In this document: piece after piece, positions 1-64,000 of the stretch | Layout of the letters: each line of letters opens with the position of its first letter | How positions within the stretch are numbered: the stretch's first letter is position 1 | DNA from: Nitrosopumilus sp. | GTDB lineage: Archaea; Thermoproteota; Nitrososphaeria; Nitrososphaerales; Nitrosopumilaceae | Assembly: GCA_965238275.1 (NCBI GenBank) | Contig: OZ250186.1 | Coordinates: 160,001-224,000 of the forward strand | DNA: 64,000 nucleotides | Reading direction: 5' to 3' | Program-made: the position numbers and the translations under genes | Notes under the pieces: generated by a model | Told to the model about the DNA's origin: nothing | What the model saw: only the letters and a program-made list of their open reading frames with translations | The model's database searches: none

Positions 1-194
1 AGGCGGCCAGAATCTTTGTGATAATGGAGGAGATGTATCTTCACCTCTACACGTTTTCAATGTACGACAAGGTCCTCAGGGAGTCTCGAAGGAAGATAGA
101 CGTCAACAGAATCCTAGTCGAGGATGTAAGGTCTGCCATAACAGAGGAGACCAGGCGTGCAGAACTAATCCGCGCCCTGCAGGAATCAGGTTAA
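1..194 (+). CDS. Translin-family RNA-binding protein, C-terminal part (runs off window start)
   Basis: Frame 3 reads ...MEEMYLHLYTFSMYDKVLRESRRKIDVNRILVEDVRSAITEE...*; RRKxDxxRxxxE resembles the translin C-terminal motif. Confidence 0.6.
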   Translation, partial: AARIFVIMEEMYLHLYTFSMYDKVLRESRRKIDVNRILVEDVRSAITEETRRAELIRALQESG

Positions 195-203
195 TAGGGG
201 TTA

Positions 204-288
204 TGCGGGCGATGGGATTTGAACCCATGAACTCCTGAGAGACTAGCCCCTCAAGCTAGCGCCTTTGGCCAGGCTGGGCAACGCCCGC
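204..288 (-). tRNA. tRNA-Leu(GAG)
   Basis: Reverse complement GCGGGCGTTGCCCAGCCTGGCCAAAGGCG CTAGC-TTGAGGG-GCTAG, long variable arm, GGTTCAAATCC T-loop, acceptor stem GCGGGCG/CGCCCGC. Confidence 0.95.
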
Positions 289-339
289 AAGAGACGATCC
301 TTGCATGGTTTTTATAATCCTTGGTTAATTCTCATGCGT

Positions 340-576
340 ATGCTAGTTCCTGTCAGGTGTTTTACATGTGGAATGCTGATTGCTGACAAGTACGAGGATT
401 ATCAGGACAGGGTAGGCAAGAGAGAGGATCCTGAGATAGTGCTTGACAGTCTGGGTATTGAGAGATACTGTTGCAGGAGGATGTTTCTGACTACTGTCGA
501 GACCATTCGACAGGTGATTCCGTTTTACGAGGCAATTCAGAGAAGAAAACAGGAAGTCCAAGCAGAGCTAGAATAA
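340..576 (+). CDS. rpoN: DNA-directed RNA polymerase subunit N (Rpo10)
   Basis: MLVPVRCFTCG...RYCCRRM zinc-binding signature; start moved to ATG 340. Confidence 0.95.
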   Translation: MLVPVRCFTCGMLIADKYEDYQDRVGKREDPEIVLDSLGIERYCCRRMFLTTVETIRQVIPFYEAIQRRKQEVQAELE

Positions 577-577
577 C

Positions 578-1816
578 TTGGCCTGCATCACATCCGTGAA
601 GGGACGTGTCCTGTACAACAGCAGGGGCAGCAAGACGGTAGAAGTTGATGTAGAATCAGACGGTAAGTTTCTGGGACGCGTATGCGCCCCGTCCGGCGCA
701 AGCGTGGGAATACACGAGGCAGTCAGTTTTCCCAAGGGAGGCCCCGAGGAGGGCATCAGGATACTACACCACAACTCTGGGAGGTTTCTGGGACTGGATC
801 CGTCAGACCCAAAGGCAGTCCATGATGCCCTCAAAGGCGTTGATGGCTCCAAGGATTACTCGGGTGTCGGCGGGGCGCTTGCGTTTGCCCTCACCATCGC
901 ATCAGCAGAGTCTGCATCCCGGGCCGCAGGAGAGCCGCTGTTCAAGACCATATCCCCAGAATCATCATTCAGGCTTCCGTTCCCGCTTGGAAACATACTT
1001 GGCGGCGGGGCACATGCAGGGCCGGGCACGCCTGACATACAGGAGATCCTCGTATGTGCGACAGGCTCAAGGGACATACAAGGCGCCATAGAGACCAACC
1101 TGGCAGTCCACAGGGAGCTGCGCAACATTCTGGAGAAGAGGGATCCCGGCTTTACAAACGGAAGGGGCGATGAGGGAGGATGGGCCCCAAGAATGAACAA
1201 CGAGGAGGCGCTGGAATCTGCAGCAAAGGCGTGCGAGAACCTGGGATTCACCCTAGGAAGAGAGGTCTCGCTGGGCGTGGACTTTGCATCATCAACCCAG
1301 TGGAATCAGGACAGGGGGATGTACGTCTATGACAGGGCGGGCTTTGAGAATACCCCCGGAGAGCAGATAGACTTTGCATCAGACATCATAAGAAGGTACA
1401 AGCTTGTCTATGCAGAGGATGCAGTGCACGAGGAGGCCTTTGACGGCATGGCAGAGATCACCTCAAGATTTCCAGACGTCATGGTTACAGGCGATGACCT
1501 GACTGTGACCAACAGGGACATGGTCAAAAGGGCAGCAGAGATGGGAGCATGCAATGCTGCAATCCTGAAGGTAAACCAGGCAGGCACCCTGTATGACGCC
1601 CTGGAATTTGCAGACATGGCAGACAGGAACGGCATCAAACTGATCACCTCACACAGATCCGGAGAGTCGACTGACTGGCACATATCCCATATCGGCATAG
1701 CGACGGGTTCAAAGATGCTCAAGGTCGGGATAGTCGGCGGAGAGAGGGTCGCAAAGCTCAACGAGCTGCTGCGCCTCTCAGAGCATGATTTAATACAAGG
1801 CATGACAGAGATTTAA
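578..1816 (+). CDS. eno: Enolase
   Basis: NSRG, PSGAS, GDEGG, GDDL, KVNQ, SHRSGES, ERVAKLNELL motifs. Confidence 0.95.
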   Translation: MACITSVKGRVLYNSRGSKTVEVDVESDGKFLGRVCAPSGASVGIHEAVSFPKGGPEEGIRILHHNSGRFLGLDPSDPKAVHDALKGVDGSKDYSGVGGALAFALTIASAESASRAAGEPLFKTISPESSFRLPFPLGNILGGGAHAGPGTPDIQEILVCATGSRDIQGAIETNLAVHRELRNILEKRDPGFTNGRGDEGGWAPRMNNEEALESAAKACENLGFTLGREVSLGVDFASSTQWNQDRGMYVYDRAGFENTPGEQIDFASDIIRRYKLVYAEDAVHEEAFDGMAEITSRFPDVMVTGDDLTVTNRDMVKRAAEMGACNAAILKVNQAGTLYDALEFADMADRNGIKLITSHRSGESTDWHISHIGIATGSKMLKVGIVGGERVAKLNELLRLSEHDLIQGMTEI

Positions 1817-1823
1817 AATCGTC

Positions 1824-2450
1824 ATGAGCCAGCAAGCAGAAGAAGTCACCGACATAAATATGAAGATCCGTAATACTGGCATAAGGGTCGGAACGCAGGT
1901 CAAGACAAAGTTCATGAGATCATTCATCACAAAGGCAAACCCGGAGGGGCTGTACATACTGGACATGGACATTACCATAAAGAAGATCAAGACTGCTGCC
2001 AAGTTTATCAACAGGCTGGGAACCGACAACTTGATCGTCTGTTCAGGCAGGCAGTACGCAGAGACGCCGGTGGAGAAGTTTTGCGAGGTTCACGGATCCA
2101 AAAAGATTCTTGGAAGATTCATGCCAGGAACGCTGACAAACCCGTCACTCCCATATTACATAGAGCCGAAGCTGGTCCTGATATCGGATCCGCAAGTTGA
2201 CGGGCAGGCAATCACAGAGGCTACAAACGCGGGAATTCCAGTTATCGGAGTTGCCAATACGGACAACATCACCTCAAACCTAGACGTGATAATACCTGCA
2301 AACAACAGGGGAAGAAAGGCGCTTGCCGCAGTCTACTGGATGCTGATGCGCCAGATTCTCATCGAGAGGGGCGAGCTTGGAGAGGACGATTCGACAGAGT
2401 ACGAGATTGACGACTTTGAGACCAAGATCATCGAAGGCGACAGCGAGTAA
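1824..2450 (+). CDS. rps2: 30S ribosomal protein S2
   Basis: GRFMPGTLTN, IPANNRG; canonical rpoN-eno-rps2 synteny. Confidence 0.95.
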   Translation: MSQQAEEVTDINMKIRNTGIRVGTQVKTKFMRSFITKANPEGLYILDMDITIKKIKTAAKFINRLGTDNLIVCSGRQYAETPVEKFCEVHGSKKILGRFMPGTLTNPSLPYYIEPKLVLISDPQVDGQAITEATNAGIPVIGVANTDNITSNLDVIIPANNRGRKALAAVYWMLMRQILIERGELGEDDSTEYEIDDFETKIIEGDSE

Positions 2451-3402
2451 CATCCATGCAAAGTCCAGGGCGTCTGCCCCGGGAAAGATAATCCTGTTTG
2501 GAGAACATTTTGTGGTGTATGGGGTAGAAGCCATCCTGTGTGCCATAGACAGGAGGGCCACAGTTACAGCAGAGCAGACAGACGATAACATGATATCCAT
2601 AGAATCAGACATTGGCAGGATGTCATCCGAGCCGGGCAGGCATATCTCGGATGTCACCCCCGAGCTTCGGCCATTCTACCACATGGCAGACGTGAGGGGC
2701 GGCGGTGGCGGTGGCGGGATGCGCATCACGATAGAGTCGGAGATTCCGGTGGGGGTCGGGCTGGGCTCCTCGTCGGCATGCTGCGTGGCAGGGGCAGCTG
2801 CTGTCCTCGGACTCTCAGGCAGTGCCGGCAGGGAAGATATCCTGAGGCTTGCAGTGGAGGCAGAAAGGACCATCTTTGAGAACACGTCCGGGGCCGACTG
2901 CGCAGTCTGCACGTACGGGGGGATTGGCAGGTACGACAAGACCAGCGGCTTGGCCAGGCTGGATTCGGATACCGGCATCGACTTGGTAATTGCCGACTCG
3001 CAGACGATGCACTCGACTGATGCCGTGGTGGAGAGGGTGCGGGGATTCAGGGAGAACAACATGGGAGACTTTGCCAGAATGTGCGGCGAGGAGTCAGGAA
3101 TCATAGATGCAGTGCTTGGGATGCTCAAGGTAGGGGATGCCTGCGGGCTTGGCAAAATGGCAGCCAGAAACCAGAAACTGCTCCAGAGGATAGGCGTCTC
3201 AAATGATACGCTTGATAAGATGGTCCGCATAGGACAGGATTCCTCGTTTGGGGCAAAGATAACCGGCGCCGGGGACGGCGGGTGCGTCATCGCAATAACT
3301 GACGAGCAGGGCAGGGAGGAAGTCATGGAACGGTTCAGAAGGGACGGATACGAGTGCTTTGCTGCCAGAATCGACTGCACGGGACTGTCATACGGCGGCT
3401 AG
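2377..3402 (+). CDS. mvk: Mevalonate kinase (start uncertain; conserved region begins ~2461)
   Basis: SAPGKIILFGEHFVVYG, PVGVGLGSSSA (GHMP), KITGAGDGG. Confidence 0.9.
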   Translation: MERTIRQSTRLTTLRPRSSKATASNIHAKSRASAPGKIILFGEHFVVYGVEAILCAIDRRATVTAEQTDDNMISIESDIGRMSSEPGRHISDVTPELRPFYHMADVRGGGGGGGMRITIESEIPVGVGLGSSSACCVAGAAAVLGLSGSAGREDILRLAVEAERTIFENTSGADCAVCTYGGIGRYDKTSGLARLDSDTGIDLVIADSQTMHSTDAVVERVRGFRENNMGDFARMCGEESGIIDAVLGMLKVGDACGLGKMAARNQKLLQRIGVSNDTLDKMVRIGQDSSFGAKITGAGDGGCVIAITDEQGREEVMERFRRDGYECFAARIDCTGLSYGG

Positions 3403-3492
3403 GTACGCAGCGCCATTCATGACGAGGCCGGACGGGACCGCCCAAGAACCGAAACTGTATACTTTTTAATTGACCAGAAAGTTTGGAACGGT

Positions 3493-4251
3493 ATGATTCT
3501 GATAAAGCTTGGCGGCTCTGTAATTACCAACAAGTCAAGGCCGCTGTCTGCCAGAAGAAAGGCCATAGACAACATTGCAGCTGACGGCCTTGCAGGGATT
3601 GACGAGCCAATCACAGTGGTGCACGGCGGCGGCTCCTACGGGCACTACTGGTCTGTAAAATACGACATGCACACCAAGGAGAAGAGGTATGACGCCCACG
3701 GCGTCTCGGCTGTAAAGAACTCAATGATTCACCTGAACAGCATAATCGTGGACTCTATGCTAAAGAGCGGGTTGAACCCGTACAGCCTGCCGCCTACCGA
3801 CTTTATGGCAGGCGGCGCACCGGTCCCCGAAAAGATACTCGAGATTAAAAGGATTGCAGGGGCAGGATTCGCTCCGGTTACATACGGGGATGCCCTGTGG
3901 TGGGGCAAAAAGAAGACATACATCCTGTCAGGGGACAGAATAATGACACACCTGGCCCAGGCCCTCAGGCCCAGGCTCTGCATCTTTGCACTTGACGAGG
4001 ACGGCCTGTACACGGATCTCAAGTCAAAGCGCCTGATTCGCCAGATAGGCGATGCAGATGCCACGTTTGCGCCAAGCGGCGGCATGGACGTCACCGGCGG
4101 CATGTCAAGAAAGGTGCAGGAGGCCACCAGGATTGCGCAGGGCGGAACCGCCGTATTCCTGGTCAACGGGAACAAGCCAGAGAGGATCAAAGAAGCTGTT
4201 AAAAACAAGAAGTTTGAAGGGACATTGTTCAGAGGCAAGAGGAATGTCTGA
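3493..4251 (+). CDS. ipk: Isopentenyl phosphate kinase
   Basis: IKLGGSVIT, VHGGGSYGH, SGD, DVTGGM amino-acid-kinase motifs within the mevalonate cluster. Confidence 0.9.
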   Translation: MILIKLGGSVITNKSRPLSARRKAIDNIAADGLAGIDEPITVVHGGGSYGHYWSVKYDMHTKEKRYDAHGVSAVKNSMIHLNSIIVDSMLKSGLNPYSLPPTDFMAGGAPVPEKILEIKRIAGAGFAPVTYGDALWWGKKKTYILSGDRIMTHLAQALRPRLCIFALDEDGLYTDLKSKRLIRQIGDADATFAPSGGMDVTGGMSRKVQEATRIAQGGTAVFLVNGNKPERIKEAVKNKKFEGTLFRGKRNV

Positions 4252-4894
4252 AGAGTTTGTAATTTTAGTGGATAAAGACGACAATCCCATAGGCACGGCA
4301 GAGAAGGTCAGGTGCCACATGCCAGACGGGTTGCTGCACCGGGCATTTACGGCGCTGCTGTTTGATGGGAGCGGCAGGCTGGTTCTGGGAAGGCGGGCAG
4401 ACACCAAGATGCTGTGGCCAGGCTACTGGGACGGAACCTTTGCAAGCCACCCGAGAGAGTCTGAGACGTACGTCCTGTCAGGCCAGAGGAGGATGCCTGA
4501 GGAGCTGGGGGCGGGTACGACGCTGGAGTACCTGCACAAATTCGAGTACCACGTGCCGTACCTGGATGTGGGCTCTGAAAACGAGATATGCGCCACCCTG
4601 ATCGGGGTAATTGACGATATAGACGGGCTTGCAGGGGCCAAGGACGAGATAGACCAGATAAGGGCAGTCTCCGCAGAGGCGCTGCTCTCGGAGATCGAGT
4701 CGGATCCGGGCACGTACTGCCCGTGGATGCTGATTGCACTTGACCTGCTTGACAGGTCAGACGGCGCAGCACTGGAAAGGCACGCAGGTATCCTGTCAGG
4801 ATGGACGGGTGATGAGACGCACGGTATACTGCGCAGGGCAATCAACACGCACCTGCCAGATGACAGATGGAGGCTTGTACATGAGGAGGCCTAG
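4244..4894 (+). CDS. idi: Isopentenyl-diphosphate delta-isomerase, type 1 (Nudix fold)
   Basis: LHRAFT, WPGYWD..SHP, RRxxEELG, ENEIC, PW motifs; ATG at 4244. Confidence 0.9.
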   Translation: MSEEFVILVDKDDNPIGTAEKVRCHMPDGLLHRAFTALLFDGSGRLVLGRRADTKMLWPGYWDGTFASHPRESETYVLSGQRRMPEELGAGTTLEYLHKFEYHVPYLDVGSENEICATLIGVIDDIDGLAGAKDEIDQIRAVSAEALLSEIESDPGTYCPWMLIALDLLDRSDGAALERHAGILSGWTGDETHGILRRAINTHLPDDRWRLVHEEA

Positions 4895-5870
4895 TAACCC
4901 CATCGAGTCCAACGCAAAAAAGGTCAACAGGTACCTGGGGGCCAAGATAGGCGGAAGGCCGGAGAGGCTATACGAGGCTGCAGCGCACCTGATTGTTCAC
5001 GGCGGAAAGAGGCTCAGGCCGTACATGGTAGTCCGGAGCTGCCAGCTGCTGGGCGGAACGGCAACAGAGGCCATGCCGGCAGCAGGCGCAGTGGAGATGA
5101 TCCACAACTTTACGCTGGTACACGATGACATAATGGACAACGACGACATGAGGCACGGCGTGCAGACGGTCCACAAGATGTTCGGGACGCCGGTTGCGAT
5201 ACTTGCAGGAGACGTGCTGTACTCAAAGGCATACCAGACCATTGCAGACTCGGGGATGCAGCCGCAGAGAGCTGCCATCCTGGTATCAAGGCTTGCAAAG
5301 GCATGCGTGGACGTGTGCGAGGGCCAGTTCCTGGACATGAAGATGTCCGAGGAGGAGAGGATTCCAACGCAGGCAGAGTACATTACGATGATTCGCAAAA
5401 AGACTGCGGCCCTCTTTGATGTCTCCTGCACCATGGGGGCAGTCTGTGCCGGGGGAAGTGATAAAGACATTGCAAACCTCTCCTCGTTTGGCAGAAACCT
5501 GGGAATCGCGTTCCAGATAACAGACGACCTGATAGGGGTGATGGGGGATCCGGACATTACAAAAAAGCCTGTCGGAAACGACCTGAGGGAGGGCAAGAAG
5601 TCGCTTCCAATCCTGATGGCAATAAATGCAGCAGCAGAGGGTAGTGCCGACAGGGACACAATTACAGGCGCCTTTGGAAACCCAAAGGTAACGCCTGACG
5701 AGCTGGCTGCTGCAGCACAGGCAATCCGTTCCCTGGGAATAGAGGAGAGCGTCAGGGGGATGGCCACAAAGTATGCCAGGAAGGCAAGGACATCGCTTGC
5801 AGGATACTCGGGACCCGTACAGGAGGAGCTTGCCGCACTTTTGGATTTTGTAGTCAAGAGAAGATCGTAG
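4881..5870 (+). CDS. Geranylgeranyl diphosphate synthase (polyprenyl synthetase)
   Basis: GGKRLRP, HDDIMD (FARM), FQITDD (SARM), DLREGK. Confidence 0.92.
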   Translation: MRRPSNPIESNAKKVNRYLGAKIGGRPERLYEAAAHLIVHGGKRLRPYMVVRSCQLLGGTATEAMPAAGAVEMIHNFTLVHDDIMDNDDMRHGVQTVHKMFGTPVAILAGDVLYSKAYQTIADSGMQPQRAAILVSRLAKACVDVCEGQFLDMKMSEEERIPTQAEYITMIRKKTAALFDVSCTMGAVCAGGSDKDIANLSSFGRNLGIAFQITDDLIGVMGDPDITKKPVGNDLREGKKSLPILMAINAAAEGSADRDTITGAFGNPKVTPDELAAAAQAIRSLGIEESVRGMATKYARKARTSLAGYSGPVQEELAALLDFVVKRRS

Positions 5871-5871
5871 A

Positions 5872-7593
5872 ATGGATCTGGACAGGGAGATAAGAAGGGC
5901 CGCCCTTCAGAACGCATCCGAGCACGGGGGACAGACGCGAAGTGGGGCAGTGATGGGGAGGGTTCTGGGGGCAAGGCCTGACCTGCGCGGCAGGGTGCCG
6001 GAGATCTCAGCCATGATAGAGGGGATCGTCTCCCAGGTCAACTCCATGAGCCCCCAGGAGCAGAACGACGAGATTGCAGAGAGTTTCCCGGAGATTCTCG
6101 CGCCAAAACACAGGGAGGAGAGGGAGGGCCTTCCGGAGCTGCAGGGCGCAGTGCACGGCCAGGTCGTCACAAGGTTCCCCCCCGAGCCCAACGGATACCC
6201 CCACATAGGCCACGCAAAGGCTGCAATCATCAACTCAGAGTATGCAAGGATGTACGGGGGGAAGTTCATTTTGCGAATGGACGACACAAACCCGGAGGCA
6301 GAGAGGATGGAGTACCATGCGGCAATCAAGGTGGGTCTGGAGTGGCTTGGCATCACGCCGGATGTCATAAAGAGCACCTCAGACGACATGGATGTCTTTT
6401 ATGAAAAGGGCGGGAAACTGATCGATGCGGACCTGGCGTACGTCTGCACCTGCAAGAGGGACGACATAACCAAGAACAGGAGGCAGAGGGTCGCCTGCAA
6501 GTGCAGCAGCACGAGAAAGCCAGAAAAGAACGCAGAGAACTGGGAGAAGATGCACGGCAGGTTCAGGCCCGGGGAGGCCGTGGTGAGGTTCCGTGGCGAC
6601 ATGAAGGCAGACAATGCAGTGATGAGGGATCCCGTGCTGTTCAGGGTCATACACGCAAAGCACTACACCCTCGGCAACAGGTATGCAGTGTGGCCAAGCT
6701 ACGACTTTGCAGTAGCCATAGAGGACAGCATAGACGGGGTGACCCACGCGTTTCGCTCCAAGGAGTTTGAACTGAGGGCGGAGCTGAACCGCAGCATTCT
6801 CGAATCCCTGAACATGCGGGTTCCGTACCAGGGATTCTTCTCCAGGCTGGAGTTTGAGGGGATGCCCACATCCAAGAGAATCATAAGGCCGTTAATCGAG
6901 GAGGGCAAAGTCTCGTGGTATGACGACCCGAGGCTCCCCACGCTTGAGGGCCTGAAGGGCAGGGGGATCAGGCCCGAGGCAGTCAGGAAATTTGTCATGT
7001 CGCTTGGCCTGACAAAGTCCAACACGCATGCGCCGTTTGACGCGCTTGAGGCGTTCAACAGAAAGGTGGTGGACCCGCAGAGCATCAGGCTGTTCATGGC
7101 GGGAAGGCCCAGGGCGCTTTCGGTAAGGGGGGTTGGGACCGACTCGGTCGAGATGCCAAACCATCCGACAGTAACAGACATGGGGAGCAGGAGCATACCA
7201 GTTGACGGGAACTTTTACATACCAGGGGATGATGCAGCATCCCTTGTCCCCGGCGCGACAGTCAGGCTCATCGGGCTTGGAAACGTCCTGATCACAGAGG
7301 GCGGCGGCGGCGGCGGTAGCCACTCCCTTGCAGGGGATCTTGTGGAGGAGGGTGGAGGCACGGATGTTCCAAAGATACAGTGGGTTCCGCAAAAGGATGC
7401 GCACATGCTGAAGATAATCATTCCGGGACTGCTATTCGACGGGGACGAGTTTAACAGTGACAGCCTTGAGGAGATGGACGCGTGCGTGGAGCCGCACTAT
7501 CTGAAGATAAAAGACGGCAGCGAGATCCAGTTTGTCAGGTTTGGATACTGCCAGAAAAACTCACAAAAGCAGGCAGTGTTTACCCACAAGTGA
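5872..7593 (+). CDS. gltX: Glutamyl-tRNA synthetase
   Basis: RFPPEPNGYPHIGH, RMDDTNP, DDPRLPTL, QFVRFGY. Confidence 0.95.
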   Translation: MDLDREIRRAALQNASEHGGQTRSGAVMGRVLGARPDLRGRVPEISAMIEGIVSQVNSMSPQEQNDEIAESFPEILAPKHREEREGLPELQGAVHGQVVTRFPPEPNGYPHIGHAKAAIINSEYARMYGGKFILRMDDTNPEAERMEYHAAIKVGLEWLGITPDVIKSTSDDMDVFYEKGGKLIDADLAYVCTCKRDDITKNRRQRVACKCSSTRKPEKNAENWEKMHGRFRPGEAVVRFRGDMKADNAVMRDPVLFRVIHAKHYTLGNRYAVWPSYDFAVAIEDSIDGVTHAFRSKEFELRAELNRSILESLNMRVPYQGFFSRLEFEGMPTSKRIIRPLIEEGKVSWYDDPRLPTLEGLKGRGIRPEAVRKFVMSLGLTKSNTHAPFDALEAFNRKVVDPQSIRLFMAGRPRALSVRGVGTDSVEMPNHPTVTDMGSRSIPVDGNFYIPGDDAASLVPGATVRLIGLGNVLITEGGGGGGSHSLAGDLVEEGGGTDVPKIQWVPQKDAHMLKIIIPGLLFDGDEFNSDSLEEMDACVEPHYLKIKDGSEIQFVRFGYCQKNSQKQAVFTHK

Positions 7594-7599
7594 TGAGCC

Positions 7600-8478
7600 A
7601 TGAAGATAGCAAGACTCTCAAATGACGACGGCCCGACGTACGGGATTGTCAGGGACGGAAAAGTCTCCACAAGGGACGAGATGACCTACCTTACCGGGAT
7701 ACCCGTCCCGCACAGCACAAAGGACTTTCTGTTTGACGGGTGGTACGAGGAGATCAGGGGAATGGCCGGCAGCCTGCCGTACGGCCAGGACCTGTCAGGG
7801 TACAGCCTGCTGCCGCCCATATCAAGCCCCAACAAGATAATCTGTTTGGCCTTCAACTATATCGATCATGCAAAAGAGCAGGGACTGGAGGCGCCAAGCG
7901 AACCTGCGCTCGTAATGAAGCCAAGAACCGCCCTGAACGGCACGAACTCAGACATCGTATGCCCGGACTTTGTCAAGCAGCTGGACTACGAGGTAGAGCT
8001 TGCAGTGATAGTCAAAAAGAGGTGCAAAAACGTTGCAGTCTCTGATGCCATGGACATGATATTCGGGTACATGGTATTCAACGACGTCTCGGCGCGCGAC
8101 ATCCAGTTTATGGACAAGCAGTTTACCAGGGGGAAGGGCTTTGACACGTTTGCGCCGTGCGGGCCGTGGATAACTACTGCCGACGAGGTCAAAGACGTGC
8201 ACAACCTGAAGATGACGACCAGGGTCAACGGGGAGACCAGGCAGGACTCGAACACCTCCAACATGGCAATAAGGATCCCCGAGATCATCTCAAAGATATC
8301 CAGGGTCATGACGCTGGAGGCAGGTGACATCATATCGACTGGAACGCCTGCAGGGGCAATGCTGGGAAAACCAGGCGGGGTGTTCCTGAGGGACGGCGAC
8401 GTGGTGGAGGCGGAGATAGAGTCGCTCGGAGTCCTCAGAAACACCATAAGGTTTGTAAAGTCAGATTCGGTGGCGTGA
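7600..8478 (+). CDS. Fumarylacetoacetate hydrolase family protein
   Basis: KIICLAFNY, DYEVEL, NDVSARD, GKGFDTF, GDIISTGTP. Confidence 0.9.
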   Translation: MKIARLSNDDGPTYGIVRDGKVSTRDEMTYLTGIPVPHSTKDFLFDGWYEEIRGMAGSLPYGQDLSGYSLLPPISSPNKIICLAFNYIDHAKEQGLEAPSEPALVMKPRTALNGTNSDIVCPDFVKQLDYEVELAVIVKKRCKNVAVSDAMDMIFGYMVFNDVSARDIQFMDKQFTRGKGFDTFAPCGPWITTADEVKDVHNLKMTTRVNGETRQDSNTSNMAIRIPEIISKISRVMTLEAGDIISTGTPAGAMLGKPGGVFLRDGDVVEAEIESLGVLRNTIRFVKSDSVA

Positions 8479-8760
8479 TGCGGCAGTGCCAGGCAGCTGC
8501 CCGGAGTTGCCGGTGTTGCCCACCACGGAGCGTCTAGATTCACATGTCTGCCGGTCAGACATTGCCGCCGGAACGGGTTTTTGGTCGTCGGCATAGTGGT
8601 TCACTTCAATCAATTTAGGATGCCTAGAATTTCTTTGGGTTTTGCCACAAATTTCAGTCGTCTCCATTCATCATCACAAATCCTTGTGAAAGTTTAATGT
8701 CCTTGTCTGTAATGGCAATTTTTCCTTCCATGTCCATACTGTTCAATGCAATTTTTTCAA

Positions 8761-8879
8761 GTGAACTACCAACGACTAAAGCCGTTGGCTTCCTCGTTCA
8801 ACGAGTCTGCTTGACCATGACCATTTGCCATGATTAGAGGCAGTCTCTCCGGAGGCGTAACTTCCCTATGTACCATAGG
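8761..8879 (-). ncRNA. TnpB omegaRNA/reRNA scaffold (right end), overlapping the separated tnpB C-terminal tail
   Basis: Minus strand encodes PMVHREVTPPER...SLNEEANGFSRW*, a typical TnpB tail, and ends in the IS605 right-end hairpin + TTCAC. Confidence 0.75.
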
Positions 8880-8881
8880 TA

Positions 8882-10127
8882 TACCAACAACGAAAAATTC
8901 ATGCTAAAACTCCCCCAATACCCTGAACCAATAACTCCGTCTGGAAATTAAAACGTCCGTGTGCATGTCCTGGAACCAGACATGGATCTTGGGGTCTGTG
9001 GATTTGGGGTATCGTGCATGGCACACGCTGTCTGCGTGTGTGTTCATCGTGGTTTGATGCCGTCTTAGATAACCCGGTACAGGAAATTTTCAACAACCAG
9101 GTTCGGTTTTTTGTACCTCGTGTATCTGGTGATCGCCTTGCGAAGCATGCTCAGGTTGGTGTATGACACGTCAAGGACTGCCCGCTTGAGATCCCGCCAG
9201 TACGTCTCTATGGCGCTCAGATCCGGGGTTGCAGTCGGCAAGAAGATTATCTCCAGGCCGTCTGTTTTCTCAACCAGTTTGCGTATGTTTGATGCCCTGT
9301 GCTGGGAGGCCCTGTCCATGATCAGGCAGATCTTCCTGAACTTGTATAATGCCTGTTTTAGAAAGTCTTCAAACGTGTCCTTGGTAAACGCGTCGTACTG
9401 TCTGAACATCCTCCTGCCGTCCGTGGTAAGCAGGCCGTGGAGTATCGTCTTGGAGTGTGAGCCGGTGTACGTGAAAAACGCCCGTATTCCCTTCCTGGTG
9501 TAGCCGCGTTTTCGTGGTCTGGCATCGGAGATTACTATGGACTCGTCCTGTATCGCTACGACTGTTCCCTCGTCGTTCTTTTTTTTATAAGATCCGGCAT
9601 CGTCTTTTGGAATTCCCTGATCTCGTCGTCAGGGGCCCTGCGCGCGTGCTTTCCTACAGGAACCTTCTGGGAATAGCCCCAGCTCCGCAGTATGTAGCGT
9701 ACGTGCATGATGTTGTATTTTATTCCGGTCTTCTGTTGGATGTATTCCTGCATCTCCCTGCCCGTCCATACCGTCTTCCTGCATGCGTTCTTCCTGATCC
9801 TCTTCAAGTCTGCCTTGCTCACTGTAGTGGGCCTGCCGGAGCGTGGCATGTCAGCCAGCCTGTCAAATCCAACTTCCAGGTAGCGCTCGTGCCACTTGTA
9901 GCCCCACGAGGCCGACTTTCCCAGGGATTTTGCAGAGTCCCTTATGGTTATTCCGTCACGTTTGATCCTGATGATGAGCATCATGCGGTCCTTGACGTTG
10001 CAGTCATTCTCAGCGGCGTATCTTTTCAGCATCGTCTTGATCTTCATTGACTATACAATTTGGGATGAGTATAACTCCGCACGTGGGAAAAATATTTTAC
10101 AATCACATGAAATTCTATTTGCCGGTA
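8882..10127 (-). mobile_element. IS630-family element, copy 1
   Basis: Imperfect TIRs TACCAACAACGAAAAATTCATG / TACCGGCAAATAGAATTTCATG; TA duplication at 8880-8881 and 10128-10129. Confidence 0.88.
9065..10047 (-). CDS. IS630 transposase (OrfA HTH + OrfB DDE joined by -1 frameshift)
   Basis: RSGRP HTH region; A-run at junction; -1 frame gives QDES...MDRASQH...PDLSAIE. Confidence 0.85.
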
Positions 10128-10160
10128 TAGTAGCAGTGTTGCAATCCCTTTCTGCCTGAT

Positions 10161-11836
10161 AGATCCTATGCAGAATGCGCCTGACGCGGCAAACCATAAA
10201 ATCACGTCCGAACTGCGCTGGGCATGGCCGTATCTGAAAATCCCACCTGCCACATATTTTACAAATTCGTCTTGTTCGTCCATGTGAAAAATCTAGTTTC
10301 CAAGAATGAAAAGCAAGACATGTCCGGCGGATGTGCGGCATCTGTCCACCAGAGCGGCAGATTGTTTCATGGTGAATTGGAGGGGGAGATTCATGCGAAT
10401 CCGAATGCTATGCGCGGCATTTTTGCACTGCTGCATCTTTTACTCCGTCCAGGCGACTCGTGCCGCCCTGCCTCAGAGGCGCGCCCTTTCTTCTGCCAGC
10501 CTCTTGAGAAGGTCCGCGTCCCTGAGTTTTATTTCGTCCCACATCAGATCCTGGTTTACCATTCCTGCAATCGCGTTGAGCTCGTCGTTGTACTCCTCTT
10601 CGGTGCCGTCGTACGGGTCAGTCAGCCTCTTGTACTGCTTCAGGTTCCCTATGACGTGCTCTATGGCCACCCGGGAGCTGTTTACCCTCTGGTTGTAGGC
10701 GCGCTGCTTCTTTGTCAGGCCACCTGTCTTTTTGTCGGCACCAGGCTTTTTCTTGTACGGGTGCCTGATGTGCCATTCTGGATATTCCTCCCTTGTCCCC
10801 TGGTAGCCCTTGTCGGTCAGGACGTCTGGCTTTTCCTTTTCGGGCACGTCCTTCTGGCCCATCCTTGCAGTGATGATTCCAAGGTTTGGCGGATCCTCGT
10901 TGAGCAGGGTCTTGTCGTGGACGCTGCCCGGAACTGTCTTGCTTATCGCAACTATCACGCGGCGCTTGTTGATCACGATGTTGGTGTTGTACGTGTGTGC
11001 CTTCTTCTTGCCAGAGTACGTCTTTTTGCGCCTCTCCTTGTCCGCGGATCTTCTGACCCGGTTGTGCGTGCCGTCCACCATCAGTTCTCCTCCCCTCCTG
11101 CCCGGTATTATCTTCTTGCTCTCCTCAAGCGTCCTGGCCTTTTGTGCAGCCTCGCTGATTTTGCGCGGCGCCGTGTCTATCTCGCCGAGCAGCCTGGTCA
11201 TCAACGGGAGATACCTGGAGACGGTGGCCTGGTCAACGCCAAGCATCGTGGCCAGGGCTTCCTGCGGTATGCTCAGCCTTGACCGAAACAGCCACAGCAG
11301 GTACGCGTGCCTCAGGGGCAGGATGCGCCTGCTTCCGGAGTTTTTTGATCTGCTCCCAACTTCCCAAAAGAGCGCAGTCTCCCCGTTCCGCTCCAAAAGC
11401 TCCTTGAGGCGGTTCAGCGTGTGGTCAAACCTTTCCGGGGTGCGCAGCGTCATGGCGTGCAGGAATTCAGGATATTTTATGATGTCGTCAAGAAACCTAG
11501 ACGTGATGGTCCAGTGGTCAGTCAGGCGTTCCTTGAGGGCCTCGCCCTTCTGCCGGTCTGTCCTGCGTGCCTCCCTGAGGGCCCTGATCCTCTGCCTGTG
11601 GAGTTCTCCTGATTCCCTGAGCGACTCGTTTTCCTGCCGTATTCTCTGCACGATCGGTTCTGCCAGCATTGCCATCACGGTGTGGCGTAAAGACCACCGA
11701 TCTTAATGTTTCGGTTGCCGTTCCTGGATTTCCATGTTTTACGGTTCTGTGAATATTCGACTGCATGTGGTGCTGCATGTAGGAATAACCCAGTTTAATT
11801 CAGTTTTTTAGGTCAGGCACATTCTGCATGAGATCT
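10161..11836 (-). mobile_element. IS5-family (DDE_Tnp_4/ISL2-like) element
   Basis: 25-bp TIRs AGATCCTATGCAGAATGCGCCTGAC / AGATCTCATGCAGAATGTGCCTGAC (22/25); 3-bp GAT duplication at 10158-10160 and 11837-11839. Confidence 0.88.
10473..11678 (-). CDS. IS5-family transposase (HTH + DDE_Tnp_4)
   Basis: LATMLGVDQATVSR HTH; VDGT, YSGKKK, GSVHD, DKGYQG, RVAIEHVIGNLK. Confidence 0.88.
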   Translation of the reverse strand: MMAMLAEPIVQRIRQENESLRESGELHRQRIRALREARRTDRQKGEALKERLTDHWTITSRFLDDIIKYPEFLHAMTLRTPERFDHTLNRLKELLERNGETALFWEVGSRSKNSGSRRILPLRHAYLLWLFRSRLSIPQEALATMLGVDQATVSRYLPLMTRLLGEIDTAPRKISEAAQKARTLEESKKIIPGRRGGELMVDGTHNRVRRSADKERRKKTYSGKKKAHTYNTNIVINKRRVIVAISKTVPGSVHDKTLLNEDPPNLGIITARMGQKDVPEKEKPDVLTDKGYQGTREEYPEWHIRHPYKKKPGADKKTGGLTKKQRAYNQRVNSSRVAIEHVIGNLKQYKRLTDPYDGTEEEYNDELNAIAGMVNQDLMWDEIKLRDADLLKRLAEERARL

Positions 11837-12895
11837 GATGTTTATGGCAGCATTGTGGTCCCTGCCCAAGACTAGACCGCAGGAATCGCAAACGTGCGTT
11901 CTTTGTGTCAGGGTTTTTTTGATTATCTTGCCGCAGCCTGAACATCCCTGGCTTGTCTGGTGCGGTGGTACCTTGCGAAACAGAATACCAGCGTTTGCAG
12001 CTTTGTATTCCAGTTTTTGAAAAAACGAGTACCATGATGCGTTTGAGATTGATTTTGCAAGTTTGTGGTTTTTCAGCATGTTTTGTATGCTGAGATCCTC
12101 GACGAATATGGTGTCGTATTTGTCAACGTACGCCCTTGATGCCTTGTGCTCAAGGTCACGCCGCTGGTTTGCTATCTTCTTGTGGATGGCAGCAAGCCTG
12201 TTTTTCTGCTTGTGCCTGTTGGAAGAGCCTTTGGTCTTTCCTGACAGGCGTCGTTGCGCCCTTTTGAGTTTCTTTTCTGACTTTTTCAGGAACTGTGGAT
12301 TGTCAATCTTGTGGCCGTCAGAATCACATGCAAAGTTGGTCAGGCCAACGTCAATGCCGACTATTTTCTTTCTTTCCAGTGAGCACCTGTCAGTCAGCAG
12401 CACGTCCTCACAGACTGCAGTCGCAGACCATTTGCCTGTAAGATCCTTTTTCACTACGACACCCTTTGTCTTTCCGGCTGTTTTGCGGTGGATCACGCAC
12501 TTGATCTTGCCGATTTTTGAGAGTTTCAGGGTGTCGTCTGGCAGAAAACAGAACCCGGACTGGTTGTAGTTTATGCTCCTGTGCCTTGATCCTGGCTTGA
12601 ATCGTAACCTGCCAATTTTTTTGCCCTTCTTTGATGCCGAAGACAGGACCTTGATGTTGTTATAGAACTGCCACAGAACCATCTGAGCCGCCTTGCTGTA
12701 CAATGGCGTATTTTTAGGAACCATGGCAGGAATCATCCTTTGCATCTCGTCAAATTTCATCTTGTGCCCTTCCTTGTATGCCAAACGTGATTCGTATACA
12801 AAGTCATTGTACAGCCTGCGGCACGCCTCCAAGGACTCGTCCATACGTGCCTGTTGTGTTTTTGTCGGATACGGGCGAAACTTGAAACTCTTCAT
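11813..12895 (-). CDS. tnpB: RNA-guided endonuclease TnpB; last codons replaced by IS5 TIR sequence
   Basis: KFRPYP N-terminus, GIDVG (RuvC I), FVEDL (RuvC II), CxxC/CxxC finger, RDHNAAINI (RuvC III). Confidence 0.9.
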   Translation of the reverse strand: MKSFKFRPYPTKTQQARMDESLEACRRLYNDFVYESRLAYKEGHKMKFDEMQRMIPAMVPKNTPLYSKAAQMVLWQFYNNIKVLSSASKKGKKIGRLRFKPGSRHRSINYNQSGFCFLPDDTLKLSKIGKIKCVIHRKTAGKTKGVVVKKDLTGKWSATAVCEDVLLTDRCSLERKKIVGIDVGLTNFACDSDGHKIDNPQFLKKSEKKLKRAQRRLSGKTKGSSNRHKQKNRLAAIHKKIANQRRDLEHKASRAYVDKYDTIFVEDLSIQNMLKNHKLAKSISNASWYSFFQKLEYKAANAGILFRKVPPHQTSQGCSGCGKIIKKTLTQRTHVCDSCGLVLGRDHNAAINIRSHAECA

Positions 12896-13224
12896 TTCTG
12901 CCCCTCCACGTTGTTATTGGTGGCATGGTTGTGAGTCGAGACAAAACCACACATGTTTGTTATACGTGTGCGTTGAATATAACCCGCATGGCAGTTGCAT
13001 TGTTCGCTTTCATCCAACCCATGAATGGTGTGGGATTTCCCGCTCATGTGTTAAATTATTTCATAACAGATTTTCTAAACTCATCCGGATCTGCCGGTGT
13101 ATTTCAAGGCGTCGTGTTTGTTCATCATTTTCGCCTCCGCTCGATGCATATTCCAACCCCAAATGATGGCGGTTATCTGCCCAAGCAATATTCGGTTTAT
13201 ATATCATAAGGCGTAAGTTATTTT

Positions 13225-13624
13225 ATGGATTTGGTTGGAATGTACATGTTAAACACTCCAGAATACAGTGAAGAAAAAATTGAGGAGGCGCTTGAGATGC
13301 TATTCGGTTTATACGCGGATACAGCTGTACGCGGATAGAAAAAACGAGTTCCGTGAGCTGTCCGAGGCACTCTTGGAGGAAAAGAAACTAAGTAAAATGT
13401 CAAACTGGAGGCAATTTGTTTTGAATTTTTGTTTGGACGTGAGTGATGCTTTTAAGACATGGACCAGCCAAAGGTCACCGTCTCCAGCATCCCCGCAAAA
13501 GGCTCTGACTATTTTAAGACAAATTGGGAATGATTTGATATCGATGAATCAGCTTACCAAAATACTAAACACCGCATATGATATCTCCGAAGAGTTCAAG
13601 GCGATCTACAATCGTATAAAATAA
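13225..13624 (+). pseudogene. Hypothetical protein frameshifted by a 25-bp insertion at 13302-13326
   Basis: Removing the insert gives continuous MDLVGMYMLNTPEYSEEKIEEALEML-YADRKNEFRELSEALL...AIYNRIK*. Confidence 0.6.
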
Positions 13625-14018
13625 TTTTTAAGGCAGACATCGGGGCCTGGTTTCCAAATTAGTCCATTTGTGCCATACCTTTACTCAAAACGCCCATTTC
13701 CTGTAACGTAGTGATTATTAGCTGATAGGAAATAGTATTTTTGGGTATTTAGGATGTGGGCAAAAATTAGTCAGAAATTGGGATTATGTCTCATTTTTTG
13801 TTACTGCGTCATCGTCATCATTTTGCATTTTGTCTGTGCCAATGCTGCCAAGATTTGGGTTGAGAACAGGATTCAATCTAAGTGGCTTGGACGCTTGAAA
13901 TGTCCACAGGAATGCCAGGCAATGATAGAATCCATACGCGGCAGCAGACAGTGTCTTGCCAGTTTTTCCGTCCGGGTTCATAGCTACAAAAAAATACGGG
14001 GAGTCTGCAGAAGCCATA

Positions 14019-14327
14019 ATGGACAGAATCAAAGTTGGAAAGGCATCAGACATTCCTCCGGGAAGCATGGTAAAGGCATCAGTTAACGGCCTGGACATCA
14101 TGATTGCAAACATCGACGGGGAGTACTGCGCCGTAGACGATACGTGCACGCATGCAGGGGCAAGCCTCTCAGAGGGCGCGCTGGACGGATGTACCGTTAC
14201 ATGCGGCTGGCACGGGGCCCAGTTTGAGTGCAAGACGGGGAAGATGAGCAAGTTTCCAGTCAAGATAAGGGATCTTACGTCATATGCAGTCAAGGTGGAG
14301 TCAGGTGACGTATTTGTGGAGATGTAA
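14019..14327 (+). CDS. Rieske [2Fe-2S] ferredoxin
   Basis: CTHAG...CGWHG Rieske ligands. Confidence 0.9.
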   Translation: MDRIKVGKASDIPPGSMVKASVNGLDIMIANIDGEYCAVDDTCTHAGASLSEGALDGCTVTCGWHGAQFECKTGKMSKFPVKIRDLTSYAVKVESGDVFVEM

Positions 14328-14353
14328 CTATATACTCAGGGACATCAGGATAG

Positions 14354-14632
14354 TTGGTAGCAATGGCAAGCAGTGAACATAACAAGGAGTCAATGAGGGA
14401 CGCAATCGAGACGCTAAACCAGATCGCCTCAAACAACTCCACTCCAAAGACGATAAAAAAGTCAGTCGCAGACCTGGTCACGGAGCTAAAGAGCGACGAG
14501 TACTCGCTGTCTGTAAGGGCCGCAAACACCATAAGCCTGCTGGACGATGTCACGCAGGATCCCAACATGCCATCATACGTCAGGACACAGCTGTGGCAGG
14601 CAGTATCAAAGCTCGAAAGCATCAGGGAATAG
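14354..14632 (+). CDS. UPF0147 family protein
   Basis: VRAANTISLLDDVTQDPNMPSYVRTQLWQAVSKLE. Confidence 0.85.
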   Translation: MVAMASSEHNKESMRDAIETLNQIASNNSTPKTIKKSVADLVTELKSDEYSLSVRAANTISLLDDVTQDPNMPSYVRTQLWQAVSKLESIRE

Positions 14633-14761
14633 AACCTCATACCCAGAATTTCGTTTTGGCACCACACATGAGACAGGACGTCCTTGCACGCCGCACCCCA
14701 TGGAATCCTAGGCAGAACCTCACAAGGGAATAAATTTCAGGATGCAACAACACCACCACCG

Positions 14762-15511
14762 TTGAAAATAGAAGAGTACCTCCAGACGCTGCCAGAGAAC
14801 CTGCTTAGCGGGGAGGACATACGGGTGTCAGACAGGATGCTAAGGGAGATCTTTCGGTTTGTGGATCTGGGTCCAGGCGACGTCTTTTATCATCTGGGGT
14901 GCGGGGATGCAAGGAGTGCGTGCATTGCGACAGACGAGTTCCAGGCGGCAAGGGCCGTTGGAGTAGACAGCAGTGCAGAGAAGATACGCCTTGCACAGGC
15001 CAATCTTGGGGACAGGGTACAGATGGTGTGCAGTGATGTCAGGGAGGCAGACATCTCAGATGCCACGGTGGTGCTTTTCTGGTTTGCAGACGAGGATGTC
15101 ACAGATGCCATGATGGAAAGATTTGAGACGCTGAGTCCCGGAACCAGGGTGGTAACCGTGTGGGGCCCGCTGCCTGGATGCCTTCCGGACGGCGTGAGAT
15201 TTCCGTACATCATCAACAGGGCGCCGTTCAGGAAGGCTGCAAGCGTCCAGGAGCAGGTGCTTGCAGTGTTTGGGGTAAAGTGTGTGGATTTTGTCACGGC
15301 CTGGGAGTTTGCCGAGAGGTACACAAAGGCCACAGGCTCGCCTGATGTAAAGAATGACAGGTTTCTGACCATCATACAGACGCTGGTGATATGGACTAAT
15401 GCAAAAAGGCTCGGCGTTGCATGCGGGGACGAGGTGCCAGAACCCATCAGGACGTACGTCAAGCTCATGAAGATGAACTTTGACATAGACTTTGAGCACC
15501 TGTTGGAGTGA
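14762..15511 (+). CDS. Class I SAM-dependent methyltransferase
   Basis: FYHLGCGDAR motif I; TTG start at 14762. Confidence 0.8.
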   Translation: MKIEEYLQTLPENLLSGEDIRVSDRMLREIFRFVDLGPGDVFYHLGCGDARSACIATDEFQAARAVGVDSSAEKIRLAQANLGDRVQMVCSDVREADISDATVVLFWFADEDVTDAMMERFETLSPGTRVVTVWGPLPGCLPDGVRFPYIINRAPFRKAASVQEQVLAVFGVKCVDFVTAWEFAERYTKATGSPDVKNDRFLTIIQTLVIWTNAKRLGVACGDEVPEPIRTYVKLMKMNFDIDFEHLLE

Positions 15512-15593
15512 TTCTGGGAATCGCCGGCATTCGGATCCTGTGACAGTCCTGCCAGATATTCATCCCAGATGCAAAAACCAGGTACGGTATGTT

Positions 15594-17342
15594 CTAGGAT
15601 TTTCCGTCTCGTATCCTCGCCTCGGCATTATCGGTGTGTATCGGTATCGGTACTGACTTGAGCCCCGTGGCATCATGGCTGACAACCAGCCAGTCACCCT
15701 TTTGGAACTTGAAGGTCTCCTGCAGGATGTCCGGGGTTGTGCCAAATGCGTCTATCACCCTCTGCCGGTCCGATATCCTTGGCAGCTTGCTGATAAAGTA
15801 GGTATGCGGCTGCGCCATTATGCTGGTATTCAGGTAGGTGACCCTCTGCGTTGCAATCAGCACACCCAGGCCAAACTTCCTGCCCCTTCTTGCCAGGGTC
15901 TCGACTGCTGCAGTGGATGTTTCGTATGTGCCGGTGGCGTTCTGCGGAATAAACTCGTCTGCCTCGTCAAACACAAACAAGGTAAGCGGCAGGTGCAGTC
16001 CGCTCTTTCGCCTCTCAGAGTATACGCTGTGCCTGGAGTCGGCAGCAATGTCGTAGGCAAACCGGCGTATCTCGTCTTCGTTCTCCCCCTGGATTATGTA
16101 AAGGGACGCACCCTTTCCTCCGCTGACAAGGGGATCCACCAGATCCTTGTTCCTGTCCACCTTGAACTCCTCTAGTGGTTCAAAAAAGTCAGCAGAGTTT
16201 GCGGCTGCTGCAATCCACGCCTCCAGCAGTGTCTGGGAGCCTGATTTTTGCGCAAGGCGGGATTTGTTTTTGAGATGGTCTGTCAGGGCGTTCAGATTGT
16301 CCCGGGTAAACGGCATGGCTCCGAATATCTGATAGATCTCCTTTGTGATCCTCTTGGATTCCATGGAGACGTAATGTTCCGGGGTATGCTCGTCCAGAAA
16401 CTGGCCTATCGTTGAATGCTTCTGCACATGCAGCCGTATCTTTCCTGCAGAGAACAGTCTTGAAAAGATCTCTTTGTACCTCTGCTTCATGGCGGGGTTT
16501 CGCAGCGGGGCAGGCATGTGCATGCTGCCGATAAACGCATCCCGGGCGCCTGCCAGATCCTTCCTGTCAGTAAGATACTGCCTGACCTGCATGGGGAGCG
16601 AGTCCCTCCCAAGAAAGCACATGTAACCATTCACCCTGTCCAGCACGTCTGCAAGCAGCGCGGTGTACTCTCCCATCAGATCAAATATGACCACGTTTAC
16701 CGGTATGGGGTTCTTCTCCAGAAGCTTGTGCACCAGCGTGCTGACAAGGTTTGACTTCCCGGTGCCGGTGTACCCGAACACCCCGATGTGCGTCCGGACC
16801 ATGTCCTCGACTTGCAGGTCTATATCCACGCCACCCTTTTGGATGTGCCCGACAGTCATGGTCTTGTCATCCAGGCCGCTGTTGAAGATCATTCCCACGA
16901 GATCGGCACCCAGAATTCTGGCAGGTCCGCCAAACATGGGCATCTGCGACTCCTCCCGGATGCGCAGGTCAGGATCCTCTACAAGTTCTTGTCCCGTATG
17001 GGTGGCACTCACCTTGATCTTTGTGGTCTCCTCAGAAGAGACGTCGTCTTGGCTCAGAAAATCCTTGTACACCTCGTCCCGGGTCTTTTCAAGAAACACG
17101 GGGTATCCTGACATCTGGTCCCCCGCCGTGGCATAGTGAAAGGGCATAACCGAGGTGATGCTCAGGATGCTGTAGTGTTTGTCCCCGTGCGAGTATGAAA
17201 AGCTGGGCACGGATATGAGATCCCCTGCCTTCAGCTCGTTCATCAGCTTTCTGGTATAGTCAAACCATACCGTGTACACGTATCCGTGGTTCTCGTCAAA
17301 TCCGACATCCATCAGCCTGCCGGTCTCTTCGCGGAACGTCAC
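15594..17342 (-). CDS. HerA/FtsK-family ATPase (DUF87) with N-terminal HAS-barrel-like region
   Basis: Walker A GYTGTGKS, Walker B FVFDEAD, RRGRKFGLG, ATQR; GTG start overlapping nurA stop (GTGA) after AGGAGG. Confidence 0.85.
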   Translation of the reverse strand: MTFREETGRLMDVGFDENHGYVYTVWFDYTRKLMNELKAGDLISVPSFSYSHGDKHYSILSITSVMPFHYATAGDQMSGYPVFLEKTRDEVYKDFLSQDDVSSEETTKIKVSATHTGQELVEDPDLRIREESQMPMFGGPARILGADLVGMIFNSGLDDKTMTVGHIQKGGVDIDLQVEDMVRTHIGVFGYTGTGKSNLVSTLVHKLLEKNPIPVNVVIFDLMGEYTALLADVLDRVNGYMCFLGRDSLPMQVRQYLTDRKDLAGARDAFIGSMHMPAPLRNPAMKQRYKEIFSRLFSAGKIRLHVQKHSTIGQFLDEHTPEHYVSMESKRITKEIYQIFGAMPFTRDNLNALTDHLKNKSRLAQKSGSQTLLEAWIAAAANSADFFEPLEEFKVDRNKDLVDPLVSGGKGASLYIIQGENEDEIRRFAYDIAADSRHSVYSERRKSGLHLPLTLFVFDEADEFIPQNATGTYETSTAAVETLARRGRKFGLGVLIATQRVTYLNTSIMAQPHTYFISKLPRISDRQRVIDAFGTTPDILQETFKFQKGDWLVVSHDATGLKSVPIPIHTDNAEARIRDGKS

Positions 17343-19156
17343 TTGAACCTCCTCTTTGCCCGAACAGACGTAGACCACGGCTTCATGTAGTGGCTGTCCA
17401 TCATGGTGCTGCTCTGGATCATCGGTTGCACCATCCTGGCAAATGTCTTGGCTCCAAGGTCTGCCTTGTGCAGCGGTTCTGGATACCCCATGACATCAGG
17501 GAACCTGTTGGAGGCAGTACTGTAAAGGAACAGCGTCACAAAATCCAGAACGGGATTGGCCACGGTGTTGTCAACATCTACAAACGGGCGGACATCTAGG
17601 GTCGCCTCGGCTGCCTGGGCGCAAATCGGATGTTTGCCGGTCTTCTCCGAGTCAAACTCGGGCAAAAGCACTCTGTCTACGAACAGTCCGTGGTTGAATA
17701 TTGTCTTTCCCTTCTGCCTGACAAGGTACAGCATGGTCAGGTGCCTTGCAAACATTCTCTCGGTGGTTGGTATGGTCCTGATGGCGATTCTCTGGGGGTC
17801 GGTTCTGGAGGTCAGGTAGAGTGTCTGGAAGACCGAATCATACTCTATGGTGGTCCACGGCGCATCAAGACTGGCATCTGCAATCTGCAGGCGCTCCATT
17901 GCCAGCCGGTCCGACCACAGCAGGCCGCGCAGATCAGATATTTCATAGTCTGAATAGTGTCCCTCCTTTCTCATCACCCCAAGATAGTTTCTGGTAAAGT
18001 ACTTTGATGCCGAGTCCTTTACGACGCCGACTGCCAGGATGTGCTTTTCCCAGCACACCTCAATCATTCTCCGAAGCAGGGTCGATATCATAAAGCCGAT
18101 GTCTGCAGCAGTGATCCATCTTCCCGAGTATGTCATGGCTGCAACATCCCTGTCCCGGAACAGCCGGGTGCACAGGTTTACGACCAGCCCCACCACAAAC
18201 CCCCAGGAATCCTCATGCCTCGGGTTGAGGCTTACGACATCCGTTGACGGGTCGTGGTACAGGCAGCCGGGATGTGTTGTGCCATCAGGAGTCTCAGTCT
18301 CCCCCATGAACTGCTCAAGCACGCGCCTTACCTGGGATTCTGGCTGGCCAAGCAGCGTGGCAATGCCGGACACCCTGGCCTCCCGGTCAGGGGAGGAGAA
18401 TACCTCATAGAGCATGCGGCTTGGTATGTTGAAGAATCCCCCCGACTTTGAGGGAATCTCAAGCATGGAATTGTACGGGTGGGATCGGCAGATGATGGCG
18501 TCTGCCATTGTCAGCTGCCGGCCATCATACTCGTAGGAGTGGTTTACCATCGGAATTTCGTTGATTGGAGGGGTGTGCCAGTGCAGCGCACCGCTGAGAG
18601 TCTGATCCCAGAGCAGTATGTTCGGGGGTCTGTCAGATGTAACCTCGCTGTACAAAAGGTAGACTTCTGCCAGTATCATCAGCCTGTTGTGTATGTCGGT
18701 CATTGAAAACTGGCTCTGGTCGTCAAGGGTTATGCCAGATATCCCGTCGAGTTCTGCAAACGGAACCGGAACATATGCAACCATGCTCAGCTCGTCATTG
18801 AGGTTGCGCTTTTCATACATGACAGAGTCGGTGCCGTCAAGCAGGAACGTGCCCCTGACCCCGTACGAGGCTGCAAAGAACACGGCGTACTCTTCAAGCT
18901 GAATCTTCTCAGATGTCCCGTCCACTGCCACAAACGCAGGACTGTCTGTTCCAAAAAAGTCCCGGAACCTCTCCAGCAGGTTTCCCTTCCATTCCCGGTC
19001 TGCCATCTGGTCCTTGTACCTTCTGACCAGCCGGTTCAGGAATGTGTCGTAAAACTCATCAGTCCTGCCGCTGCAGGAGTCGTATATTCCGCGCTGCCTG
19101 TCCTGTGAGGCTGCAAGCGCCTGGCTATATTTGGCAAACGTCTCAGACAGGCTCAC
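17339..19156 (-). CDS. Long NurA-domain nuclease with central insertion
   Basis: VAVDGT, LAE, LLWD, GVVKDS, GYPEPLHKAD NurA motifs. Confidence 0.8.
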   Translation of the reverse strand: MSLSETFAKYSQALAASQDRQRGIYDSCSGRTDEFYDTFLNRLVRRYKDQMADREWKGNLLERFRDFFGTDSPAFVAVDGTSEKIQLEEYAVFFAASYGVRGTFLLDGTDSVMYEKRNLNDELSMVAYVPVPFAELDGISGITLDDQSQFSMTDIHNRLMILAEVYLLYSEVTSDRPPNILLWDQTLSGALHWHTPPINEIPMVNHSYEYDGRQLTMADAIICRSHPYNSMLEIPSKSGGFFNIPSRMLYEVFSSPDREARVSGIATLLGQPESQVRRVLEQFMGETETPDGTTHPGCLYHDPSTDVVSLNPRHEDSWGFVVGLVVNLCTRLFRDRDVAAMTYSGRWITAADIGFMISTLLRRMIEVCWEKHILAVGVVKDSASKYFTRNYLGVMRKEGHYSDYEISDLRGLLWSDRLAMERLQIADASLDAPWTTIEYDSVFQTLYLTSRTDPQRIAIRTIPTTERMFARHLTMLYLVRQKGKTIFNHGLFVDRVLLPEFDSEKTGKHPICAQAAEATLDVRPFVDVDNTVANPVLDFVTLFLYSTASNRFPDVMGYPEPLHKADLGAKTFARMVQPMIQSSTMMDSHYMKPWSTSVRAKRRFK

Positions 19157-19421
19157 AGCATATCTCCTGATGCATCATAATTCATGGATATTATGTTGTG
19201 AGTTTTATTTAAGAAGGATCGCGGTTTTGCAGTTTTCAATCCGGGTTACGCCAGTCACTTTTTCGGGCGACATTACGCAGTCACCGTCATCCCGGATCAA
19301 ATCCCAAGTCATGTAAGACCGCTCCGTGTCTGCACGCTAAGATGGGGGTGAACAATTTTGGAGACATGCAATGAAATACAACATATGTAATCCTTTTATT
19401 TTGTACAGCAGAATACAGTGT

Positions 19422-19769
19422 ATGGAAGGCAGGCTCAACATCAACGTATCAGCAGTGGACTACGATAAGACTAGCAAGGCACTCATTCACCAGTTGGCCC
19501 TGCTAGAGGAGATGGTTCACGCAGAAGACGAGTTTGCCATGACTGACTCGGAGTTTGCATTCGGATGGCACTTTTTTGTCCTGAGTATCAACAGATCACT
19601 CATTCAAAAGCTGGCAGAGACGATGGGGCCAGACTATAACACCCTGAAGGGAAAGAACATCGAGAAGAAGTTTCTGACATGGCTGACAAGGAACGTGGAG
19701 TCAAAATCTCCCAGGTTCAAGCTTGCCATCAAGGAAGAGATGGAGTCAAGCAAGTTCGGCATATTCTAG
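19422..19769 (+). CDS. Conserved hypothetical protein
   Basis: Clean ORF with host-like codon usage after TATA-like TTTTATT; no recognisable motif. Confidence 0.7.
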   Translation: MEGRLNINVSAVDYDKTSKALIHQLALLEEMVHAEDEFAMTDSEFAFGWHFFVLSINRSLIQKLAETMGPDYNTLKGKNIEKKFLTWLTRNVESKSPRFKLAIKEEMESSKFGIF

Positions 19770-20137
19770 TACCGGCTACTGCACCATCACCCTGGATTTG
19801 TGCACGTGTGGGTTCTGTTGCATCCTTTTGCAGCAACGCCACTTTATGAATCACTAATGAGGCAGTGGCAAACAGGACAATGTCGAATTTCCCATCAGGT
19901 CAGGTGACTGCCCATGTCTTGCCGGAATGAATAACCATTCAGGACTGCATCCCTCGGGCCTTGCTGCATGATGACATAATACCGCCTGCGATTCTGCGTT
20001 CTGAAATAGAAATTCTGCGTATACGGAGCAGGCGCCTAGATTTCAGGTCCATGCCTAAAAATTGACCGGGACATGTGCCTGTGCAGACAGTTACCAATCT
20101 ACATAGATTATTATAGTAAGACACATACAGTCAAACA

Positions 20138-20599
20138 GTGAGATTAATAGCAAAGGTTGGCATCATCATAGGAATCATCATCGCAGTAATAGTAGTAGCC
20201 GGCGCGGCACTGTTCTACACAACAATAAGCATGATAGAAGAGCAGATGGGAATCGTTTTACCTGACTATTTTGAACAGATGGTTCTGGATGTGGATCACG
20301 CAGACCTGGTCAGGAACAACTCGGAATACGTCGGCGAGGTGATAAAGGGAACGGGGCAGATAATCAACATCGAGGAACGATCCAGTGAAGGACAGGCCTA
20401 TTTGATAGACGCAGGAGATGGGCAATACTATCTGATGTACAGTCCCCGGATCAGTGATGCTAAGATGCAGTGTGCGCTGTTCTATGGGACGGTAACAGGG
20501 CTTCAAAAGATGGGTCTGGTATCGGGCGACACGGTGTCAGCAGTGGTGCTCAATCAGAAATACATCGCATTCTCTCCTGCTCCAGATTCATTCAACTAG
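20138..20599 (+). CDS. Membrane-anchored hypothetical protein (possible OB-fold)
   Basis: N-terminal hydrophobic helix; YVGEVIKGTGQI, FYGTVTG pattern. Confidence 0.6.
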   Translation: MRLIAKVGIIIGIIIAVIVVAGAALFYTTISMIEEQMGIVLPDYFEQMVLDVDHADLVRNNSEYVGEVIKGTGQIINIEERSSEGQAYLIDAGDGQYYLMYSPRISDAKMQCALFYGTVTGLQKMGLVSGDTVSAVVLNQKYIAFSPAPDSFN

Positions 20600-20668
20600 C
20601 CTGCAACCCCCAGAAACCATCATGCACGCATGCCAAACGTATCCTGCCGATGCAGAATAATGTGTGTA

Positions 20669-20740
20669 GGCCCTCGAGGGGAATCGAACCCCTGTCCGGG
20701 GATCCACAATCCCCTATACTCACCACTGTACTACGAGGGC
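20669..20740 (-). tRNA. tRNA-His(GTG)
   Basis: Reverse complement GCCCTCGTAGTACAGTGG...GGGGA-TTGTGGA-TCCCC...GGTTCGATTCC CCTCGAGGGCC. Confidence 0.95.
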
Positions 20741-20929
20741 CACCAGAATAGGGCAGCACCCCTCCCGTAATAATCTTTGAGTCCGAGGCATCCAGACCCT
20801 GGACATGACTGCCGGTTCTGCACAGTCATGGACGGTTTCTGAGGCCAGGTTGTGCCGTACCCGGCCATCAGAACCGCTCCGGAACGCCCGGACTTTAGAT
20901 TTATTATTAGCTAGGTTTTGATTTTAGGT

Positions 20930-21010
20930 ATGCGGTTATGGTGGATTGGAATGGGCGTAGCCCTTGTCATCGTATGGATCGGAATGAACGAGCTGCTTCC
21001 GTTCAAGTAG
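20930..21010 (+). CDS. 26-aa single-TM peptide MRLWWIGMGVALVIVWIGMNELLPFK
   Basis: ATG..TAG ORF ~30 bp after AT-rich TATA-like box; hydrophobic; below ORF-track cutoff. Confidence 0.55.
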   Translation: MRLWWIGMGVALVIVWIGMNELLPFK

Positions 21011-21081
21011 TAGGCCGGTTGCGCGTGCCTGCGCGGCATGAACGATCGCTTTAAATTTGTTGCAACAGGGTATTCTTCGAC

Positions 21082-22083
21082 TTGAGGAAGGGATTCATAT
21101 CAAACAAGTTGCGACCCAACAAGAAGCCGCTGGACGATGCCAAGAGCATCCAAAAGAACGAGAGGATAAAGGGTGCGCGGTTCACATGGCTGAACCTTCA
21201 AAACCCCGACAGGCAGTACATGGAAAAGGTGGCAGAGGAGTACCGCCTGAACATGCTCAACGTGGAGGACTGCCTTACAAGGTTTGAGCTTCCAAAGCTT
21301 GACAGCTATGATGATCACTTCTTTGTAATCCTGCACTTTCCGCCCCTGGCACAAAAGACCGGAGTGTCAAGGAACAGCCAGCTGTCAGTCTTTGCCGGAA
21401 AGAACTTTCTGATAACTGTACACCAGGGGGACCTGGGCCCGCTAGTCGAGCTTGCAAAGTCCTACAGGAACTCTGAGAAAGAGCAGGCATCCATGTCTCC
21501 TGGAACAATGCTGCACAAGATTATAGACGTCCTGGTGGATGATCTCCTGCACACGTCGCGAAAGATAATAGCAAACCTGGACGAGATGGAGGACGGCGTA
21601 TTTGACGAGACAAAGTCGGTGGCAAGGAGCATCGCGCTGCTCAGGAGGGAGATCAACAGGCTGAGGAGGATGGCAAACCCGCTCAAAAAATTCGTACAAG
21701 AGATTGCAAGGGGGGTCGAGAGGCTCTCGGAGGGAGGCGACAAGGAACTCGGCCTGTACTTTGACGACGTGATAGACCACATAGACAAGGTGATTGAGAC
21801 GCTGGAGGAGTCAAGGGAGACCATGGAGATCTACAAGGATACGGACTTTGTGCTGAGCACGGAAAAGACAAACAAGGTACTTGGAATGCTGACCATCATA
21901 TTCACCCTGGCAATACCTGCAACCGTAATCGGGACATTCTATGGAATGAACGTCAGCCTGCCGGGCGCAGATGCCATGCTGTTCGGGCCGCTCACCGCGT
22001 TTACAATCATCATCGTGGCCTCGATAATCCCCGCGGCCCTGATGGTCATCTACTTTAGGAAGCTGGGCTGGATAAGCAGATAG
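21082..22083 (+). CDS. corA: CorA family Mg2+/Co2+ transporter
   Basis: YGMN signature with two C-terminal TM helices. Confidence 0.92.
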   Translation: MRKGFISNKLRPNKKPLDDAKSIQKNERIKGARFTWLNLQNPDRQYMEKVAEEYRLNMLNVEDCLTRFELPKLDSYDDHFFVILHFPPLAQKTGVSRNSQLSVFAGKNFLITVHQGDLGPLVELAKSYRNSEKEQASMSPGTMLHKIIDVLVDDLLHTSRKIIANLDEMEDGVFDETKSVARSIALLRREINRLRRMANPLKKFVQEIARGVERLSEGGDKELGLYFDDVIDHIDKVIETLEESRETMEIYKDTDFVLSTEKTNKVLGMLTIIFTLAIPATVIGTFYGMNVSLPGADAMLFGPLTAFTIIIVASIIPAALMVIYFRKLGWISR

Positions 22084-22354
22084 GCATCAGCCAAGCACGG
22101 GATGGCCCCGGAGCGGTCCGCCGCGTTTTCGATGGTCCCGGCATACGTTCCGCAGGAGGGGCTGTCGCAGGACATGAGGATCCAGACTGGGCTTCTGCCC
22201 GGCATTCTGGCTGTATCAGAGGGGGGGGACGGAACCCGGTCAGGGAACAACAGGGTGCTGCACATCGGCATTCCCAAACCTCCGGTTCTGTGGATCCTCG
22301 TATGCAATTTCCAAGACGACAAGTAGATAAATACAAGAGGTTTTAATCTAGAAC

Positions 22355-22621
22355 ATGGGAAAAATCAAAATACGCACCGGCAGAGGCACTGGAACAATCG
22401 AAGTTGACGACGATCCAAAGAAGTGGTCTGGAGACGAGTTTAAAAAGATTCAGGCGTTAAGAAAGAAAGAGGCTGCAAACAGAACTGTCCATACCGGCAG
22501 GGGCACCGGCACAACAAAGCTCGGAGACATACCGGATCCAAAGGCGGCGCCGTCCACGGAAGGAATGACGCGTGTTACAGGAAGAGGCACCGGTTCAAGA
22601 AAGAGCAAGGGTACCAAGTAG
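22355..22621 (+). CDS. Small basic protein with three TGRGTG repeats
   Basis: RTGRGTGT, HTGRGTGT, VTGRGTGS; followed by T-rich terminator-like tract. Confidence 0.7.
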   Translation: MGKIKIRTGRGTGTIEVDDDPKKWSGDEFKKIQALRKKEAANRTVHTGRGTGTTKLGDIPDPKAAPSTEGMTRVTGRGTGSRKSKGTK

Positions 22622-22645
22622 AAATTTTTTTTAGAATTTTTTCAT

Positions 22646-23311
22646 TCAGATCCTGACTTCAGGATCGCCCTTTCGAATCTTCTCCCAGTCTGCAAGAAAG
22701 CTCTCCAGTCCGAGCTTGGTCAGGGGATGCTTCATCATCTTGTCCAGTACCGCAGGGGGCAGCGTCACCACGTCTGCGCCCACCCGGGCTGCCTGGATCA
22801 CGTGCAGGGGATGGCGCACGCTGGCCACAAGGATCTGCGTTTTAAACGAATAGTTTGCAAATATCTCCCTGATCTCCCTTATCAGCTGCATGCCGTCCTG
22901 GCCCACGTCGTCAAGCCTGCCAATGAACGGACTCACGTATGTGGCCCCCGCCTTTGCCGCAAGCAGCGCCTGGTTGGCAGAAAATATCAGGGTTACATTC
23001 ACGGGGACGCCGTCTGCAGACATGGTCCTGCACGCCTTCAGGCCGTCAGGAGTCATCGGGACCTTGACTACCACCCCCTTGCCGTATTCGTAGAGTCTCC
23101 TGCCCTCTGCAAGCATCCCGTCGTAGTCGGTGCTGATCACCTCCAGGCTTACAGGGCCGCTGACAATCTGGGCAATCTGGGCCATCACCTCTGTTGGGTT
23201 GCCGCCCTCCCTTGAGAGCAGCGATGGGTTCGTGGTGATGCCGTCCAGCAGCCCCATGTCGTTGAACCTCCTGATGGATTCCAGGTTGGCAGTATCAAGA
23301 AATATCTTCAT
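22646..23311 (-). CDS. tal: Transaldolase / fructose-6-phosphate aldolase
   Basis: FLDTAN, GITTNPSL, VVKVP, NVTLIFS, YVSPFIGR. Confidence 0.92.
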   Translation of the reverse strand: MKIFLDTANLESIRRFNDMGLLDGITTNPSLLSREGGNPTEVMAQIAQIVSGPVSLEVISTDYDGMLAEGRRLYEYGKGVVVKVPMTPDGLKACRTMSADGVPVNVTLIFSANQALLAAKAGATYVSPFIGRLDDVGQDGMQLIREIREIFANYSFKTQILVASVRHPLHVIQAARVGADVVTLPPAVLDKMMKHPLTKLGLESFLADWEKIRKGDPEVRI

Positions 23312-24282
23312 AGCTTTTCCCTCAGAAGGGTAGCCTGCCTTGCCATATTAAACGGTGTGATTCCGTGCTTTTCAAGCAGGAGCGGGACCTCCACGTCGTG
23401 CGCAGACTCGCCAAACATGTCCATCACCCCCACCCTCTTGACTGGCACGGGGTGCGACTCTGACACCGACTCTGCAACTGCAGAGCCCATGCCCCCAAGG
23501 ATGTTGTGCTCCTCGGCAGTTACGATGCACCCGGTCTGGCGCGCGGCCTTTTCCAGCAGCGCAGAGTCTATGGGTTTTACGCAGAACATGTCAAGGACGC
23601 GGCAGGATATCCCGTCGCGCTTCTGCAGGATGTCGGCTGCCTCAAGGGCCATGTGTACGGTTATTCCGCATGATACGATGGTGCAGTCAGAGCCGTCCCG
23701 GACCGTTATGCCCCTGCCTGTCTGGAACTCCTGGGATTCGGGGTGTACCAGCGGGGTCTTTGATCTTGACATCCTCATGTAGAACGGCCCATAACTTGAT
23801 GCCATCAAGTCGATCAGCGCAGAGACTGCAACGGTGTCTGCCGGAATGAACACAGAAAAGTTGGGAATCGCCCTCATGATGGCAATATCCTCTATCTGCT
23901 GGTGCGATCCCCCGTCGGGCCCGACTGAGAGGCCTCCGTGGGACACCACCAGCTTTACGTTGAGTCCACTTTTTCCGGGCGGGGACGGATATGCTATGTT
24001 GTTTCGTATCTGGTCTACTGCCCTGCCCGGAAGGAATATGGCGTACGTGCTTGCAAACGGGATCTTGCCGGATGCTGCAAGCCCCGCAGACACCGTAACC
24101 AAGTTTGCCTCGGCAATTCCCACGTTGAAGAACCTGTCGGGAAACTCCCTGCCAAACCCGGCAGTCTTTAGCGAGTCAGTCGTGTCAGCGCCGAGCACCA
24201 CTATCCGGTTATTTGTCCTCCCCATCCTGATGAGTGCCCGGGAGTACTCTGAGCGCATGTCAGTCATGACAGGCTTGCTCAA
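23308..24282 (-). CDS. Transketolase C-terminal subunit
   Basis: FFNVGIAEAN, DGGSHQ, EEHNILGGMGSAV; TTGA overlap with upstream gene. Confidence 0.9.
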   Translation of the reverse strand: MSKPVMTDMRSEYSRALIRMGRTNNRIVVLGADTTDSLKTAGFGREFPDRFFNVGIAEANLVTVSAGLAASGKIPFASTYAIFLPGRAVDQIRNNIAYPSPPGKSGLNVKLVVSHGGLSVGPDGGSHQQIEDIAIMRAIPNFSVFIPADTVAVSALIDLMASSYGPFYMRMSRSKTPLVHPESQEFQTGRGITVRDGSDCTIVSCGITVHMALEAADILQKRDGISCRVLDMFCVKPIDSALLEKAARQTGCIVTAEEHNILGGMGSAVAESVSESHPVPVKRVGVMDMFGESAHDVEVPLLLEKHGITPFNMARQATLLREKL

Positions 24283-25964
24283 AGGTATCGTGCCTCCCGT
24301 GCCAGTGCCTCTATCTGCTCTTTTTTTGCGCCCACCATGTGCAGGTCTATCCATTTGCGGACAAGGTCTGTGCCCCCGAGGGAGTGGGCCCTTGCAAGAA
24401 GGAGCCGCCTTCTGGACTCGACGGCCCCGTCCCGGAACTCCCGGATTGCCTCCGGCACGTCGGATCTACCTATGATGGCCCCGCCCCCGACAAAGGCGCG
24501 GGCGCCGTCGGCAAACGCGGAGCCTATGTTGTCCTGGTTGATGCCGCCGTCGGCCTCAACGTATCCTGCAAAGCCGTTACTTTGCAGGAGGGGCATCAGG
24601 CGGGCCATCTTGTCATGCGTCTCCTCAATGTACTTCTGGCCTGACCTTCCGGGAACCACAGACATCACTATGAGCTGGTCGATTATCGGCAGGAACGAGT
24701 AGGACCACTCCGGAAGCTCCGTGTCGGGGTTGATTGCAAGGCCCACGCCAACCATGCTCTGCCTGAGGGTGTCGCATATTCTGCCAAAGGAGTCCCTGTC
24801 AGTCACCTCGGCATGGACCGTGATGATGTCGCTGCCTGCACGGATGTAGTCAGGCACGTGCCGTTCCGGGTCGTCTATCATAAGGTGGGTGTCAAAGGGG
24901 ATAACCGTAAGGGGCCTGAGGTCTTGTATGGCGGTGTGATCAAAGGTGCAGTTGGGGACAAACTTCCCGTCCATGACGTCAAGGTGGATATAGTCGGCCC
25001 TTCCCGAGACGCACCGTCCCACCTCGCCGGGCAGGTCGTTCATGTCCCCTGCAATTATGGAGGGGGCAATCATGAACTGCGAGTCCAGCTCCTGGTTGAT
25101 TATCGGGATGGTGTCAGGCGCAGGGGCCTTGCCGTGCCACTGAGGATTGTCCTCCATGTGCTCGACTGACTTGCCCTTTATGGTGCGGGATATTATTATT
25201 GTCGGGACGTTTTTGGTTGCGCATGCCTGCGTGATGGCCGCATCAATCTGCTCTATCCTGTGTCCGTCTATCTCGATTACGTTCCACCCGAAGGAGCGCC
25301 ACTTGTCGCCGGTCCTCCAACGGGAGGCGTCATTCCACATCTCGGAGAGGTCATCGCCTGCAAGGTGCCTGTCAAGCGGCATCACCTTTTCGGTGTAGGA
25401 GTCCTGCTGGATAAAGTTCCTGTCAAGGAATACCGTGAGGTTGTCAGTCTTGTACTTTGCAGCAGTCATTGCAGCCTCCCATATCTGGCCCTCGTCAGAC
25501 TCCCCGTCACCGATTACGGTGTAGACGTGATGCCCCTTGGAGTCTATCTTGGCTGCAAGTGCCACGCCGACAGAGTAGGAGAGTCCCGTTCCAAGGGAGC
25601 CTCCGCAGAACTCCACCCCTGGGCATTTGAGGTCAGGATGCCCCTGGAGCCTGCTGCCAAGCTTTCTCAGCGTGTCAAGCTCCGACTCTGGGATGTATCC
25701 TGCAACTGCCATGTTTGCAAAGAGCCCGGGGGCCGCATGCCCCTTGGAGAGTACTAGCCTGTCCCGGTCCTCCCATTCCGGATTGCTTGGATCAAACCTC
25801 AGGTGCTTGTAGAACAGGCAGCCGAGGATCTCTGCCATGGAAAACGAGCCCCCCGGATGCCCGGAGCCTGCAATGCCCGTTGCCCGTATCACCAGCCTGC
25901 GGGCCCGAAGCACTTTTCTCTTTATCTGGTAATAGTTGAGCCCCATCGTATCGTATCTTGACAA
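24279..25964 (-). CDS. Transketolase N-terminal subunit fused to ribulose-phosphate 3-epimerase
   Basis: SGHPGG, SKGH, GDGESDEG; then IAPSI, HLDVMDG, MSVVPG, ADGGIN. Confidence 0.9.
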   Translation of the reverse strand: MSRYDTMGLNYYQIKRKVLRARRLVIRATGIAGSGHPGGSFSMAEILGCLFYKHLRFDPSNPEWEDRDRLVLSKGHAAPGLFANMAVAGYIPESELDTLRKLGSRLQGHPDLKCPGVEFCGGSLGTGLSYSVGVALAAKIDSKGHHVYTVIGDGESDEGQIWEAAMTAAKYKTDNLTVFLDRNFIQQDSYTEKVMPLDRHLAGDDLSEMWNDASRWRTGDKWRSFGWNVIEIDGHRIEQIDAAITQACATKNVPTIIISRTIKGKSVEHMEDNPQWHGKAPAPDTIPIINQELDSQFMIAPSIIAGDMNDLPGEVGRCVSGRADYIHLDVMDGKFVPNCTFDHTAIQDLRPLTVIPFDTHLMIDDPERHVPDYIRAGSDIITVHAEVTDRDSFGRICDTLRQSMVGVGLAINPDTELPEWSYSFLPIIDQLIVMSVVPGRSGQKYIEETHDKMARLMPLLQSNGFAGYVEADGGINQDNIGSAFADGARAFVGGGAIIGRSDVPEAIREFRDGAVESRRRLLLARAHSLGGTDLVRKWIDLHMVGAKKEQIEALAREARYL

Positions 25965-26066
25965 ATTGAATAAAAATCTACTTCTGTGGAATGGGGGATG
26001 CGGTGTAGGATGGGAGAGATATCCATGTCAGTAAGCTGTGCGGGACAATGATTTAAAGCGTACCGG

Positions 26067-26339
26067 ATGGAAGATAGAGCCATGGGGAATGACAAGTGCG
26101 ACTTTTGCAGGGGGACAGGCAGGAGTACATCCGGCATGTGCGTGTACTGTAACGGTACCGGCGAGTGGAACCAGGCCGCACAGGCATACGTCAAGAACCA
26201 CATATGCCAGTGCATCACCCTGGACAGAAAGTTCTGTCCCGTGTGCAACAAGGCGTGCCACCACGACACCACGCTGAGTCCAAGGCAGAAGATCGATCCC
26301 GGATACGGGGGAATGGCAACGCCAGGAATGAGATCCTAG
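26067..26339 (+). CDS. Small Cys-rich zinc-binding protein
   Basis: CDFCRGTG, CVYCNGTG, HICQC, CPVC. Confidence 0.7.
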   Translation: MEDRAMGNDKCDFCRGTGRSTSGMCVYCNGTGEWNQAAQAYVKNHICQCITLDRKFCPVCNKACHHDTTLSPRQKIDPGYGGMATPGMRS

Positions 26340-26403
26340 GGACAATACAGGGTTTGCAGATCATGGCATGCTCTAAATAGCGCATTTGGCGCATGGTGTC
26401 TTG

Positions 26404-27831
26404 ATGAGAATTGCAGAATCCGTAGAAAAGACAGAGATGCTGTGCGGGTTTGTGCACGAGGGAAGAGACGAGATACTGGGATTTGACAGAATCAAGGTGT
26501 CGCAGGAAGTAAGACAGGCGCTTGCAGACATGAAGGGGAAGATGGGGGCGACATGCGTGGTTTATTCCCCGAATGCCAAACACCAGAGGATACTGCTTGC
26601 AGGGCTTGGCAGGGAGACAACAGAGGATACGGTCAGGTTTGTCTCAGGCAGGATTGCGCAAAAGGCAGCAGGTCTTGGGGTAAAAGAGTTTTCAATAGTT
26701 TCACCGGATGGGGATGCGTCACCGTCCCGCATCATCGAGGGGGTCGTGATGTCGCTGTACAGGTTTGACAGGTTCAAGTCCGAAAAGGGCGATGCGCTGC
26801 CTGATTTTACAGTGGTGGCGCCAAGCGGGGCAGGGCCTGCGGCCAGGACAGCCGGTATCGTTTCAGACGGGGTTGTATTTACAAGGAATGTTGCCAACAT
26901 GCCTCCAAACGAGTGCACCCCTGCAGTGCTGGCCGGCCTGGCAAAAAAGATCTCAAGGAAGAACAAGATTAAGTGCAGGGTGGTTGCAGAAGCCGAACTG
27001 AAGAGGAGGGGGTTTGGCGGAATTACGGCAGTGGGGCAGGGGAGCAGCAACGGCCCCAGGCTTATAATTATGGAGTATGGCGGAGGCGCAAAGGGGGCAA
27101 AGCCGACGGTGCTGGTAGGAAAGGCTGTGACCTTTGATACCGGCGGGATCTCCATCAAGCCAGGCGAGAAGATGGACGAGATGAAGTTTGACAAGTGCGG
27201 GGGGTGCACCGTCCTGGGAATTCTCAAGGCCGCATCAGAGATGGGGCTAGGGGTGAACCTGATCGGGATAGTGCCGGCCGTAGAAAACATGCCCGGGGGA
27301 GACTCGTACAGGCCCGGGGACATAATCAGACTGTACAGCAAAAAGACAGCAGAAATCATGAATACGGACGCAGAAGGAAGGCTGATTCTTGCAGACGCGC
27401 TCTCCTACGGGGAGAAGCATTATCGCCCCAGGGCGATAATTGACTTTGCCACGCTGACAGGCGCGTGCATTGTTGCGCTGGGAAACAACGTCGCAGGAAT
27501 GGTCTCAAATGACAGAGATGAGGCTGCAAGGATAATGGATGCCTCCAGGAGGACATCCGAGGAGGTCTGGGAGCTGCCGCTGAACCAGGACTACATGGAC
27601 ATGATAAAGTCCGATGTGGCTGACATGAAGAACATCGGGATCGGAAGGGCCGCAGGCACCATTACGGCCGCAGCATTCCTGAAAAACGCCATAAATGACA
27701 CGCCGTGGGTCCACATTGATATTGCAGGGGTAGCATGGAAACAGGCAGGCACCAAGGAGAAGCCGTACAATCCAAAGGGCGCGACCGGCTTTGGCGTAAG
27801 GCTGGTTCTTGACTATCTGCAGAACCTCTAG
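26404..27831 (+). CDS. pepA: Leucyl aminopeptidase (M17)
   Basis: GKAVTFDTGG, MKFDKCG, NTDAEGRL, TLTGA, HIDIAG. Confidence 0.93.
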   Translation: MRIAESVEKTEMLCGFVHEGRDEILGFDRIKVSQEVRQALADMKGKMGATCVVYSPNAKHQRILLAGLGRETTEDTVRFVSGRIAQKAAGLGVKEFSIVSPDGDASPSRIIEGVVMSLYRFDRFKSEKGDALPDFTVVAPSGAGPAARTAGIVSDGVVFTRNVANMPPNECTPAVLAGLAKKISRKNKIKCRVVAEAELKRRGFGGITAVGQGSSNGPRLIIMEYGGGAKGAKPTVLVGKAVTFDTGGISIKPGEKMDEMKFDKCGGCTVLGILKAASEMGLGVNLIGIVPAVENMPGGDSYRPGDIIRLYSKKTAEIMNTDAEGRLILADALSYGEKHYRPRAIIDFATLTGACIVALGNNVAGMVSNDRDEAARIMDASRRTSEEVWELPLNQDYMDMIKSDVADMKNIGIGRAAGTITAAAFLKNAINDTPWVHIDIAGVAWKQAGTKEKPYNPKGATGFGVRLVLDYLQNL

Positions 27832-27956
27832 TAGCCCCGGCTGTTCCGGTCAGGCTTTCCGACGTTTGGGTTGCGCCAGCTGTGCTTTTCCATCATGTGA
27901 TTGAGGAATCGGATGTCGTTTTCACACGACTCCCCACATACTGCACATACAGGCAT
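27828..27956 (-). CDS. 42-aa C2H2 zinc-finger protein
   Basis: MPVCAVCGE...FLNHMMEKH. Confidence 0.6.
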   Translation of the reverse strand: MPVCAVCGESCENDIRFLNHMMEKHSWRNPNVGKPDRNSRGY

Positions 27957-28034
27957 GACTGGTGTGCGGGTGCGGAGGAATATTAAGATTGCAGCGGCAT
28001 GGCAATGTCGTGGATTCGATAAACAAAAGGATAC

Positions 28035-29635
28035 GTAACTGTGTAGTTTTTTGATCAAACGTTGAATTCCATGCCTACAAACGTCTGTGTAGTTTTTTTT
28101 GAAACTATTTTTAATCACTTGATCGAGTTTTTCTCTCCATTCCAATTTTTAGATCATCAGTTCCCACGGTTTGCATTATGCCTGATGATAATTCCGAGTC
28201 AAGGATTGCAGAACTGGAGGAAAAAGTGGAGATGATGGCAGGGCAGCTGGCCAAAAAAGACCGTCAGCTGGCCAATCTCGCTGATCTTTACGCTGCCGCC
28301 CTCCGACAGATCCGGGACCTCACGGCAGAGTTGCAGGAAGCAAAGGGCGTCATATCGGCTGCCGTTGCAAGGAGCATCGGCGCAAAACCTGACAAAAAGA
28401 CCGGCGGTGCCAGACGCCGCACAAAGGCCAAGGGCAGGCCAAGCGTCCACAGACGTACCGGCCTCAGGCGTCCTGAAAGAATAGACGCGGAGGAGACGGC
28501 AGATCCCCACACGTGCGACAACTGCGGCAGCTCCGACCTCTCCGAGTGCGTATCCACGTACACAAAGGTCGTAAGGGAGGCTGCCAGGGTGGAACTAGAG
28601 CACATCAAGGTGACAGTAAAGAGAAGGCGCTGCAGGAACTGCAAGAAGACCGTGTCCGGCAGGACCCCGCTGGCACTGCCAAACTCCAGGTACGGGATCA
28701 ACTTTATGATAATGATGGTCATCCTCAGGCTGCACGGCATGTCAGACCTCAGGATATGCCAGATTGTCCTGCTAACGTACTCTGCAAGGATCACCGAATC
28801 TGCCATAAACCGCATGGTGTGCAGGATGGCACGGGAGCTTGGGCCGCTGTACGAGAAGATCAAGGAGGAGGTGAGGCGCTCGCCTGCGATAAATGGGGAC
28901 GAGTCTGTCTGGCGCGTCAACGGCACCAACTATTGGCTGTGGGCGGTGGTAACAAAGTACGCCGTAATCTACGAGGTACACCGCCGCAGGAACTCGAAGG
29001 TTCCAAAAAAGATGCTTGGCAAGGACTATTCGGGATGCGTGACGTCTGACTCGTGGGGAGCGTGGAACGTCATAGGAACCATGCACCAAAAGTGCCACCT
29101 GCATTACGCCCGGGACATCAAGGACACCCTGAGATACAAAAATCCCGGCCAGGACTACCGGCGGCACGCAAGGACGCTGCGCAGCATACTGTGGGACTCG
29201 CACGTCGACGGTGCCATTCCGGGAGGAGCAGACGCGCTTGCCACAAAGAAGAGGCTGGACCGTCGCATCGCGTCCCTGATAGGCAGGCTCGAGAAGGACC
29301 GCGACTGCAAGCACTGCAACAGGATGCGCAAGAGGCTGGTGCGGGAAAGGGATCACCTGTTTGCGTTTCTGGAGACAGACGATGTCGAATACCACAACAA
29401 CCGGGCAGAGCGGGCCATCAGGCCGTACGTCATTCTTCGCAAGAACAGCAACGGGAGCAGGTCAAAGAAGGGCGCAGACGCGATTGCCGTGCTGATGAGC
29501 ATCAAGCAGACATGCAAGGCAAGGGGAGATGATTTTTGCACGGTCCTGCGCGAGAATCTGGTTCCATGTTAAAAAAAATACATAGTTTTTTGTAGGCATG
29601 GAATTCACCATTTGATCAAAAAACTACACAGTTAC
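28035..29635 (+). mobile_element. IS66-family element (single-ORF type), intact
   Basis: ~47-bp TIRs starting GTAACTGTGTAGTTTTTTGATCAAA; 8-bp TSD AAGGATAC at 28027-28034 and 29636-29643. Confidence 0.92.
28178..29572 (+). CDS. IS66 transposase
   Basis: Coiled coil, CxxC..CxxC, NGDES, TSD, QKCHLHYAR, NNRAERAIR. Confidence 0.92.
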   Translation: MPDDNSESRIAELEEKVEMMAGQLAKKDRQLANLADLYAAALRQIRDLTAELQEAKGVISAAVARSIGAKPDKKTGGARRRTKAKGRPSVHRRTGLRRPERIDAEETADPHTCDNCGSSDLSECVSTYTKVVREAARVELEHIKVTVKRRRCRNCKKTVSGRTPLALPNSRYGINFMIMMVILRLHGMSDLRICQIVLLTYSARITESAINRMVCRMARELGPLYEKIKEEVRRSPAINGDESVWRVNGTNYWLWAVVTKYAVIYEVHRRRNSKVPKKMLGKDYSGCVTSDSWGAWNVIGTMHQKCHLHYARDIKDTLRYKNPGQDYRRHARTLRSILWDSHVDGAIPGGADALATKKRLDRRIASLIGRLEKDRDCKHCNRMRKRLVRERDHLFAFLETDDVEYHNNRAERAIRPYVILRKNSNGSRSKKGADAIAVLMSIKQTCKARGDDFCTVLRENLVPC

Positions 29636-30106
29636 AAGGATACAAGAACTTGCAAAAGAGTATCTTGTGGAATGGCAAGTGGTGGGAGATTATTTGCGAA
29701 AAATAAATAAAAATGAGAAAAAATTAATAAAATACGCAGACGAGGCACGGCTGCGCCTGGGTTCGGATGATTACGAGGACGGACAAAAAATGGTTTCAGA
29801 CATATTGAAACATATTGAAAAATTAAAAATCAAATTTTACATACACCGGAAAGAATCTGAACAAATTAGAATTAATATTGTTAAATTAAATCCCTACAAA
29901 AAGATGCGACCATGTCGTACACATTCCAGCTCAGCGTAAAGATCTATTGAATGGGATCGGTAAATCCTGCCGTTGGAGCGAACTTTTGGTCGTCAGTATA
30001 GGTCACTCATTTAACGCCCCATGACCGGCACCCGGTAATGTGGCAGAGCCTTGACGCGGGTTCTGTGTGATCTTAGAAGGTTACAAAAATCGTCCATATC
30101 CAACTA

Positions 30107-31361
30107 TACCAAAGATGAAAAATTGATGTGATTGTAAAATATTTTAACTCCATGTGAAATTATGCTTATTTCACGTAGCATAGTCAATGAAGATCAAGAC
30201 GATGTTGAAAAGATACGCCGCTGAGACAGACTGCGATACCAAGGACCGCATGATGCTGATCATCAGAGTCAAACGTGACGGGATAACCATGAGGGATTCT
30301 GCAAAATCCCTGGGAAAGTCAGCCTCGTGGGGCTACAAGTGGCACGAGCGCTACCTGGAAGTCGGATTTGACAGGCTGGGAAACATGCCGCGTTCCGGCA
30401 GGCCGACCAAGGCGAGCAAGGCAGACATGAAGAAGATCAGAAAGGCCGCATGCAGGAAACCTGTCTGGACGGGCATGGAGATGCAGCAATACATCCAACA
30501 GAAGACCGGAGTAAGGTACGAACTCGGATATGTGCGCCAGATACTGCGCGGGTGGGGCTATTCCCAGAAGGTTCCCGTAGGAAAACATGCAAGAAGGGCA
30601 CCTGACGAGGAGATCAGGAAATTCCAAAAAGAGATGCCAGAGCTTATAAAAAAAAGAACAGTGAAGGAACAGTCGTAGCGATACAGGACGAGTCCATAGT
30701 AATCTCCGATGCGCGGCCGCGAAGACGCGGCTACACCAGGAAGGGAATACGGGCGTTTTTCACGTACACCGGCTCACACTCCAAGACGATAATCCATGGA
30801 CTGATCACCACGGACGGCAGGGGCATGTTCCGGCAGTACGACGCGTTTACCAAGGACACCTTTGAGGACTTTCTAAGGCAGGCGATGTACAGGTTCAAGA
30901 AGATCTGCCTGATCATGGACAAGGCCTCCCAGCACAGGGCATCAAACATACGCAAACTGCTTGATGGCACAGACGGCCTGGAGATAGTCTTCCTGCCAAC
31001 TGCAACCCCGGACCTGAGCGCCATAGAGACGTACTGGAGGGATCTCAAACGGGCAGTGCTTGACGTGCCGTACACCAGCCTGAGCATGCTCCGCGAGGCG
31101 ATCACCAGGTACACGAGGTACAAAAAACCGAATCTGGTCGTTGAAAACTTTCTGTACAGGGCCATCTAGAACGACATCAAACCGCACCGGACCCACGCCG
31201 CCTAGCGTGTGCCATGCACGGCGCACCAGAGCATGCAATGTCTAATGTTCGGGGCGTCTTTTCTCGTCATTTGGGAATTCAACGCACCTCGTAATTTCCA
31301 GAGACGGCTGTTGCATCAAAAATTTATGAGCGATTTTGATATGAATTTTTCATTGCTGGTA
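30107..31361 (+). mobile_element. IS630-family element, copy 2
   Basis: TIRs TACCAAAGATGAAAAATTGAT / TACCAGCAATGAAAAATTCAT; TA at 30105-30106 and 31362-31363. Confidence 0.88.
30187..31169 (+). CDS. IS630 transposase (-1 frameshift at A-run ~30648-30655)
   Basis: Paralog of 9065-10047 with the same junction. Confidence 0.85.
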
Positions 31362-31400
31362 TATGCCATTACTATCTGCGTTAAAGGTCGGTGGTAAAAT

Positions 31401-33616
31401 GTAAGAGGTCGCCTTTACGAAGCGATTCCGTGCCTGATTTGCCCCGATTAATTACCAACTGAGCTACGTTTTCGACCATAAATACCCGATTAATTACACG
31501 TTATCAGCGTGGTCCGCAGGCAGGACAGTTTTCAAATCAAGGCTCACCTGCCGGATCTTTTGTGCCGCATTTCTCGGCAGACGCTACGTGTCCAAAAGCT
31601 TTATGGATCATGCCTTCCAGTGTTGTGGCATGGTGCCTGTAATCGACTTGGAAAAGATTGACTGGAACTCCGTAACCGACACAAAGTCCATCTTCGAATC
31701 AGTCCTTGCCATGCTCAAATCCCGGGACGAGGAGAGCGTGGCGTTGAGGAAAAACATCGAGCAGTTGAAGGAGGAGGCAGAGGCCTTCTCAGGGGAGCGC
31801 GCGATGCTGACGGAGATGGGCACCAGAATCGAACAGCTGGAGGAGGAGAACGCGCAAAAGGACTCCGAGATAGAGAATCTGGGAACAGATGTGGAGAATT
31901 TGAGTGCAGAAGTAGAGAAGCTGAGGGCAGAAAACGCCGCCCTCCTGCAGGGATGCGACGTCTCGCAGGCAGTCATGGACAGGATAGCCCGCCTGGAACG
32001 GCAGGCAGCCGAGCATGCCTCGCAGCTAAGGGAGGCGCGCGCGGCCAACTCGGCGCTGGCAGCCGAGAACCTGGGCATCAAAAGCCGCCGCTCCAAGAGG
32101 CGGCTCCGGGAGTCGCCCGGGCCTGCGCCGGACCCGTTCAGGAAGGTCGTCTGCCTGCGCACCGGCCGGAACCCTCCCCCGATATCTGAAAAGAGGCTGG
32201 TCGACCTGCACTCCTGCCCGCACGGCCACGCCCTCTCGACGGGGCCCACCGAGGTGACCTTCCGGGTAGTCGAGGAGATCATCGACGGGAAACTGACTGC
32301 CATCCAATATACAGTCGTCCGCAGGTACTGCAGGGAATGCGGCAGGCAGTTTGCCCCCGAGATCCCCGGGGTCGTCCCAGGGGGGCGGTTCGGTGCCAGC
32401 CTGACGTGCCTGGAGACTACCATGAGGATGCACGGCATCCCCTACGGCATCATCTGCAGTCTGATCAACATAATCCACCACGCAGGCCTTGCCAAGTCGA
32501 CAGTCATCAGCCACGTGGACGCCGTTACGGGATCCCTCCACCCCCTCTACGAGGAGATGCTCGGGGAGATATTCTTCTCAGAGCATGTCTTTGGCGACGA
32601 GACGAGCTGGAAGATAGCCGGGATACTGTACTGGCTGTGGGTGCTGGTAGGTGACGACTCGACTGTCTTTCACGTGGACAAGAGCCGGGGAGGCGACGTC
32701 CTGGTGTCGCTGCTTGGAGGGTACGGCGGCCACGTCACCTCCGACTCCCACGCCCCGTGGAACCGCATCGGCAAGACCCACCAAAAGTGCCACTACCACT
32801 ACCTCCGCGAGATCCTCCGCACCCTGACCATGAAATCCCCCGGACCCGAATTCAAAAAGTTTGCCAAGGCCCTGAAGGGGATAATCATCGATTCATGGTA
32901 CCCGGACAAGGGGCTTGACCCGGACGACGACGGGGCCGCGCGAAACCTCAAGGTGCGCAACCTCCAGGCCCGGGTGAGGCGCCTGATCTCTGGCAGCTAC
33001 ACAGACGCCCACTGCAAGAGGTTTGTCAAGCGGCTGCGGCGCGAGATCACCCACCTGTTCCCATTCATCCGCCTCAACACAAAGTGCCATAACAACGATG
33101 CCGAGCGTCCCCTGCGGCCCAGCGTCGCATCCCGGAAGGTCTCAGGCGGCAGCAAGAGCCTTGCCGGCGCATACAACCACGCCGTCCTGGCCACCGTCCG
33201 CGAGACGTGCAGGAGGCGCGGAGTCAACCCGCACGACTTTTTGGTCGACTACATGCACGGCCTCGTCGAAAAAATTCCGGCAGCAGCAGCAACAGTCGCA
33301 TAAATCCTGCAAAATCCACTCCCTGACTGCCCCACGCAGACCCGTCGCGCCGGCAGTCTGGCGCATGTCAGGCTGCCGTACCGGCTGTCACCCGATCCCG
33401 GCACAACTCAGCGCCCCGGCCGCGCCAAAAAAGGCCACTTCGCAAACCCGATCACCGGATCGGCCAAAACATAACTCGGCCGGACCCTCCTCCCCGCCCG
33501 GAAAAAACCCAGAATAATGCCAATTAAATGGGCATTTACAGCCGAAAACGTAGCTCGGTTGGTAATTAATCGGGGCAAATCAGGCATGGAATCGCTTCGC
33601 AAAGGCGACCTCTTAC
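31401..33616 (+). mobile_element. Second IS66-family element with ~95-bp TIRs, no TSD
   Basis: GTAAGAGGTCGCCTTT..CGAAGCGATTCC..TGCCTGATTTGCCCCGATTAATTACCAAC inverted at both ends. Confidence 0.88.
31588..33303 (+). CDS. IS66 transposase with long N-terminal coiled coil
   Basis: GDETSW, TSD, QKCHYHYLR, NNDAERPLR. Confidence 0.9.
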   Translation: MSKSFMDHAFQCCGMVPVIDLEKIDWNSVTDTKSIFESVLAMLKSRDEESVALRKNIEQLKEEAEAFSGERAMLTEMGTRIEQLEEENAQKDSEIENLGTDVENLSAEVEKLRAENAALLQGCDVSQAVMDRIARLERQAAEHASQLREARAANSALAAENLGIKSRRSKRRLRESPGPAPDPFRKVVCLRTGRNPPPISEKRLVDLHSCPHGHALSTGPTEVTFRVVEEIIDGKLTAIQYTVVRRYCRECGRQFAPEIPGVVPGGRFGASLTCLETTMRMHGIPYGIICSLINIIHHAGLAKSTVISHVDAVTGSLHPLYEEMLGEIFFSEHVFGDETSWKIAGILYWLWVLVGDDSTVFHVDKSRGGDVLVSLLGGYGGHVTSDSHAPWNRIGKTHQKCHYHYLREILRTLTMKSPGPEFKKFAKALKGIIIDSWYPDKGLDPDDDGAARNLKVRNLQARVRRLISGSYTDAHCKRFVKRLRREITHLFPFIRLNTKCHNNDAERPLRPSVASRKVSGGSKSLAGAYNHAVLATVRETCRRRGVNPHDFLVDYMHGLVEKIPAAAATVA

Positions 33617-34028
33617 AAAGAAAGGCGGAATTTCAAGACGCGTGGAACACGCACATACAAGCCAGAGATGCGCTGCCTGCGGGGTAGTGGACAAGAAATC
33701 CAGGAACGGCGAATCATTTGTCTGCGTCTCATGCGGATGGTGCCACCATGCCGACAAGAACGCGGCAAAAAACATTTTGGATAATGACTGTCTCCATACG
33801 GAGGAGACTGGCGGCCAAGCCCACGGGAATCGTGGAGGCACCATTGCAGGTGTCGAGGTCGTCACAAGGCGCGAGGATCACGGATCGGATGGTTCTGGAA
33901 TGAACAATTCGACAGGTCGGCTTGGATCCGACAACGACGACAATATTGGAAGGTCTGACAGAGCGCCGGAAAGAGCATCAGGACATGCTACAGAGAGATC
34001 TGTTTGCACGAATTTTCGCTCGCCGCTA
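33617..34028 (+). pseudogene. 3' fragment of a second copy of the TIR-bounded tnpB element
   Basis: Highly similar to 37653-38108; zinc finger + HADKNAAKNI; ends CGCCGCTA followed by TA. Confidence 0.85.
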
Positions 34029-34568
34029 TAGCAGGAATTTCATGTGACGTATGATGATTGCAGGTTGGTGTGCAGGAAAACAGGACATGCAAGAACATTT
34101 GCCAAGAGGTTTGTGGTATAAAAAAAACGGGCACATGGTGGAAGGCACAGCTCAGATCAGGCAAGATCCAAGGCATGCGGAATCTGGACAGATCATCCCG
34201 GGGCACAAAATACGGTGCGGCTGTAACAGAGAATTTGGCAGGATGGCTCTGTAACTGCTGCAGCACATGGTCATGCAGAATCCACGCGACAAGGAACACA
34301 GGAAAAGTTCAGAGGGATAAAATGATGATGACGGTGCAGAAAAATCCAAAACCCATGTTTTTCGGAACGTGGTATTTTCCCATTCTGCAGTATTTGGGAA
34401 GACAAAACATGCACATTCCATTTTGAGCGGTTCCATGGAATGCGCGTTAAAAGGCATGCCCAGAGATGCAGCGGGAGGCACCTAGGGATCCAGAGGGCAG
34501 GATGGGTTACAGTATATGGCATTTTCCTGCAGGCATACCATCACGCACAGAACCCAGATTATAATGAA

Positions 34569-34684
34569 ATGCCAGCACTGTTGCTTCCCAAGGGCTCTCG
34601 CATCTTAGTAGCACAACAGCGACATCAGGTTTGACTTCCAAGTTCGGAATGGGATTGGGTCGCACCCTGACGCTATGGCCGGCT
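34569..34684 (-). rRNA. rrf: 5S rRNA
   Basis: Reverse complement GCCGGCCATAGCG...CCCATTCCGAAC..GAAGTCAAAC...GCGAGAGCCCTTGGGAA...GTGCTGGC. Confidence 0.92.
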
Positions 34685-34789
34685 TGACTATCAACGCCAA
34701 ACCCTCATCTATTAACGTAACGCCTGACCACGTGCAGGGAACAGTCGTCTCAAAGTAGGTATAAACAAAGGTGCCATCAATACCACACC

Positions 34790-36598
34790 ATGACCCACCG
34801 CGTTGCAGTGCTTGACAAGGAGCTGTGCATGCCAAGAAAGTGCGGCCTGGAGTGCATAAAGTACTGCCCGGTCAACAAGTCAGGCGCAGACTGCATAGCA
34901 CTTGACGAGGAGACAAAGAAGGCCAGAATAGACGAGGACATCTGCAACGGCTGTGGCATATGCGTCAAGGTCTGCCCGTTTGATGCAATCACCATAGTAA
35001 ACCTGGCAACAGAGCTTGCAACAGACAAGATCCACCAGTACGGCCCCAACTCGTTCAGGCTTTACAGGCTTCCTGCACCAAAGAAGGGCCAGGTCGTCGG
35101 ACTCTTGGGAAGAAACGGGATGGGAAAGAGCACAGTCATCAACATACTCTCCGGCAGCATAAAGCCGAACCTTGGAAGGTACGAGGATCCCCCGGAATGG
35201 GACGAGATTCTGAAATATTACAGCGGAACCGAATTAAAACACCACTTTGAGATGATCATGCAAAAGCAGATCCGCGCCTCAATGAAGCCCCAGCAGGTAC
35301 ACAGCATAGCGCAGGCCTTTGGCGGGACCGGAAGGGAGCTGCTGGACAGGTACGACCAGAGGGGCGTGTCGCGTGAGATGGTAAGGGAGCTGGGCCTGCA
35401 AAACTCCATGGAGCAGCCGTTGGCTGAGCTCAGTGGGGGGGAGCTTCAGAGGCTGGCAGTGGCAGCAGCAGCCTCCCGGGATGCCGAGTTTTACTTTTTT
35501 GACGAGCCGTCCTCGTACAACGACGTATTCCAGAGGACGTCGGTGGCCCGCGTGATACAGGGGCTGGCAGACATTGGAAGGAGCGTGATGGTAGTCGAGC
35601 ACGACCTTACCCTGCTTGATTTCCTGAGCGACCAGATAGAGGTGCTGTACGGGGAGCCTGCAGCATACGGGATAGTCTCAAGCGTTCTTTCAACCAAGGT
35701 CGGAATCAACGTGTTCCTTGACGGGTACCTGCCGGGAGAAAACGTCAGGTTCAGGGACAAAAAGTTCTCCTTTGATGCATCTTCCTCATCGACTGACATA
35801 TTCCAGGAGGGAAGCGACACAGTCTCGTACCCCGGCATCACCAAGAGTTATCCCTCGTTTTCAGTGGCAGTAGAGCCGGGACGGGTGCGAAAGGGCGAGG
35901 TCCTAGGGATAATGGGCGCAAACGCCCTTGGCAAGACGACCATGATGAAGATGATTGCAGGTAATGTGGAGCCGGATACTGGCAGCATCAAACAGAACGT
36001 AAAGATAGCATACAAGCCGCAGTACCTGCAGGGCGACATTCCAGCAGAGGTGGTTACCGTGCTTGAGAGGGCAAACGGCGCCTCCATAGAGGGTAGTGCC
36101 GAAGAGGAGCAGATTCTGGAACCGCTAAAGATCAAAAAACTCTACAACAAGCAGGTAAGATCCCTGTCCGGAGGAGAGCTGCAAAAGGTTGCAGTGGCAT
36201 CGTGCCTGTTGCAGAAGGTGGACCTGTATGCGCTTGATGAGCCGTCTGCATTCCTGGACGTGGAGGACAGGATCGCAGTGGCAAAGTTCCTGCAAAAGTT
36301 CGTCCGCTCGTTTGGCAAGTCGGCAATAGTGATAGACCATGACCTGCAGCTGATGGACCTAATCTCGGACAGCATGGTGATATTTGAGGGGGAGTCTGGT
36401 GTGGCAGGCCATGCCACCTCCCCCATGCCAAAGGCTGCGGCCATGAACAGGTTTCTCAAATCCCTGGAGATCTCCTTTAGAAGGGACGAGAGAAGCCTCA
36501 GGCCCCGCGTAAACAAGGCTGGAAGCAGGCTGGACAAGAGCCAAAAGTCATCAGGCGACTTTTACTATAGTGAAAAGCGAAAGTCCGTGCAATTTTGA
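34790..36598 (+). CDS. Ribosome recycling ATPase ABCE1/RLI (C-terminus altered by element insertion)
   Basis: N-terminal Fe-S cysteines, two ABC domains (GRNGMGKS, LSGGELQ x2), RPRVNK. Confidence 0.95.
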   Translation: MTHRVAVLDKELCMPRKCGLECIKYCPVNKSGADCIALDEETKKARIDEDICNGCGICVKVCPFDAITIVNLATELATDKIHQYGPNSFRLYRLPAPKKGQVVGLLGRNGMGKSTVINILSGSIKPNLGRYEDPPEWDEILKYYSGTELKHHFEMIMQKQIRASMKPQQVHSIAQAFGGTGRELLDRYDQRGVSREMVRELGLQNSMEQPLAELSGGELQRLAVAAAASRDAEFYFFDEPSSYNDVFQRTSVARVIQGLADIGRSVMVVEHDLTLLDFLSDQIEVLYGEPAAYGIVSSVLSTKVGINVFLDGYLPGENVRFRDKKFSFDASSSSTDIFQEGSDTVSYPGITKSYPSFSVAVEPGRVRKGEVLGIMGANALGKTTMMKMIAGNVEPDTGSIKQNVKIAYKPQYLQGDIPAEVVTVLERANGASIEGSAEEEQILEPLKIKKLYNKQVRSLSGGELQKVAVASCLLQKVDLYALDEPSAFLDVEDRIAVAKFLQKFVRSFGKSAIVIDHDLQLMDLISDSMVIFEGESGVAGHATSPMPKAAAMNRFLKSLEISFRRDERSLRPRVNKAGSRLDKSQKSSGDFYYSEKRKSVQF

Positions 36599-36633
36599 GA
36601 TCCTTTTTAAGAAAATAAATCCCAACTACAGGT

Positions 36634-37995
36634 ATGATTGTCAGCAAAATCATCAAGATAACACAATCTCGGGAACTATCACGCAAGATCGTGAAGTGTT
36701 CCCGGGAAACTGACATCGTTTACGACATGACAATCATGATGAAACTTGCACATCCCAGAATCACGCAGTTTGACATCAACAACCTGATAACGAGATGGCG
36801 CAGGGAATTCAGCCTGACCAGCAGCGTCTGCATGCATGAGGCCGCCTCAAAACATGCTTTCCAGGCGGCAGTCAAATTCGGCAAGGCAAACCGGCTCAAG
36901 CACAACAAGCGCATCTGGCGCAAGAAACAGATCAAGATGGGGAAAAAGAAAACGTACAGGCACAATCGGTGGACCGAGCCGTCCGGCCTGATGAGGCGCG
37001 GCAGGAAAACAACCAGGCTGCGCTCGCTGAATTCACGCGGAAAGCCAAAACTGCGAGACAGCGGAGCCGTATTTCTGCCCGGACTCGGGGAAGTAAGGCC
37101 GCGCACGAGGGTTCCAGAAGGTAGACTGGTGTCATTCCAGATGGTTGATATCACAGGCAAAATCACGCGCAAGACCAAGGATGGTGATCGCGAATTCAAA
37201 CTGCATTTGCAGACAGAAGTCCCAGATACCGAACCCGCTACAGGCGGATGCAAGGCGGGGCTGGATCTTGGAGTCAGGCACCTTGCGGCAGTCGCAGACG
37301 AGGACGGGAACGAAAAACTGTACAATGTCCCGGGAGGCTGCAAGAGGCATGACGGCGACAGGATTGATCATCTGAAATCGCTCAGATCAAGATGCCAGAC
37401 AGGCTCCAGAAGATGGAAAGAGATCGGACGCAAGATAGCGCATGAATTGAAAAAGACATCAAACAGGCAAAAACACAACGAGATAGGCATTGCCCGTCGG
37501 ATAACAAAAGGACTGTCCGTATTGTTCTTGGAAGACCTGGATTTGACCAAGATGAGGAGATCCAACGGAGCAGCCTCAAAGACTGGGCTGAACCGCGAGA
37601 TGGCCTATTCCAGAATGGGCGAGTTCAGGATCCAGTTTGAATGGCAGATGAAAAAGAAAGGTGGAATTACAAAACGCGTGGAATCCGCACATACAAGCCA
37701 GAGATGCGCTGCCTGCCAAATAGTGGATAAAAAGTCCAGAAACGGCGAATCATTTGTCTGCACCTCATGCGGATGGTGCCACCATGCCGACAAGAACGCG
37801 GCAAAAAATATTTTTGATAGTGACTGTCTCCATACGGAGGAGACTGGCGGTCAAGCCCACGTGAATCGTGGAGGCACCATACGAGAAGATCAGGGAGGAG
37901 GTAAGAAAATCGTGGAGGCACCATTGCAGGTGTCGAGGTCGTCACAAGGCGCGAGGATCACGGATCGGGTAGTTCTGGAATGGACGACTCGATAG
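36634..37995 (+). CDS. tnpB: TnpB-family RNA-guided endonuclease with divergent N-terminus
   Basis: GLDLG, FLEDL, CAAC..CTSC, HADKNAAKNI; catalytic D-E-D intact. Confidence 0.85.
   Translation: MIVSKIIKITQSRELSRKIVKCSRETDIVYDMTIMMKLAHPRITQFDINNLITRWRREFSLTSSVCMHEAASKHAFQAAVKFGKANRLKHNKRIWRKKQIKMGKKKTYRHNRWTEPSGLMRRGRKTTRLRSLNSRGKPKLRDSGAVFLPGLGEVRPRTRVPEGRLVSFQMVDITGKITRKTKDGDREFKLHLQTEVPDTEPATGGCKAGLDLGVRHLAAVADEDGNEKLYNVPGGCKRHDGDRIDHLKSLRSRCQTGSRRWKEIGRKIAHELKKTSNRQKHNEIGIARRITKGLSVLFLEDLDLTKMRRSNGAASKTGLNREMAYSRMGEFRIQFEWQMKKKGGITKRVESAHTSQRCAACQIVDKKSRNGESFVCTSCGWCHHADKNAAKNIFDSDCLHTEETGGQAHVNRGGTIREDQGGGKKIVEAPLQVSRSSQGARITDRVVLEWTTR
37864..37924 (+). repeat. 17-bp direct repeat flanking a 27-nt IS66-like spacer
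   Basis: AATCGTGGAGGCACCAT-ACGAGAAGATCAGGGAGGAGGTAAGAA-AATCGTGGAGGCACCAT; only one repeat copy in the paralog near 33828. Confidence 0.85.
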
Positions 37996-38209
37996 GTCGG
38001 CTTGGACCCGACAGCGACGACAATATTGGAAGGTCTGACAGAGCGCCGGAAAGAGCACCAGGACATGCTACAGAGAAATCTGTTTGTACGAACTTTTGCT
38101 CGCCGCTATACAAGTGATTTACGGTGCCTCTTGTGCGGAACGGAAATCAGGACGCAATTGATCATGACCATGCCCGGAACAGGCCGCATCAGGGCAATAG
38201 CAATACCTG

Positions 38210-38809
38210 TTGAAGCATTCGGCCACAAGAGGCTCATGCGATGAACATCAAGAGGGTCATTTTTGGCCGTTATGCAATTCTGCAAATGGGTCTACTGGCA
38301 GCATCACAGATATAGAACATGCACGCAAGTGTGAGAAATTGGGAAACAACGAGTATACGCCTGACGTAAAAAAGGGCATGGAGCTGGCCGAAAGGTGGGA
38401 ATATCGCAAGGCGGCCAGGTGTTTTGAGAGGGAGATAAGGCGTAATCCTGAAAATTATACTGCGTATATAAACGGCGTTCTGATATTGTTTCGGAGTGGG
38501 CAGTACAACAAGGCACTCAGATATGCCAACAGGTCAATAGAGATAGCCCCGGCCGAATCCATGGCACATCTCAACAAGGGAGCGCTGCTCAGCGAGGTTG
38601 ATGACCATGATGGCGCAATCAGGTGTTTTGACGAGGCAATAAGACTGGATACATACGGATGGGCCGGGTATTTTAACAGGGGCATGTCGCTGATGGAACT
38701 GGGAAGGGATAAAGAGGCAGTAGAGTGTTTCGATAAGGTTCTAGAGTTGGATCCTGGCAATGAAATTGCATTCGCCAGCAGGGCAGAGCTATTGGAGAAA
38801 AATGGATAG
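38210..38809 (+). CDS. TPR protein (true start probably ~38339; likely truncated)
   Basis: ~4 TPRs (AIRCFDEAIRLD, AVECFDKVLELDP); TPR-like text continues after TAG. Confidence 0.75.
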   Translation: MKHSATRGSCDEHQEGHFWPLCNSANGSTGSITDIEHARKCEKLGNNEYTPDVKKGMELAERWEYRKAARCFEREIRRNPENYTAYINGVLILFRSGQYNKALRYANRSIEIAPAESMAHLNKGALLSEVDDHDGAIRCFDEAIRLDTYGWAGYFNRGMSLMELGRDKEAVECFDKVLELDPGNEIAFASRAELLEKNG

Positions 38810-39033
38810 CGTGGCAAGGCGACCAAATCCTTGGACAAGGTGAACAATTTAGAACCGGATGACTATGCTGCGTAGTGCCGGACATGTTGTTTCGCTCATT
38901 TTTTCATTTGGGTTGCATACAGGTACCAGTTGTTCATCTTGAAGCCACGCCGGAAAGGATAGTAAGGGTGCCTTGTTGCAAAAATTCCCGGCATCAAATG
39001 AGTGAAACATTGTGTCTGGCACTGCATGCAGTA

Positions 39034-39160
39034 TTACGTATCAACGCTGTCCGGGTCAATCTGCAGTGACGCATCAAGGCACCTTACTGCCTCCAGATAC
39101 ATTTCAAGGGAGCAGATGCAGTAGCCTGTGTTGTGGTATGCATGCGTGTGTGTAACTGAT
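39034..39160 (-). pseudogene. Detached TPR repeat fragment
   Basis: HAYHNTGYCICSLEMYLEAVRCLDASLQIDPD downstream of and separated from the long TPR gene. Confidence 0.5.
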
Positions 39161-39300
39161 CGGGATTTTGAAGTTAAATTTAGCCAATTGGTACATTGCC
39201 GGAAAAACCGTGTCGTTGTGCCTGACAGGCTGCTGCTGCAGCAGCAGCAGCACATGACGGCACGACATGGTTTGTCAGGCACCGGCCCTGCAGGTAGGCA

Positions 39301-41757
39301 TTACCTGCCGGAATGATCATGGTGGCATGAAGCATGCCCATAGCTTGGATCCAATTCCAATGCAGCATCAAAGCACTCCTGTGCCTGCCGACGCCTCCCA
39401 AGGGATTCGAGGGTATGGCCCCTGCTGTGGTGTATGTCGGCATTATTCGGATCCAGTTTCAGTGCAGCATCAAAACATTCCAGTGCCTCCTGATGCCTTC
39501 CGAGCAGTTCAAGCGTGATGCCCCGGATATTGTGTACACTGAGAAGAACCGGATCCAGTTTCAGCGCAGCGTCAAAACACTCCAGTGCACTCAAGGGCAT
39601 CTTAGTTTCCAAAAGACACATTCCCTTGTGGTAGTGCATGTGGGGATCATTAGGATCTAGGTCTATTGCAAGGTCATAGGATGCCGCGGCCGCTTCATAA
39701 TTGGAGAACATTTTGAGGTAGGATCCCTTGGTAATATGCAGCTGGGCATCTTCAGGATCCACGTCAAGTGCTGTGTCGATGCACGCAATTGTCTGCCCTA
39801 TGTTACCAAGCCTTGCAAGAAATTCGGCCTTTTTGACATACATCTCAGAAAAGACAGGATTCATCGCTATTGCCTTGTTGCACAACTCTACTCCCTGCGG
39901 ATACCTGCCAAGTTCCCAAAGAACGTCTGCCTTTTCAGAGTATGCATCAGAAAGGTCAGGATTCAGATCTATTGCCCGGTCATATGAGGCAATTGCCTGC
40001 TCGTGATCTCCAAGTTTCCAGTGGGCATATGCCTTCTCGTAATGCGCCATAGTGGCATCAGGATCCAGATCTATTGCCCGGTCACATGAGACGATTGCCT
40101 CTTCAAAGGCGTCAACCAATACTAGGGATCTTCCCCGGAAGTAGTGTGCGTCAATGTGATCGGGGTTCTTGCTTATTGCCTCATCAAAGCATCGTATGGC
40201 CTTTTTGTGGCTGTCAGTATCTGCAAGGGAGCGCCCTTTCATAAAATACAGGTTAGGAATGTCAAGACCCAGCCTTTGTGCCTTGTTGAAGCATCGCATG
40301 GCATCCTTATTGGAGTCCAGTTCTGCAAGGGAACATCCCTTGTAATAGTACAGTATGGGAAGATCAGGGTAGAGCCTTATTGCCTCATCAAAGCACGGTA
40401 TTGCCTTCCTGTGCATTCCAAGGAATGCAAGGGATCGTCCCTTTTGCTGGTGAGGCGCAGAATAGCCCGGCTCCAGCATTATTGCAGCGTCATAGCACCG
40501 GACTGCCTGTTTGTGATCTTCAGAGTCTGCAAGGACGTTTCCCTTTTCATAGTACGGCCAGCTAGTACCAGGGTAAAGAAGGATGGCAGTATCATAACAC
40601 CGGAGCGCATCCTTGTTCTCGCCAAGAAACGCATGGGAGAGTCCCTTTTCACGGTATACAGGTTCCGGAACCTGTCCAATCTGAATCGCCTTGTCAAAGC
40701 ATGGAATTGCCTGCCGGTAATCATAAAGCCTGAAAAATGCGTGTCCTTTGGAATAGTGTGCCCAGATGTCCTTTGGATCCAGGCGGATTGCCTCGTCAAA
40801 GCATTCCATTGCCTGCCGGTATTCCTTGAGTGATAAAAGGGCGCCTCCTTTGAGGTTGTGGTGTTCAGAATTTTCAGGATCCAGACGTATCATCTCGTCG
40901 TAGCAGGATGCCGCCTCTTTGAATCCTTTAAGGTATTCAAAGCAGCCTCCCTTTCTCAGGTGAGCATCAAGACGGCCAGGATCCAGGCGGATCGCCTCAT
41001 CAAAGGACTCTATTGCCTGTCCGTAATACTTGAACATCTCTAGTGTGCGTCCCTTGTAATAGTGCGCATCTGCGCGACAGTCCAGATCCAGGCGAATCGC
41101 CTCATCAAAGCACGATATTGTCTGCCTGTACTTTTCAGTGGACATGAGGGACAGTCCCTTGAAATATGCGACGCGGCCGTCCTCTGGATTGATCCTCGCT
41201 GCTGCATCATAGCACCGCATGGCCTCCTTGTGCATGTCAAGTGATGCAAAGTGCTTTCCTCTTTGCAGGAATTGTTCTATATCACGCTCAGGTAGTATTT
41301 CGCCGGCGGTGCCTGCGTTCAGGTAGGGCACAGAGGAGGAGGATTCATGTCTGCCATCTGCAGAACTGTCTTGTTCCAACCTCTCAAGGAACAGTGTGCA
41401 CTTTTTCCTGAACTTGGCAGCCTTTTCATCGTTGGGATCTATCTGCAGTGCCGCATCAAAGCACTTTGCGGCCTCGCGGTATCTTTCAATAGACGCAAGG
41501 GCATAGCCCTTGTTGCAGTGAGAATCAATAATGTCAGGGTCTATCCTTATCGCAGCATCAAAGCATTTGATTGCCTCCTCATATCTTTGAAGCAGCGCAA
41601 GGCATGTGCCCTTGTTGTTGCATGAGGCATAATCGGATGGATTTGCCTTGATTGCCCGGGTGTAGTATTTTATTGCCTGGGGGTAGGCACGGAGATCCGC
41701 AAGGGCATCGCCCTTTTTGCGATGGGAGCTGTCATCATTGGAGATCATCCGTTCCAT
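39301..41757 (-). CDS. Large TPR-repeat protein (~20 repeats)
   Basis: Repeated KGxxL...AxxCFDxAIxLDP units; start moved downstream of dps. Confidence 0.88.
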   Translation of the reverse strand: MERMISNDDSSHRKKGDALADLRAYPQAIKYYTRAIKANPSDYASCNNKGTCLALLQRYEEAIKCFDAAIRIDPDIIDSHCNKGYALASIERYREAAKCFDAALQIDPNDEKAAKFRKKCTLFLERLEQDSSADGRHESSSSVPYLNAGTAGEILPERDIEQFLQRGKHFASLDMHKEAMRCYDAAARINPEDGRVAYFKGLSLMSTEKYRQTISCFDEAIRLDLDCRADAHYYKGRTLEMFKYYGQAIESFDEAIRLDPGRLDAHLRKGGCFEYLKGFKEAASCYDEMIRLDPENSEHHNLKGGALLSLKEYRQAMECFDEAIRLDPKDIWAHYSKGHAFFRLYDYRQAIPCFDKAIQIGQVPEPVYREKGLSHAFLGENKDALRCYDTAILLYPGTSWPYYEKGNVLADSEDHKQAVRCYDAAIMLEPGYSAPHQQKGRSLAFLGMHRKAIPCFDEAIRLYPDLPILYYYKGCSLAELDSNKDAMRCFNKAQRLGLDIPNLYFMKGRSLADTDSHKKAIRCFDEAISKNPDHIDAHYFRGRSLVLVDAFEEAIVSCDRAIDLDPDATMAHYEKAYAHWKLGDHEQAIASYDRAIDLNPDLSDAYSEKADVLWELGRYPQGVELCNKAIAMNPVFSEMYVKKAEFLARLGNIGQTIACIDTALDVDPEDAQLHITKGSYLKMFSNYEAAAASYDLAIDLDPNDPHMHYHKGMCLLETKMPLSALECFDAALKLDPVLLSVHNIRGITLELLGRHQEALECFDAALKLDPNNADIHHSRGHTLESLGRRRQAQECFDAALELDPSYGHASCHHDHSGR

Positions 41758-41908
41758 AATGGACAGAACATTGAAAACCGCATATATATATTCAAAATGG
41801 CGCTGGTTACTTTGCCGCCATAGTCCATCACGAATTGTAACAGAATCCGGCACCATCAAATTCGGATACAGCCAAAATAAAAGAGATGTGGTAGGGAGCC
41901 TGCCCCTG

Positions 41909-42385
41909 TCAATCCAGTATGGATCGTAGCATCCAGGCAGTCTTTTCATGCTTTTCCATGAGGCCTATAAGAAAGTCCTCTGTCCCGGCATCAGCGTATG
42001 TGCCGCCGGCCTCAGGAATCTTCCTCCTCAGAACCCTGATGACTGTCTCGTGATCCTCCAAAAGGTTTGAGACCATGGCTGCAGCCTCAGGATACTTCCC
42101 GGGGTGCTCCCCTATCTGGGAGTTTTTCTGAAATTCGGCCAGGGTGGACAACGTCTTGAATCCCAAAGACCTGATTCTTTCGGCAATCTCGTCAATGTCA
42201 TCGGACAGCTCGCTGTACTGTTCCTCAAAGACCTTGTGGTACTCTGCAAAATGCGGGCCCGTAACGTTCCAATGGTAGTTTCGGGTCTTGGTGTACAGGA
42301 CGTACTCGTCACAAAGAACCGATTCAAGGATGCCTGCAACGCCCTTGCGGTTCTGCTCGGATATGCCAATGTCTGTATGTTTCAT
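41909..42385 (-). CDS. dps: Dps / DNA-binding ferritin-like protein
   Basis: NYHWNVTGPHF, H..FEEQY, DEIAERI, EKTAWML. Confidence 0.92.
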   Translation of the reverse strand: MKHTDIGISEQNRKGVAGILESVLCDEYVLYTKTRNYHWNVTGPHFAEYHKVFEEQYSELSDDIDEIAERIRSLGFKTLSTLAEFQKNSQIGEHPGKYPEAAAMVSNLLEDHETVIRVLRRKIPEAGGTYADAGTEDFLIGLMEKHEKTAWMLRSILD

Positions 42386-42392
42386 ACAGTTA

Positions 42393-42426
42393 TTAGGAAT
42401 TATTCATATTTAATTGTTATTCCTAA
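42393..42426. promoter_or_regulatory. Candidate Fur/PerR operator between dps and fur
   Basis: AT-rich inverted repeat TTAGGAAT-N18-ATTCCTAA just upstream of the dps start. Confidence 0.55.
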
Positions 42427-42500
42427 ATCAGAATTATTATCAATAAAGAATCATACCTATTAAGAACAAGCGTTATATATCACAAGCAGTCACGTATATC

Positions 42501-42920
42501 ATGCAGAGGCCAGAGGATGTCGTGAAGCTGCTAAGGGAGGACGGGTTCAGGATAACTCCTCAGAGGGTTGCAATAGTGGAGCACATTCTCAAGACAGACA
42601 AGCATCCCAGCGCAGACTCTATCCACAGGGCAGTCAAAAGAAGGTATCCGATGATCGGCCTCTCGACAGTCTACAAGACACTGGAGATGCTAAAGGGGAA
42701 GAGTCTGGTAAGCGAGATTGGCGTGGACGGACAGGCCAGGTTTGATGCGCATACAGAGGATCACGTCAACCTAGTATGCATGAGGTGCGGCAGGATTGAC
42801 GATATCGACGAAAAGTCAATCAAAAGGATGCAGGCAAGGGTTGCACAAAAGTCTGGATACAGGATTGTGAGGGGCAGCTTTGAGATGACCGGGTATTGTG
42901 CTGGCTGCAGGTCCGATTAG
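42501..42920 (+). CDS. Fur/PerR family transcriptional regulator
   Basis: RITPQR, HPSA, STVYKTL, HVNLVCMRCG, CAGC. Confidence 0.9.
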   Translation: MQRPEDVVKLLREDGFRITPQRVAIVEHILKTDKHPSADSIHRAVKRRYPMIGLSTVYKTLEMLKGKSLVSEIGVDGQARFDAHTEDHVNLVCMRCGRIDDIDEKSIKRMQARVAQKSGYRIVRGSFEMTGYCAGCRSD

Positions 42921-43070
42921 GGTTAACACGATTCCAGGCAGATGCCACGTGCCGGTCTGAAAGGTTTTGGGGGATGCTGCCTGAGCCTGCAGGGCCAAGG
43001 CGGCAAATTGCGAAAGGCAGAAACCGGCAGGATTGTTGATTTATTTAATCGGATTCGGGTACCGGATGCG

Positions 43071-44063
43071 ATGTCAGACGGCGGGCAAAAGTGGACTGTA
43101 GGGAACGGACGCTCAGAGGAGGTCAGGGGCATGATCAGGTCGTATGGGGGAGTCGAGGACGAGGCCATCAAGTCAGATGCAGAGGCGTGGCGCATGCGGA
43201 TTGGCAAGGCGGTGTTTACCATGTACAGAACCGGAACCCTGTATAACAACATGGCAGGCAGCAGGGAGATTCTGGAACTCAGAGATGAGATTGGCAGGTG
43301 CTGCAAGTCCAAGTTTGAGAGTACGGGCAGGGACATCCTCATAGGCGTGGACGAGACCGGAAAGGGGGAGGTTGCCGGAGACGAGGTGCTGTGCGGCGTA
43401 CGTTTTCTGTCAGGCATGTACGGGGAGGTTGACAGCATGGCCGGAATGGCGGACACAAAATCCCGCAGGACGTACGGGTACTGGGACGGAATATTTTCCA
43501 AGGCAGGCAGTCTGGATGGCAGGGGGCTGCGCTCTGACATCGAAAGGATTCATCCAGAGAAGATTGACAAATACAACATAAACAGGCTCATGGATGCCGC
43601 ATACAAGAGGATCATTACACGCCTGATGCAGGGAATGACACCGGACAGGGCAAGCATAGTCGTTGACGACTACCAGATAGGACGCGAACTCAAAGGGTAT
43701 CTTGACAGCCTGCAAAGGAGCGGGGCAAAGATAATAGTCACACACAAGGCAGACGAGAGGTTTCTTGAGGCCAGGCTGGCATCGGCACTGGCAAAGAGGG
43801 AAAGGGAGAGGATAATGGCAGGGATTAATGACGGGTTTGTCATTGACGGCATCTCCATAGGATCCGGCGCGCCATCAGACGAGAGGACAAAAAGATGGCT
43901 TGCCGCATGGAAAAAGTCGGGACGGGAATGGCCGTGGTTCATTAAAAGATCCTACTCCAACATAAGAGAACTTGACGGCCTGTCAGGGAATGTAAAAAAG
44001 TCAGGCGATCCCCATAGTGGGTCGCTCAGCCAGTGGATGGATGGAGATGATGGTTCTGCCTGA
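43071..44063 (+). CDS. Type 2 RNase H with N-terminal extension (RNase HIII-like)
   Basis: IGVDETGKG, DTK, VDD, HKAD..ASALAK; N-terminal FTMYRTGTL. Confidence 0.7.
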   Translation: MSDGGQKWTVGNGRSEEVRGMIRSYGGVEDEAIKSDAEAWRMRIGKAVFTMYRTGTLYNNMAGSREILELRDEIGRCCKSKFESTGRDILIGVDETGKGEVAGDEVLCGVRFLSGMYGEVDSMAGMADTKSRRTYGYWDGIFSKAGSLDGRGLRSDIERIHPEKIDKYNINRLMDAAYKRIITRLMQGMTPDRASIVVDDYQIGRELKGYLDSLQRSGAKIIVTHKADERFLEARLASALAKRERERIMAGINDGFVIDGISIGSGAPSDERTKRWLAAWKKSGREWPWFIKRSYSNIRELDGLSGNVKKSGDPHSGSLSQWMDGDDGSA

Positions 44064-44151
44064 GAATAAATCATTAAACACAAGTTCGTAATGTCAGGCC
44101 GCACCACCAATAAAATATGGCGTGCATGAAAGGTTACAGGAATTGACCCGC

Positions 44152-44982
44152 ATGCTAAAAAAGGCGCTGGAAGGCGTGCTCACACCTGCAGAGAGCAACG
44201 AGTTCGTCTCGGCCTTTGACCAGATAGGGGAGATAATAGTGGTAAGAATCCCGGGCTCCCTCCTTCCAAAGAAGAAGATCATAGGGGAGGCCCTGCTAAG
44301 CCAGGTAAAGATAGCAAGAAGCGTCTTTCACCAGTCATCGGCAGTGGATGGCGACTTTCGCACAAGGAAACTGGAGATTCTTGCGGGGGCAGACAGCACC
44401 GAGACTGAATACAGGGAGTTTGGCTGCAGGTTTGCAGTGGACGTGGAAAATGCGTTTTTTTCTCCCAGGCTGTCCACGGAGAGGGAGAGGATAGCCGGGC
44501 TGGCATGCGACGGGGAGGTCATAGTCAACATGTTCGGGGGCGTCGGGATGTTTTCCATAATGGCTGCAAAGAGGAAAAAATGCACGGTATACAACCTGGA
44601 CATCAACCCTGTCGCCTCAGAACTGTGCAGGAGAAACATCGAATTAAACAGGCTTGCAGGAGACGTGGTATCAATCAACGGGGACGCCTCGGAGATCATA
44701 AGGGACCGGCTTCAGGGGGTGTCGGACAGAACCCTGATGCTGCTTCCGGAGAGGTCTGATGAGTTTCTAGGGTCTGCCGTCACTGCCACCAAGAGCGGGG
44801 GCACCATCCACTACTATTCCCACATACACGCAGACAGAAAATCAGACGCGGGGTCACTTTCTGAGGAGCACTACTCCGGCGTGGCACCTGTCAGAACCAG
44901 CATACACAACTCCAAGATTGTAAGGGCCGTGGGTCCAAGATACTACCAGACAGTCGTGGATGCGCAGATATTCAAGGACTAG
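44152..44982 (+). CDS. Trm5/Taw2-family tRNA methyltransferase
   Basis: FFSPRLSTER, NMFGGVG, DINP, IHYY. Confidence 0.85.
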   Translation: MLKKALEGVLTPAESNEFVSAFDQIGEIIVVRIPGSLLPKKKIIGEALLSQVKIARSVFHQSSAVDGDFRTRKLEILAGADSTETEYREFGCRFAVDVENAFFSPRLSTERERIAGLACDGEVIVNMFGGVGMFSIMAAKRKKCTVYNLDINPVASELCRRNIELNRLAGDVVSINGDASEIIRDRLQGVSDRTLMLLPERSDEFLGSAVTATKSGGTIHYYSHIHADRKSDAGSLSEEHYSGVAPVRTSIHNSKIVRAVGPRYYQTVVDAQIFKD

Positions 44983-45197
44983 CCATCAGAGGTGATGGAT
45001 GCCGGCGACGGCTTGGTTGTTGCCATGACGTATCCAATCCAGGCCACCACTCCGAGTATCCCCCCTGCAATCATCAGTACCGACAGCTGAAGCACGATGG
45101 GGCTCCACTCAGAGAGCATCAGCAGATAGGCATACAGAAAGAATCCCCCTATGCACAGGACAAATATGACAACACCCATCGCCTTGCGCCTGTCCAT
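44979..45197 (-). CDS. Small two-TM membrane protein
   Basis: Two hydrophobic helices, WIGYVMATT motif. Confidence 0.7.
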   Translation of the reverse strand: MDRRKAMGVVIFVLCIGGFFLYAYLLMLSEWSPIVLQLSVLMIAGGILGVVAWIGYVMATTKPSPASITSDG

Positions 45198-45275
45198 GGA
45201 AAAAGACTTTCAGTCTAGTTATTTATTGGTTTGAGGACTATGACCCAGACGCGTAACATTTCCGGGTACCGCACG

Positions 45276-45773
45276 CTAGCGGAGCTCGATGGACATGAGG
45301 TATCCGTCCTCGCCGTCCCTATAGTATGTGTTCAAGCGCTGCCGTATTATAAAGCCCAGTTCCTCATAGAGCCGAATGGCATCGGTGTTGCTGCACCGAA
45401 CCTCCAGGTAGAACTCGTCGCATCCCTTGGACCTTACGCCATTGATTGACTCCTCCACCAAGACCTTGCCTATCCCCTGTCTCCTGTACCTGTCCTCCAC
45501 GGCAACAGAGACCATGTGTCCCTTCTTGACAAAGCCCAGCTTCTTAAAGTTTGAAAACCCGTGCTCCACCTTGCACATGATATATCCCACCCTCTTGTCT
45601 GCAATCTCGGCCACTATGAACGCCTCGGGAATCTCGGCAAGAAGGCTCTCGTAAAAGTAGTCAGAGTAGTGCTCTGGGAGCGTCTTGAGGTTGATCTCCA
45701 TTACGGAGATGAGATCACTTGCCTCGGCCCGCCTGATGCTGTACTGGCCAACCTGCCTGAGAATCATCTGCAT
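45276..45773 (-). CDS. N-alpha-acetyltransferase Ard1/RimI family
   Basis: LPEHY, SVAV..YRRQGIG, LEVRCSN, YYRDGEDGY. Confidence 0.9.
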   Translation of the reverse strand: MQMILRQVGQYSIRRAEASDLISVMEINLKTLPEHYSDYFYESLLAEIPEAFIVAEIADKRVGYIMCKVEHGFSNFKKLGFVKKGHMVSVAVEDRYRRQGIGKVLVEESINGVRSKGCDEFYLEVRCSNTDAIRLYEELGFIIRQRLNTYYRDGEDGYLMSIELR

Positions 45774-45848
45774 GGTGTTAGATGGTACAGAATGGGTATT
45801 TAATTTTAAACCAAAAGACCATTTAATGGAAAGGACGGCAGTCATGGT

Positions 45849-46946
45849 ATGGATGATCCGTCACAGGAGAAGATCACATCGATAGTCCGTCATGTGTTTG
45901 ATGTCAGCGAGTTCACAAAGACGGAGTTTGCGCTGGAGTTTAGGATAGCGGACTGGGATTTTAAGTCAAAGTTTGAGGATCTGGCAAGAAGGCTTGAGGG
46001 CATGAGTTACGTGTGCAGGCTTGAGAGGGTGGACGGGGGCATCTACGTCATAGTCCAAAAGTTCACACGTGGAAAGCAGGGATGGCTGTTCAGGTCATCG
46101 TGGGTTCCCAGGATTCTGTTTGCAGTAGTGGTTACCTTTGTGATGGTGGACGGATACTTTAGGACGGTCTTGGCAAATTCCATAATAAACATAGGGGACC
46201 CGCTCGAGATGGCAGTGGTGTACACCCTGTCGCTTCTTGGCATCCTGGGGGTTCACGAGATGGGCCACATCGTGGCTGCAAGGGTGCACAGGCTTGGCAC
46301 CACCTGGCCCTACTTCATCCCGGGACTTCCGGTGGTGGGAATCCCCACGTTTGGCGCATTCATCAAGTCAAAGGGTCTTACCATCAACAGGGAGATCCTC
46401 TTTGACGTGGCCATTGCAGGCCCTGTTGCAGGCCTTGTCATTGCAGTGATCGTCTCCATGTATGGCGCGTATACCGCGCCGATCCTAGACCCGGCAACAG
46501 CAACGATGCTGTTTGCAGACGACAGGCTGTCGGAGTGGAGCATGGGGGAGCCGCTCCTGATGACTGCCAGCCTGGCGCTGTTTGGCAAGGGGGTTGACAA
46601 CGAGGTCATAATGACGCCGGTGCTGTTTGCAGCATGGATAGGGCTGTTAATCACGTTTCTGAACCTGCTTCCCGCATGGCAGCTTGACGGCGGCCACATG
46701 GCAAGGACGCTGCTTGCCCCCAACCTGCACAGGTATGCCACGTACGGAAGCATCGCGGTGCTGACGCTTTTGGGATACTGGATAATGGCGCTGCTCATCC
46801 TGTTTATGAGCATGAGGGCGCCGAGTGCCACCCCCCTGGACAACGTCACGCCGCTCCCAAGGAACAGAAAGATGGCATATGTCGGAATCATAGTGCTTGC
46901 AGTCCTGTGCGCCCCGCTGCCGGCAGAGCTTGGCCTGCTACTTTAG
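45849..46946 (+). CDS. Site-2 protease (M50)
   Basis: HEMGH, AGP, NLLPAWQLDGGH. Confidence 0.92.
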   Translation: MDDPSQEKITSIVRHVFDVSEFTKTEFALEFRIADWDFKSKFEDLARRLEGMSYVCRLERVDGGIYVIVQKFTRGKQGWLFRSSWVPRILFAVVVTFVMVDGYFRTVLANSIINIGDPLEMAVVYTLSLLGILGVHEMGHIVAARVHRLGTTWPYFIPGLPVVGIPTFGAFIKSKGLTINREILFDVAIAGPVAGLVIAVIVSMYGAYTAPILDPATATMLFADDRLSEWSMGEPLLMTASLALFGKGVDNEVIMTPVLFAAWIGLLITFLNLLPAWQLDGGHMARTLLAPNLHRYATYGSIAVLTLLGYWIMALLILFMSMRAPSATPLDNVTPLPRNRKMAYVGIIVLAVLCAPLPAELGLLL

Positions 46947-48011
46947 CAGCAGCCGGGCACCGTCCTTAACCACGGGTATCTTCTGCCGCGCGCCGTGTGT
47001 CTGCAGGAGGTAGTCAAGGGAGTGCTTTATGCCCGGGAGCGGGATCATGCCAAGTTTTTTGGTGTAAAACTCGGGCAGTACCGATACCAGCGCAGTCTGG
47101 AACTTTTCTTGGGTCTTGAGCAGAAACAGCAGGTTCTCCATCCGGTCCAGATACTTTCTGGGATTGCGTATCTGCTTCTCGTCCAGCCTGCCCTCGACGT
47201 ACTGCCCAAACGCATCAGAGCCCAGCCCCGCGCTGCACTCTGCCACCAGCACTGCAAGGCCGCCTGACTTTACTGCCTGCATGCAGTTCCAGAGTGGGGA
47301 GAGGGACTGGCCAAGGGTGTATCGCCCTGCGTCCCTGCCGGTGCTGACTATCATGGAGCGGTGCCTGCCGGCTTCCCTGATGCCCGGCTTGAGTGACTCT
47401 GTCACGGCAGCCGACTTGGACGGGTGCCCTATGGAGATGTCAACTATCCCCTCGGAGCTTGCAGCTATCTCAATTCCCTGAATCTCAAAGCCGTCGGCAA
47501 ACTTTTTGGCCTCTGCCATGCATGCAGTCTTCTCCCCCGGGGAGGGCAGGTCGCTGCCCCTCTTGGAGTATGCAGCAAGCATGGACTCTGCGCCGAACCT
47601 TCTGAGCAGGCGTGTCGCGACAGTCTCATACCCGAACAGCCCGTCAAACTCGGCTTCGCCTACAAACACAAGATCCGGGTTGATTCCTTCATGCCCGAAC
47701 TCGTCTACTGTGCTTCCCTCAGGCAGGCCCGCCCTGACTGCATTTAGTATTTCCCTGTCTGCCAGGATGCGGGGGAACGGCTTTGACTGTTTCTCGCACA
47801 GCATGAGGAGGGACGCGATAACCTTCTGTACGGATCGGGAGTTGTGCAGGGCTACAAGATCCATGGGCCGTGAAAGGTCAAGGGTCTCCAGCATCCCGTG
47901 AATCACGGGATCCTCAAGGCCGCCGGCAGAGTCAAGCGTCCTGTCCAGGTTCTCGGCACGTATGTCCAGTACGACATCGCCCATGCCGTAGTTCAGCCAG
48001 ATCTCAGGCAT
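46938..48011 (-). CDS. LarA-like (lactate racemase domain) protein
   Basis: IWLNYG N-terminus, GG..VLVAECSAGLG, V..DGA C-terminus. Confidence 0.65.
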   Translation of the reverse strand: MPEIWLNYGMGDVVLDIRAENLDRTLDSAGGLEDPVIHGMLETLDLSRPMDLVALHNSRSVQKVIASLLMLCEKQSKPFPRILADREILNAVRAGLPEGSTVDEFGHEGINPDLVFVGEAEFDGLFGYETVATRLLRRFGAESMLAAYSKRGSDLPSPGEKTACMAEAKKFADGFEIQGIEIAASSEGIVDISIGHPSKSAAVTESLKPGIREAGRHRSMIVSTGRDAGRYTLGQSLSPLWNCMQAVKSGGLAVLVAECSAGLGSDAFGQYVEGRLDEKQIRNPRKYLDRMENLLFLLKTQEKFQTALVSVLPEFYTKKLGMIPLPGIKHSLDYLLQTHGARQKIPVVKDGARLLLK

Positions 48012-48148
48012 ACACTGGTATGTGGTATCAGCTAAAATAAATCCAGTGCGGCTGTGCCGGATTATGCCAGGGGATCCTCATCATGCCCGGGCCGCACCTG
48101 CACGGTACGCTGGAATGACAGTAATCATGGGCTCGTCTGATGCATGGC

Positions 48149-48667
48149 CTATCTTAGGGATTGGTTGGGAATCGGCCCCGACTTGCCCAGTATCAGGTTG
48201 CGCACCTTGACCATCTTGCGTGCCAGTATGAATCCTCCGCCTGACATGCAGCTTCCTATTATTACGTGCAGCAGGCTGGAGTCTTGCTGAGGGGCAACCA
48301 GCAGGACATAGACAAATCCGGCGATCATCAGCAAGACCCCAAATGCCGCAAAGATTGCCATCATCATGGGAATTCTAGGGGGGATGGGAGGCAGTCCGTC
48401 TGGAGGACGATCGATGAATCGCGCGTCCTTGCAGACATTGCAGCAGCGTCTCTGCTTTTTTTCATGCCATACGGACTCTAGGAAATAAAATTCTTGATGA
48501 CATGAGCTGCACGCGGTTTTTGGCATGGTTACCCTTCCATGGTCGTCAAAGTCCTGGCCTATCCTCTTCATGCACTCCTTGCAAAAGTACCCGCGGACGC
48601 GCCACTGCTTTTGAAAGTTGTACTTTTTCCAACCCAGCGGAACGTTGCAGCCTGAACAGGAAGTCAT
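48149..48667 (-). CDS. Zn-finger membrane protein, C-terminally truncated copy
   Basis: Four CxxC pairs + two TM helices; diverges from 53480 copy after ILGKS. Confidence 0.7.
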   Translation of the reverse strand: MTSCSGCNVPLGWKKYNFQKQWRVRGYFCKECMKRIGQDFDDHGRVTMPKTACSSCHQEFYFLESVWHEKKQRRCCNVCKDARFIDRPPDGLPPIPPRIPMMMAIFAAFGVLLMIAGFVYVLLVAPQQDSSLLHVIIGSCMSGGGFILARKMVKVRNLILGKSGPIPNQSLR

Positions 48668-50658
48668 TTCCCGCCCGAAGATGATTCAGGAGTGGCCTTC
48701 TTTCCAAGCACCTTGGCGATTCCGTGCCTTGCCTCTATGATTGGCAGGCAGATTATGAAGAATGCAGCCGTGCTTACCCACACCACCGATATTCCGACCC
48801 AGACGCTGTACGCAAAGACGTCAAAGACCATCCCGGATGCTATGAGGGGCATGGGCCATCCAATTATCAGGATAAGCGTCATGAGACCGCCGCCCTTGAG
48901 GCTGAACTTGAATGCCCTTTGCAGGGTCGCCTCGTCTTCGGCTACCCTGGCAGACTGGGTCGCGGAGAGCTCCACGAGGGTGATCTTCTCCTTGAGGTCT
49001 TTCCAGTCGAATTTGGTCTTTGTTGCAAGGCTTCCAAAGAGGGCTATGGCGCCGCCGGTCAGGATTCCTGCGATGTTTCCAAACAGCATGGAGTTGTTGT
49101 GGCCGAGGGTCGCAAGGCTGATCTCGCCGTTGGCCCCTGGCAGGGAGCCTGCAACGCTGACCCATGTTATCAGGGCCACCACGAGTCCGATGATTGCGCC
49201 GGCGGTGGCTGCAACCTTGTTGGTCCTCTTCCAGAGTATTGTGAGCGCGATTGGAATCACGGCAGAGCCGATCAGTATGCCCATTGCCAGATAGACGAAT
49301 CCCAGGCTCAGTCCCATGGCCAGTAGCATTACGGCCAGTCCGCCCATGCCTAACCCGAAGGCGACGATGGTGGCACGCGAGACCTTCACCAGCTGCTTGC
49401 CTGTGGCGCCGGGGTTCTTGTAGGTCCGGTAGATATCATATGTGATTAGCGACGATACTGCAATCAGTTCTGCAGAGCCTGCAGACGTGACTGCCATGAA
49501 CAGCATTGTAAGTACCATGATGGCACCCACCTCGCCCATCAGGGCCGTGGCAGCTGCCGGAACCACTAATCCGAGCTGCACCTGCTCTGGAGTAAGATCC
49601 ACATCAAGCGCGACTGCAGTGAGTCCCATGGTGGTGGCAAGCGTGAATGGAATTGCAAACCAGCATGCGCCCCCAAGGAGGAATCCCCTGACGGTGGAGG
49701 ACGGCTGGGCGGCAATTGCCCTCTGCCAGTACGCCTGGTCTACAAATACGGTTCCAAAGTTTCCGACGATATTGATGATACCAAACATCAGCCCTCCGAG
49801 GGATGCCATGGTCAGGAACGCGCCTCCGGCATTGCCTTCAATCGGCCTGAGATCTGCTGCGGCGACGAGCTTTTCATACATGCCCTCAACGCCGCCGGTG
49901 ATGTCGCTGTTGATGTACACGGCCGCCACGAAGGACAGGATTACAACGAATATGATAATGGTGTGCATATAGTCTGCAACGAACGTGGCCTTTAGTCCTC
50001 CGACCAGCGTGTATATCATGACCCCGATGGGTATGAGGAACGCTGCAAGCGATATGTCCATGCCGGTAAGGCCGTTGACCACTGCGGAGCCTCCAAGGAG
50101 AAGCATTGCAGTGACTATCATGTTGGTGGTAAGTGCAAAAACCAAAAAGACCTTGTGCGAGCCGTTTCCATACCTTGCACGAATGATCTCCAGGAACGTG
50201 TGTGCGTTTGGCGCCTTGCGCTTGAGTTCAATTGCCAGGATTCCAAACAGAAGAACCTGGATTGACGCGCCTGCGGCATACCAGAAGGGACCGCTGATCC
50301 CGTATTGGTATGCTACTGTGGATGACTGCAGAAGTGTTGCAGCCCATGTCCATGCAGAAACTATGGCTGCTGCTGTAAGGCCGGTCTTGATTGTCCTGCC
50401 GGCAGTGTTGAACATCTCGGATGTCTGGTTGACTCCCAGATACTTTTCCTCGATCTTTACCTCCGCAGATATGATGACGGCAAATACGGCACCGAGTCCC
50501 ACCACTATTGCCCAGCCAATCCATTCGGGCAGGGCCTCGCCAATGGCAAAACCTTCTGAGATCTCGCCTGCCGCAAAGACAGTCTGGGGTGCAATGGCAA
50601 AGACGGCGCCCAGAACGAAAAGCGGCAAAAATCTCTTAATCGTTCCAGCCATCATCAA
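48664..50658 (-). CDS. DUR3-type urea:Na+ solute symporter, copy 1
   Basis: SAWTWAATLLQS, GNFGTVFVDQAYWQRAIAA; next to urease cluster. Confidence 0.9.
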   Translation of the reverse strand: MMMAGTIKRFLPLFVLGAVFAIAPQTVFAAGEISEGFAIGEALPEWIGWAIVVGLGAVFAVIISAEVKIEEKYLGVNQTSEMFNTAGRTIKTGLTAAAIVSAWTWAATLLQSSTVAYQYGISGPFWYAAGASIQVLLFGILAIELKRKAPNAHTFLEIIRARYGNGSHKVFLVFALTTNMIVTAMLLLGGSAVVNGLTGMDISLAAFLIPIGVMIYTLVGGLKATFVADYMHTIIIFVVILSFVAAVYINSDITGGVEGMYEKLVAAADLRPIEGNAGGAFLTMASLGGLMFGIINIVGNFGTVFVDQAYWQRAIAAQPSSTVRGFLLGGACWFAIPFTLATTMGLTAVALDVDLTPEQVQLGLVVPAAATALMGEVGAIMVLTMLFMAVTSAGSAELIAVSSLITYDIYRTYKNPGATGKQLVKVSRATIVAFGLGMGGLAVMLLAMGLSLGFVYLAMGILIGSAVIPIALTILWKRTNKVAATAGAIIGLVVALITWVSVAGSLPGANGEISLATLGHNNSMLFGNIAGILTGGAIALFGSLATKTKFDWKDLKEKITLVELSATQSARVAEDEATLQRAFKFSLKGGGLMTLILIIGWPMPLIASGMVFDVFAYSVWVGISVVWVSTAAFFIICLPIIEARHGIAKVLGKKATPESSSGGK

Positions 50659-50692
50659 CTTGGATTAACGCCTCGGATTTACTTAGGAATTC

Positions 50693-50712
50693 AGAGACTT
50701 AGTCTCTTTAAA
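50693..50712 (-). promoter_or_regulatory. TATA box with adjacent perfect palindrome AGAGACT-T-AGTCTCT (copy at 56147-56166)
   Basis: 7-1-7 palindrome abutting TTTAAA ~35-55 bp upstream of the transporter start. Confidence 0.5.
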
Positions 50713-50784
50713 TAGCTGGAATTGTCGCCGTCCCAAAAATTCATCAGATGGCGCCATTTCAGTCTGGATGTCTTCCCGGTTGGT

Positions 50785-50962
50785 TCATTCCAGTAGATGT
50801 CGACTGAGTCATTCCAGTAGATGTCGGCTGGGTATCGTTCCGGCACCGATGTCATTCCAGTAGATGTCGACTGGAACACATTCTGGTCAGACATATTCCA
50901 GTTCGGACATCATTCGGGTCTGGTTTCATTCGAGTCTGGCTTCATTCCAGCAGATGTCGACT
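50785..50962. repeat. Cluster of four 22-bp repeats TCATTCCAGTAGATGTCGACTG
   Basis: Units at 50785, 50809, 50852, 50942; irregular spacing. Confidence 0.85.
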
Positions 50963-51374
50963 ATACAGGAACCATGCCCAGACAGCAGTCATTCTCCCTG
51001 AGATGCCCGGTTGCGGGAAGCCGTACAGGGGAGGTATGAGGGTTTGGCAGCTCAGACAAATGCCTTTTCGTCATCATTCAGACATAACTCTGATTCTTCA
51101 TTGCAGCCAGCATAACCAAGGACGCGCCCGCTTTAAAATCAATGGCACGCCTTCTGTACATATCAGGATCACCCACAGGACCAGGCAGGGTTATTTGTAG
51201 AATCGATCAGACAAATTGCGAGCAGGAGTGCATGAGGCTGGTTCCTCCAGGGAATGTCATCGGCCACTCCATTTCATGTGTGGAATTGGCTGTCGGTTAC
51301 CCGTTGGAGTATCATGGCACGCCATGGTGTGAGTTTTATCTGAACCGTCCGTGTGAAGGCAAAATCATAGGAGG

Positions 51375-52784
51375 TCAGCCCAGGATTGGATACGCCTCAT
51401 TGGGTTTGATGAGTGTGATTCTGTCAGTAACCTTGAGGTACTCCTCGGGGTGTTCGGTATGGACCGGAAAGAGCATTCCTGCACCAATATCATCTACCAT
51501 CTTCAGCATGTCCTGGCCCCTGGCGTGTCCTGAGCAGTGAATGTGGTGGTGGCGCATCTGAAACCTTTCAATCCAGTTGTCCAGTCTCTGTGTATTGAGG
51601 TTCTGCTCCTCGGTGTACGGCTCGCTTGCAGAATGGATGTAGACTACGCCCGGGCTAGGCTTCATGTCAATCAAGGCGTTAAAGCTGAAGAATCCTATTG
51701 CACACAGATAGCGGTCAGGATGGGAGGCAATCTGGGCTGCAGTCAGTGCGTTGGGAGAGGTGGCAAACATGCGATCACTTCCGTAATAGTCCAGATCAGA
51801 GTACGTCCCGGATCCCTGCTTGCCCTTGTAGACTGCTATGTGCTCGTCGTTCCAGTTAGGCAGGTTCAGGACAGGATCAGCAGAGAGGTTCCTCAAAAGA
51901 TAGCAGTCCTTGATCTTTATTACCAGTTTTCTTCCGTTTGCCCGGGCTACATTGTAAAATGTCCTGACGCGATCCACGTCCTTGAAGTTAAAGTCTGCAA
52001 GGATCAGGTTGCCGGTACCGGCAGCCAGGCTGTTTGATCGGTCATATACGATCTGCTCACTCTCGTCTGAGGATGCCTCGCCTAGCCGGGTTCCCTCTGC
52101 AATAAGGGCCACCGGTCTTGCCTCCCTGGCCTTTTCAACAAACTCCGCAGTCATCTGCGGTTTTGTGCCATGACTCCTCAGATCGCCGGTGTACACGACG
52201 GGCCCCTCCGAGGTGTATATGATGAACCCGTATGCGCCGGGAACGGAATGATCCACATGGATCGGCTCGATCTCCAGCGAGCCTATTTTGAATTTGTCCC
52301 CCGTCCGGAACGTGTTGACGGTTCTCTGAATCTTTTGGTTGCTCTTATGCGCACCCACCAGATGGTACTCCAGAATCTCCTCGTCTATGGCATTGCGGGA
52401 GCGCTCCTGCATGGCCTGGATCATGTTTTTGGTGACCTCCCCCATGTACAGCGGTATGTCGCGGTGCAGAAACGACGCATAGTTGATGTGATCTGCGTGA
52501 GCATGTGAGAACAGTACTGCGTCAACCTCGGGGGATTTTATCTCCCTGCCTGCCCGGAACATCAGGTCGTCCCGGTATATTCCCGGTATGTCAGGAACCA
52601 GCCCCATGGTGATAAAGTCCAGGATTCCGTTTGACCAGCGCGGTGCAAGGTATCCTCCAAAATATCTCTCCATGGAGGAGAAGCTCTTTCCAAAATCCAG
52701 GAATATTCGGGTGTCCCCGTCCTCAAGAAGTATCTTGTTGCCCCCTATCTCGTTTACCCCGCCGTAAAATGTCAAAGAGACCAT
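51375..52784 (-). CDS. MBL-fold/beta-CASP hydrolase (RNase J-like)
   Basis: GGVNEIGGN, SHAHADH, VDHSVPGA, YTGD, HCSGHA, PVHTE. Confidence 0.85.
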   Translation of the reverse strand: MVSLTFYGGVNEIGGNKILLEDGDTRIFLDFGKSFSSMERYFGGYLAPRWSNGILDFITMGLVPDIPGIYRDDLMFRAGREIKSPEVDAVLFSHAHADHINYASFLHRDIPLYMGEVTKNMIQAMQERSRNAIDEEILEYHLVGAHKSNQKIQRTVNTFRTGDKFKIGSLEIEPIHVDHSVPGAYGFIIYTSEGPVVYTGDLRSHGTKPQMTAEFVEKAREARPVALIAEGTRLGEASSDESEQIVYDRSNSLAAGTGNLILADFNFKDVDRVRTFYNVARANGRKLVIKIKDCYLLRNLSADPVLNLPNWNDEHIAVYKGKQGSGTYSDLDYYGSDRMFATSPNALTAAQIASHPDRYLCAIGFFSFNALIDMKPSPGVVYIHSASEPYTEEQNLNTQRLDNWIERFQMRHHHIHCSGHARGQDMLKMVDDIGAGMLFPVHTEHPEEYLKVTDRITLIKPNEAYPILG

Positions 52785-53111
52785 GTCATACCCATAGGCG
52801 CTGCATCAAGTTAAAATGATTGTGATGGCTCGACAGGGAACCGTTTCAGGGTCAGACTGCGGCACATTTCAGACTGCAACATACCAGGATGTGGGGGAGT
52901 CATATGCAAAAGTGTGCATTGCAGGTGCGGTGTCTTTTGCGGCATCGTGGACTTTTCTGAACACCCCGACAGGCCTGAACCGGGCTTTCATCCAATTCCT
53001 TCCGGAATGGCCGGAGTACTTGCTGTGACCCCTGCCGGATCCTTGGCATCAGATGATGCCTTTACCTGAGGCCGGCGTCGGGCATAAATACCAAAAAAAC
53101 AAGGCAATATC

Positions 53112-53300
53112 ATGGATAAACAGATGGTAATAATCGGGGCCATAACAGTCGCCATCGGCCTTACATTCCTTGGATACAACTTTCTGGATCCCACAACCGA
53201 GCAGTTCCTGATAGGCACTGCCATCTGGGCGGTAGGTCAGGTTGCATTGATTCTAGGTCTGACAGTATTCAGAAGGGAAGAAGGACTGAATATGCACTAG
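53112..53300 (+). CDS. Small two-TM membrane protein
   Basis: Two hydrophobic segments; TATA-like ATAAATA upstream. Confidence 0.6.
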   Translation: MDKQMVIIGAITVAIGLTFLGYNFLDPTTEQFLIGTAIWAVGQVALILGLTVFRREEGLNMH

Positions 53301-53479
53301 CAAGCTGCTGCTGCTGCTGCCTTGACAGAACCCACCTTGGACAGCCATCTGAACTGGTTTTGGATCAGATGATGCCTTGTGGTCAAGCTACATGTTTACC
53401 AGCAGTATTATTGCAGCACAGACTCCCATCAACGCCAGCATGTACTTGCGGTATTTGGGATTGCTTGTTCTCATCATAT

Positions 53480-54121
53480 CTACGTGCAGCATGGAGTCTT
53501 GCTCAGTCCATCTCCATGATATTTCAGGACCGAAGTTTTCGCACTAGGAGGGATGGGAGGCATGGTGACAGACAGCGCGGTGGCAGACATAAACGGGTTG
53601 TATGTGATGCTCTGGTTGGCGAATCGGCCCGTCGACTTGCCCAGTATCAGGTTGCGCACCTTGACCATCTTGCGTGCCAGTATGAATCCTCCGCCTGACA
53701 TGCAGCTTCCTATTATTACGTGCAGCAGGCTGGAGTCTTGCTGAGGGGCAACCAGCAGGACATAGACAAATCCGGCGATCATCAGCAAGACCCCAAATGC
53801 CGCAAAGATTGCCATCATCATGGGAATTCTAGGGGGGATGGGAGGCAGTCCGTCTGGAGGACGATCGATGAATCGCGCGTCCTTGCAGACATTGCAGCAG
53901 CGTCTCTGCTTTTTTTCATGCCATACGGACTCTAGGAAATAAAATTCTTGATGACATGAGCTGCACGCGGTTTTTGGCATGGTTACCCTTCCATGGTCGT
54001 CAAAGTCCTGGCCTATCCTCTTCATGCACTCCTTGCAAAAGTACCCGCGGACGCGCCACTGCTTTTGAAAGTTGTACTTTTTCCAACCCAGCGGAACGTT
54101 GCAGCCTGAACAGGAAGTCAT
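53480..54121 (-). CDS. Zn-finger membrane protein, longer copy
   Basis: Four CxxC pairs + two TM helices; ATGA overlap with transporter. Confidence 0.7.
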   Translation of the reverse strand: MTSCSGCNVPLGWKKYNFQKQWRVRGYFCKECMKRIGQDFDDHGRVTMPKTACSSCHQEFYFLESVWHEKKQRRCCNVCKDARFIDRPPDGLPPIPPRIPMMMAIFAAFGVLLMIAGFVYVLLVAPQQDSSLLHVIIGSCMSGGGFILARKMVKVRNLILGKSTGRFANQSITYNPFMSATALSVTMPPIPPSAKTSVLKYHGDGLSKTPCCT

Positions 54122-56112
54122 TTCCCGCCCGAAGATGATTCAGGAGTGGCCTTCTTTCCAAGCACCTTGGCGATTCCGTGCCTTGCCTCTATGATTGGCA
54201 GGCAGATTATGAAGAATGCAGCCGTGCTTACCCACACCACCGATATTCCGACCCAGACGCTGTACGCAAAGACGTCAAAGACCATCCCGGATGCTATGAG
54301 GGGCATGGGCCATCCAATTATCAGGATAAGCGTCATGAGACCGCCGCCCTTGAGGCTGAACTTGAATGCCCTTTGCAGGGTCGCCTCGTCTTCGGCTACC
54401 CTGGCAGACTGGGTCGCGGAGAGCTCCACGAGGGTGATCTTCTCCTTGAGGTCTTTCCAGTCGAATTTGGTCTTTGTTGCAAGGCTTCCAAAGAGGGCTA
54501 TGGCGCCGCCGGTCAGGATTCCTGCGATGTTTCCAAACAGCATGGAGTTGTTGTGGCCGAGGGTCGCAAGGCTGATCTCGCCGTTGGCCCCTGGCAGGGA
54601 GCCTGCAACGCTGACCCATGTTATCAGGGCCACCACGAGTCCGATGATTGCGCCGGCGGTGGCTGCAACCTTGTTGGTCCTCTTCCAGAGTATTGTGAGC
54701 GCGATTGGAATCACGGCAGAGCCGATCAGTATGCCCATTGCCAGATAGACGAATCCCAGGCTCAGTCCCATGGCCAGTAGCATTACGGCCAGTCCGCCCA
54801 TGCCTAACCCGAAGGCGACGATGGTGGCACGCGAGACCTTCACCAGCTGCTTGCCTGTGGCGCCGGGGTTCTTGTAGGTCCGGTAGATATCATATGTGAT
54901 TAGCGACGATACTGCAATCAGTTCTGCAGAGCCTGCAGACGTGACTGCCATGAACAGCATTGTAAGTACCATGATGGCACCCACCTCGCCCATCAGGGCC
55001 GTGGCAGCTGCCGGAACCACTAATCCGAGCTGCACCTGCTCTGGAGTAAGATCCACATCAAGCGCGACTGCAGTGAGTCCCATGGTGGTGGCAAGCGTGA
55101 ATGGAATTGCAAACCAGCATGCGCCCCCAAGGAGGAATCCCCTGACGGTGGAGGACGGCTGGGCGGCAATTGCCCTCTGCCAGTACGCCTGGTCTACAAA
55201 TACGGTTCCAAAGTTTCCGACGATATTGATGATACCAAACATCAGCCCTCCGAGGGATGCCATGGTCAGGAACGCGCCTCCGGCATTGCCTTCAATCGGC
55301 CTGAGATCTGCTGCGGCGACGAGCTTTTCATACATGCCCTCAACGCCGCCGGTGATGTCGCTGTTGATGTACACGGCCGCCACGAAGGACAGGATTACAA
55401 CGAATATGATAATGGTGTGCATATAGTCTGCAACGAACGTGGCCTTTAGTCCTCCGACCAGCGTGTATATCATGACCCCGATGGGTATGAGGAACGCTGC
55501 AAGCGATATGTCCATGCCGGTAAGGCCGTTGACCACTGCGGAGCCTCCAAGGAGAAGCATTGCAGTGACTATCATGTTGGTGGTAAGTGCAAAAACCAAA
55601 AAGACCTTGTGCGAGCCGTTTCCATACCTTGCACGAATGATCTCCAGGAACGTGTGTGCGTTTGGCGCCTTGCGCTTGAGTTCAATTGCCAGGATTCCAA
55701 ACAGAAGAACCTGGATTGACGCGCCTGCGGCATACCAGAAGGGACCGCTGATCCCGTATTGGTATGCTACTGTGGATGACTGCAGAAGTGTTGCAGCCCA
55801 TGTCCATGCAGAAACTATGGCTGCTGCTGTAAGGCCGGTCTTGATTGTCCTGCCGGCAGTGTTGAACATCTCGGATGTCTGGTTGACTCCCAGATACTTT
55901 TCCTCGATCTTTACCTCCGCAGATATGATGACGGCAAATACGGCACCGAGTCCCACCACTATTGCCCAGCCAATCCATTCGGGCAGGGCCTCGCCAATGG
56001 CAAAACCTTCTGAGATCTCGCCTGCCGCAAAGACAGTCTGGGGTGCAATGGCAAAGACGGCGCCCAGAACGAAAAGCGGCAAAAATCTCTTAATCGTTCC
56101 AGCCATCATCAA
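54118..56112 (-). CDS. DUR3-type urea:Na+ solute symporter, copy 2 (identical protein)
   Basis: Same 664-aa translation as 48664-50658. Confidence 0.9.
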   Translation of the reverse strand: MMMAGTIKRFLPLFVLGAVFAIAPQTVFAAGEISEGFAIGEALPEWIGWAIVVGLGAVFAVIISAEVKIEEKYLGVNQTSEMFNTAGRTIKTGLTAAAIVSAWTWAATLLQSSTVAYQYGISGPFWYAAGASIQVLLFGILAIELKRKAPNAHTFLEIIRARYGNGSHKVFLVFALTTNMIVTAMLLLGGSAVVNGLTGMDISLAAFLIPIGVMIYTLVGGLKATFVADYMHTIIIFVVILSFVAAVYINSDITGGVEGMYEKLVAAADLRPIEGNAGGAFLTMASLGGLMFGIINIVGNFGTVFVDQAYWQRAIAAQPSSTVRGFLLGGACWFAIPFTLATTMGLTAVALDVDLTPEQVQLGLVVPAAATALMGEVGAIMVLTMLFMAVTSAGSAELIAVSSLITYDIYRTYKNPGATGKQLVKVSRATIVAFGLGMGGLAVMLLAMGLSLGFVYLAMGILIGSAVIPIALTILWKRTNKVAATAGAIIGLVVALITWVSVAGSLPGANGEISLATLGHNNSMLFGNIAGILTGGAIALFGSLATKTKFDWKDLKEKITLVELSATQSARVAEDEATLQRAFKFSLKGGGLMTLILIIGWPMPLIASGMVFDVFAYSVWVGISVVWVSTAAFFIICLPIIEARHGIAKVLGKKATPESSSGGK

Positions 56113-56238
56113 CTTGGATTAACGCCTCGGATTTACTTAGGAATTCAGAGACTTAGTCTCTTTAAATAGCTGGAATTGTCGCCGTCCCAAAAATTCATCA
56201 GATGGCGCCATTTCAGTCCGGATGTCTTCCCGGTTGGT

Positions 56239-56374
56239 TCATTCCAGTAGATGTCGACTGAGTCATTCCAGTAGATGTCGGCTGGAACGCATTCTGATCC
56301 GGCATATTCCAGTTCGGACATCATTCGAGTCTGGCTTCATTCGAGTCTGGCTTCATTCCAGTAGATGTCGACTG
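56239..56374. repeat. Cluster of three 22-bp repeats TCATTCCAGTAGATGTCGACTG
   Basis: Units at 56239, 56263, 56353. Confidence 0.85.
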
Positions 56375-56472
56375 TACAGGCATGAAGGGAATCATGGACG
56401 CCCCACAGTGTAGAGAACCATCATCCAATCAAGGATGCCTGAAGGGCCTTCCCAACATGACACACAGCAGTC

Positions 56473-58185
56473 TCAGTAGAGGTTGTACAGCCGGGACAGG
56501 GACAGTTTCTCAGACGGGTTGACTGTTGCAATCTTTCCATCCACCTTGACTTCGTATGTCTCGGGGTTGATCTCAATGTCCGGAGTCAGGTCGTTGTGGA
56601 CCATGTCCTTCTTTCCTATGGTACGGCAGTTCCGTACCGGAACGAGTCTCTTTTTGATGTTTATCTTGGATTCAAGTCCCTTCTCAAGCGCAAGGCCGGA
56701 TGTAAACGTCACGGATGTGGAGTGTTTTGCGCTGCCAAGCGCGCCAAACATTGGCCGGTAGTAGACAGGCTCCGTGGTGGGTATGGACGCGTTTGGATCG
56801 CCCATCAGCGAGTACGCTATGAATCCGCCCTTGATTATCATCTTGGGCTTTATTCCAAAGAACTGCGGGGTCCACACCACGATGTCTGCCAGTCGTCCAG
56901 GCTGCAGGGATCCCACATGCCCGGATATCCCGTGTGTGATGGCAGGGTTTATCGTGATCTTGGCCAGGTACCGTTTGACGCGCAGGTTGTCGTTGTCGCC
57001 TGTCTCCCCGGGAAGGCGCCCGGTCATCTTCTTCATCTTGTCGGCAGTCTGCCAGTTCCGTGTAGTGACCTCGCCTACGCGTCCCATCGCCTGGCTGTCA
57101 GAGGACATCATGCTTAGGGCGCCTATGTCGTGCAGGATGTCTTCTGCGGCGATGGTCTCCCCCCGGATTCTTGACTCTGCAAAGGAGACATCCTCGGGAA
57201 CCGACGAGTTGAGGTGGTGACACACCATCATCATGTCCAGATGTTCTGCAAGCGTGTTGACTGTAAACGGCCTTGTGGGGTTGGTTGACGACGGAAGGAC
57301 GTTTGCCTCGCCTGCAATCCTCATGATGTCAGGCGCATGCCCTCCCCCCGCGCCTTCGGTATGATACGTGTGGATGGTCCTGCCTGCTATTGCCTCTATG
57401 GTATCGTCTACAAAGCCGCACTCGTTGAGCGTGTCAGTGTGAATTGCAACCTGGGTGTCAGTCTTGTCTGCCACCCTCAGCGCAGAATCAATCGTGGCAG
57501 GAGTCGTTCCCCAGTCCTCGTGAAGCTTCAGGCCGCACGCGCCTGCCTCGACCTGTTCAATCAGGGCAGCCTCCTGGGAGTCGTTGCCCTTGCACAGGAA
57601 CCCAAAGTTCAGCGGAAACTCCTCGACTGCCTCCATCATCCGGTGAATGTTCCATGCCCCCGGAGTGCACGTGGTGGCGTTGGTCCCGTCTGCAGGCCCC
57701 GTGCCGCCGCCGATCATGGTGGTCGTGCCGTTGCATATGGCATCGATTGCCTGCTGGGGGGAGATGAAGTGGATGTGCGAGTCTATTGTTCCCGGCGTGC
57801 AGATCGTGTGCTCCCCTGCAATAACTTCGGTGTTTGAGGATATTATCATGTCCACCCCGTCCATTACGTTGGGGTTTCCGGCGTTTCCTATTCCTACAAT
57901 CACGCCGTCCTTTATCCCGATATCGCCCTTGATTATGCCCAGGATGGGATCCATAATCATCGCGTTGGTAATTACAAGATCAAGGGAGTTGTCCCGTGTG
58001 ACGCCGCTTGCCTGCGCGAGTCCGTCCCTGGCACTCTTTCCGCCCCCAAAGACTGTCTCATCACCATACCGGATAAGATCCCGTTCAATCTCTATGATAA
58101 GATCGGTGTCTGCAAGGCGGATCCTGTCTCCGGTGGTCGGACCGAAGAGCTCTGCGTACCTGTTTCTTGGAATGATCAGCGTCAC
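56473..58185 (-). CDS. ureC: Urease alpha subunit
   Basis: [46 protein letters not shown]. Confidence 0.97.
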
Positions 58186-58559
58186 GCATCTGCCCCCTTG
58201 AATCCCTTCTTGCGGGCCCTGGCCATTGCCTCATCCCTCATGACATCCAGAGGACCGTTGACAAGTCCGCTGAACCCAAAGACTATCCGGGTCCCGCCAT
58301 ACTCGGTAAGCTCCACGTCACGCGAGTCGCCGGGCTCAAACCTTATCGAGGTTCCGGCAGGAATGTTGAGGTGGAATCCGTAGGCTGCGCTGCGCTGAAA
58401 CGACAGCGCCTTGTTGACCTCAAAAAAGTGCGTATGCGAGCCCACCTGGACTGGCCTGTCTCCGGTATTGGTCACGCGGACTGACACGGTGGCCTTTCCG
58501 TCGTTTGCGCAGATGTCCCCGTCAGATATTATGTATTGGCCAGGCTTCATGGACACCAT
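58182..58559 (-). CDS. ureB: Urease beta subunit
   Basis: [28 protein letters not shown]. Confidence 0.95.
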
Positions 58560-58861
58560 CACACTATCGGATCGTGCACCGTTACCAGTTTCGTCCCGTC
58601 CTCAAATGTAGCCTCCACCTGTATGGAGTGGATAAGATCAGTAACCCCGGGCAGCACGTCGTCTTTTGACAGGACGCCCCTTCCGGAGCTCATCAGCTCG
58701 GGTACCGACCTGCCGTCGCGCGCGCCCTCTAGGATATAATCAGTGATTAGTGCAACTGCCTCCGGATGGTTTAGCTTGAGCCCCCTGTCCTTTCTCCTCT
58801 GCGCAAGCTGTGCGGCCAGAAAGATGTACAGCTTGTCCATCTCTCTGGGGGTAAGCATCAT
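58559..58861 (-). CDS. ureA: Urease gamma subunit
   Basis: [36 protein letters not shown]. Confidence 0.95.
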
Positions 58862-58911
58862 TGAACCAGCTATCAACCGAACGTATTTAATAATTAAGGC
58901 AGCAGCCCACA

Positions 58912-59433
58912 ATGGAATATAACCCGGGCATGTGCCATACCGTTACGGTGCAAGTCGTCACATCCATACTAGGAAACATACTTGAAGACGAATCGTACAG
59001 GTCAGTTGATACCGAAGGGTTTGAGCGCCTCATGGTCTCAAGGCACGAGATGGGAAGGGGCAGGCTCCGAAGGAACACTGACAGGGGAACCGACGTGGGG
59101 CTCTCCCTTGAGGCCGGCCGTTCCCTGCACCACGGGGACATCCTTGAGGCCGGCGGCAAATCCATATTGATCCAGCAGATGCCCGAGAAGGTAATCTCCA
59201 TAACTGCCAGAAACGTGCAGGCAGGTACCGCCGTGCTCATAGGACACAGGATAGGAAACATGCACAGGCCGGTGGCCGTATCAGGGGACACGATATCGTT
59301 TCCCATCCAGGCAGATTCCGAACTCGAGACCTTTCAGAGAATCTTTGCAGACATGGCAGACCACATCACAATGTCGCAGGAGGAGGTTGTGTTTATCCCG
59401 CATGCAGGAGCCGACGTCCATGGACACGAATAG
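58912..59433 (+). CDS. ureE: Urease accessory protein UreE (start uncertain)
   Basis: [15 protein letters not shown], His-rich C-terminus. Confidence 0.88.
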
Positions 59434-60118
59434 CCACGCAGCAGAGCTGGACATGATGCAGATCACAGACTCCATGTTCCCGACTGGCCTCTTTGCAGCC
59501 TCAAACGGGCTGGAGAGCCTGTTTCTGGACGGGACAGTGACCACCGCAGAAGAGCTTGCAGAGTTCAACAGGACATGCATAAGGCAGCAGGTGGGCCCGT
59601 GCGAGTGCGTAATACTTGCAAACGCGTGCGAGGCTGCCGGGGCGTCTGACCGGAACAGGATAAGGGAGCTGGATGAGATATCCGGGTCTGTCAGGATGAT
59701 AAGGGAGACCAGGGAGGCCTCTGCCAGGTCCGGCAACCAGCTTGCAAGGTGCGTCGGCGGTTTTGCAGACGGGGAGGTCCTGGCCTGGTGGAACGCGGAG
59801 ATCAAGGAAGGAAGGATTGCCGGGACGTATCCGGTCTCCTTCGGGGTGTGCTGTGATGCCCTGGGAATCGGAGGGGAGAGGGCAGTACTTATGCTGCTGT
59901 ACGGCTTTGTGGCAGGAAATGTAGGCGCCTCGCTGCGCCTGGGAATGATCCAGCATCTCGAGGGTCAGGAGGTCATCCACTCCCTCAAGCCGCTAATCAC
60001 AGAGACTGCAAGAAGATATGCAGGTGCGCCGGTCTCAGAGGTGTGGCAGTTTGCGCCACAAACTGAGATCAACCAGATGCGGCACGAGAAGACAGACGCT
60101 AAAATGTTTATTACATAA
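59420..60118 (+). CDS. ureF: Urease accessory protein UreF
   Basis: DSMFPTGLFAASNGLE, RLG, RHE...MFIT. Confidence 0.9.
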   Translation: MDTNSHAAELDMMQITDSMFPTGLFAASNGLESLFLDGTVTTAEELAEFNRTCIRQQVGPCECVILANACEAAGASDRNRIRELDEISGSVRMIRETREASARSGNQLARCVGGFADGEVLAWWNAEIKEGRIAGTYPVSFGVCCDALGIGGERAVLMLLYGFVAGNVGASLRLGMIQHLEGQEVIHSLKPLITETARRYAGAPVSEVWQFAPQTEINQMRHEKTDAKMFIT

Positions 60119-60135
60119 TGTCTGGATCTACTTGA

Positions 60136-60780
60136 ATGGGTAGGGTTCCCCGAATTGGAATAGGCGGTCCGGTAGGATCAGGCAAGAGCATGTTAATAGA
60201 GATGGTTGTGCCGGTGCTTGCACGGCACGGATACAGGGTAGGCATAATCTCCAATGATGTCATATCCAAGGAGGATGCAGACAGGATCAGGGCAAACCTG
60301 GCAACAAGACAGGAGCTGCTGCCAGAGGAGCTTGTCATAGGACTTGCCACGGGAGGCTGCCCACACACCGCCATAAGGGAGGATCCCTCGATGAACATCT
60401 CGGTGATAGAGGAGATGGAGGAGAGTCACCCCGAGCTTGACATTATCATTATAGAGAGCGGGGGGGACAACATAACGACCACGTTCAGTCCCATCCTTGC
60501 AGACTATTTCATGTACATCATAGATGTTGCAGGCGGCGACAAGTATCCAAGAAAGGGCGGCCTTGGCATCACCAGCTGCGATCTTTTGGTAATCAACAAG
60601 ACGGATCTGGCCGGCATGGTAGGCGCCAGCCTGGATGTCATGATGGAGGATGCCAGGCGCATCAGGGGGGAGAAGCCGTCCCTGCTTGTCAACTGCAAGA
60701 CCGGCGACGGAATCGGCAGCGTGGCCGGGCACATCATACACGACGTGCTCTTTGATGCAGGACCAAGGATTCCATCATGA
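60136..60780 (+). CDS. ureG: Urease accessory GTPase UreG
   Basis: GGPVGSGK, GGCPHTAIRED, ESGGDN, NKTD. Confidence 0.95.
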   Translation: MGRVPRIGIGGPVGSGKSMLIEMVVPVLARHGYRVGIISNDVISKEDADRIRANLATRQELLPEELVIGLATGGCPHTAIREDPSMNISVIEEMEESHPELDIIIIESGGDNITTTFSPILADYFMYIIDVAGGDKYPRKGGLGITSCDLLVINKTDLAGMVGASLDVMMEDARRIRGEKPSLLVNCKTGDGIGSVAGHIIHDVLFDAGPRIPS

Positions 60781-61703
60781 GGGGGCAGGACTTTTACACG
60801 CCACTGGTACTTCCGGCCAGCATCAGGCAGTTTGACTCGGAGGCAGGGCATCTCGGGACGGGAGGCCCCGGAAGGAACGGATACCTCAGGGTGATACTCG
60901 AAGACGACACAGGGGGCAGGACCGTCATCAGGGAACAGTTCTCAGAGGCCCCCATGTACCTGCAGAGGGCGCTGTACCACGACCTGCACTGTCCCGGCAT
61001 GGCATACCTGTACGTCATGTCCACGTCAGGCGGCATCCTGCAGGGGGACAGGCACAGGATGGACATCACGCTGAGGAAAGATGCCATGGCGCACATCACA
61101 ACGCAGGGGGCCACCAGAATATACGGAATGAATGCCAACTGGGCAGCACAGACGATCAACGTGAGGCTGGAGAGCGGTGCCTATCTGGAGTTTGTCCCGG
61201 ATCAGATAATCCCGTACAGGAACTCCAGGTTCCACCAGGGGGTGGACCTGAACGTGCACGACTCTGCGGTACTGGTCTGCTCAGAGATGCTTGCCCCAGG
61301 CAGGGTCGCGATGGGGGAGTCTTTCGGGTATGACGTGTGCCATCTAAGGACTGCTGCACAGAACCAGTCGGGGATCCGGAGGTTTCTGGATGTCTCAAAC
61401 ATTGAGCCGGCAGTGCAGGGACTGGAATCATCCGGGGTGATGGGGAAATATGACATGGTCGGCTCAGTCTACATACTGGCCCCAGGACGTGACGTGAAGG
61501 AGCTGGAGGGCATCATTCATTCCAGGATATCGCAGGATGCAGAAAATGAAGGCGGGGTCAGCAGGATGAGGGACGATGCAGGGCTGCTGGTCAGGATACT
61601 TGGGAGTAGGGCATCAGGGGTAAGAGATCTGGTTCTGGGGATTACAGCAGACGTCAGAAGGACGTGCAGGGGAGCCCCGTTTCCGGATCTGAGAAAGAAC
61701 TGA
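60777..61703 (+). CDS. ureD: Urease accessory protein UreD
   Basis: SGGILQGD, TTQGATRIY, P.QIIPY, PGRVAMGE. Confidence 0.9.
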   Translation: MRGQDFYTPLVLPASIRQFDSEAGHLGTGGPGRNGYLRVILEDDTGGRTVIREQFSEAPMYLQRALYHDLHCPGMAYLYVMSTSGGILQGDRHRMDITLRKDAMAHITTQGATRIYGMNANWAAQTINVRLESGAYLEFVPDQIIPYRNSRFHQGVDLNVHDSAVLVCSEMLAPGRVAMGESFGYDVCHLRTAAQNQSGIRRFLDVSNIEPAVQGLESSGVMGKYDMVGSVYILAPGRDVKELEGIIHSRISQDAENEGGVSRMRDDAGLLVRILGSRASGVRDLVLGITADVRRTCRGAPFPDLRKN

Positions 61704-61749
61704 GCCACGCTGCTGCTGCTGCTGCGGCCAGGACGCCTGCATGCTGGTT

Positions 61750-64000
61750 CTAGTTGAGCAGCATGACCGGTTTTGAGGTGAGCTTGAGGACCTTTGTCGT
61801 GACATGGCCGTAGTCTTTGCCCGTGTTTCCCAGCCCCTTTCTTCCCATGGCAATCAGGTCCACCCCGAGCTTGTCGGCAAGCTCGACAATCCTTGTGGGG
61901 GGATCACCAAGCTTGACCATCCGGGAATAGTCGTTGATCTGTTTGGGCACCACGATGCTCCTGAGTACCACGCGGCCCTCGTCCTGCATCTGCGTGCTGA
62001 GATCATCGTCGATGCTTCCGCCATCGTCGGACCACTCTATGACGTGAAGCAGGTATATCTTGACGGAGGCGGCACCCCGGAACAGGTAGTTTGCGTTGTT
62101 CAGTGCGTTGAGGGATCTTGAGGAGCCGTCGACGGGCACCAGGATCTTCATCACCGGTTCCGTGTTAGGCGAATCCTGCTCCGGCTCCCGGTGTATGTCA
62201 GAGTCGGCAGCCTTTGTGATGATTATCCTGATGCTCTGCCTGGCCTCGACAAACGGCAGTATCACGACTGCAGCTGCTGCTGCAAACGCCCAAACCACCA
62301 CAAGTACTATCCATCCGGTAAACGACTCGACGGTAAAGACGTACTCGGTAAGATAAAACGACATCGGCCACACTATCACAAGGAATATCGTCACTCCAAA
62401 GCCGACCCGCTTGCAGAACTTGGATGCCCTTGCCAGCATCTGCTCGTCTGTGTCGTACTTTAGCATCGAGCGCACCTTGTCATCAACGAGCAGGATCTTC
62501 TGTTTGAGGATGCGAAAGTCAAACGACTCCGGAATGGCCAGACTGCCGATGACGGTAATTGCAAGGCTGGTGACTATGGCAGTTATGTTTCCTACAAGCA
62601 GCGGAGTCAGGCTCCCGGTAGAGGCAATTGTAATCTCGCCGGAGGCAAGGCTTGCAGACGTAATCCATGCCACAACCCCGCAGACCAGGCCCACTACTGC
62701 TGCCGATGTTGCAGCATACCTGTTTGTCTTGTGCCACAGGATGGAAAACGAGATTGGTGCCACGGCAGAGCCGATCAGAATACCCATCAGCAGGTAGACG
62801 TACTGCAGGCTGACCCCGAACTGGAAGAGCGTGGATGCCAGTATTCCCATGCCTATCCCAAACACCAGTATCGTGAGCCTGGAGACCCGGATAAGCTGCC
62901 GGCCGGTGGCAGACGGGCTCAGGTACGTCCTGAAGACATCGTAGGTTATCAGCGACGAGACGCTGACCAGCTGGGAGGAGCCTGCTGCCGTGACTGCCGT
63001 GAATACTATGGTAAGGATAAGGATCGCCCCCATGTCGCCCATCAGTTCTGATGCTGCAGTGGGCGCGACCAGCCCCAGCCCTATCTGATCCTGGGTCAGG
63101 GTTACGTCCGTCGCGATTGCGGCAAGCCCGAGGGTGGTGGCCAGGGTAAAGGGTATTGCAAACCACGCAAGGCCGCCGATTATGAATCCCCCCGTGGCAG
63201 CCTTTGGCCTTGCCGCAATGGCCCTCTGCCAGTAGGACTGGTCTACAAAGACGGTTCCAAAGTTTCCCACTATGTTGATTACGCCAAATATCAGCGCCCC
63301 GATCGAGGCCATGGTAAGAAAGCTTCCCATGGCGTTGCCCTCCACCGGCCTGAGTGCGGAGGCCTCAGTCAGCTTGTCGTACATTCCGGAGATGCCTCCA
63401 ATCTCCGGGCTGACAAAGTAGATTACAGTTACAAAGATCAGCACCACCACGAAGATCAGCGTCACGTTGATGTATTCGGCAAAGAACGTCGCCTTGAGGC
63501 CGCCAAATATGGTATAGAATATGATGCCTAGCGGCAGCAGGAATGCAGCCAGCGTAATGTCCACGCCCGTAAGCGAGTTGACCACTGCGGCGCCTCCAAG
63601 AACCAGCATTGCAGTGACTATGGTGTTTGTCATCAGTCCGAAGAACAGAAACACCTTGTGGGAGTGCCTTCCATACCGTACGTAAAGCATCTCAGGGAAG
63701 GTATGCGTCATGGGCGCCTTGCGCTTGAGCTCTATTGCAAGGATTGAGAACAATATCACCTGGATCGAGGCGCCTGCAGCATACCAGAACGAGCCGGCCA
63801 TGCCAAACTCATAGGTTACAGTGGAGGACTGGAGCAGGGTTGCAGCCCATGTCCATGCAGACACTATCGAGGAGGCGATAAGCCCGGTCTTTATGGTTCT
63901 GCCTGCAGTGTAGAACCACTCGGAGGTCTTTCTGGTTCCGAGCCACTTGGTCTCGGCCTTTACCATCAGGGCCACGGCCATGGCCATAATCAGTCCGACC
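61750..64000 (-). CDS. DUR3-type urea symporter with C-terminal universal stress protein domain (5' end outside window)
   Basis: SAWTWAATLLQS, DQSYWQRAIAA; KILVPVDGS..GDP..MGRKG..GHVT USP motifs. Confidence 0.88.
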   Translation of the reverse strand, partial: VGLIMAMAVALMVKAETKWLGTRKTSEWFYTAGRTIKTGLIASSIVSAWTWAATLLQSSTVTYEFGMAGSFWYAAGASIQVILFSILAIELKRKAPMTHTFPEMLYVRYGRHSHKVFLFFGLMTNTIVTAMLVLGGAAVVNSLTGVDITLAAFLLPLGIIFYTIFGGLKATFFAEYINVTLIFVVVLIFVTVIYFVSPEIGGISGMYDKLTEASALRPVEGNAMGSFLTMASIGALIFGVINIVGNFGTVFVDQSYWQRAIAARPKAATGGFIIGGLAWFAIPFTLATTLGLAAIATDVTLTQDQIGLGLVAPTAASELMGDMGAILILTIVFTAVTAAGSSQLVSVSSLITYDVFRTYLSPSATGRQLIRVSRLTILVFGIGMGILASTLFQFGVSLQYVYLLMGILIGSAVAPISFSILWHKTNRYAATSAAVVGLVCGVVAWITSASLASGEITIASTGSLTPLLVGNITAIVTSLAITVIGSLAIPESFDFRILKQKILLVDDKVRSMLKYDTDEQMLARASKFCKRVGFGVTIFLVIVWPMSFYLTEYVFTVESFTGWIVLVVVWAFAAAAAVVILPFVEARQSIRIIITKAADSDIHREPEQDSPNTEPVMKILVPVDGSSRSLNALNNANYLFRGAASVKIYLLHVIEWSDDGGSIDDDLSTQMQDEGRVVLRSIVVPKQINDYSRMVKLGDPPTRIVELADKLGVDLIAMGRKGLGNTGKDYGHVTTKVLKLTSKPVMLLN

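Follow-up and report, generated by a model that had tools for sequence, protein, structure and literature searches.

TnpB, the ancestor of Cas12, is usually carried by IS200/IS605 or IS607 elements. To our knowledge, its natural role has been established solely for IS200/IS605 elements, whose excision leaves no scar. IS630/Tc1 MITEs are non-autonomous derivatives that use the ends of autonomous IS630 elements and duplicate TA upon insertion.

Restorative homing has been put forward as a model for the TnpB of IS200/IS605 elements (Meers et al., bioRxiv 10.1101/2023.03.14.532601). IS630-linked TnpBs, forming the branch "DDE-6," were published in 2023 by Altae-Tran et al. (PMC10691335), and the same paper also describes solo TnpBs whose ends resemble those of elements with a transposase, for which it suggests mobilization in trans. 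What TnpB offers to cut-and-paste DDE transposons is an open point in the relevant section of a 2026 review (PMC13565253), which points out that TnpB might contribute little because DDE cut-and-paste already leaves a double-strand break by itself. Both the pairing of TnpB with IS630 and solo TnpBs moved in trans are thus already known, and the element described here is therefore an archaeal addition, from an ammonia oxidizer, rather than a new pairing. Our literature search found no paper pairing "TnpB" with "Nitrosopumil*".

Results

A TA-flanked insertion in the ABCE1 gene

The window analyzed is a 64,000-nt stretch of a Nitrosopumilus sp. genome. Its forward strand carries the ABCE1 (RNase L inhibitor) gene, whose present form encodes 602 amino acids (positions 34790 to 36598), as identified from the list of open reading frames (ORFs), Pfam matches to ABC_tran, Fer4_RLI, and Fer4, and the C termini of orthologs. 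An insertion has swapped the native end, ...GDFYYK and stop, for ...GDFYYSEKRKSVQF and stop, and the final 31 nt of the ORF are element derived. Read 5' to 3', the junctions consist of GGCGACTTTTAC, a TA (36566 to 36567), the left terminal inverted repeat TAGTGAAAAGCGAAAGTCCGTGCAA (36568 to 36592, forward strand), the interior of the element, TTGTACGAACTTTTGCTCGCCGCTA (38084 to 38108), a second TA (38109 to 38110), and CAAGTGA. The right terminal inverted repeat lies on the reverse strand, where it reads TAGCGGCGAGCAAAAGTTCGTACAA. By hand count on the sequence, the two 25-nt ends are identical at 18 positions, the same count as in the original prediction, which had also noted the TA at both sides.

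Excising the element together with one TA in silico yields GGC GAC TTT TAC TAC AAG TGA, which encodes GDFYYK and stop. We compared 18 ABCE1 loci of the same genus, 17 of which were readable (locus L058 is incomplete). The ortholog in the closest relative, genome G017 (93% amino acid identity), ends in GACTTTTACTACAAATAG, which likewise encodes GDFYYK and stop and contains one TA, and the remaining 16 readable orthologs end in (F/Y)Y(Y/H)(K/R)(H/N/K) and stop. An empty site is also present in a contig from an RNA library (run X18) of a relative that is ~91% identical, where ...TACTA with its single TA runs directly into CAGGTGATCT; contigs of this library are silent on RNA ends and transcription. 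Two paralogous empty-site families have exactly 2 nt at the junction. The orthologous and paralogous empty sites together establish that the target duplication upon insertion into ABCE1 is 2 bp only, bearing out both the IS630-type ends with TA duplication and the precise restoration of GDFYYK that had been proposed. A 3-bp duplication (CTA) is ruled out, as the empty site would then contain an additional TA, which the ortholog lacks. Ownership of both TAs by the element, without duplication, is likewise ruled out: it predicts no spacer, yet the empty sites have 2 nt. For another two copies (L003 and L006), rearranged neighborhoods in G017 make the orthologous empty sites unreadable. The ABCE1 site is occupied in same-strain contigs from three DNA-type runs (X1 to X3), and no excised allele was found among these contigs, which drop rare variants.

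A multicopy family encoding TnpB

The genome carrying the window (G000; 2.217 Mb in a single contig, 99.9% complete) holds 22 copies of the element, full-length or split, with mutual identities of 77 to 99%. The consensus inverted repeats of the family match at 23 of 27 positions, with left and right repeats differing at positions 6 to 12. Every intact end has TATAG...CTATA and is flanked by TA, so the pattern first recognized in the window is no coincidence. A second copy within the window (33617 to 34030, forward strand), located by copy search, is 5' truncated and retains the last 414 bp, comprising the omegaRNA region, the right inverted repeat, and TA; as had been described, it terminates in ...CGCCGCTATA and diverges beyond. 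All copies differ from one another (pairwise identity is at most 98.9%, aside from one 99.1% pair), and copy identity therefore does not demonstrate current activity. An identical 93-bp insertion disrupts tnpB in two copies with different flanks; therefore, a TnpB-dead copy appears to have been mobilized at some point.

The sole long ORF of the element in ABCE1 is tnpB, which encodes 453 amino acids (36634 to 37995, forward strand; ORF list, Pfam, and alignments). No DDE_3 transposase is encoded, which makes the element a non-autonomous derivative rather than an IS630 element proper. The protein matches Pfam OrfB_IS605 (PF01385) at 51.8 bits (cutoff, 30.5) and the Cas12f1-like TNB domain (PF07282) at 56.2 bits (cutoff, 26.3). 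Its GLDLG, LEDL, and HADKN motifs line up with their catalytic counterparts in TnpBs of solved structure, including ISDra2 TnpB (E value, 1e-8), in agreement with the intact RuvC D-E-D originally reported. In 14 family members, D215 and D390 never vary, and E304 hardly ever does. The C-terminal tail is frameshifted relative to the 481- to 483-residue form in intact copies, one of which has its tnpB at G000:316779-318221.

A structured RNA region overlapping tnpB

The predicted omegaRNA scaffold occupies positions 37825 to 38108 on the forward strand. It spans ~245 nt in intact copies and is split in the window copy by a private 44-nt insertion (37864 to 37907, forward strand) in the region of helix 4. 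Alignment of the copies and tracing of the filler resolve this insertion into a 17-nt local duplication and 27 nt copied from another repeat. The joint that omits it, 37863 to 37908, occurs in all four runs compared and derives from other copies. RNAalifold predicts 51 pairs from 18 sequences, 22 of them backed by compensatory changes; pairing holds in 98.1% of cells, versus 33 to 45% with slid partners, and none of 500 shuffles attains the observed value. The final helix, helix 10, is formed by GAGC and GCTC and lies within the right inverted repeat, which holds its 3' arm; the covariation supports the earlier suggestion that this repeat doubles as the omegaRNA 3' end. Diversity at the three codon positions is 0.090/0.079/0.184 in the tnpB core and 0.066/0.054/0.069 in the tail, where the third-position excess is absent. 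Judged by covariation and codon diversity, the final ~245 nt is a structured RNA that shares sequence with the 3' end of tnpB and extends as far as the end of the transposon, a structure compatible with a predicted omegaRNA reading out into the flank. Rfam has no match in positions 36400 to 38300 at E values up to 1.

Since the repeats are identical at only 18 of 25 positions, the omegaRNA region carries the 44-nt scar, and the protein tail is frameshifted, the window copy is degenerate and decaying and probably no longer functional. This damage, along with broken ORFs in 7 of the 21 copies examined and the absence of recent identical copies, could be read as the mark of a dead relic family, whose copies are immobile and whose TnpB is either in decay or co-opted for a host function. 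However, an ORF of 474 to 493 amino acids is kept in the other 14 copies, and the twofold diversity at third codon positions indicates purifying selection on tnpB. Across genomes, moreover, both the inverted repeats and the base pairing of the omegaRNA persist, compensatory changes included. In G017, related subfamilies have expanded on their own, and their copies are as much as 96% alike. We thus consider a dead relic very unlikely and favor a mobile family of which the window copy is one decaying member.

Relationship to resident IS630 transposons

G000 has 34 DDE_3/IS630 matches. The ends of the TnpB elements share 17 to 25 of 27 positions with those of IS630 group D, 12 to 16 with group B, and 8 to 13 with groups A and C. 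The likeness to resident IS630 repeats that had been pointed out therefore stands, whereas the resident group then aligned with the element, group B, gives way to group D as the cognate. The best end pairs with IS630-D reach 23/27 in G000, where the best-matching variant is a single copy, and 25/27 in G017, where the left end of TnpB subfamily 1 equals an IS630-D left end at 19 of its first 19 nt. One IS630-D copy (G000:1873253-1874348) encodes, at 1873267-1874277, an intact 337-residue DDE_3 transposase (76.8 bits, exceeding the cutoff). The TnpB element is present in 22 copies in G000 and its presumed helper, IS630-D, in 4; no tnpB copy adjoins an IS630-D transposase in either G000 or G017.

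As the usual carriers of TnpB are IS200/IS605 and IS607 elements, we considered whether the family could be of such an origin, with a Y1 or serine TnpA acting in trans and with TA as a target or crossover dinucleotide rather than a DDE duplication. A serine recombinase of the IS607 type likewise yields the same dinucleotide at both sides, and a conserved motif solely 5' of the left end, as described below, is typical of IS605 targets. Yet Y1_Tnp (PF01797) and Resolvase (PF00239) have no matches in G000, G017, G129, and G076, which are complete or nearly so and carry TnpBs of this clade, while the same profiles found Y1_Tnp in 6 and Resolvase in 12 of 14 known genomes used as controls. This extends to the whole genome the lack of a tnpA and a serine recombinase noted at the locus. 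The 27-bp inverted repeats, moreover, are held in common with IS630 elements encoding DDE_3, and no significant hairpin was found at the left end (z scores of -1.1, -1.4, and +1.5). An IS200/IS605 or IS607 origin is thus largely refuted, and we regard it as extremely improbable; the survey shows the TnpBs of these ammonia-oxidizing archaea on DDE-type carriers only. The element most likely borrows an IS630 transposase for its movement. Its inverted repeats, their likeness to the IS630-D ends, the duplicated TA, and the absence of a Y1 or serine TnpA point to the IS630-D enzyme as the one presumably acting in trans.

Among 81 genomes of the genus, IS630-D (at least 60% identity) is confined to G000 and G017, as are close members of the TnpB family. 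A wider search added one close TnpB copy, in G129. Our scan of genome contigs found the family in G017 and nowhere else, and our scan of metagenome contigs found no relatives. The more distant TnpBs of G129, G122, and G125 have no IS630-D-like ends near the gene, and their element boundaries are undefined.

Flanking bases and a predicted target-adjacent motif

The base preceding the left TA is C in all 21 copies counted in G000 and all 16 in G017 (37/37 in two genomes), as well as in the single G129 copy and the single X18 contig. The base at -3 is T in 17 of 21 left flanks in G000. All -1 and -3 figures given here are hand counts, in which kin copies are not wholly independent events. The left-flank counts omit copies 828589 and 2148268, whose left ends carry foreign sequence in place of the initial ~17 nt. 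C precedes TA at a background frequency of 0.168, giving a binomial P value of 6e-17 for 21/21. At right ends, C is found in 10 of 24 cases in G000 and 6 of 17 in G017 (16/41). The TnpB-less IS630-D elements serve as a small control, with 17 ends drawn from three genomes; C occurs at 8 of these (5/9 left, 3/8 right), or at 9 of 20 when three omitted ends (A, C, and G) are included. The left ends differ from the right ends (Fisher test, 6e-10) and from IS630-D (5e-6). In all empty sites seen, the motif derives from the target, and the right flanks of the copies are mutually unrelated.

In the window copy, the left flank T-A-C and the left TA (36563 to 36567, forward strand) make up a predicted target-adjacent motif (TAM) of the form (T)-N-C-T-A, derived from the flank counts and in agreement with the motif ...TTTTAC/TA anticipated for this locus. 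The right junction of the element reads ...C-T-A-TA and thus has A at the position of the TAM C. The right flank CAAGTGATTTACGGTGCCTC (38111 to 38130, forward strand) is the predicted guide, or target, of this copy, based on the TnpB/Fanzor architecture in the part of PMC13565253 used here. The guide had been proposed to start at TACAAG; by analogy with Fanzors as treated in the same part of that review, it probably starts instead after the right TA, at CAAGTGATTT....

An alternative is that IS630-D moves the element in trans and that the invariant C reflects an integration preference of an asymmetric transposase-end complex, unrelated to TnpB. Right ends are indeed weakly biased (19/24 have C or G at -1, and 13/24 have T at -3; P ~ 0.002), which indicates a degree of flank preference in the transposase; the dissimilarity of left and right repeats at positions 6 to 12 would also suit an asymmetric complex. 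Against this, TnpB-less IS630-D has C at the frequencies given above, even though the subfamily 1 left end in G017 matches an IS630-D left end so closely. The C is also retained in three TnpB subfamilies with unlike end sequences, and it is the sole position that distinguishes the empty site (C-TA) from the element's right junction (A-TA). We therefore view integration preference as unlikely. The flanks instead suggest that N-C-TA is the TAM of TnpB, with restorative homing gating persistence.

Discussion

A proposed role for TnpB in element retention

We propose that the insertion in ABCE1 is a decaying copy of a ~1.5-kb non-autonomous family that is mobilized by IS630-D and retained with the aid of TnpB and its omegaRNA, a reading to which we assign a probability of roughly 75%. 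The unit would consist of 27-bp IS630-D-type inverted repeats, a canonical tnpB, and an omegaRNA of ~245 nt overlapping the 3' tail of the ORF. The IS630-D DDE transposase would cut and paste the element in trans at TA, duplicating it. A transcript continuing beyond the right repeat and TA to enter the adjacent flank would give each copy a guide fitting its own empty site, which TnpB would recognize through a TAM composed of the left-flank N-C and TA. Since the right junction has A where the TAM has C, the element itself would be spared. After excision, TnpB would cut the resealed empty site, and a sister chromosome bearing the element would serve as the repair template and restore the insertion. 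Copies beside C-TA would thus be kept and multiplied, and copies elsewhere would be lost upon excision. Retention of C-TA-flanked copies by TnpB is what the flank statistics lead us to infer.

In its more general form, this model would have TnpB and the omegaRNA determine which DDE-transposon insertions persist, with the transposase landing at any S-TA-S in either orientation; we give this form even odds. The same reading would attribute the difference between T-N-C-TA in G000 and R-N-C-TA in G017 to drift of the TAM between subfamilies, which we think could as easily be right as wrong. If true, persistence via the TAM would explain how a TnpB-bearing parasite comes to outnumber its TnpB-less helper, and the flanks would constitute natural evidence for restorative homing working with DDE elements in archaea. 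These genomes provide a matched natural pair: an IS630 subgroup that lacks TnpB and, bearing ends of the same type, the TnpB/omegaRNA elements. A single flank base separates the two, which makes the TAM prediction concrete and the pair a clean natural system for testing it, and the flanks hint at how the nuclease aids the persistence of the element.

Comparison with known systems

As in DDE-6, in the portion of Altae-Tran et al. cited (PMC10691335), TnpB lies within symmetrical IS630-type inverted repeats, and its 3' end is <250 bp from the transposon end. In DDE-6, however, a DDE transposase and a separate HTH protein share the element with TnpB (PMC10691335, same portion), whereas, comparing by element layout, no copy in G000 or G017 has a transposase and the helper IS630-D lacks TnpB. 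The present host, in addition, is an archaeon.

Fanzor1, carried by Tc1/mariner and other eukaryotic DDE transposons, shares the inverted repeats and the TA duplication (PMC13565253 and PMC10711439, in the parts that cover Fanzor1). According to the same parts, the 5' duplication lies within the TAM, the right repeat and the 3' duplication end the guide RNA scaffold, and the flank serves as the guide. The protein described here, in contrast, is no Fanzor but a normal-sized prokaryotic TnpB that has a canonical D-E-D and matches the TnpB Pfam families.

The TnpB-omegaRNA of ISDra2, an IS200-IS605 element (PDB 8h1j and 8exa), has the same RuvC fold and catalytic residues, an omegaRNA over the 3' end of tnpB, and a TAM to the left and a guide to the right. 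Unlike ISDra2, the present element has no Y1 TnpA or subterminal hairpins and has inverted repeats and a 2-bp duplication; its excision would proceed via a DDE enzyme and would not be scarless.

With IS630 MITEs, finally, the element shares borrowed ends, the TA duplication, and a copy number above that of its helper (22 versus 4). It differs from them in its 1.4-kb cargo, a nuclease gene and a guide RNA, which may itself boost copy number.

A TnpB element with IS630-type ends at the end of ABCE1

Read directly from the window sequence, the left junction of the window copy (window 36560-36592) is GGCGACTTTTAC, TA, TAGTGAAAAGCGAAAGTCCGTGCAA, and the right junction (window 38084-38117) is TTGTACGAACTTTTGCTCGCCGCTA, TA, CAAGTGA. 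The 25-nt ends are inverted repeats that have diverged relative to the family, matching at 18 of 25 positions, with a TA beside each. The enclosed ORF (36634-37995; 453 aa) contains both TnpB Pfam domains above the cut-off, and Pfam identifies the upstream ORF as ABCE1. Deleting the element and one TA in silico regains the ABCE1 ending ...GDFYYK*, which is also encoded by the end of the orthologue (GACTTTTACTACAAATAG; 93% amino acid identity) in the closest relative genome, G017. Of the 18 same-genus loci, 17 could be read, and in the 16 other orthologues the C-terminus is one residue longer. An RNA-library contig from a relative that is ~91% identical reads ...TACTA followed by CAGGTGATCT and provides a further orthologous empty site, also with only one TA.

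At window 36566-36598, the insertion gives the essential gene ABCE1 a new ending, YYSEKRKSVQF* in place of YYK*. All same-strain contigs examined carry the insertion, and the copy is fixed there in three DNA-type runs; the changed C-terminus is thus evidently tolerated. The C-terminal TnpB tail of the window copy is frameshifted, and a private 44-nt insertion (37864-37907) lies within its omegaRNA region. This insertion looks like a break-repair scar, in which a 17-nt local duplication (AATCGTGGAGGCACCAT) flanks 27 nt copied from, and identical to part of, a repeat that the genome carries elsewhere in five copies. The joint lacking the insertion is present in 4 of 4 runs, contributed by other copies.

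The element family in the window genome

The window genome (G000), a single 2,216,668-bp contig that is 99.9% complete, contains 22 copies, either full length or split, and additional fragments, with mutual identities of 77-99%. An ORF of 474-493 aa is kept in 14 of the 21 copies examined. Across copies, the left end is TATAGTGAAAAGCGAAAGTTCGTGCAA and the reverse complement of the right end is TATAGCGGCGAGCGAAAGTTCGTGCAA, matching at 23 of 27 positions. Two copies sit in sequences with uninterrupted paralogues in the same genome, which have exactly 2 nt in place of TA...TA. The four empty sites support a 2-bp TA target duplication and, together with the inverted repeats, bear out the original prediction of IS630-type ends.

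Copies 616534 and 644182 are 99.1% alike and have in common a 93-bp foreign insertion that disrupts tnpB, and their flanks are unlike on both sides. Movement of a TnpB-dead copy explains this pattern most simply, with gene conversion as the alternative.

Foreign sequences interrupt or replace parts of several copies. A miniature inverted-repeat element of 93 bp (90 bp plus a 3-bp CWG duplication; ends AGACRTAATCCGTAAT...) lies inside three TnpB copies, at loci L017, L019, and L011 (G000:615466-615558, 643114-643206, and 1821626-1821717). Copy 644182 is interrupted in its left inverted repeat by a ~1.8-kb insertion sequence (G000:644171-645960) that has at least five identical copies and is flanked by an 8-bp duplication (AAAGTTCG). 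The copies at G000:828589-830106 and 2146754-2148268 share a foreign sequence (GCCCGTAACACATGGGA...) in place of the initial ~17 nt of the left inverted repeat; this sequence is found at two other loci as well.

A candidate helper transposase and the distribution of relatives

A six-frame Pfam search of the whole window genome, in which positive controls matched, returned 0 Y1_Tnp and 0 Resolvase matches, in keeping with the lack of tnpA and a serine recombinase noted for the element, and 34 matches to DDE_3 (IS630). The related genomes G017, G129, and G076 likewise have 0 Y1_Tnp and 0 Resolvase matches. The resident IS630 copies form several groups whose ends differ. The proposed likeness between these ends and those of the TnpB element holds, but is closest for group D and not for group B, the comparator in the original prediction: identity to the TnpB-element ends, out of 27 positions, is 17-25 for group D, 12-16 for group B, and 8-13 for groups A and C. 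The best local partner is a TA-flanked, 1,096-bp IS630-D element (G000:1873253-1874348) that encodes an intact 337-aa transposase (DDE_3, 76.8 bits). Its ends are like those of the TnpB element, and the two have no other sequence in common.

Of the 81 genomes searched in this genus, only G000 and G017 carry close TnpB relatives, and G076 and G057 carry distant ones; a wider profile search, over 106 genomes, yielded one more close copy (G129). The 17 copies in G017 form two or three subfamilies with 45-58% amino acid identity to the G000 TnpBs, and all have IS630-D-type inverted repeats with TA at both sides. The left end of subfamily 1 equals that of IS630-D copies over the first 19 nt. In the set of 81 genomes, IS630-D transposases of at least 60% identity are likewise restricted to G000 and G017, and since these are sister species, the co-occurrence counts as one observation.

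The TnpB family of G076, another species of the genus (L071, L075, L079, and L083), is 29-31% identical and resides on a different inverted-repeat element, with ends GGGAATTAYATAC and 7-9-bp AT-rich target duplications. Pfam detects neither Y1 nor serine TnpA in that genome, and the family looks like a second, independent case of TnpB on a DDE carrier.

A predicted omegaRNA extends into the right inverted repeat

An alignment of the 3'-terminal ~260 nt from 18 elements (8 of the 22 G000 copies and 10 of the 17 G017 copies) shows good agreement and a shared fold of ten helices. Of its 51 pairs, 22 have changes on both sides. Pairing is observed in 98.1% of cells, compared with 33-45% when partners are slid by 1-3 columns, and none of 500 shuffles reached the observed covariation. 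In helix 10, GAGC pairs with GCTC inside the right inverted repeat. The arrangement is that of a putative omegaRNA whose 3' terminus coincides with the transposon end, and the covariation supports the proposal that the right repeat doubles as the omegaRNA 3' end. Rfam contains no model matching the structured RNA.

Nucleotide diversity in 14 intact copies is 0.090/0.079/0.184 at codon positions 1/2/3 in the ORF core and 0.066/0.054/0.069 in the RNA-overlapping tail. Unlike the core, the tail has no third-position excess, indicating constraint as RNA and not as protein. In most intact G000 copies (e.g., L003:1571-3015), the tnpB ORF meets no stop codon anywhere in the right inverted repeat (...SVCTNFRSPL, then TA+N), and the IS630-D transposase (L091:565-1578, minus strand) uses the same frame across its own right repeat (...LFCKNF*). 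The read-through is probably incidental, given the earlier stops in the G017 ORFs and the absence of a codon-position signature from the tail.

A one-sided C flank as a candidate target-adjacent motif

By hand count, omitting G000:828589-830106 and 2146754-2148268, C precedes the left TA at 21 of 21 left ends in G000 and 16 of 16 in G017, as well as in the one G129 copy and one further copy on an RNA-library contig. The corresponding right-end base is C in 10 of 24 cases in G000 (G, 9; T, 4; A, 1) and 6 of 17 in G017 (left versus right, p = 6e-10). Genome-wide, C precedes 16.8% of all TA in G000 (binomial p = 6e-17 for 21/21). The C is retained in every empty site and is thus target derived. 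At the -3 base, T predominates in G000 (17/21), and G017 has A (10), G (4), or T (2) among 16.

The TA is common to the empty site and the element's own right junction, so a nuclease that is to cut the former and spare the latter must discriminate by the bases before TA, which are C in the empty site and A at the right junction (...CTA-TA). We infer that N-C-TA is the TAM of the element's TnpB. Excised copies beside a TAM would be restored via TnpB, and such TAM-dependent restoration would leave a strict left C among the survivors. Asymmetric choice of target sites during integration is the main competing explanation. In TnpB-less IS630-D elements (G000, G017, and G076), C is found at 8 of 17 ends (5/9 left, 3/8 right) versus 37 of 37 TnpB left ends (p = 5e-6); three further ends bring the count to 9/20. 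The original prediction compared two group B copies (window 8880-10132, minus strand, and 30105-31363, plus strand). In group B, TA is often preceded by G and followed by C, pointing to a symmetrical GTAC target, unlike the TnpB elements with their C on one side.

Uninterrupted paralogues of two insertion sites (4 sites, 2 families; window 12924-13056, G000:576370-576501, G000:759530-759758, and 762265-762493) keep the left T-N-C, with AA or TG at the position of TA in the filled site. Their right flanks match the filled site closely, in one case perfectly over ~26 nt. The pattern may be due to chance, or it may reflect intolerance of sites in which both TAM and target are intact.

Comparison with known TnpB systems

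We conclude that the finding is real, and its reading as a TnpB element with IS630-type ends, probably mobilised in trans, is supported. Altae-Tran et al. (2023; PMC10691335) reported a branch of TnpBs, DDE-6, that has symmetrical ends and is tied to IS630 DDE transposases and an HTH protein, along with solo TnpBs whose ends resemble complete elements and for which movement in trans is proposed. A 2026 review (PMC13565253) restates this account, places the 5' and 3' duplications of Fanzors within the TAM and the RNA scaffold, respectively, and considers it unsettled whether DDE transposons benefit from TnpB. In Meers et al. (bioRxiv 10.1101/2023.03.14.532601), the role of IS630 is that of a negative control only. 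Our literature search found no paper naming both "TnpB" and "Nitrosopumil*," and the supplements of PMC10691335 may already list these proteins. Since IS630-linked TnpBs are already published, the G000 family is a new archaeal member of this kind. To the known systems it adds a matched TnpB-less candidate helper within the same genomes, a well-supported predicted omegaRNA extending into the inverted repeat, and a one-sided C that offers a sharp, cheap test of whether TnpB aids cut-and-paste DDE elements.

Follow-up and report, generated by a model that had tools for sequence, protein, structure and literature searches.

TnpB/omegaRNA (OMEGA) elements of the IS200/IS605 superfamily are multicopy elements that combine an OrfB_IS605 protein, TnpB, with its zinc-ribbon and RuvC regions, and a structured omegaRNA; the latter runs from within the 3' end of the gene to the right end of the element. 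The guides of TnpB sit outside the transposon right end, as described in PMC10278001. In a proposal for the origin of type V arrays, given in PMC10691335, such arrays emerge by serial duplication of omegaRNA segments. PMC8421209 describes templated insertions in which synthesis switches template at microhomology and afterwards goes back to the original one. The locus discussed here lies in a 64,000-nt stretch of DNA (the window), and the original prediction had read it as a nascent CRISPR-like unit, with a DNA-capture repair scar as the alternative. We think that it is probably a one-off, non-functional templated insertion of 44 nt in one copy of a multicopy TnpB insertion sequence.

This insertion sequence, referred to as copy 2, occupies 36565..38110 on the plus strand (1546 bp including the 44-nt insertion); its ends were taken from 21 copies that were aligned together with the flanking sequences. 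The terminal inverted repeats are imperfect, with the left end CTATAGTG.. and the right end ..CGCTATA. The element lies within the 3' end of the ABCE1 gene, and orthologs of this gene were used to infer the empty site. The trinucleotide CTA precedes the left end in 17 of the 21 copies and is also found at the inferred empty site, from which the TAM of the element is inferred. In the genome, the element is represented by 22 alignments of more than 800 nt and by 24 3' ends, and the flanks vary between the copies, indicating a mobile element with defined ends. A second member of the family in the window, copy 1, is a 3' remnant at 33617..34030 (plus strand). The genome has no match to Y1 TnpA (PF01797); the element is thus TnpB-only and presumably of the IS1341-like type. 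It resembles the OMEGA elements in its OrfB_IS605 and zinc-ribbon/RuvC TnpB, in its multicopy nature and in the structured omegaRNA that overlaps the gene 3' end up to the right end. Unlike them, it resides in a genome without Y1 TnpA, carries imperfect terminal inverted repeats and has a reading frame that stays open through the whole omegaRNA.

The tnpB gene of copy 2 (36634..37995, plus strand) encodes 453 amino acids, compared with 479-493 in intact paralogs, and the protein matches the Pfam families OrfB_IS605 (1.2e-13) and Cas12f1-like_TNB (3.8e-15). Its residues 169-395 align to the ISDra2 TnpB structures 8bf8 and 8h1j (7.2e-9), and the motifs DLG, LED, CxxC..CxxC and HADKN are present and are paired with the corresponding ISDra2 motifs in the best structure alignment. 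The RuvC and zinc-finger region is intact, and the C-terminal tail is frameshifted. The insert starts at about codon 411, beyond residue 395, the last one aligned to the solved structures, which bears out its placement after RuvC III in the original prediction. Owing to the 44 nt, the last ~70 codons give way to an out-of-frame tail of 43 amino acids. That the insert only changes the tail, as had been claimed, is right for the protein, but the paralog ORFs show that most intact copies retain this ~70-codon tail as an open frame as far as the final base of the element.

The insertion itself is simple in structure. The 17-mer AATCGTGGAGGCACCAT occurs twice in copy 2, at 37864-37880 and at 37908-37924, and encloses 27 new nucleotides at 37881-37907 (all on the plus strand), so that the 44-nt insertion seen in the assembly at 37864-37924 consists of a 17-nt duplication and a 27-nt filler. 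Copy 1 possesses a single 17-mer at 33828-33844, exactly as first described, and the offsets between copy 1 and copy 2, 4036 for family D1 and 4080 for family D2, differ by these 44 nt. At 18 other loci of the genome the 17-mer is likewise single and exact. In the donor sequence, the 27 nt are preceded by T and followed by A, and a duplication of 15-17 bp with an insert of 27-29 nt therefore describes the event just as well. In formal terms this is a minimal case of direct repeats around a unique spacer (two 17-nt repeats and one 27-nt insert), and a repeat of 17 nt is shorter than usual CRISPR repeats, which have ~23-55 bp.

As the insertion is known from the assembly, read chimerism or faulty polishing in this repeat-rich region has to be considered as its source, and we regard such an artefact as very unlikely. 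Logan contigs of four runs are fragmented in the TnpB repeat, and in favor of an artefact none of the public contigs listed spans the insert junctions. In addition, run X1 has a contig in which a tail lacking the insert is connected to the unique flank of the copy 2 locus; this contig can, however, be a graph chimera that runs via a 43-nt stretch common to all copies. Joints that skip the 44 nt are found in contigs of X1, X2 and X4, and insert-less paralogs can produce such joints. The highest share of sampled words in any public run is 0.49, by which no run is shown to be the source strain; among RNA runs, three have any share, with 0.05-0.08 each. Furthermore, an exact 17-nt duplication around a perfect copy of a distant 29-nt sequence would be an unusual assembler error, and the genome is a single closed contig.

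The origin of the 27 nt could be traced within the genome. Together with T37880 and A37908, the insert is identical in 29 of 29 positions to three IS66-family transposase genes, at genome positions 1122135, 349011 and 1988354, and it lies in the sense orientation with respect to them. The donor ORF (L050:62-1570) belongs to the Pfam family DDE_Tnp_IS66. In a first-order Markov genome of the same size 7e-12 exact copies of the 29-mer are expected, and three other perfect copies were observed; of 100 simulated 64-kb windows none contained a match to the 26-mer with up to two mismatches. The window has its own IS66-family element of a lineage A at 28035..29635 (plus strand, 464-aa transposase at 28178-29572), and its gene matches the insert in 22 of 23 positions at 28850-28872, as had been noted, and in 24 of 26 when the comparison is extended through 28875. 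This imperfect match identifies it as a relative of the donor and not as the donor, and the expectation that a sister IS66 element was the true donor proved correct, since the perfect match covers the 27 nt plus one base on either side at the three loci elsewhere in the genome. The nearest perfect donor is at least 151 kb away, and an IS66 copy exists at a distance of 9 kb; in total, IS66-family DNA makes up 3.7% of the genome. At the donors, the microhomology amounts to 1 nt per junction, a T on the left and an A on the right; with one mismatch allowed, the right junction has 4 matching positions out of 5.

A further IS66-family element of a lineage B at 31400..33617 (plus strand, 96-nt inverted repeats, 571-aa DDE_Tnp_IS66 ORF at 31588-33303) abuts the copy 1 remnant and truncates it on its 5' side. 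The idea that an IS66-family element destroyed the other TnpB copy thus holds, but the lineage is a different one, as the lineage B transposase shares only 36% identity with the donor lineage. An excision footprint of an IS66 element was rejected as a source of the insertion, because the 27 nt come from within the transposase gene and do not represent IS ends, and because the duplication has 15-17 bp. A capture of IS66 mRNA by reverse transcription was also dismissed, as the genome gave no match to RVT_1.

The place of the insert within the omegaRNA does not suit a role as a guide. A scaffold region is predicted at 37814..38110 (plus strand), where it overlaps the tnpB 3' end and stops at the element right end. 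Its consensus fold is based on 18 sequences from two species and contains 59 pairs with 99.1% of the cells paired; 10 pairs are changed on both sides, compared with 0-4 when the partners are slid, in which case 34-48% of the cells are paired, and these values carry the caveat that one and the same alignment served to derive the structure and to score it. Single-sequence folds with and without the insert are no better than those of shuffled sequences (z = -0.72 and -1.00), and the structure used here is the comparative one only. A search for Rfam omegaRNA families at 33500-38300 gave none, with 5S rRNA as the only match. In the alignment, the insert falls in columns 54-70 of the 262-column scaffold, inside the ORF and ~200 nt before the right end. 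It is contained in the domain that is closed by helix 3 and adjoins helix 5 (GGCACC-AUUGCA-GGUGUC, 37917..37934, plus strand), which is intact downstream of the insert, has 3 of its 6 pairs changed on both sides and also appears in the single-sequence fold. The scaffold of copy 2 has thereby gained 44 nt in an internal multiloop, and both breakpoints are situated in the loops of two adjacent predicted hairpins: the first 17-mer starts within the loop of a small hairpin and reaches 2 nt into that of its neighbor, and the second 17-mer runs on into the intact downstream scaffold. The predicted guide comprises the first 16 nt of the flank past the right end (38111..38126, plus strand), a position assigned following PMC10278001, and this 16-mer is unique in the genome, with itself as the only match. 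A cut by TnpB itself as the source of a break was rejected as well, because no match to any of the 24 predicted 16-nt guides, with two or fewer mismatches, lies close to the insertion site.

According to the headline of the original prediction, a segment of the omegaRNA serves as proto-repeat and the 27-mer as a spacer that retargets TnpB to IS66-family elements. This reading is attractive in that the topology is repeat-spacer-repeat, the would-be spacer perfectly matches a competing transposon family, the TnpB catalytic region is intact, and type V arrays have been proposed to derive from serial duplication of omegaRNA segments, as stated in PMC10691335. We nevertheless consider it extremely unlikely. 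The repeat stems from the 5' part of the scaffold, ~200 nt before the guide position, which would put the scaffold on the 3' side of the "spacer", the reverse of the order described for TnpB and Cas12 in PMC10278001 and PMC10691335, and the 17-mer is unlike the guide-proximal end of the scaffold. The 5' flank of the IS66 donor reads ..CC(A/G)CTG before T-ACGAG, so that a protospacer there would be preceded by CTG or CTGT, unlike the CTA at the left junctions of the element, its putative TAM. Finally, the insert frameshifts the protein tail.

The distribution of the insert also speaks against a nascent guide acquisition. It is carried by only one of the 24 element copies that retain a 3' end. 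Among 40 related genomes searched, the TnpB family is present in one (G017), with ~70% identity and without the insert, and none of the seven copies there has any, so that different spacers at this position occur neither in other copies here nor in this relative. The exact junction string had no match in collections of metagenome and genome contigs, which may omit the record of the window itself, and a search for the repeat-gap-repeat pattern yielded 23 metagenome matches, all of which are unrelated tandem repeats, with none of the 23 similar to the TnpB element.

A repeat-spacer-repeat topology is also what the chemistry of a Cas1-type integrase produces. In such a scenario, a Cas1-Cas2 complex or a casposase that was transient or has since been lost would have carried out an ectopic integration by staggered attacks ~15-17 bp apart. 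Casposon duplications of 14-15 bp are of similar size and would fit, but a 27-29-nt insert is short in comparison with typical prespacers. We judge this scenario to be exceedingly improbable, as the genome, which is 99.92% complete, contains no match to the Pfam profiles of Cas1 (PF01867) and Cas2 (PF09827) under conditions where positive controls were detected, and as there was a single event. CRISPR arrays are also missing from the genome, and all 14 of the periodic repeat clusters examined turned out to be true tandem repeats.

The capture of a free DNA fragment is a possible but rather doubtful origin of the insertion. Here, opposite-strand nicks 15-17 nt apart would have created a staggered break, the overhangs would have been filled in, and a free 27-29-bp IS66 fragment would have been ligated, leaving a functionless scar. 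Several observations agree with this: an exact 15-17-bp duplication is the product of staggered-break fill-in, both breakpoints lie in predicted hairpin loops as possible nick sites, and the 0-1 nt of homology at the junctions suits ligation rather than annealing. Moreover, both foreign donors that are traceable in the TnpB family (2 of 2, counted after the fact) are IS66-family genes, which would be expected if free transposon DNA, for example debris from transposition intermediates, formed the pool. On the other hand, we know of no nuclease that makes 17-nt staggers at the copy 2 site. With positive controls detected, the genome showed no match to the Pfam families Ku and RVT_1; Ku end joining is dismissed on this ground, and the lack of a Ku homolog also speaks against fragment capture. 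The insertions in a further copy, c1560390, which have no flanking duplication and show 3-4-nt microhomology, fit polymerase switching.

This copy is one of the places in the genome where events of a similar kind were found. Compared with a sibling, c1560390 is identical in 1453 of 1635 alignment columns, and the differences consist mainly of ~10 clustered small insertions. One of these contains a 29-nt piece that is identical in 32 of 32 positions to another IS66-family gene, and another contains a 24-nt piece that is identical in 28 of 28 positions to a sequence ~150 nt downstream in the TnpB family. Further events of duplication plus filler were found at 874102 (49 nt copied) and at 2144543 (29 nt copied) by a genome self-comparison that was based on megablast and parsed HSP pairs and is blind to events in families of less than ~85% identity. 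Because other short templated insertions exist in the genome, some of them in another TnpB copy, a template-switch or break-repair scar is the best reading of the insertion.

For the template-switch route, we infer the following sequence of steps. In the course of replication or break repair, a 3' DNA end, extended as far as ..GGCACCAT, would leave its template, and the loose end would prime on a distant IS66-family transposase gene and copy 27-29 nt of it. Synthesis would then resume on the original template 15-17 nt upstream of the exit point, which would place the foreign piece within a short duplication. A stalling of the synthesis is plausible at the two adjacent hairpin loops of the omegaRNA-coding DNA. 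Besides the like events in c1560390, at 874102 and at 2144543, this reading is supported by the 29/29 donors at three IS66-family genes with 1 nt of microhomology at each junction, by the uniqueness of the insert, by the absence of an integrase route (no matches to Cas1, Cas2, Y1 TnpA, RVT_1 and Ku, and no arrays in the genome), and by the location of the insert inside the scaffold, with the guide placed outside the right end in PMC10278001. The alternative of a repair scar in the original prediction has thus gained support. Some points do not fit as easily. A microhomology of 1 nt is often expected by chance, and the human set in PMC8421209 averaged 3.7 bp. Classical template switches favor nearby templates, whereas the donor is at least 151 kb off in spite of the IS66 copy at 9 kb. 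That both traceable foreign donors are IS66-family genes, although such DNA constitutes a small part of the genome, hints at a non-random donor pool that simple template switching does not explain.

On this evidence, one transposon copy carries a mutational scar of an ordinary sort, and taking it for a CRISPR system in the making would be wrong. It may nevertheless be of interest to researchers of archaeal break repair, as this Nitrosopumilaceae-like archaeon lacks Ku, reverse transcriptase and CRISPR and displays short templated insertions and a heavily scrambled sibling copy. The scar also illustrates that copying errors without Cas1-Cas2 can yield a repeat-spacer-repeat structure in an omegaRNA gene from the DNA of a rival transposon, and such products are the raw material assumed by the omegaRNA-duplication proposal for type V arrays, as given in PMC10691335. 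One could go further and speculate about an origin of repeat-spacer units that is free of Cas1-Cas2, in which error-prone copying duplicates a piece of the omegaRNA and traps a fragment of a rival transposon between the copies, and in which RNAs processed from such units would now and then redirect TnpB toward IS66-family elements or act as a sponge for it. We hold this to be highly unlikely; if it were true, the origin of both traceable foreign inserts in IS66-family genes, with 3.7% of the genome, would mean that the DNA of rival mobile elements is sampled preferentially.

Among the known systems, Cas1-Cas2 spacer integration, including its ectopic form, is similar in that the target is duplicated around a short foreign insert from a mobile element; the differences are that there is no cas1/cas2, array or leader here, that the duplication has 15-17 bp, and that the event is single. 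The de novo type V arrays proposed in PMC10691335 share with this locus the duplication of an omegaRNA-coding segment within a tnpB locus, but Cas12 arrays as described there are found downstream of the effector gene and mimic the guide end of the omegaRNA, whereas the duplicated piece here is internal, located in the 5' part of the scaffold and in the ORF, and not repeated. The template switching known as MMBIR or FoSTeS has been described mainly in yeast and human cells, and no archaeal example was among the papers listed in a literature search. It differs from the event in copy 2 with respect to the 1-nt microhomology and to the donor at a distance of at least 151 kb. In common, however, are a short insert that is identical to a sequence of the same genome and a return that leaves a small duplication, as described in PMC8421209, and, with c1560390, the occurrence of isolated events next to complex clustered ones in the same genome.

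The 17-nt segment AATCGTGGAGGCACCAT is read directly twice in the TnpB element at 36565-38110 (copy 2), at 37864-37880 and again at 37908-37924, and the two occurrences enclose 27 nt (37881-37907). In the paralogous stretch this 17-mer occurs once (33828-33844), and a repeat search gave homology offsets of 4036 and 4080 on either side of the insert, which corresponds to an insertion of 44 nt. The repeat-insert-repeat arrangement at 37864-37924 described in the original prediction is thus present, and it lies downstream of RuvC-III as claimed: the insert begins near codon 411 of tnpB, and solved ISDra2 TnpB structures align to residues 169-395 of the protein. Since the donor sequence carries a T before and an A after the 27 nt, the junctions possess 1 nt of microhomology each, and the duplication can be counted as 15-17 bp and the insert as 27-29 nt.

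The host of the insertion is a TnpB-only insertion sequence of 1546 bp with imperfect terminal inverted repeats, and its tnpB ORF (36634-37995, 453 aa) matches OrfB_IS605 and Cas12f1-like_TNB. A Y1 TnpA was not found in the source genome, which is a single contig of 2,216,668 bp with 99.92% completeness. The TnpB family makes up 1.6% of this genome; 24 copies possess a 3' end, 22 alignments exceed 800 nt, and the copies are 78-92% identical to copy 2. Most intact copies have a tnpB ORF of 479-493 aa that meets no stop in the omegaRNA region and runs up to the final base of the element (..FRSPL; window 36634-38110 and paralogs, e.g. G000:C1:316708-318223, in coordinates of the source genome); its stop codon is finished by the base that follows in the flank (TA+G/A), or the frame continues into the flank. 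Where copies or species differ by indels in this tnpB 3'/omegaRNA region, the indel length is mostly divisible by three. The 44 nt cause a +2 shift, so that the ancestral tail of about 70 codons is replaced by an out-of-frame tail of 43 aa. Three TnpB copies carry an inserted 93-nt miniature element with terminal inverted repeats, two at an identical position (G000:C1:615470-615561, 643118-643209, 1821627-1821716), and inserts of similar size (89-93 nt) are located at 504038, 1601141 and 1738240.

The window encodes an archaeal ABCE1/RLI gene, and copy 2 is inserted in its final codons (36540-36598 and 38111-38117). Orthologs end with ..GDFYYK-stop, while the protein here ends with ..GDFYYSEKRKSVQF, using 33 nt of the left end of the element; the inferred empty site joins ..TTTTACTA to CAAGTGA. 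Of copy 1 (33617-34030), only a 3' remnant is left, which adjoins the end of a 2.2-kb IS66-family element (31400-33617), and a 5S rRNA gene (34567-34686, minus strand; Rfam RF00001, 80 bits) is situated between this remnant and the ABCE1 gene. The stretch 26000-34100 is rich in mobile elements: IS66 lineage A occupies 28035-29635 and IS66 lineage B 31400-33617, an ORF between them (30187-30678) has HTH domains of transposase type (HTH_32/HTH_33/LZ_Tnp_IS481), and the TnpB remnant completes the set. Three IS66-family lineages together account for 3.7% of the genome.

As claimed, the insert matches the window's IS66-family transposase gene at 22/23 nt, and the match extends to 24/26. A 26-mer with up to two mismatches was found in 0 of 100 simulated 64-kb windows, and 7e-12 exact copies of the 29-mer are expected in a Markov-1 genome of the same size; the IS66 match is not due to chance. 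The window copy, 9 kb upstream, was rejected as donor for its imperfect match (22/23). Instead, the 27 nt with one additional base on each side match 29/29 at three genome loci (1122135-1122163, 349011-348983 and 1988354-1988326), which bears out the anticipated sister IS66 donor, and 28/29 at 1707681. These loci lie in a sub-lineage of the 1.6-kb IS66 family; the sub-lineage is 84-89% identical to the window copy and encodes a 502-aa DDE_Tnp_IS66 protein. The closest perfect locus is about 151 kb distant. It had also been suggested that the insert could aim TnpB at the IS family that destroyed the other copy. Copy 1 was indeed truncated by an IS66-family element, but this belongs to a different lineage than the donor, its transposase being only 36% identical, nor does it match the insert, so that this "revenge" story is not borne out in its particulars.

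Of the features by which a CRISPR array or proto-array was judged here, the insert shows the repeat-spacer-repeat topology alone, and this as a single unit. Only 1 of the 24 family copies, copy 2 itself, carries an insert, and the 17-mer is single and exact at 18 other loci; different spacers, as a nascent guide acquisition had led one to look for, were thus not seen in the other copies. Profile searches of the genome with positive controls gave no match to Cas1 or Cas2, which makes an integrase-mediated integration extremely unlikely. CRISPR arrays were not found either, as all 14 larger periodic clusters were true tandem repeats (TRF). Among 40 related genomes searched, one (G017) contains the family, and none of its seven copies has the insert. 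The exact 50-nt junction string had no match in metagenome_contigs and genome_contigs, and a search for the repeat-gap-repeat pattern returned 23 matches, none of them similar to the element.

The bases 5' of the conserved left end CTATAG vary across 21 copies, CTA preceding the element in 17 of these. The window regains the ABCE1 ending ..FYYK-stop of the orthologs only when CTA is counted as part of the flank, which places the element directly after CTA. Our best guess from these insertion sites is therefore that CTA is the TAM of this family; in front of the IS66 protospacer stands ..CTG(T), which does not match this putative TAM. None of the 24 predicted guides is aimed at the insertion site when up to two mismatches are allowed. 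The predicted 16-nt guide of another copy, c951041 (G000:C1:951025-951040), is identical to a stretch inside the omegaRNA of its own family and has 26 sites with up to two mismatches, including 38029-38044 in the window, all of which follow T(A/G)TTG instead of CTA. The copy may be nested or recombined, or its guide may target the family itself and be restrained by the TAM.

The last ~250 nt of 11 distinct genome copies and seven G017 copies were aligned and folded by RNAalifold, resulting in a consensus omegaRNA scaffold of 11 helices. On this alignment, from which the structure itself was derived, 99.1% of cells are paired, with 10 pairs changed on both sides, compared with 34-48% and 0-4 such pairs when the partners are slid by 1-3 columns. 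The 17-mer (columns 54-70) starts in the loop of helix 4, a small hairpin, takes in the 5' arm of helix 5 (GGCACC/GGUGUC, three of six pairs covarying) and stops 2 nt into the helix 5 loop. This puts the insert within the scaffold, in its 5' part, with the right end ~200 nt further downstream. The two hairpins belong to a domain that the invariant helix 3 closes, and they remain complete after the insertion in the predicted fold. The 17-mer does not resemble the guide-proximal scaffold end. In TnpB systems as described in PMC10278001, the scaffold 3' end is at the right end and the flank outside the transposon serves as guide; the 27-mer, with ~200 nt of scaffold still to follow, is on the wrong side for a guide role according to this model. 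We consider a functional guide acquisition to be extremely improbable, and a Cas1-free birth of a repeat-spacer unit, the boldest of the readings, hardly less so.

We think that the insertion is very probably a non-functional scar, in line with the DNA-capture alternative of the original prediction, which is supported by the exact genomic donors and by similar short templated insertions elsewhere in the genome. Its structure carries the hallmark of templated insertions that arise when a polymerase switches template, as described in PMC8421209, and a template switch probably copied a piece of an IS66-family gene into copy 2. A break capture, in which a filled-in staggered break is joined to a captured fragment, would yield the same topology and is a less likely route to the scar. 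Neither a reverse transcriptase nor Ku was found in the genome. The TnpB copy c1560390 (G000:C1:1558756-1560390, minus) shares 1453 of 1635 alignment columns with its sibling at G000:C1:908690-910205, and the differences are mainly clustered small insertions, about 10, of 6-29 nt. One of 29 nt is 32/32 identical to the third IS66-family lineage, including 3 nt of microhomology, one of 24 nt is 28/28 identical to tnpB-family sequence ~150 nt downstream, and for some others a divergent tnpB-like locus is the probable source; the copy gives the impression of an accident of replication or repair with several template switches. Together with two further duplication-plus-filler events at 874102 and 2144543, it indicates that templated insertions do occur in this genome. 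Both foreign donors in the TnpB family (2/2; n=2, noticed post hoc) are IS66-family genes, although IS66-family DNA constitutes 3.7% of the genome, a preference that simple template switching does not account for.

An assembly artefact appears very unlikely. Among the contigs shown from four public sequencing runs (Logan, fragmented in the repeat; no public run contained more than 0.49 of the sampled words), none spans the insert junctions, and a 374-nt contig of run X1 joins an insert-less, consensus-like tail with 12 differences to the unique right flank of the copy-2 locus (window 37764-38181). However, this contig can either stem from an insert-less strain or be a de Bruijn graph chimera via a 43-nt stretch common to all copies.

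Compared with known systems, the insertion shares a duplicated omegaRNA segment with the origin of type V arrays proposed in PMC10691335, but differs from that proposal as the insert is in the wrong RNA part, is unrepeated and is not accompanied by acquisition machinery. The copy-2 element itself is of the TnpB/omegaRNA (OMEGA) type.
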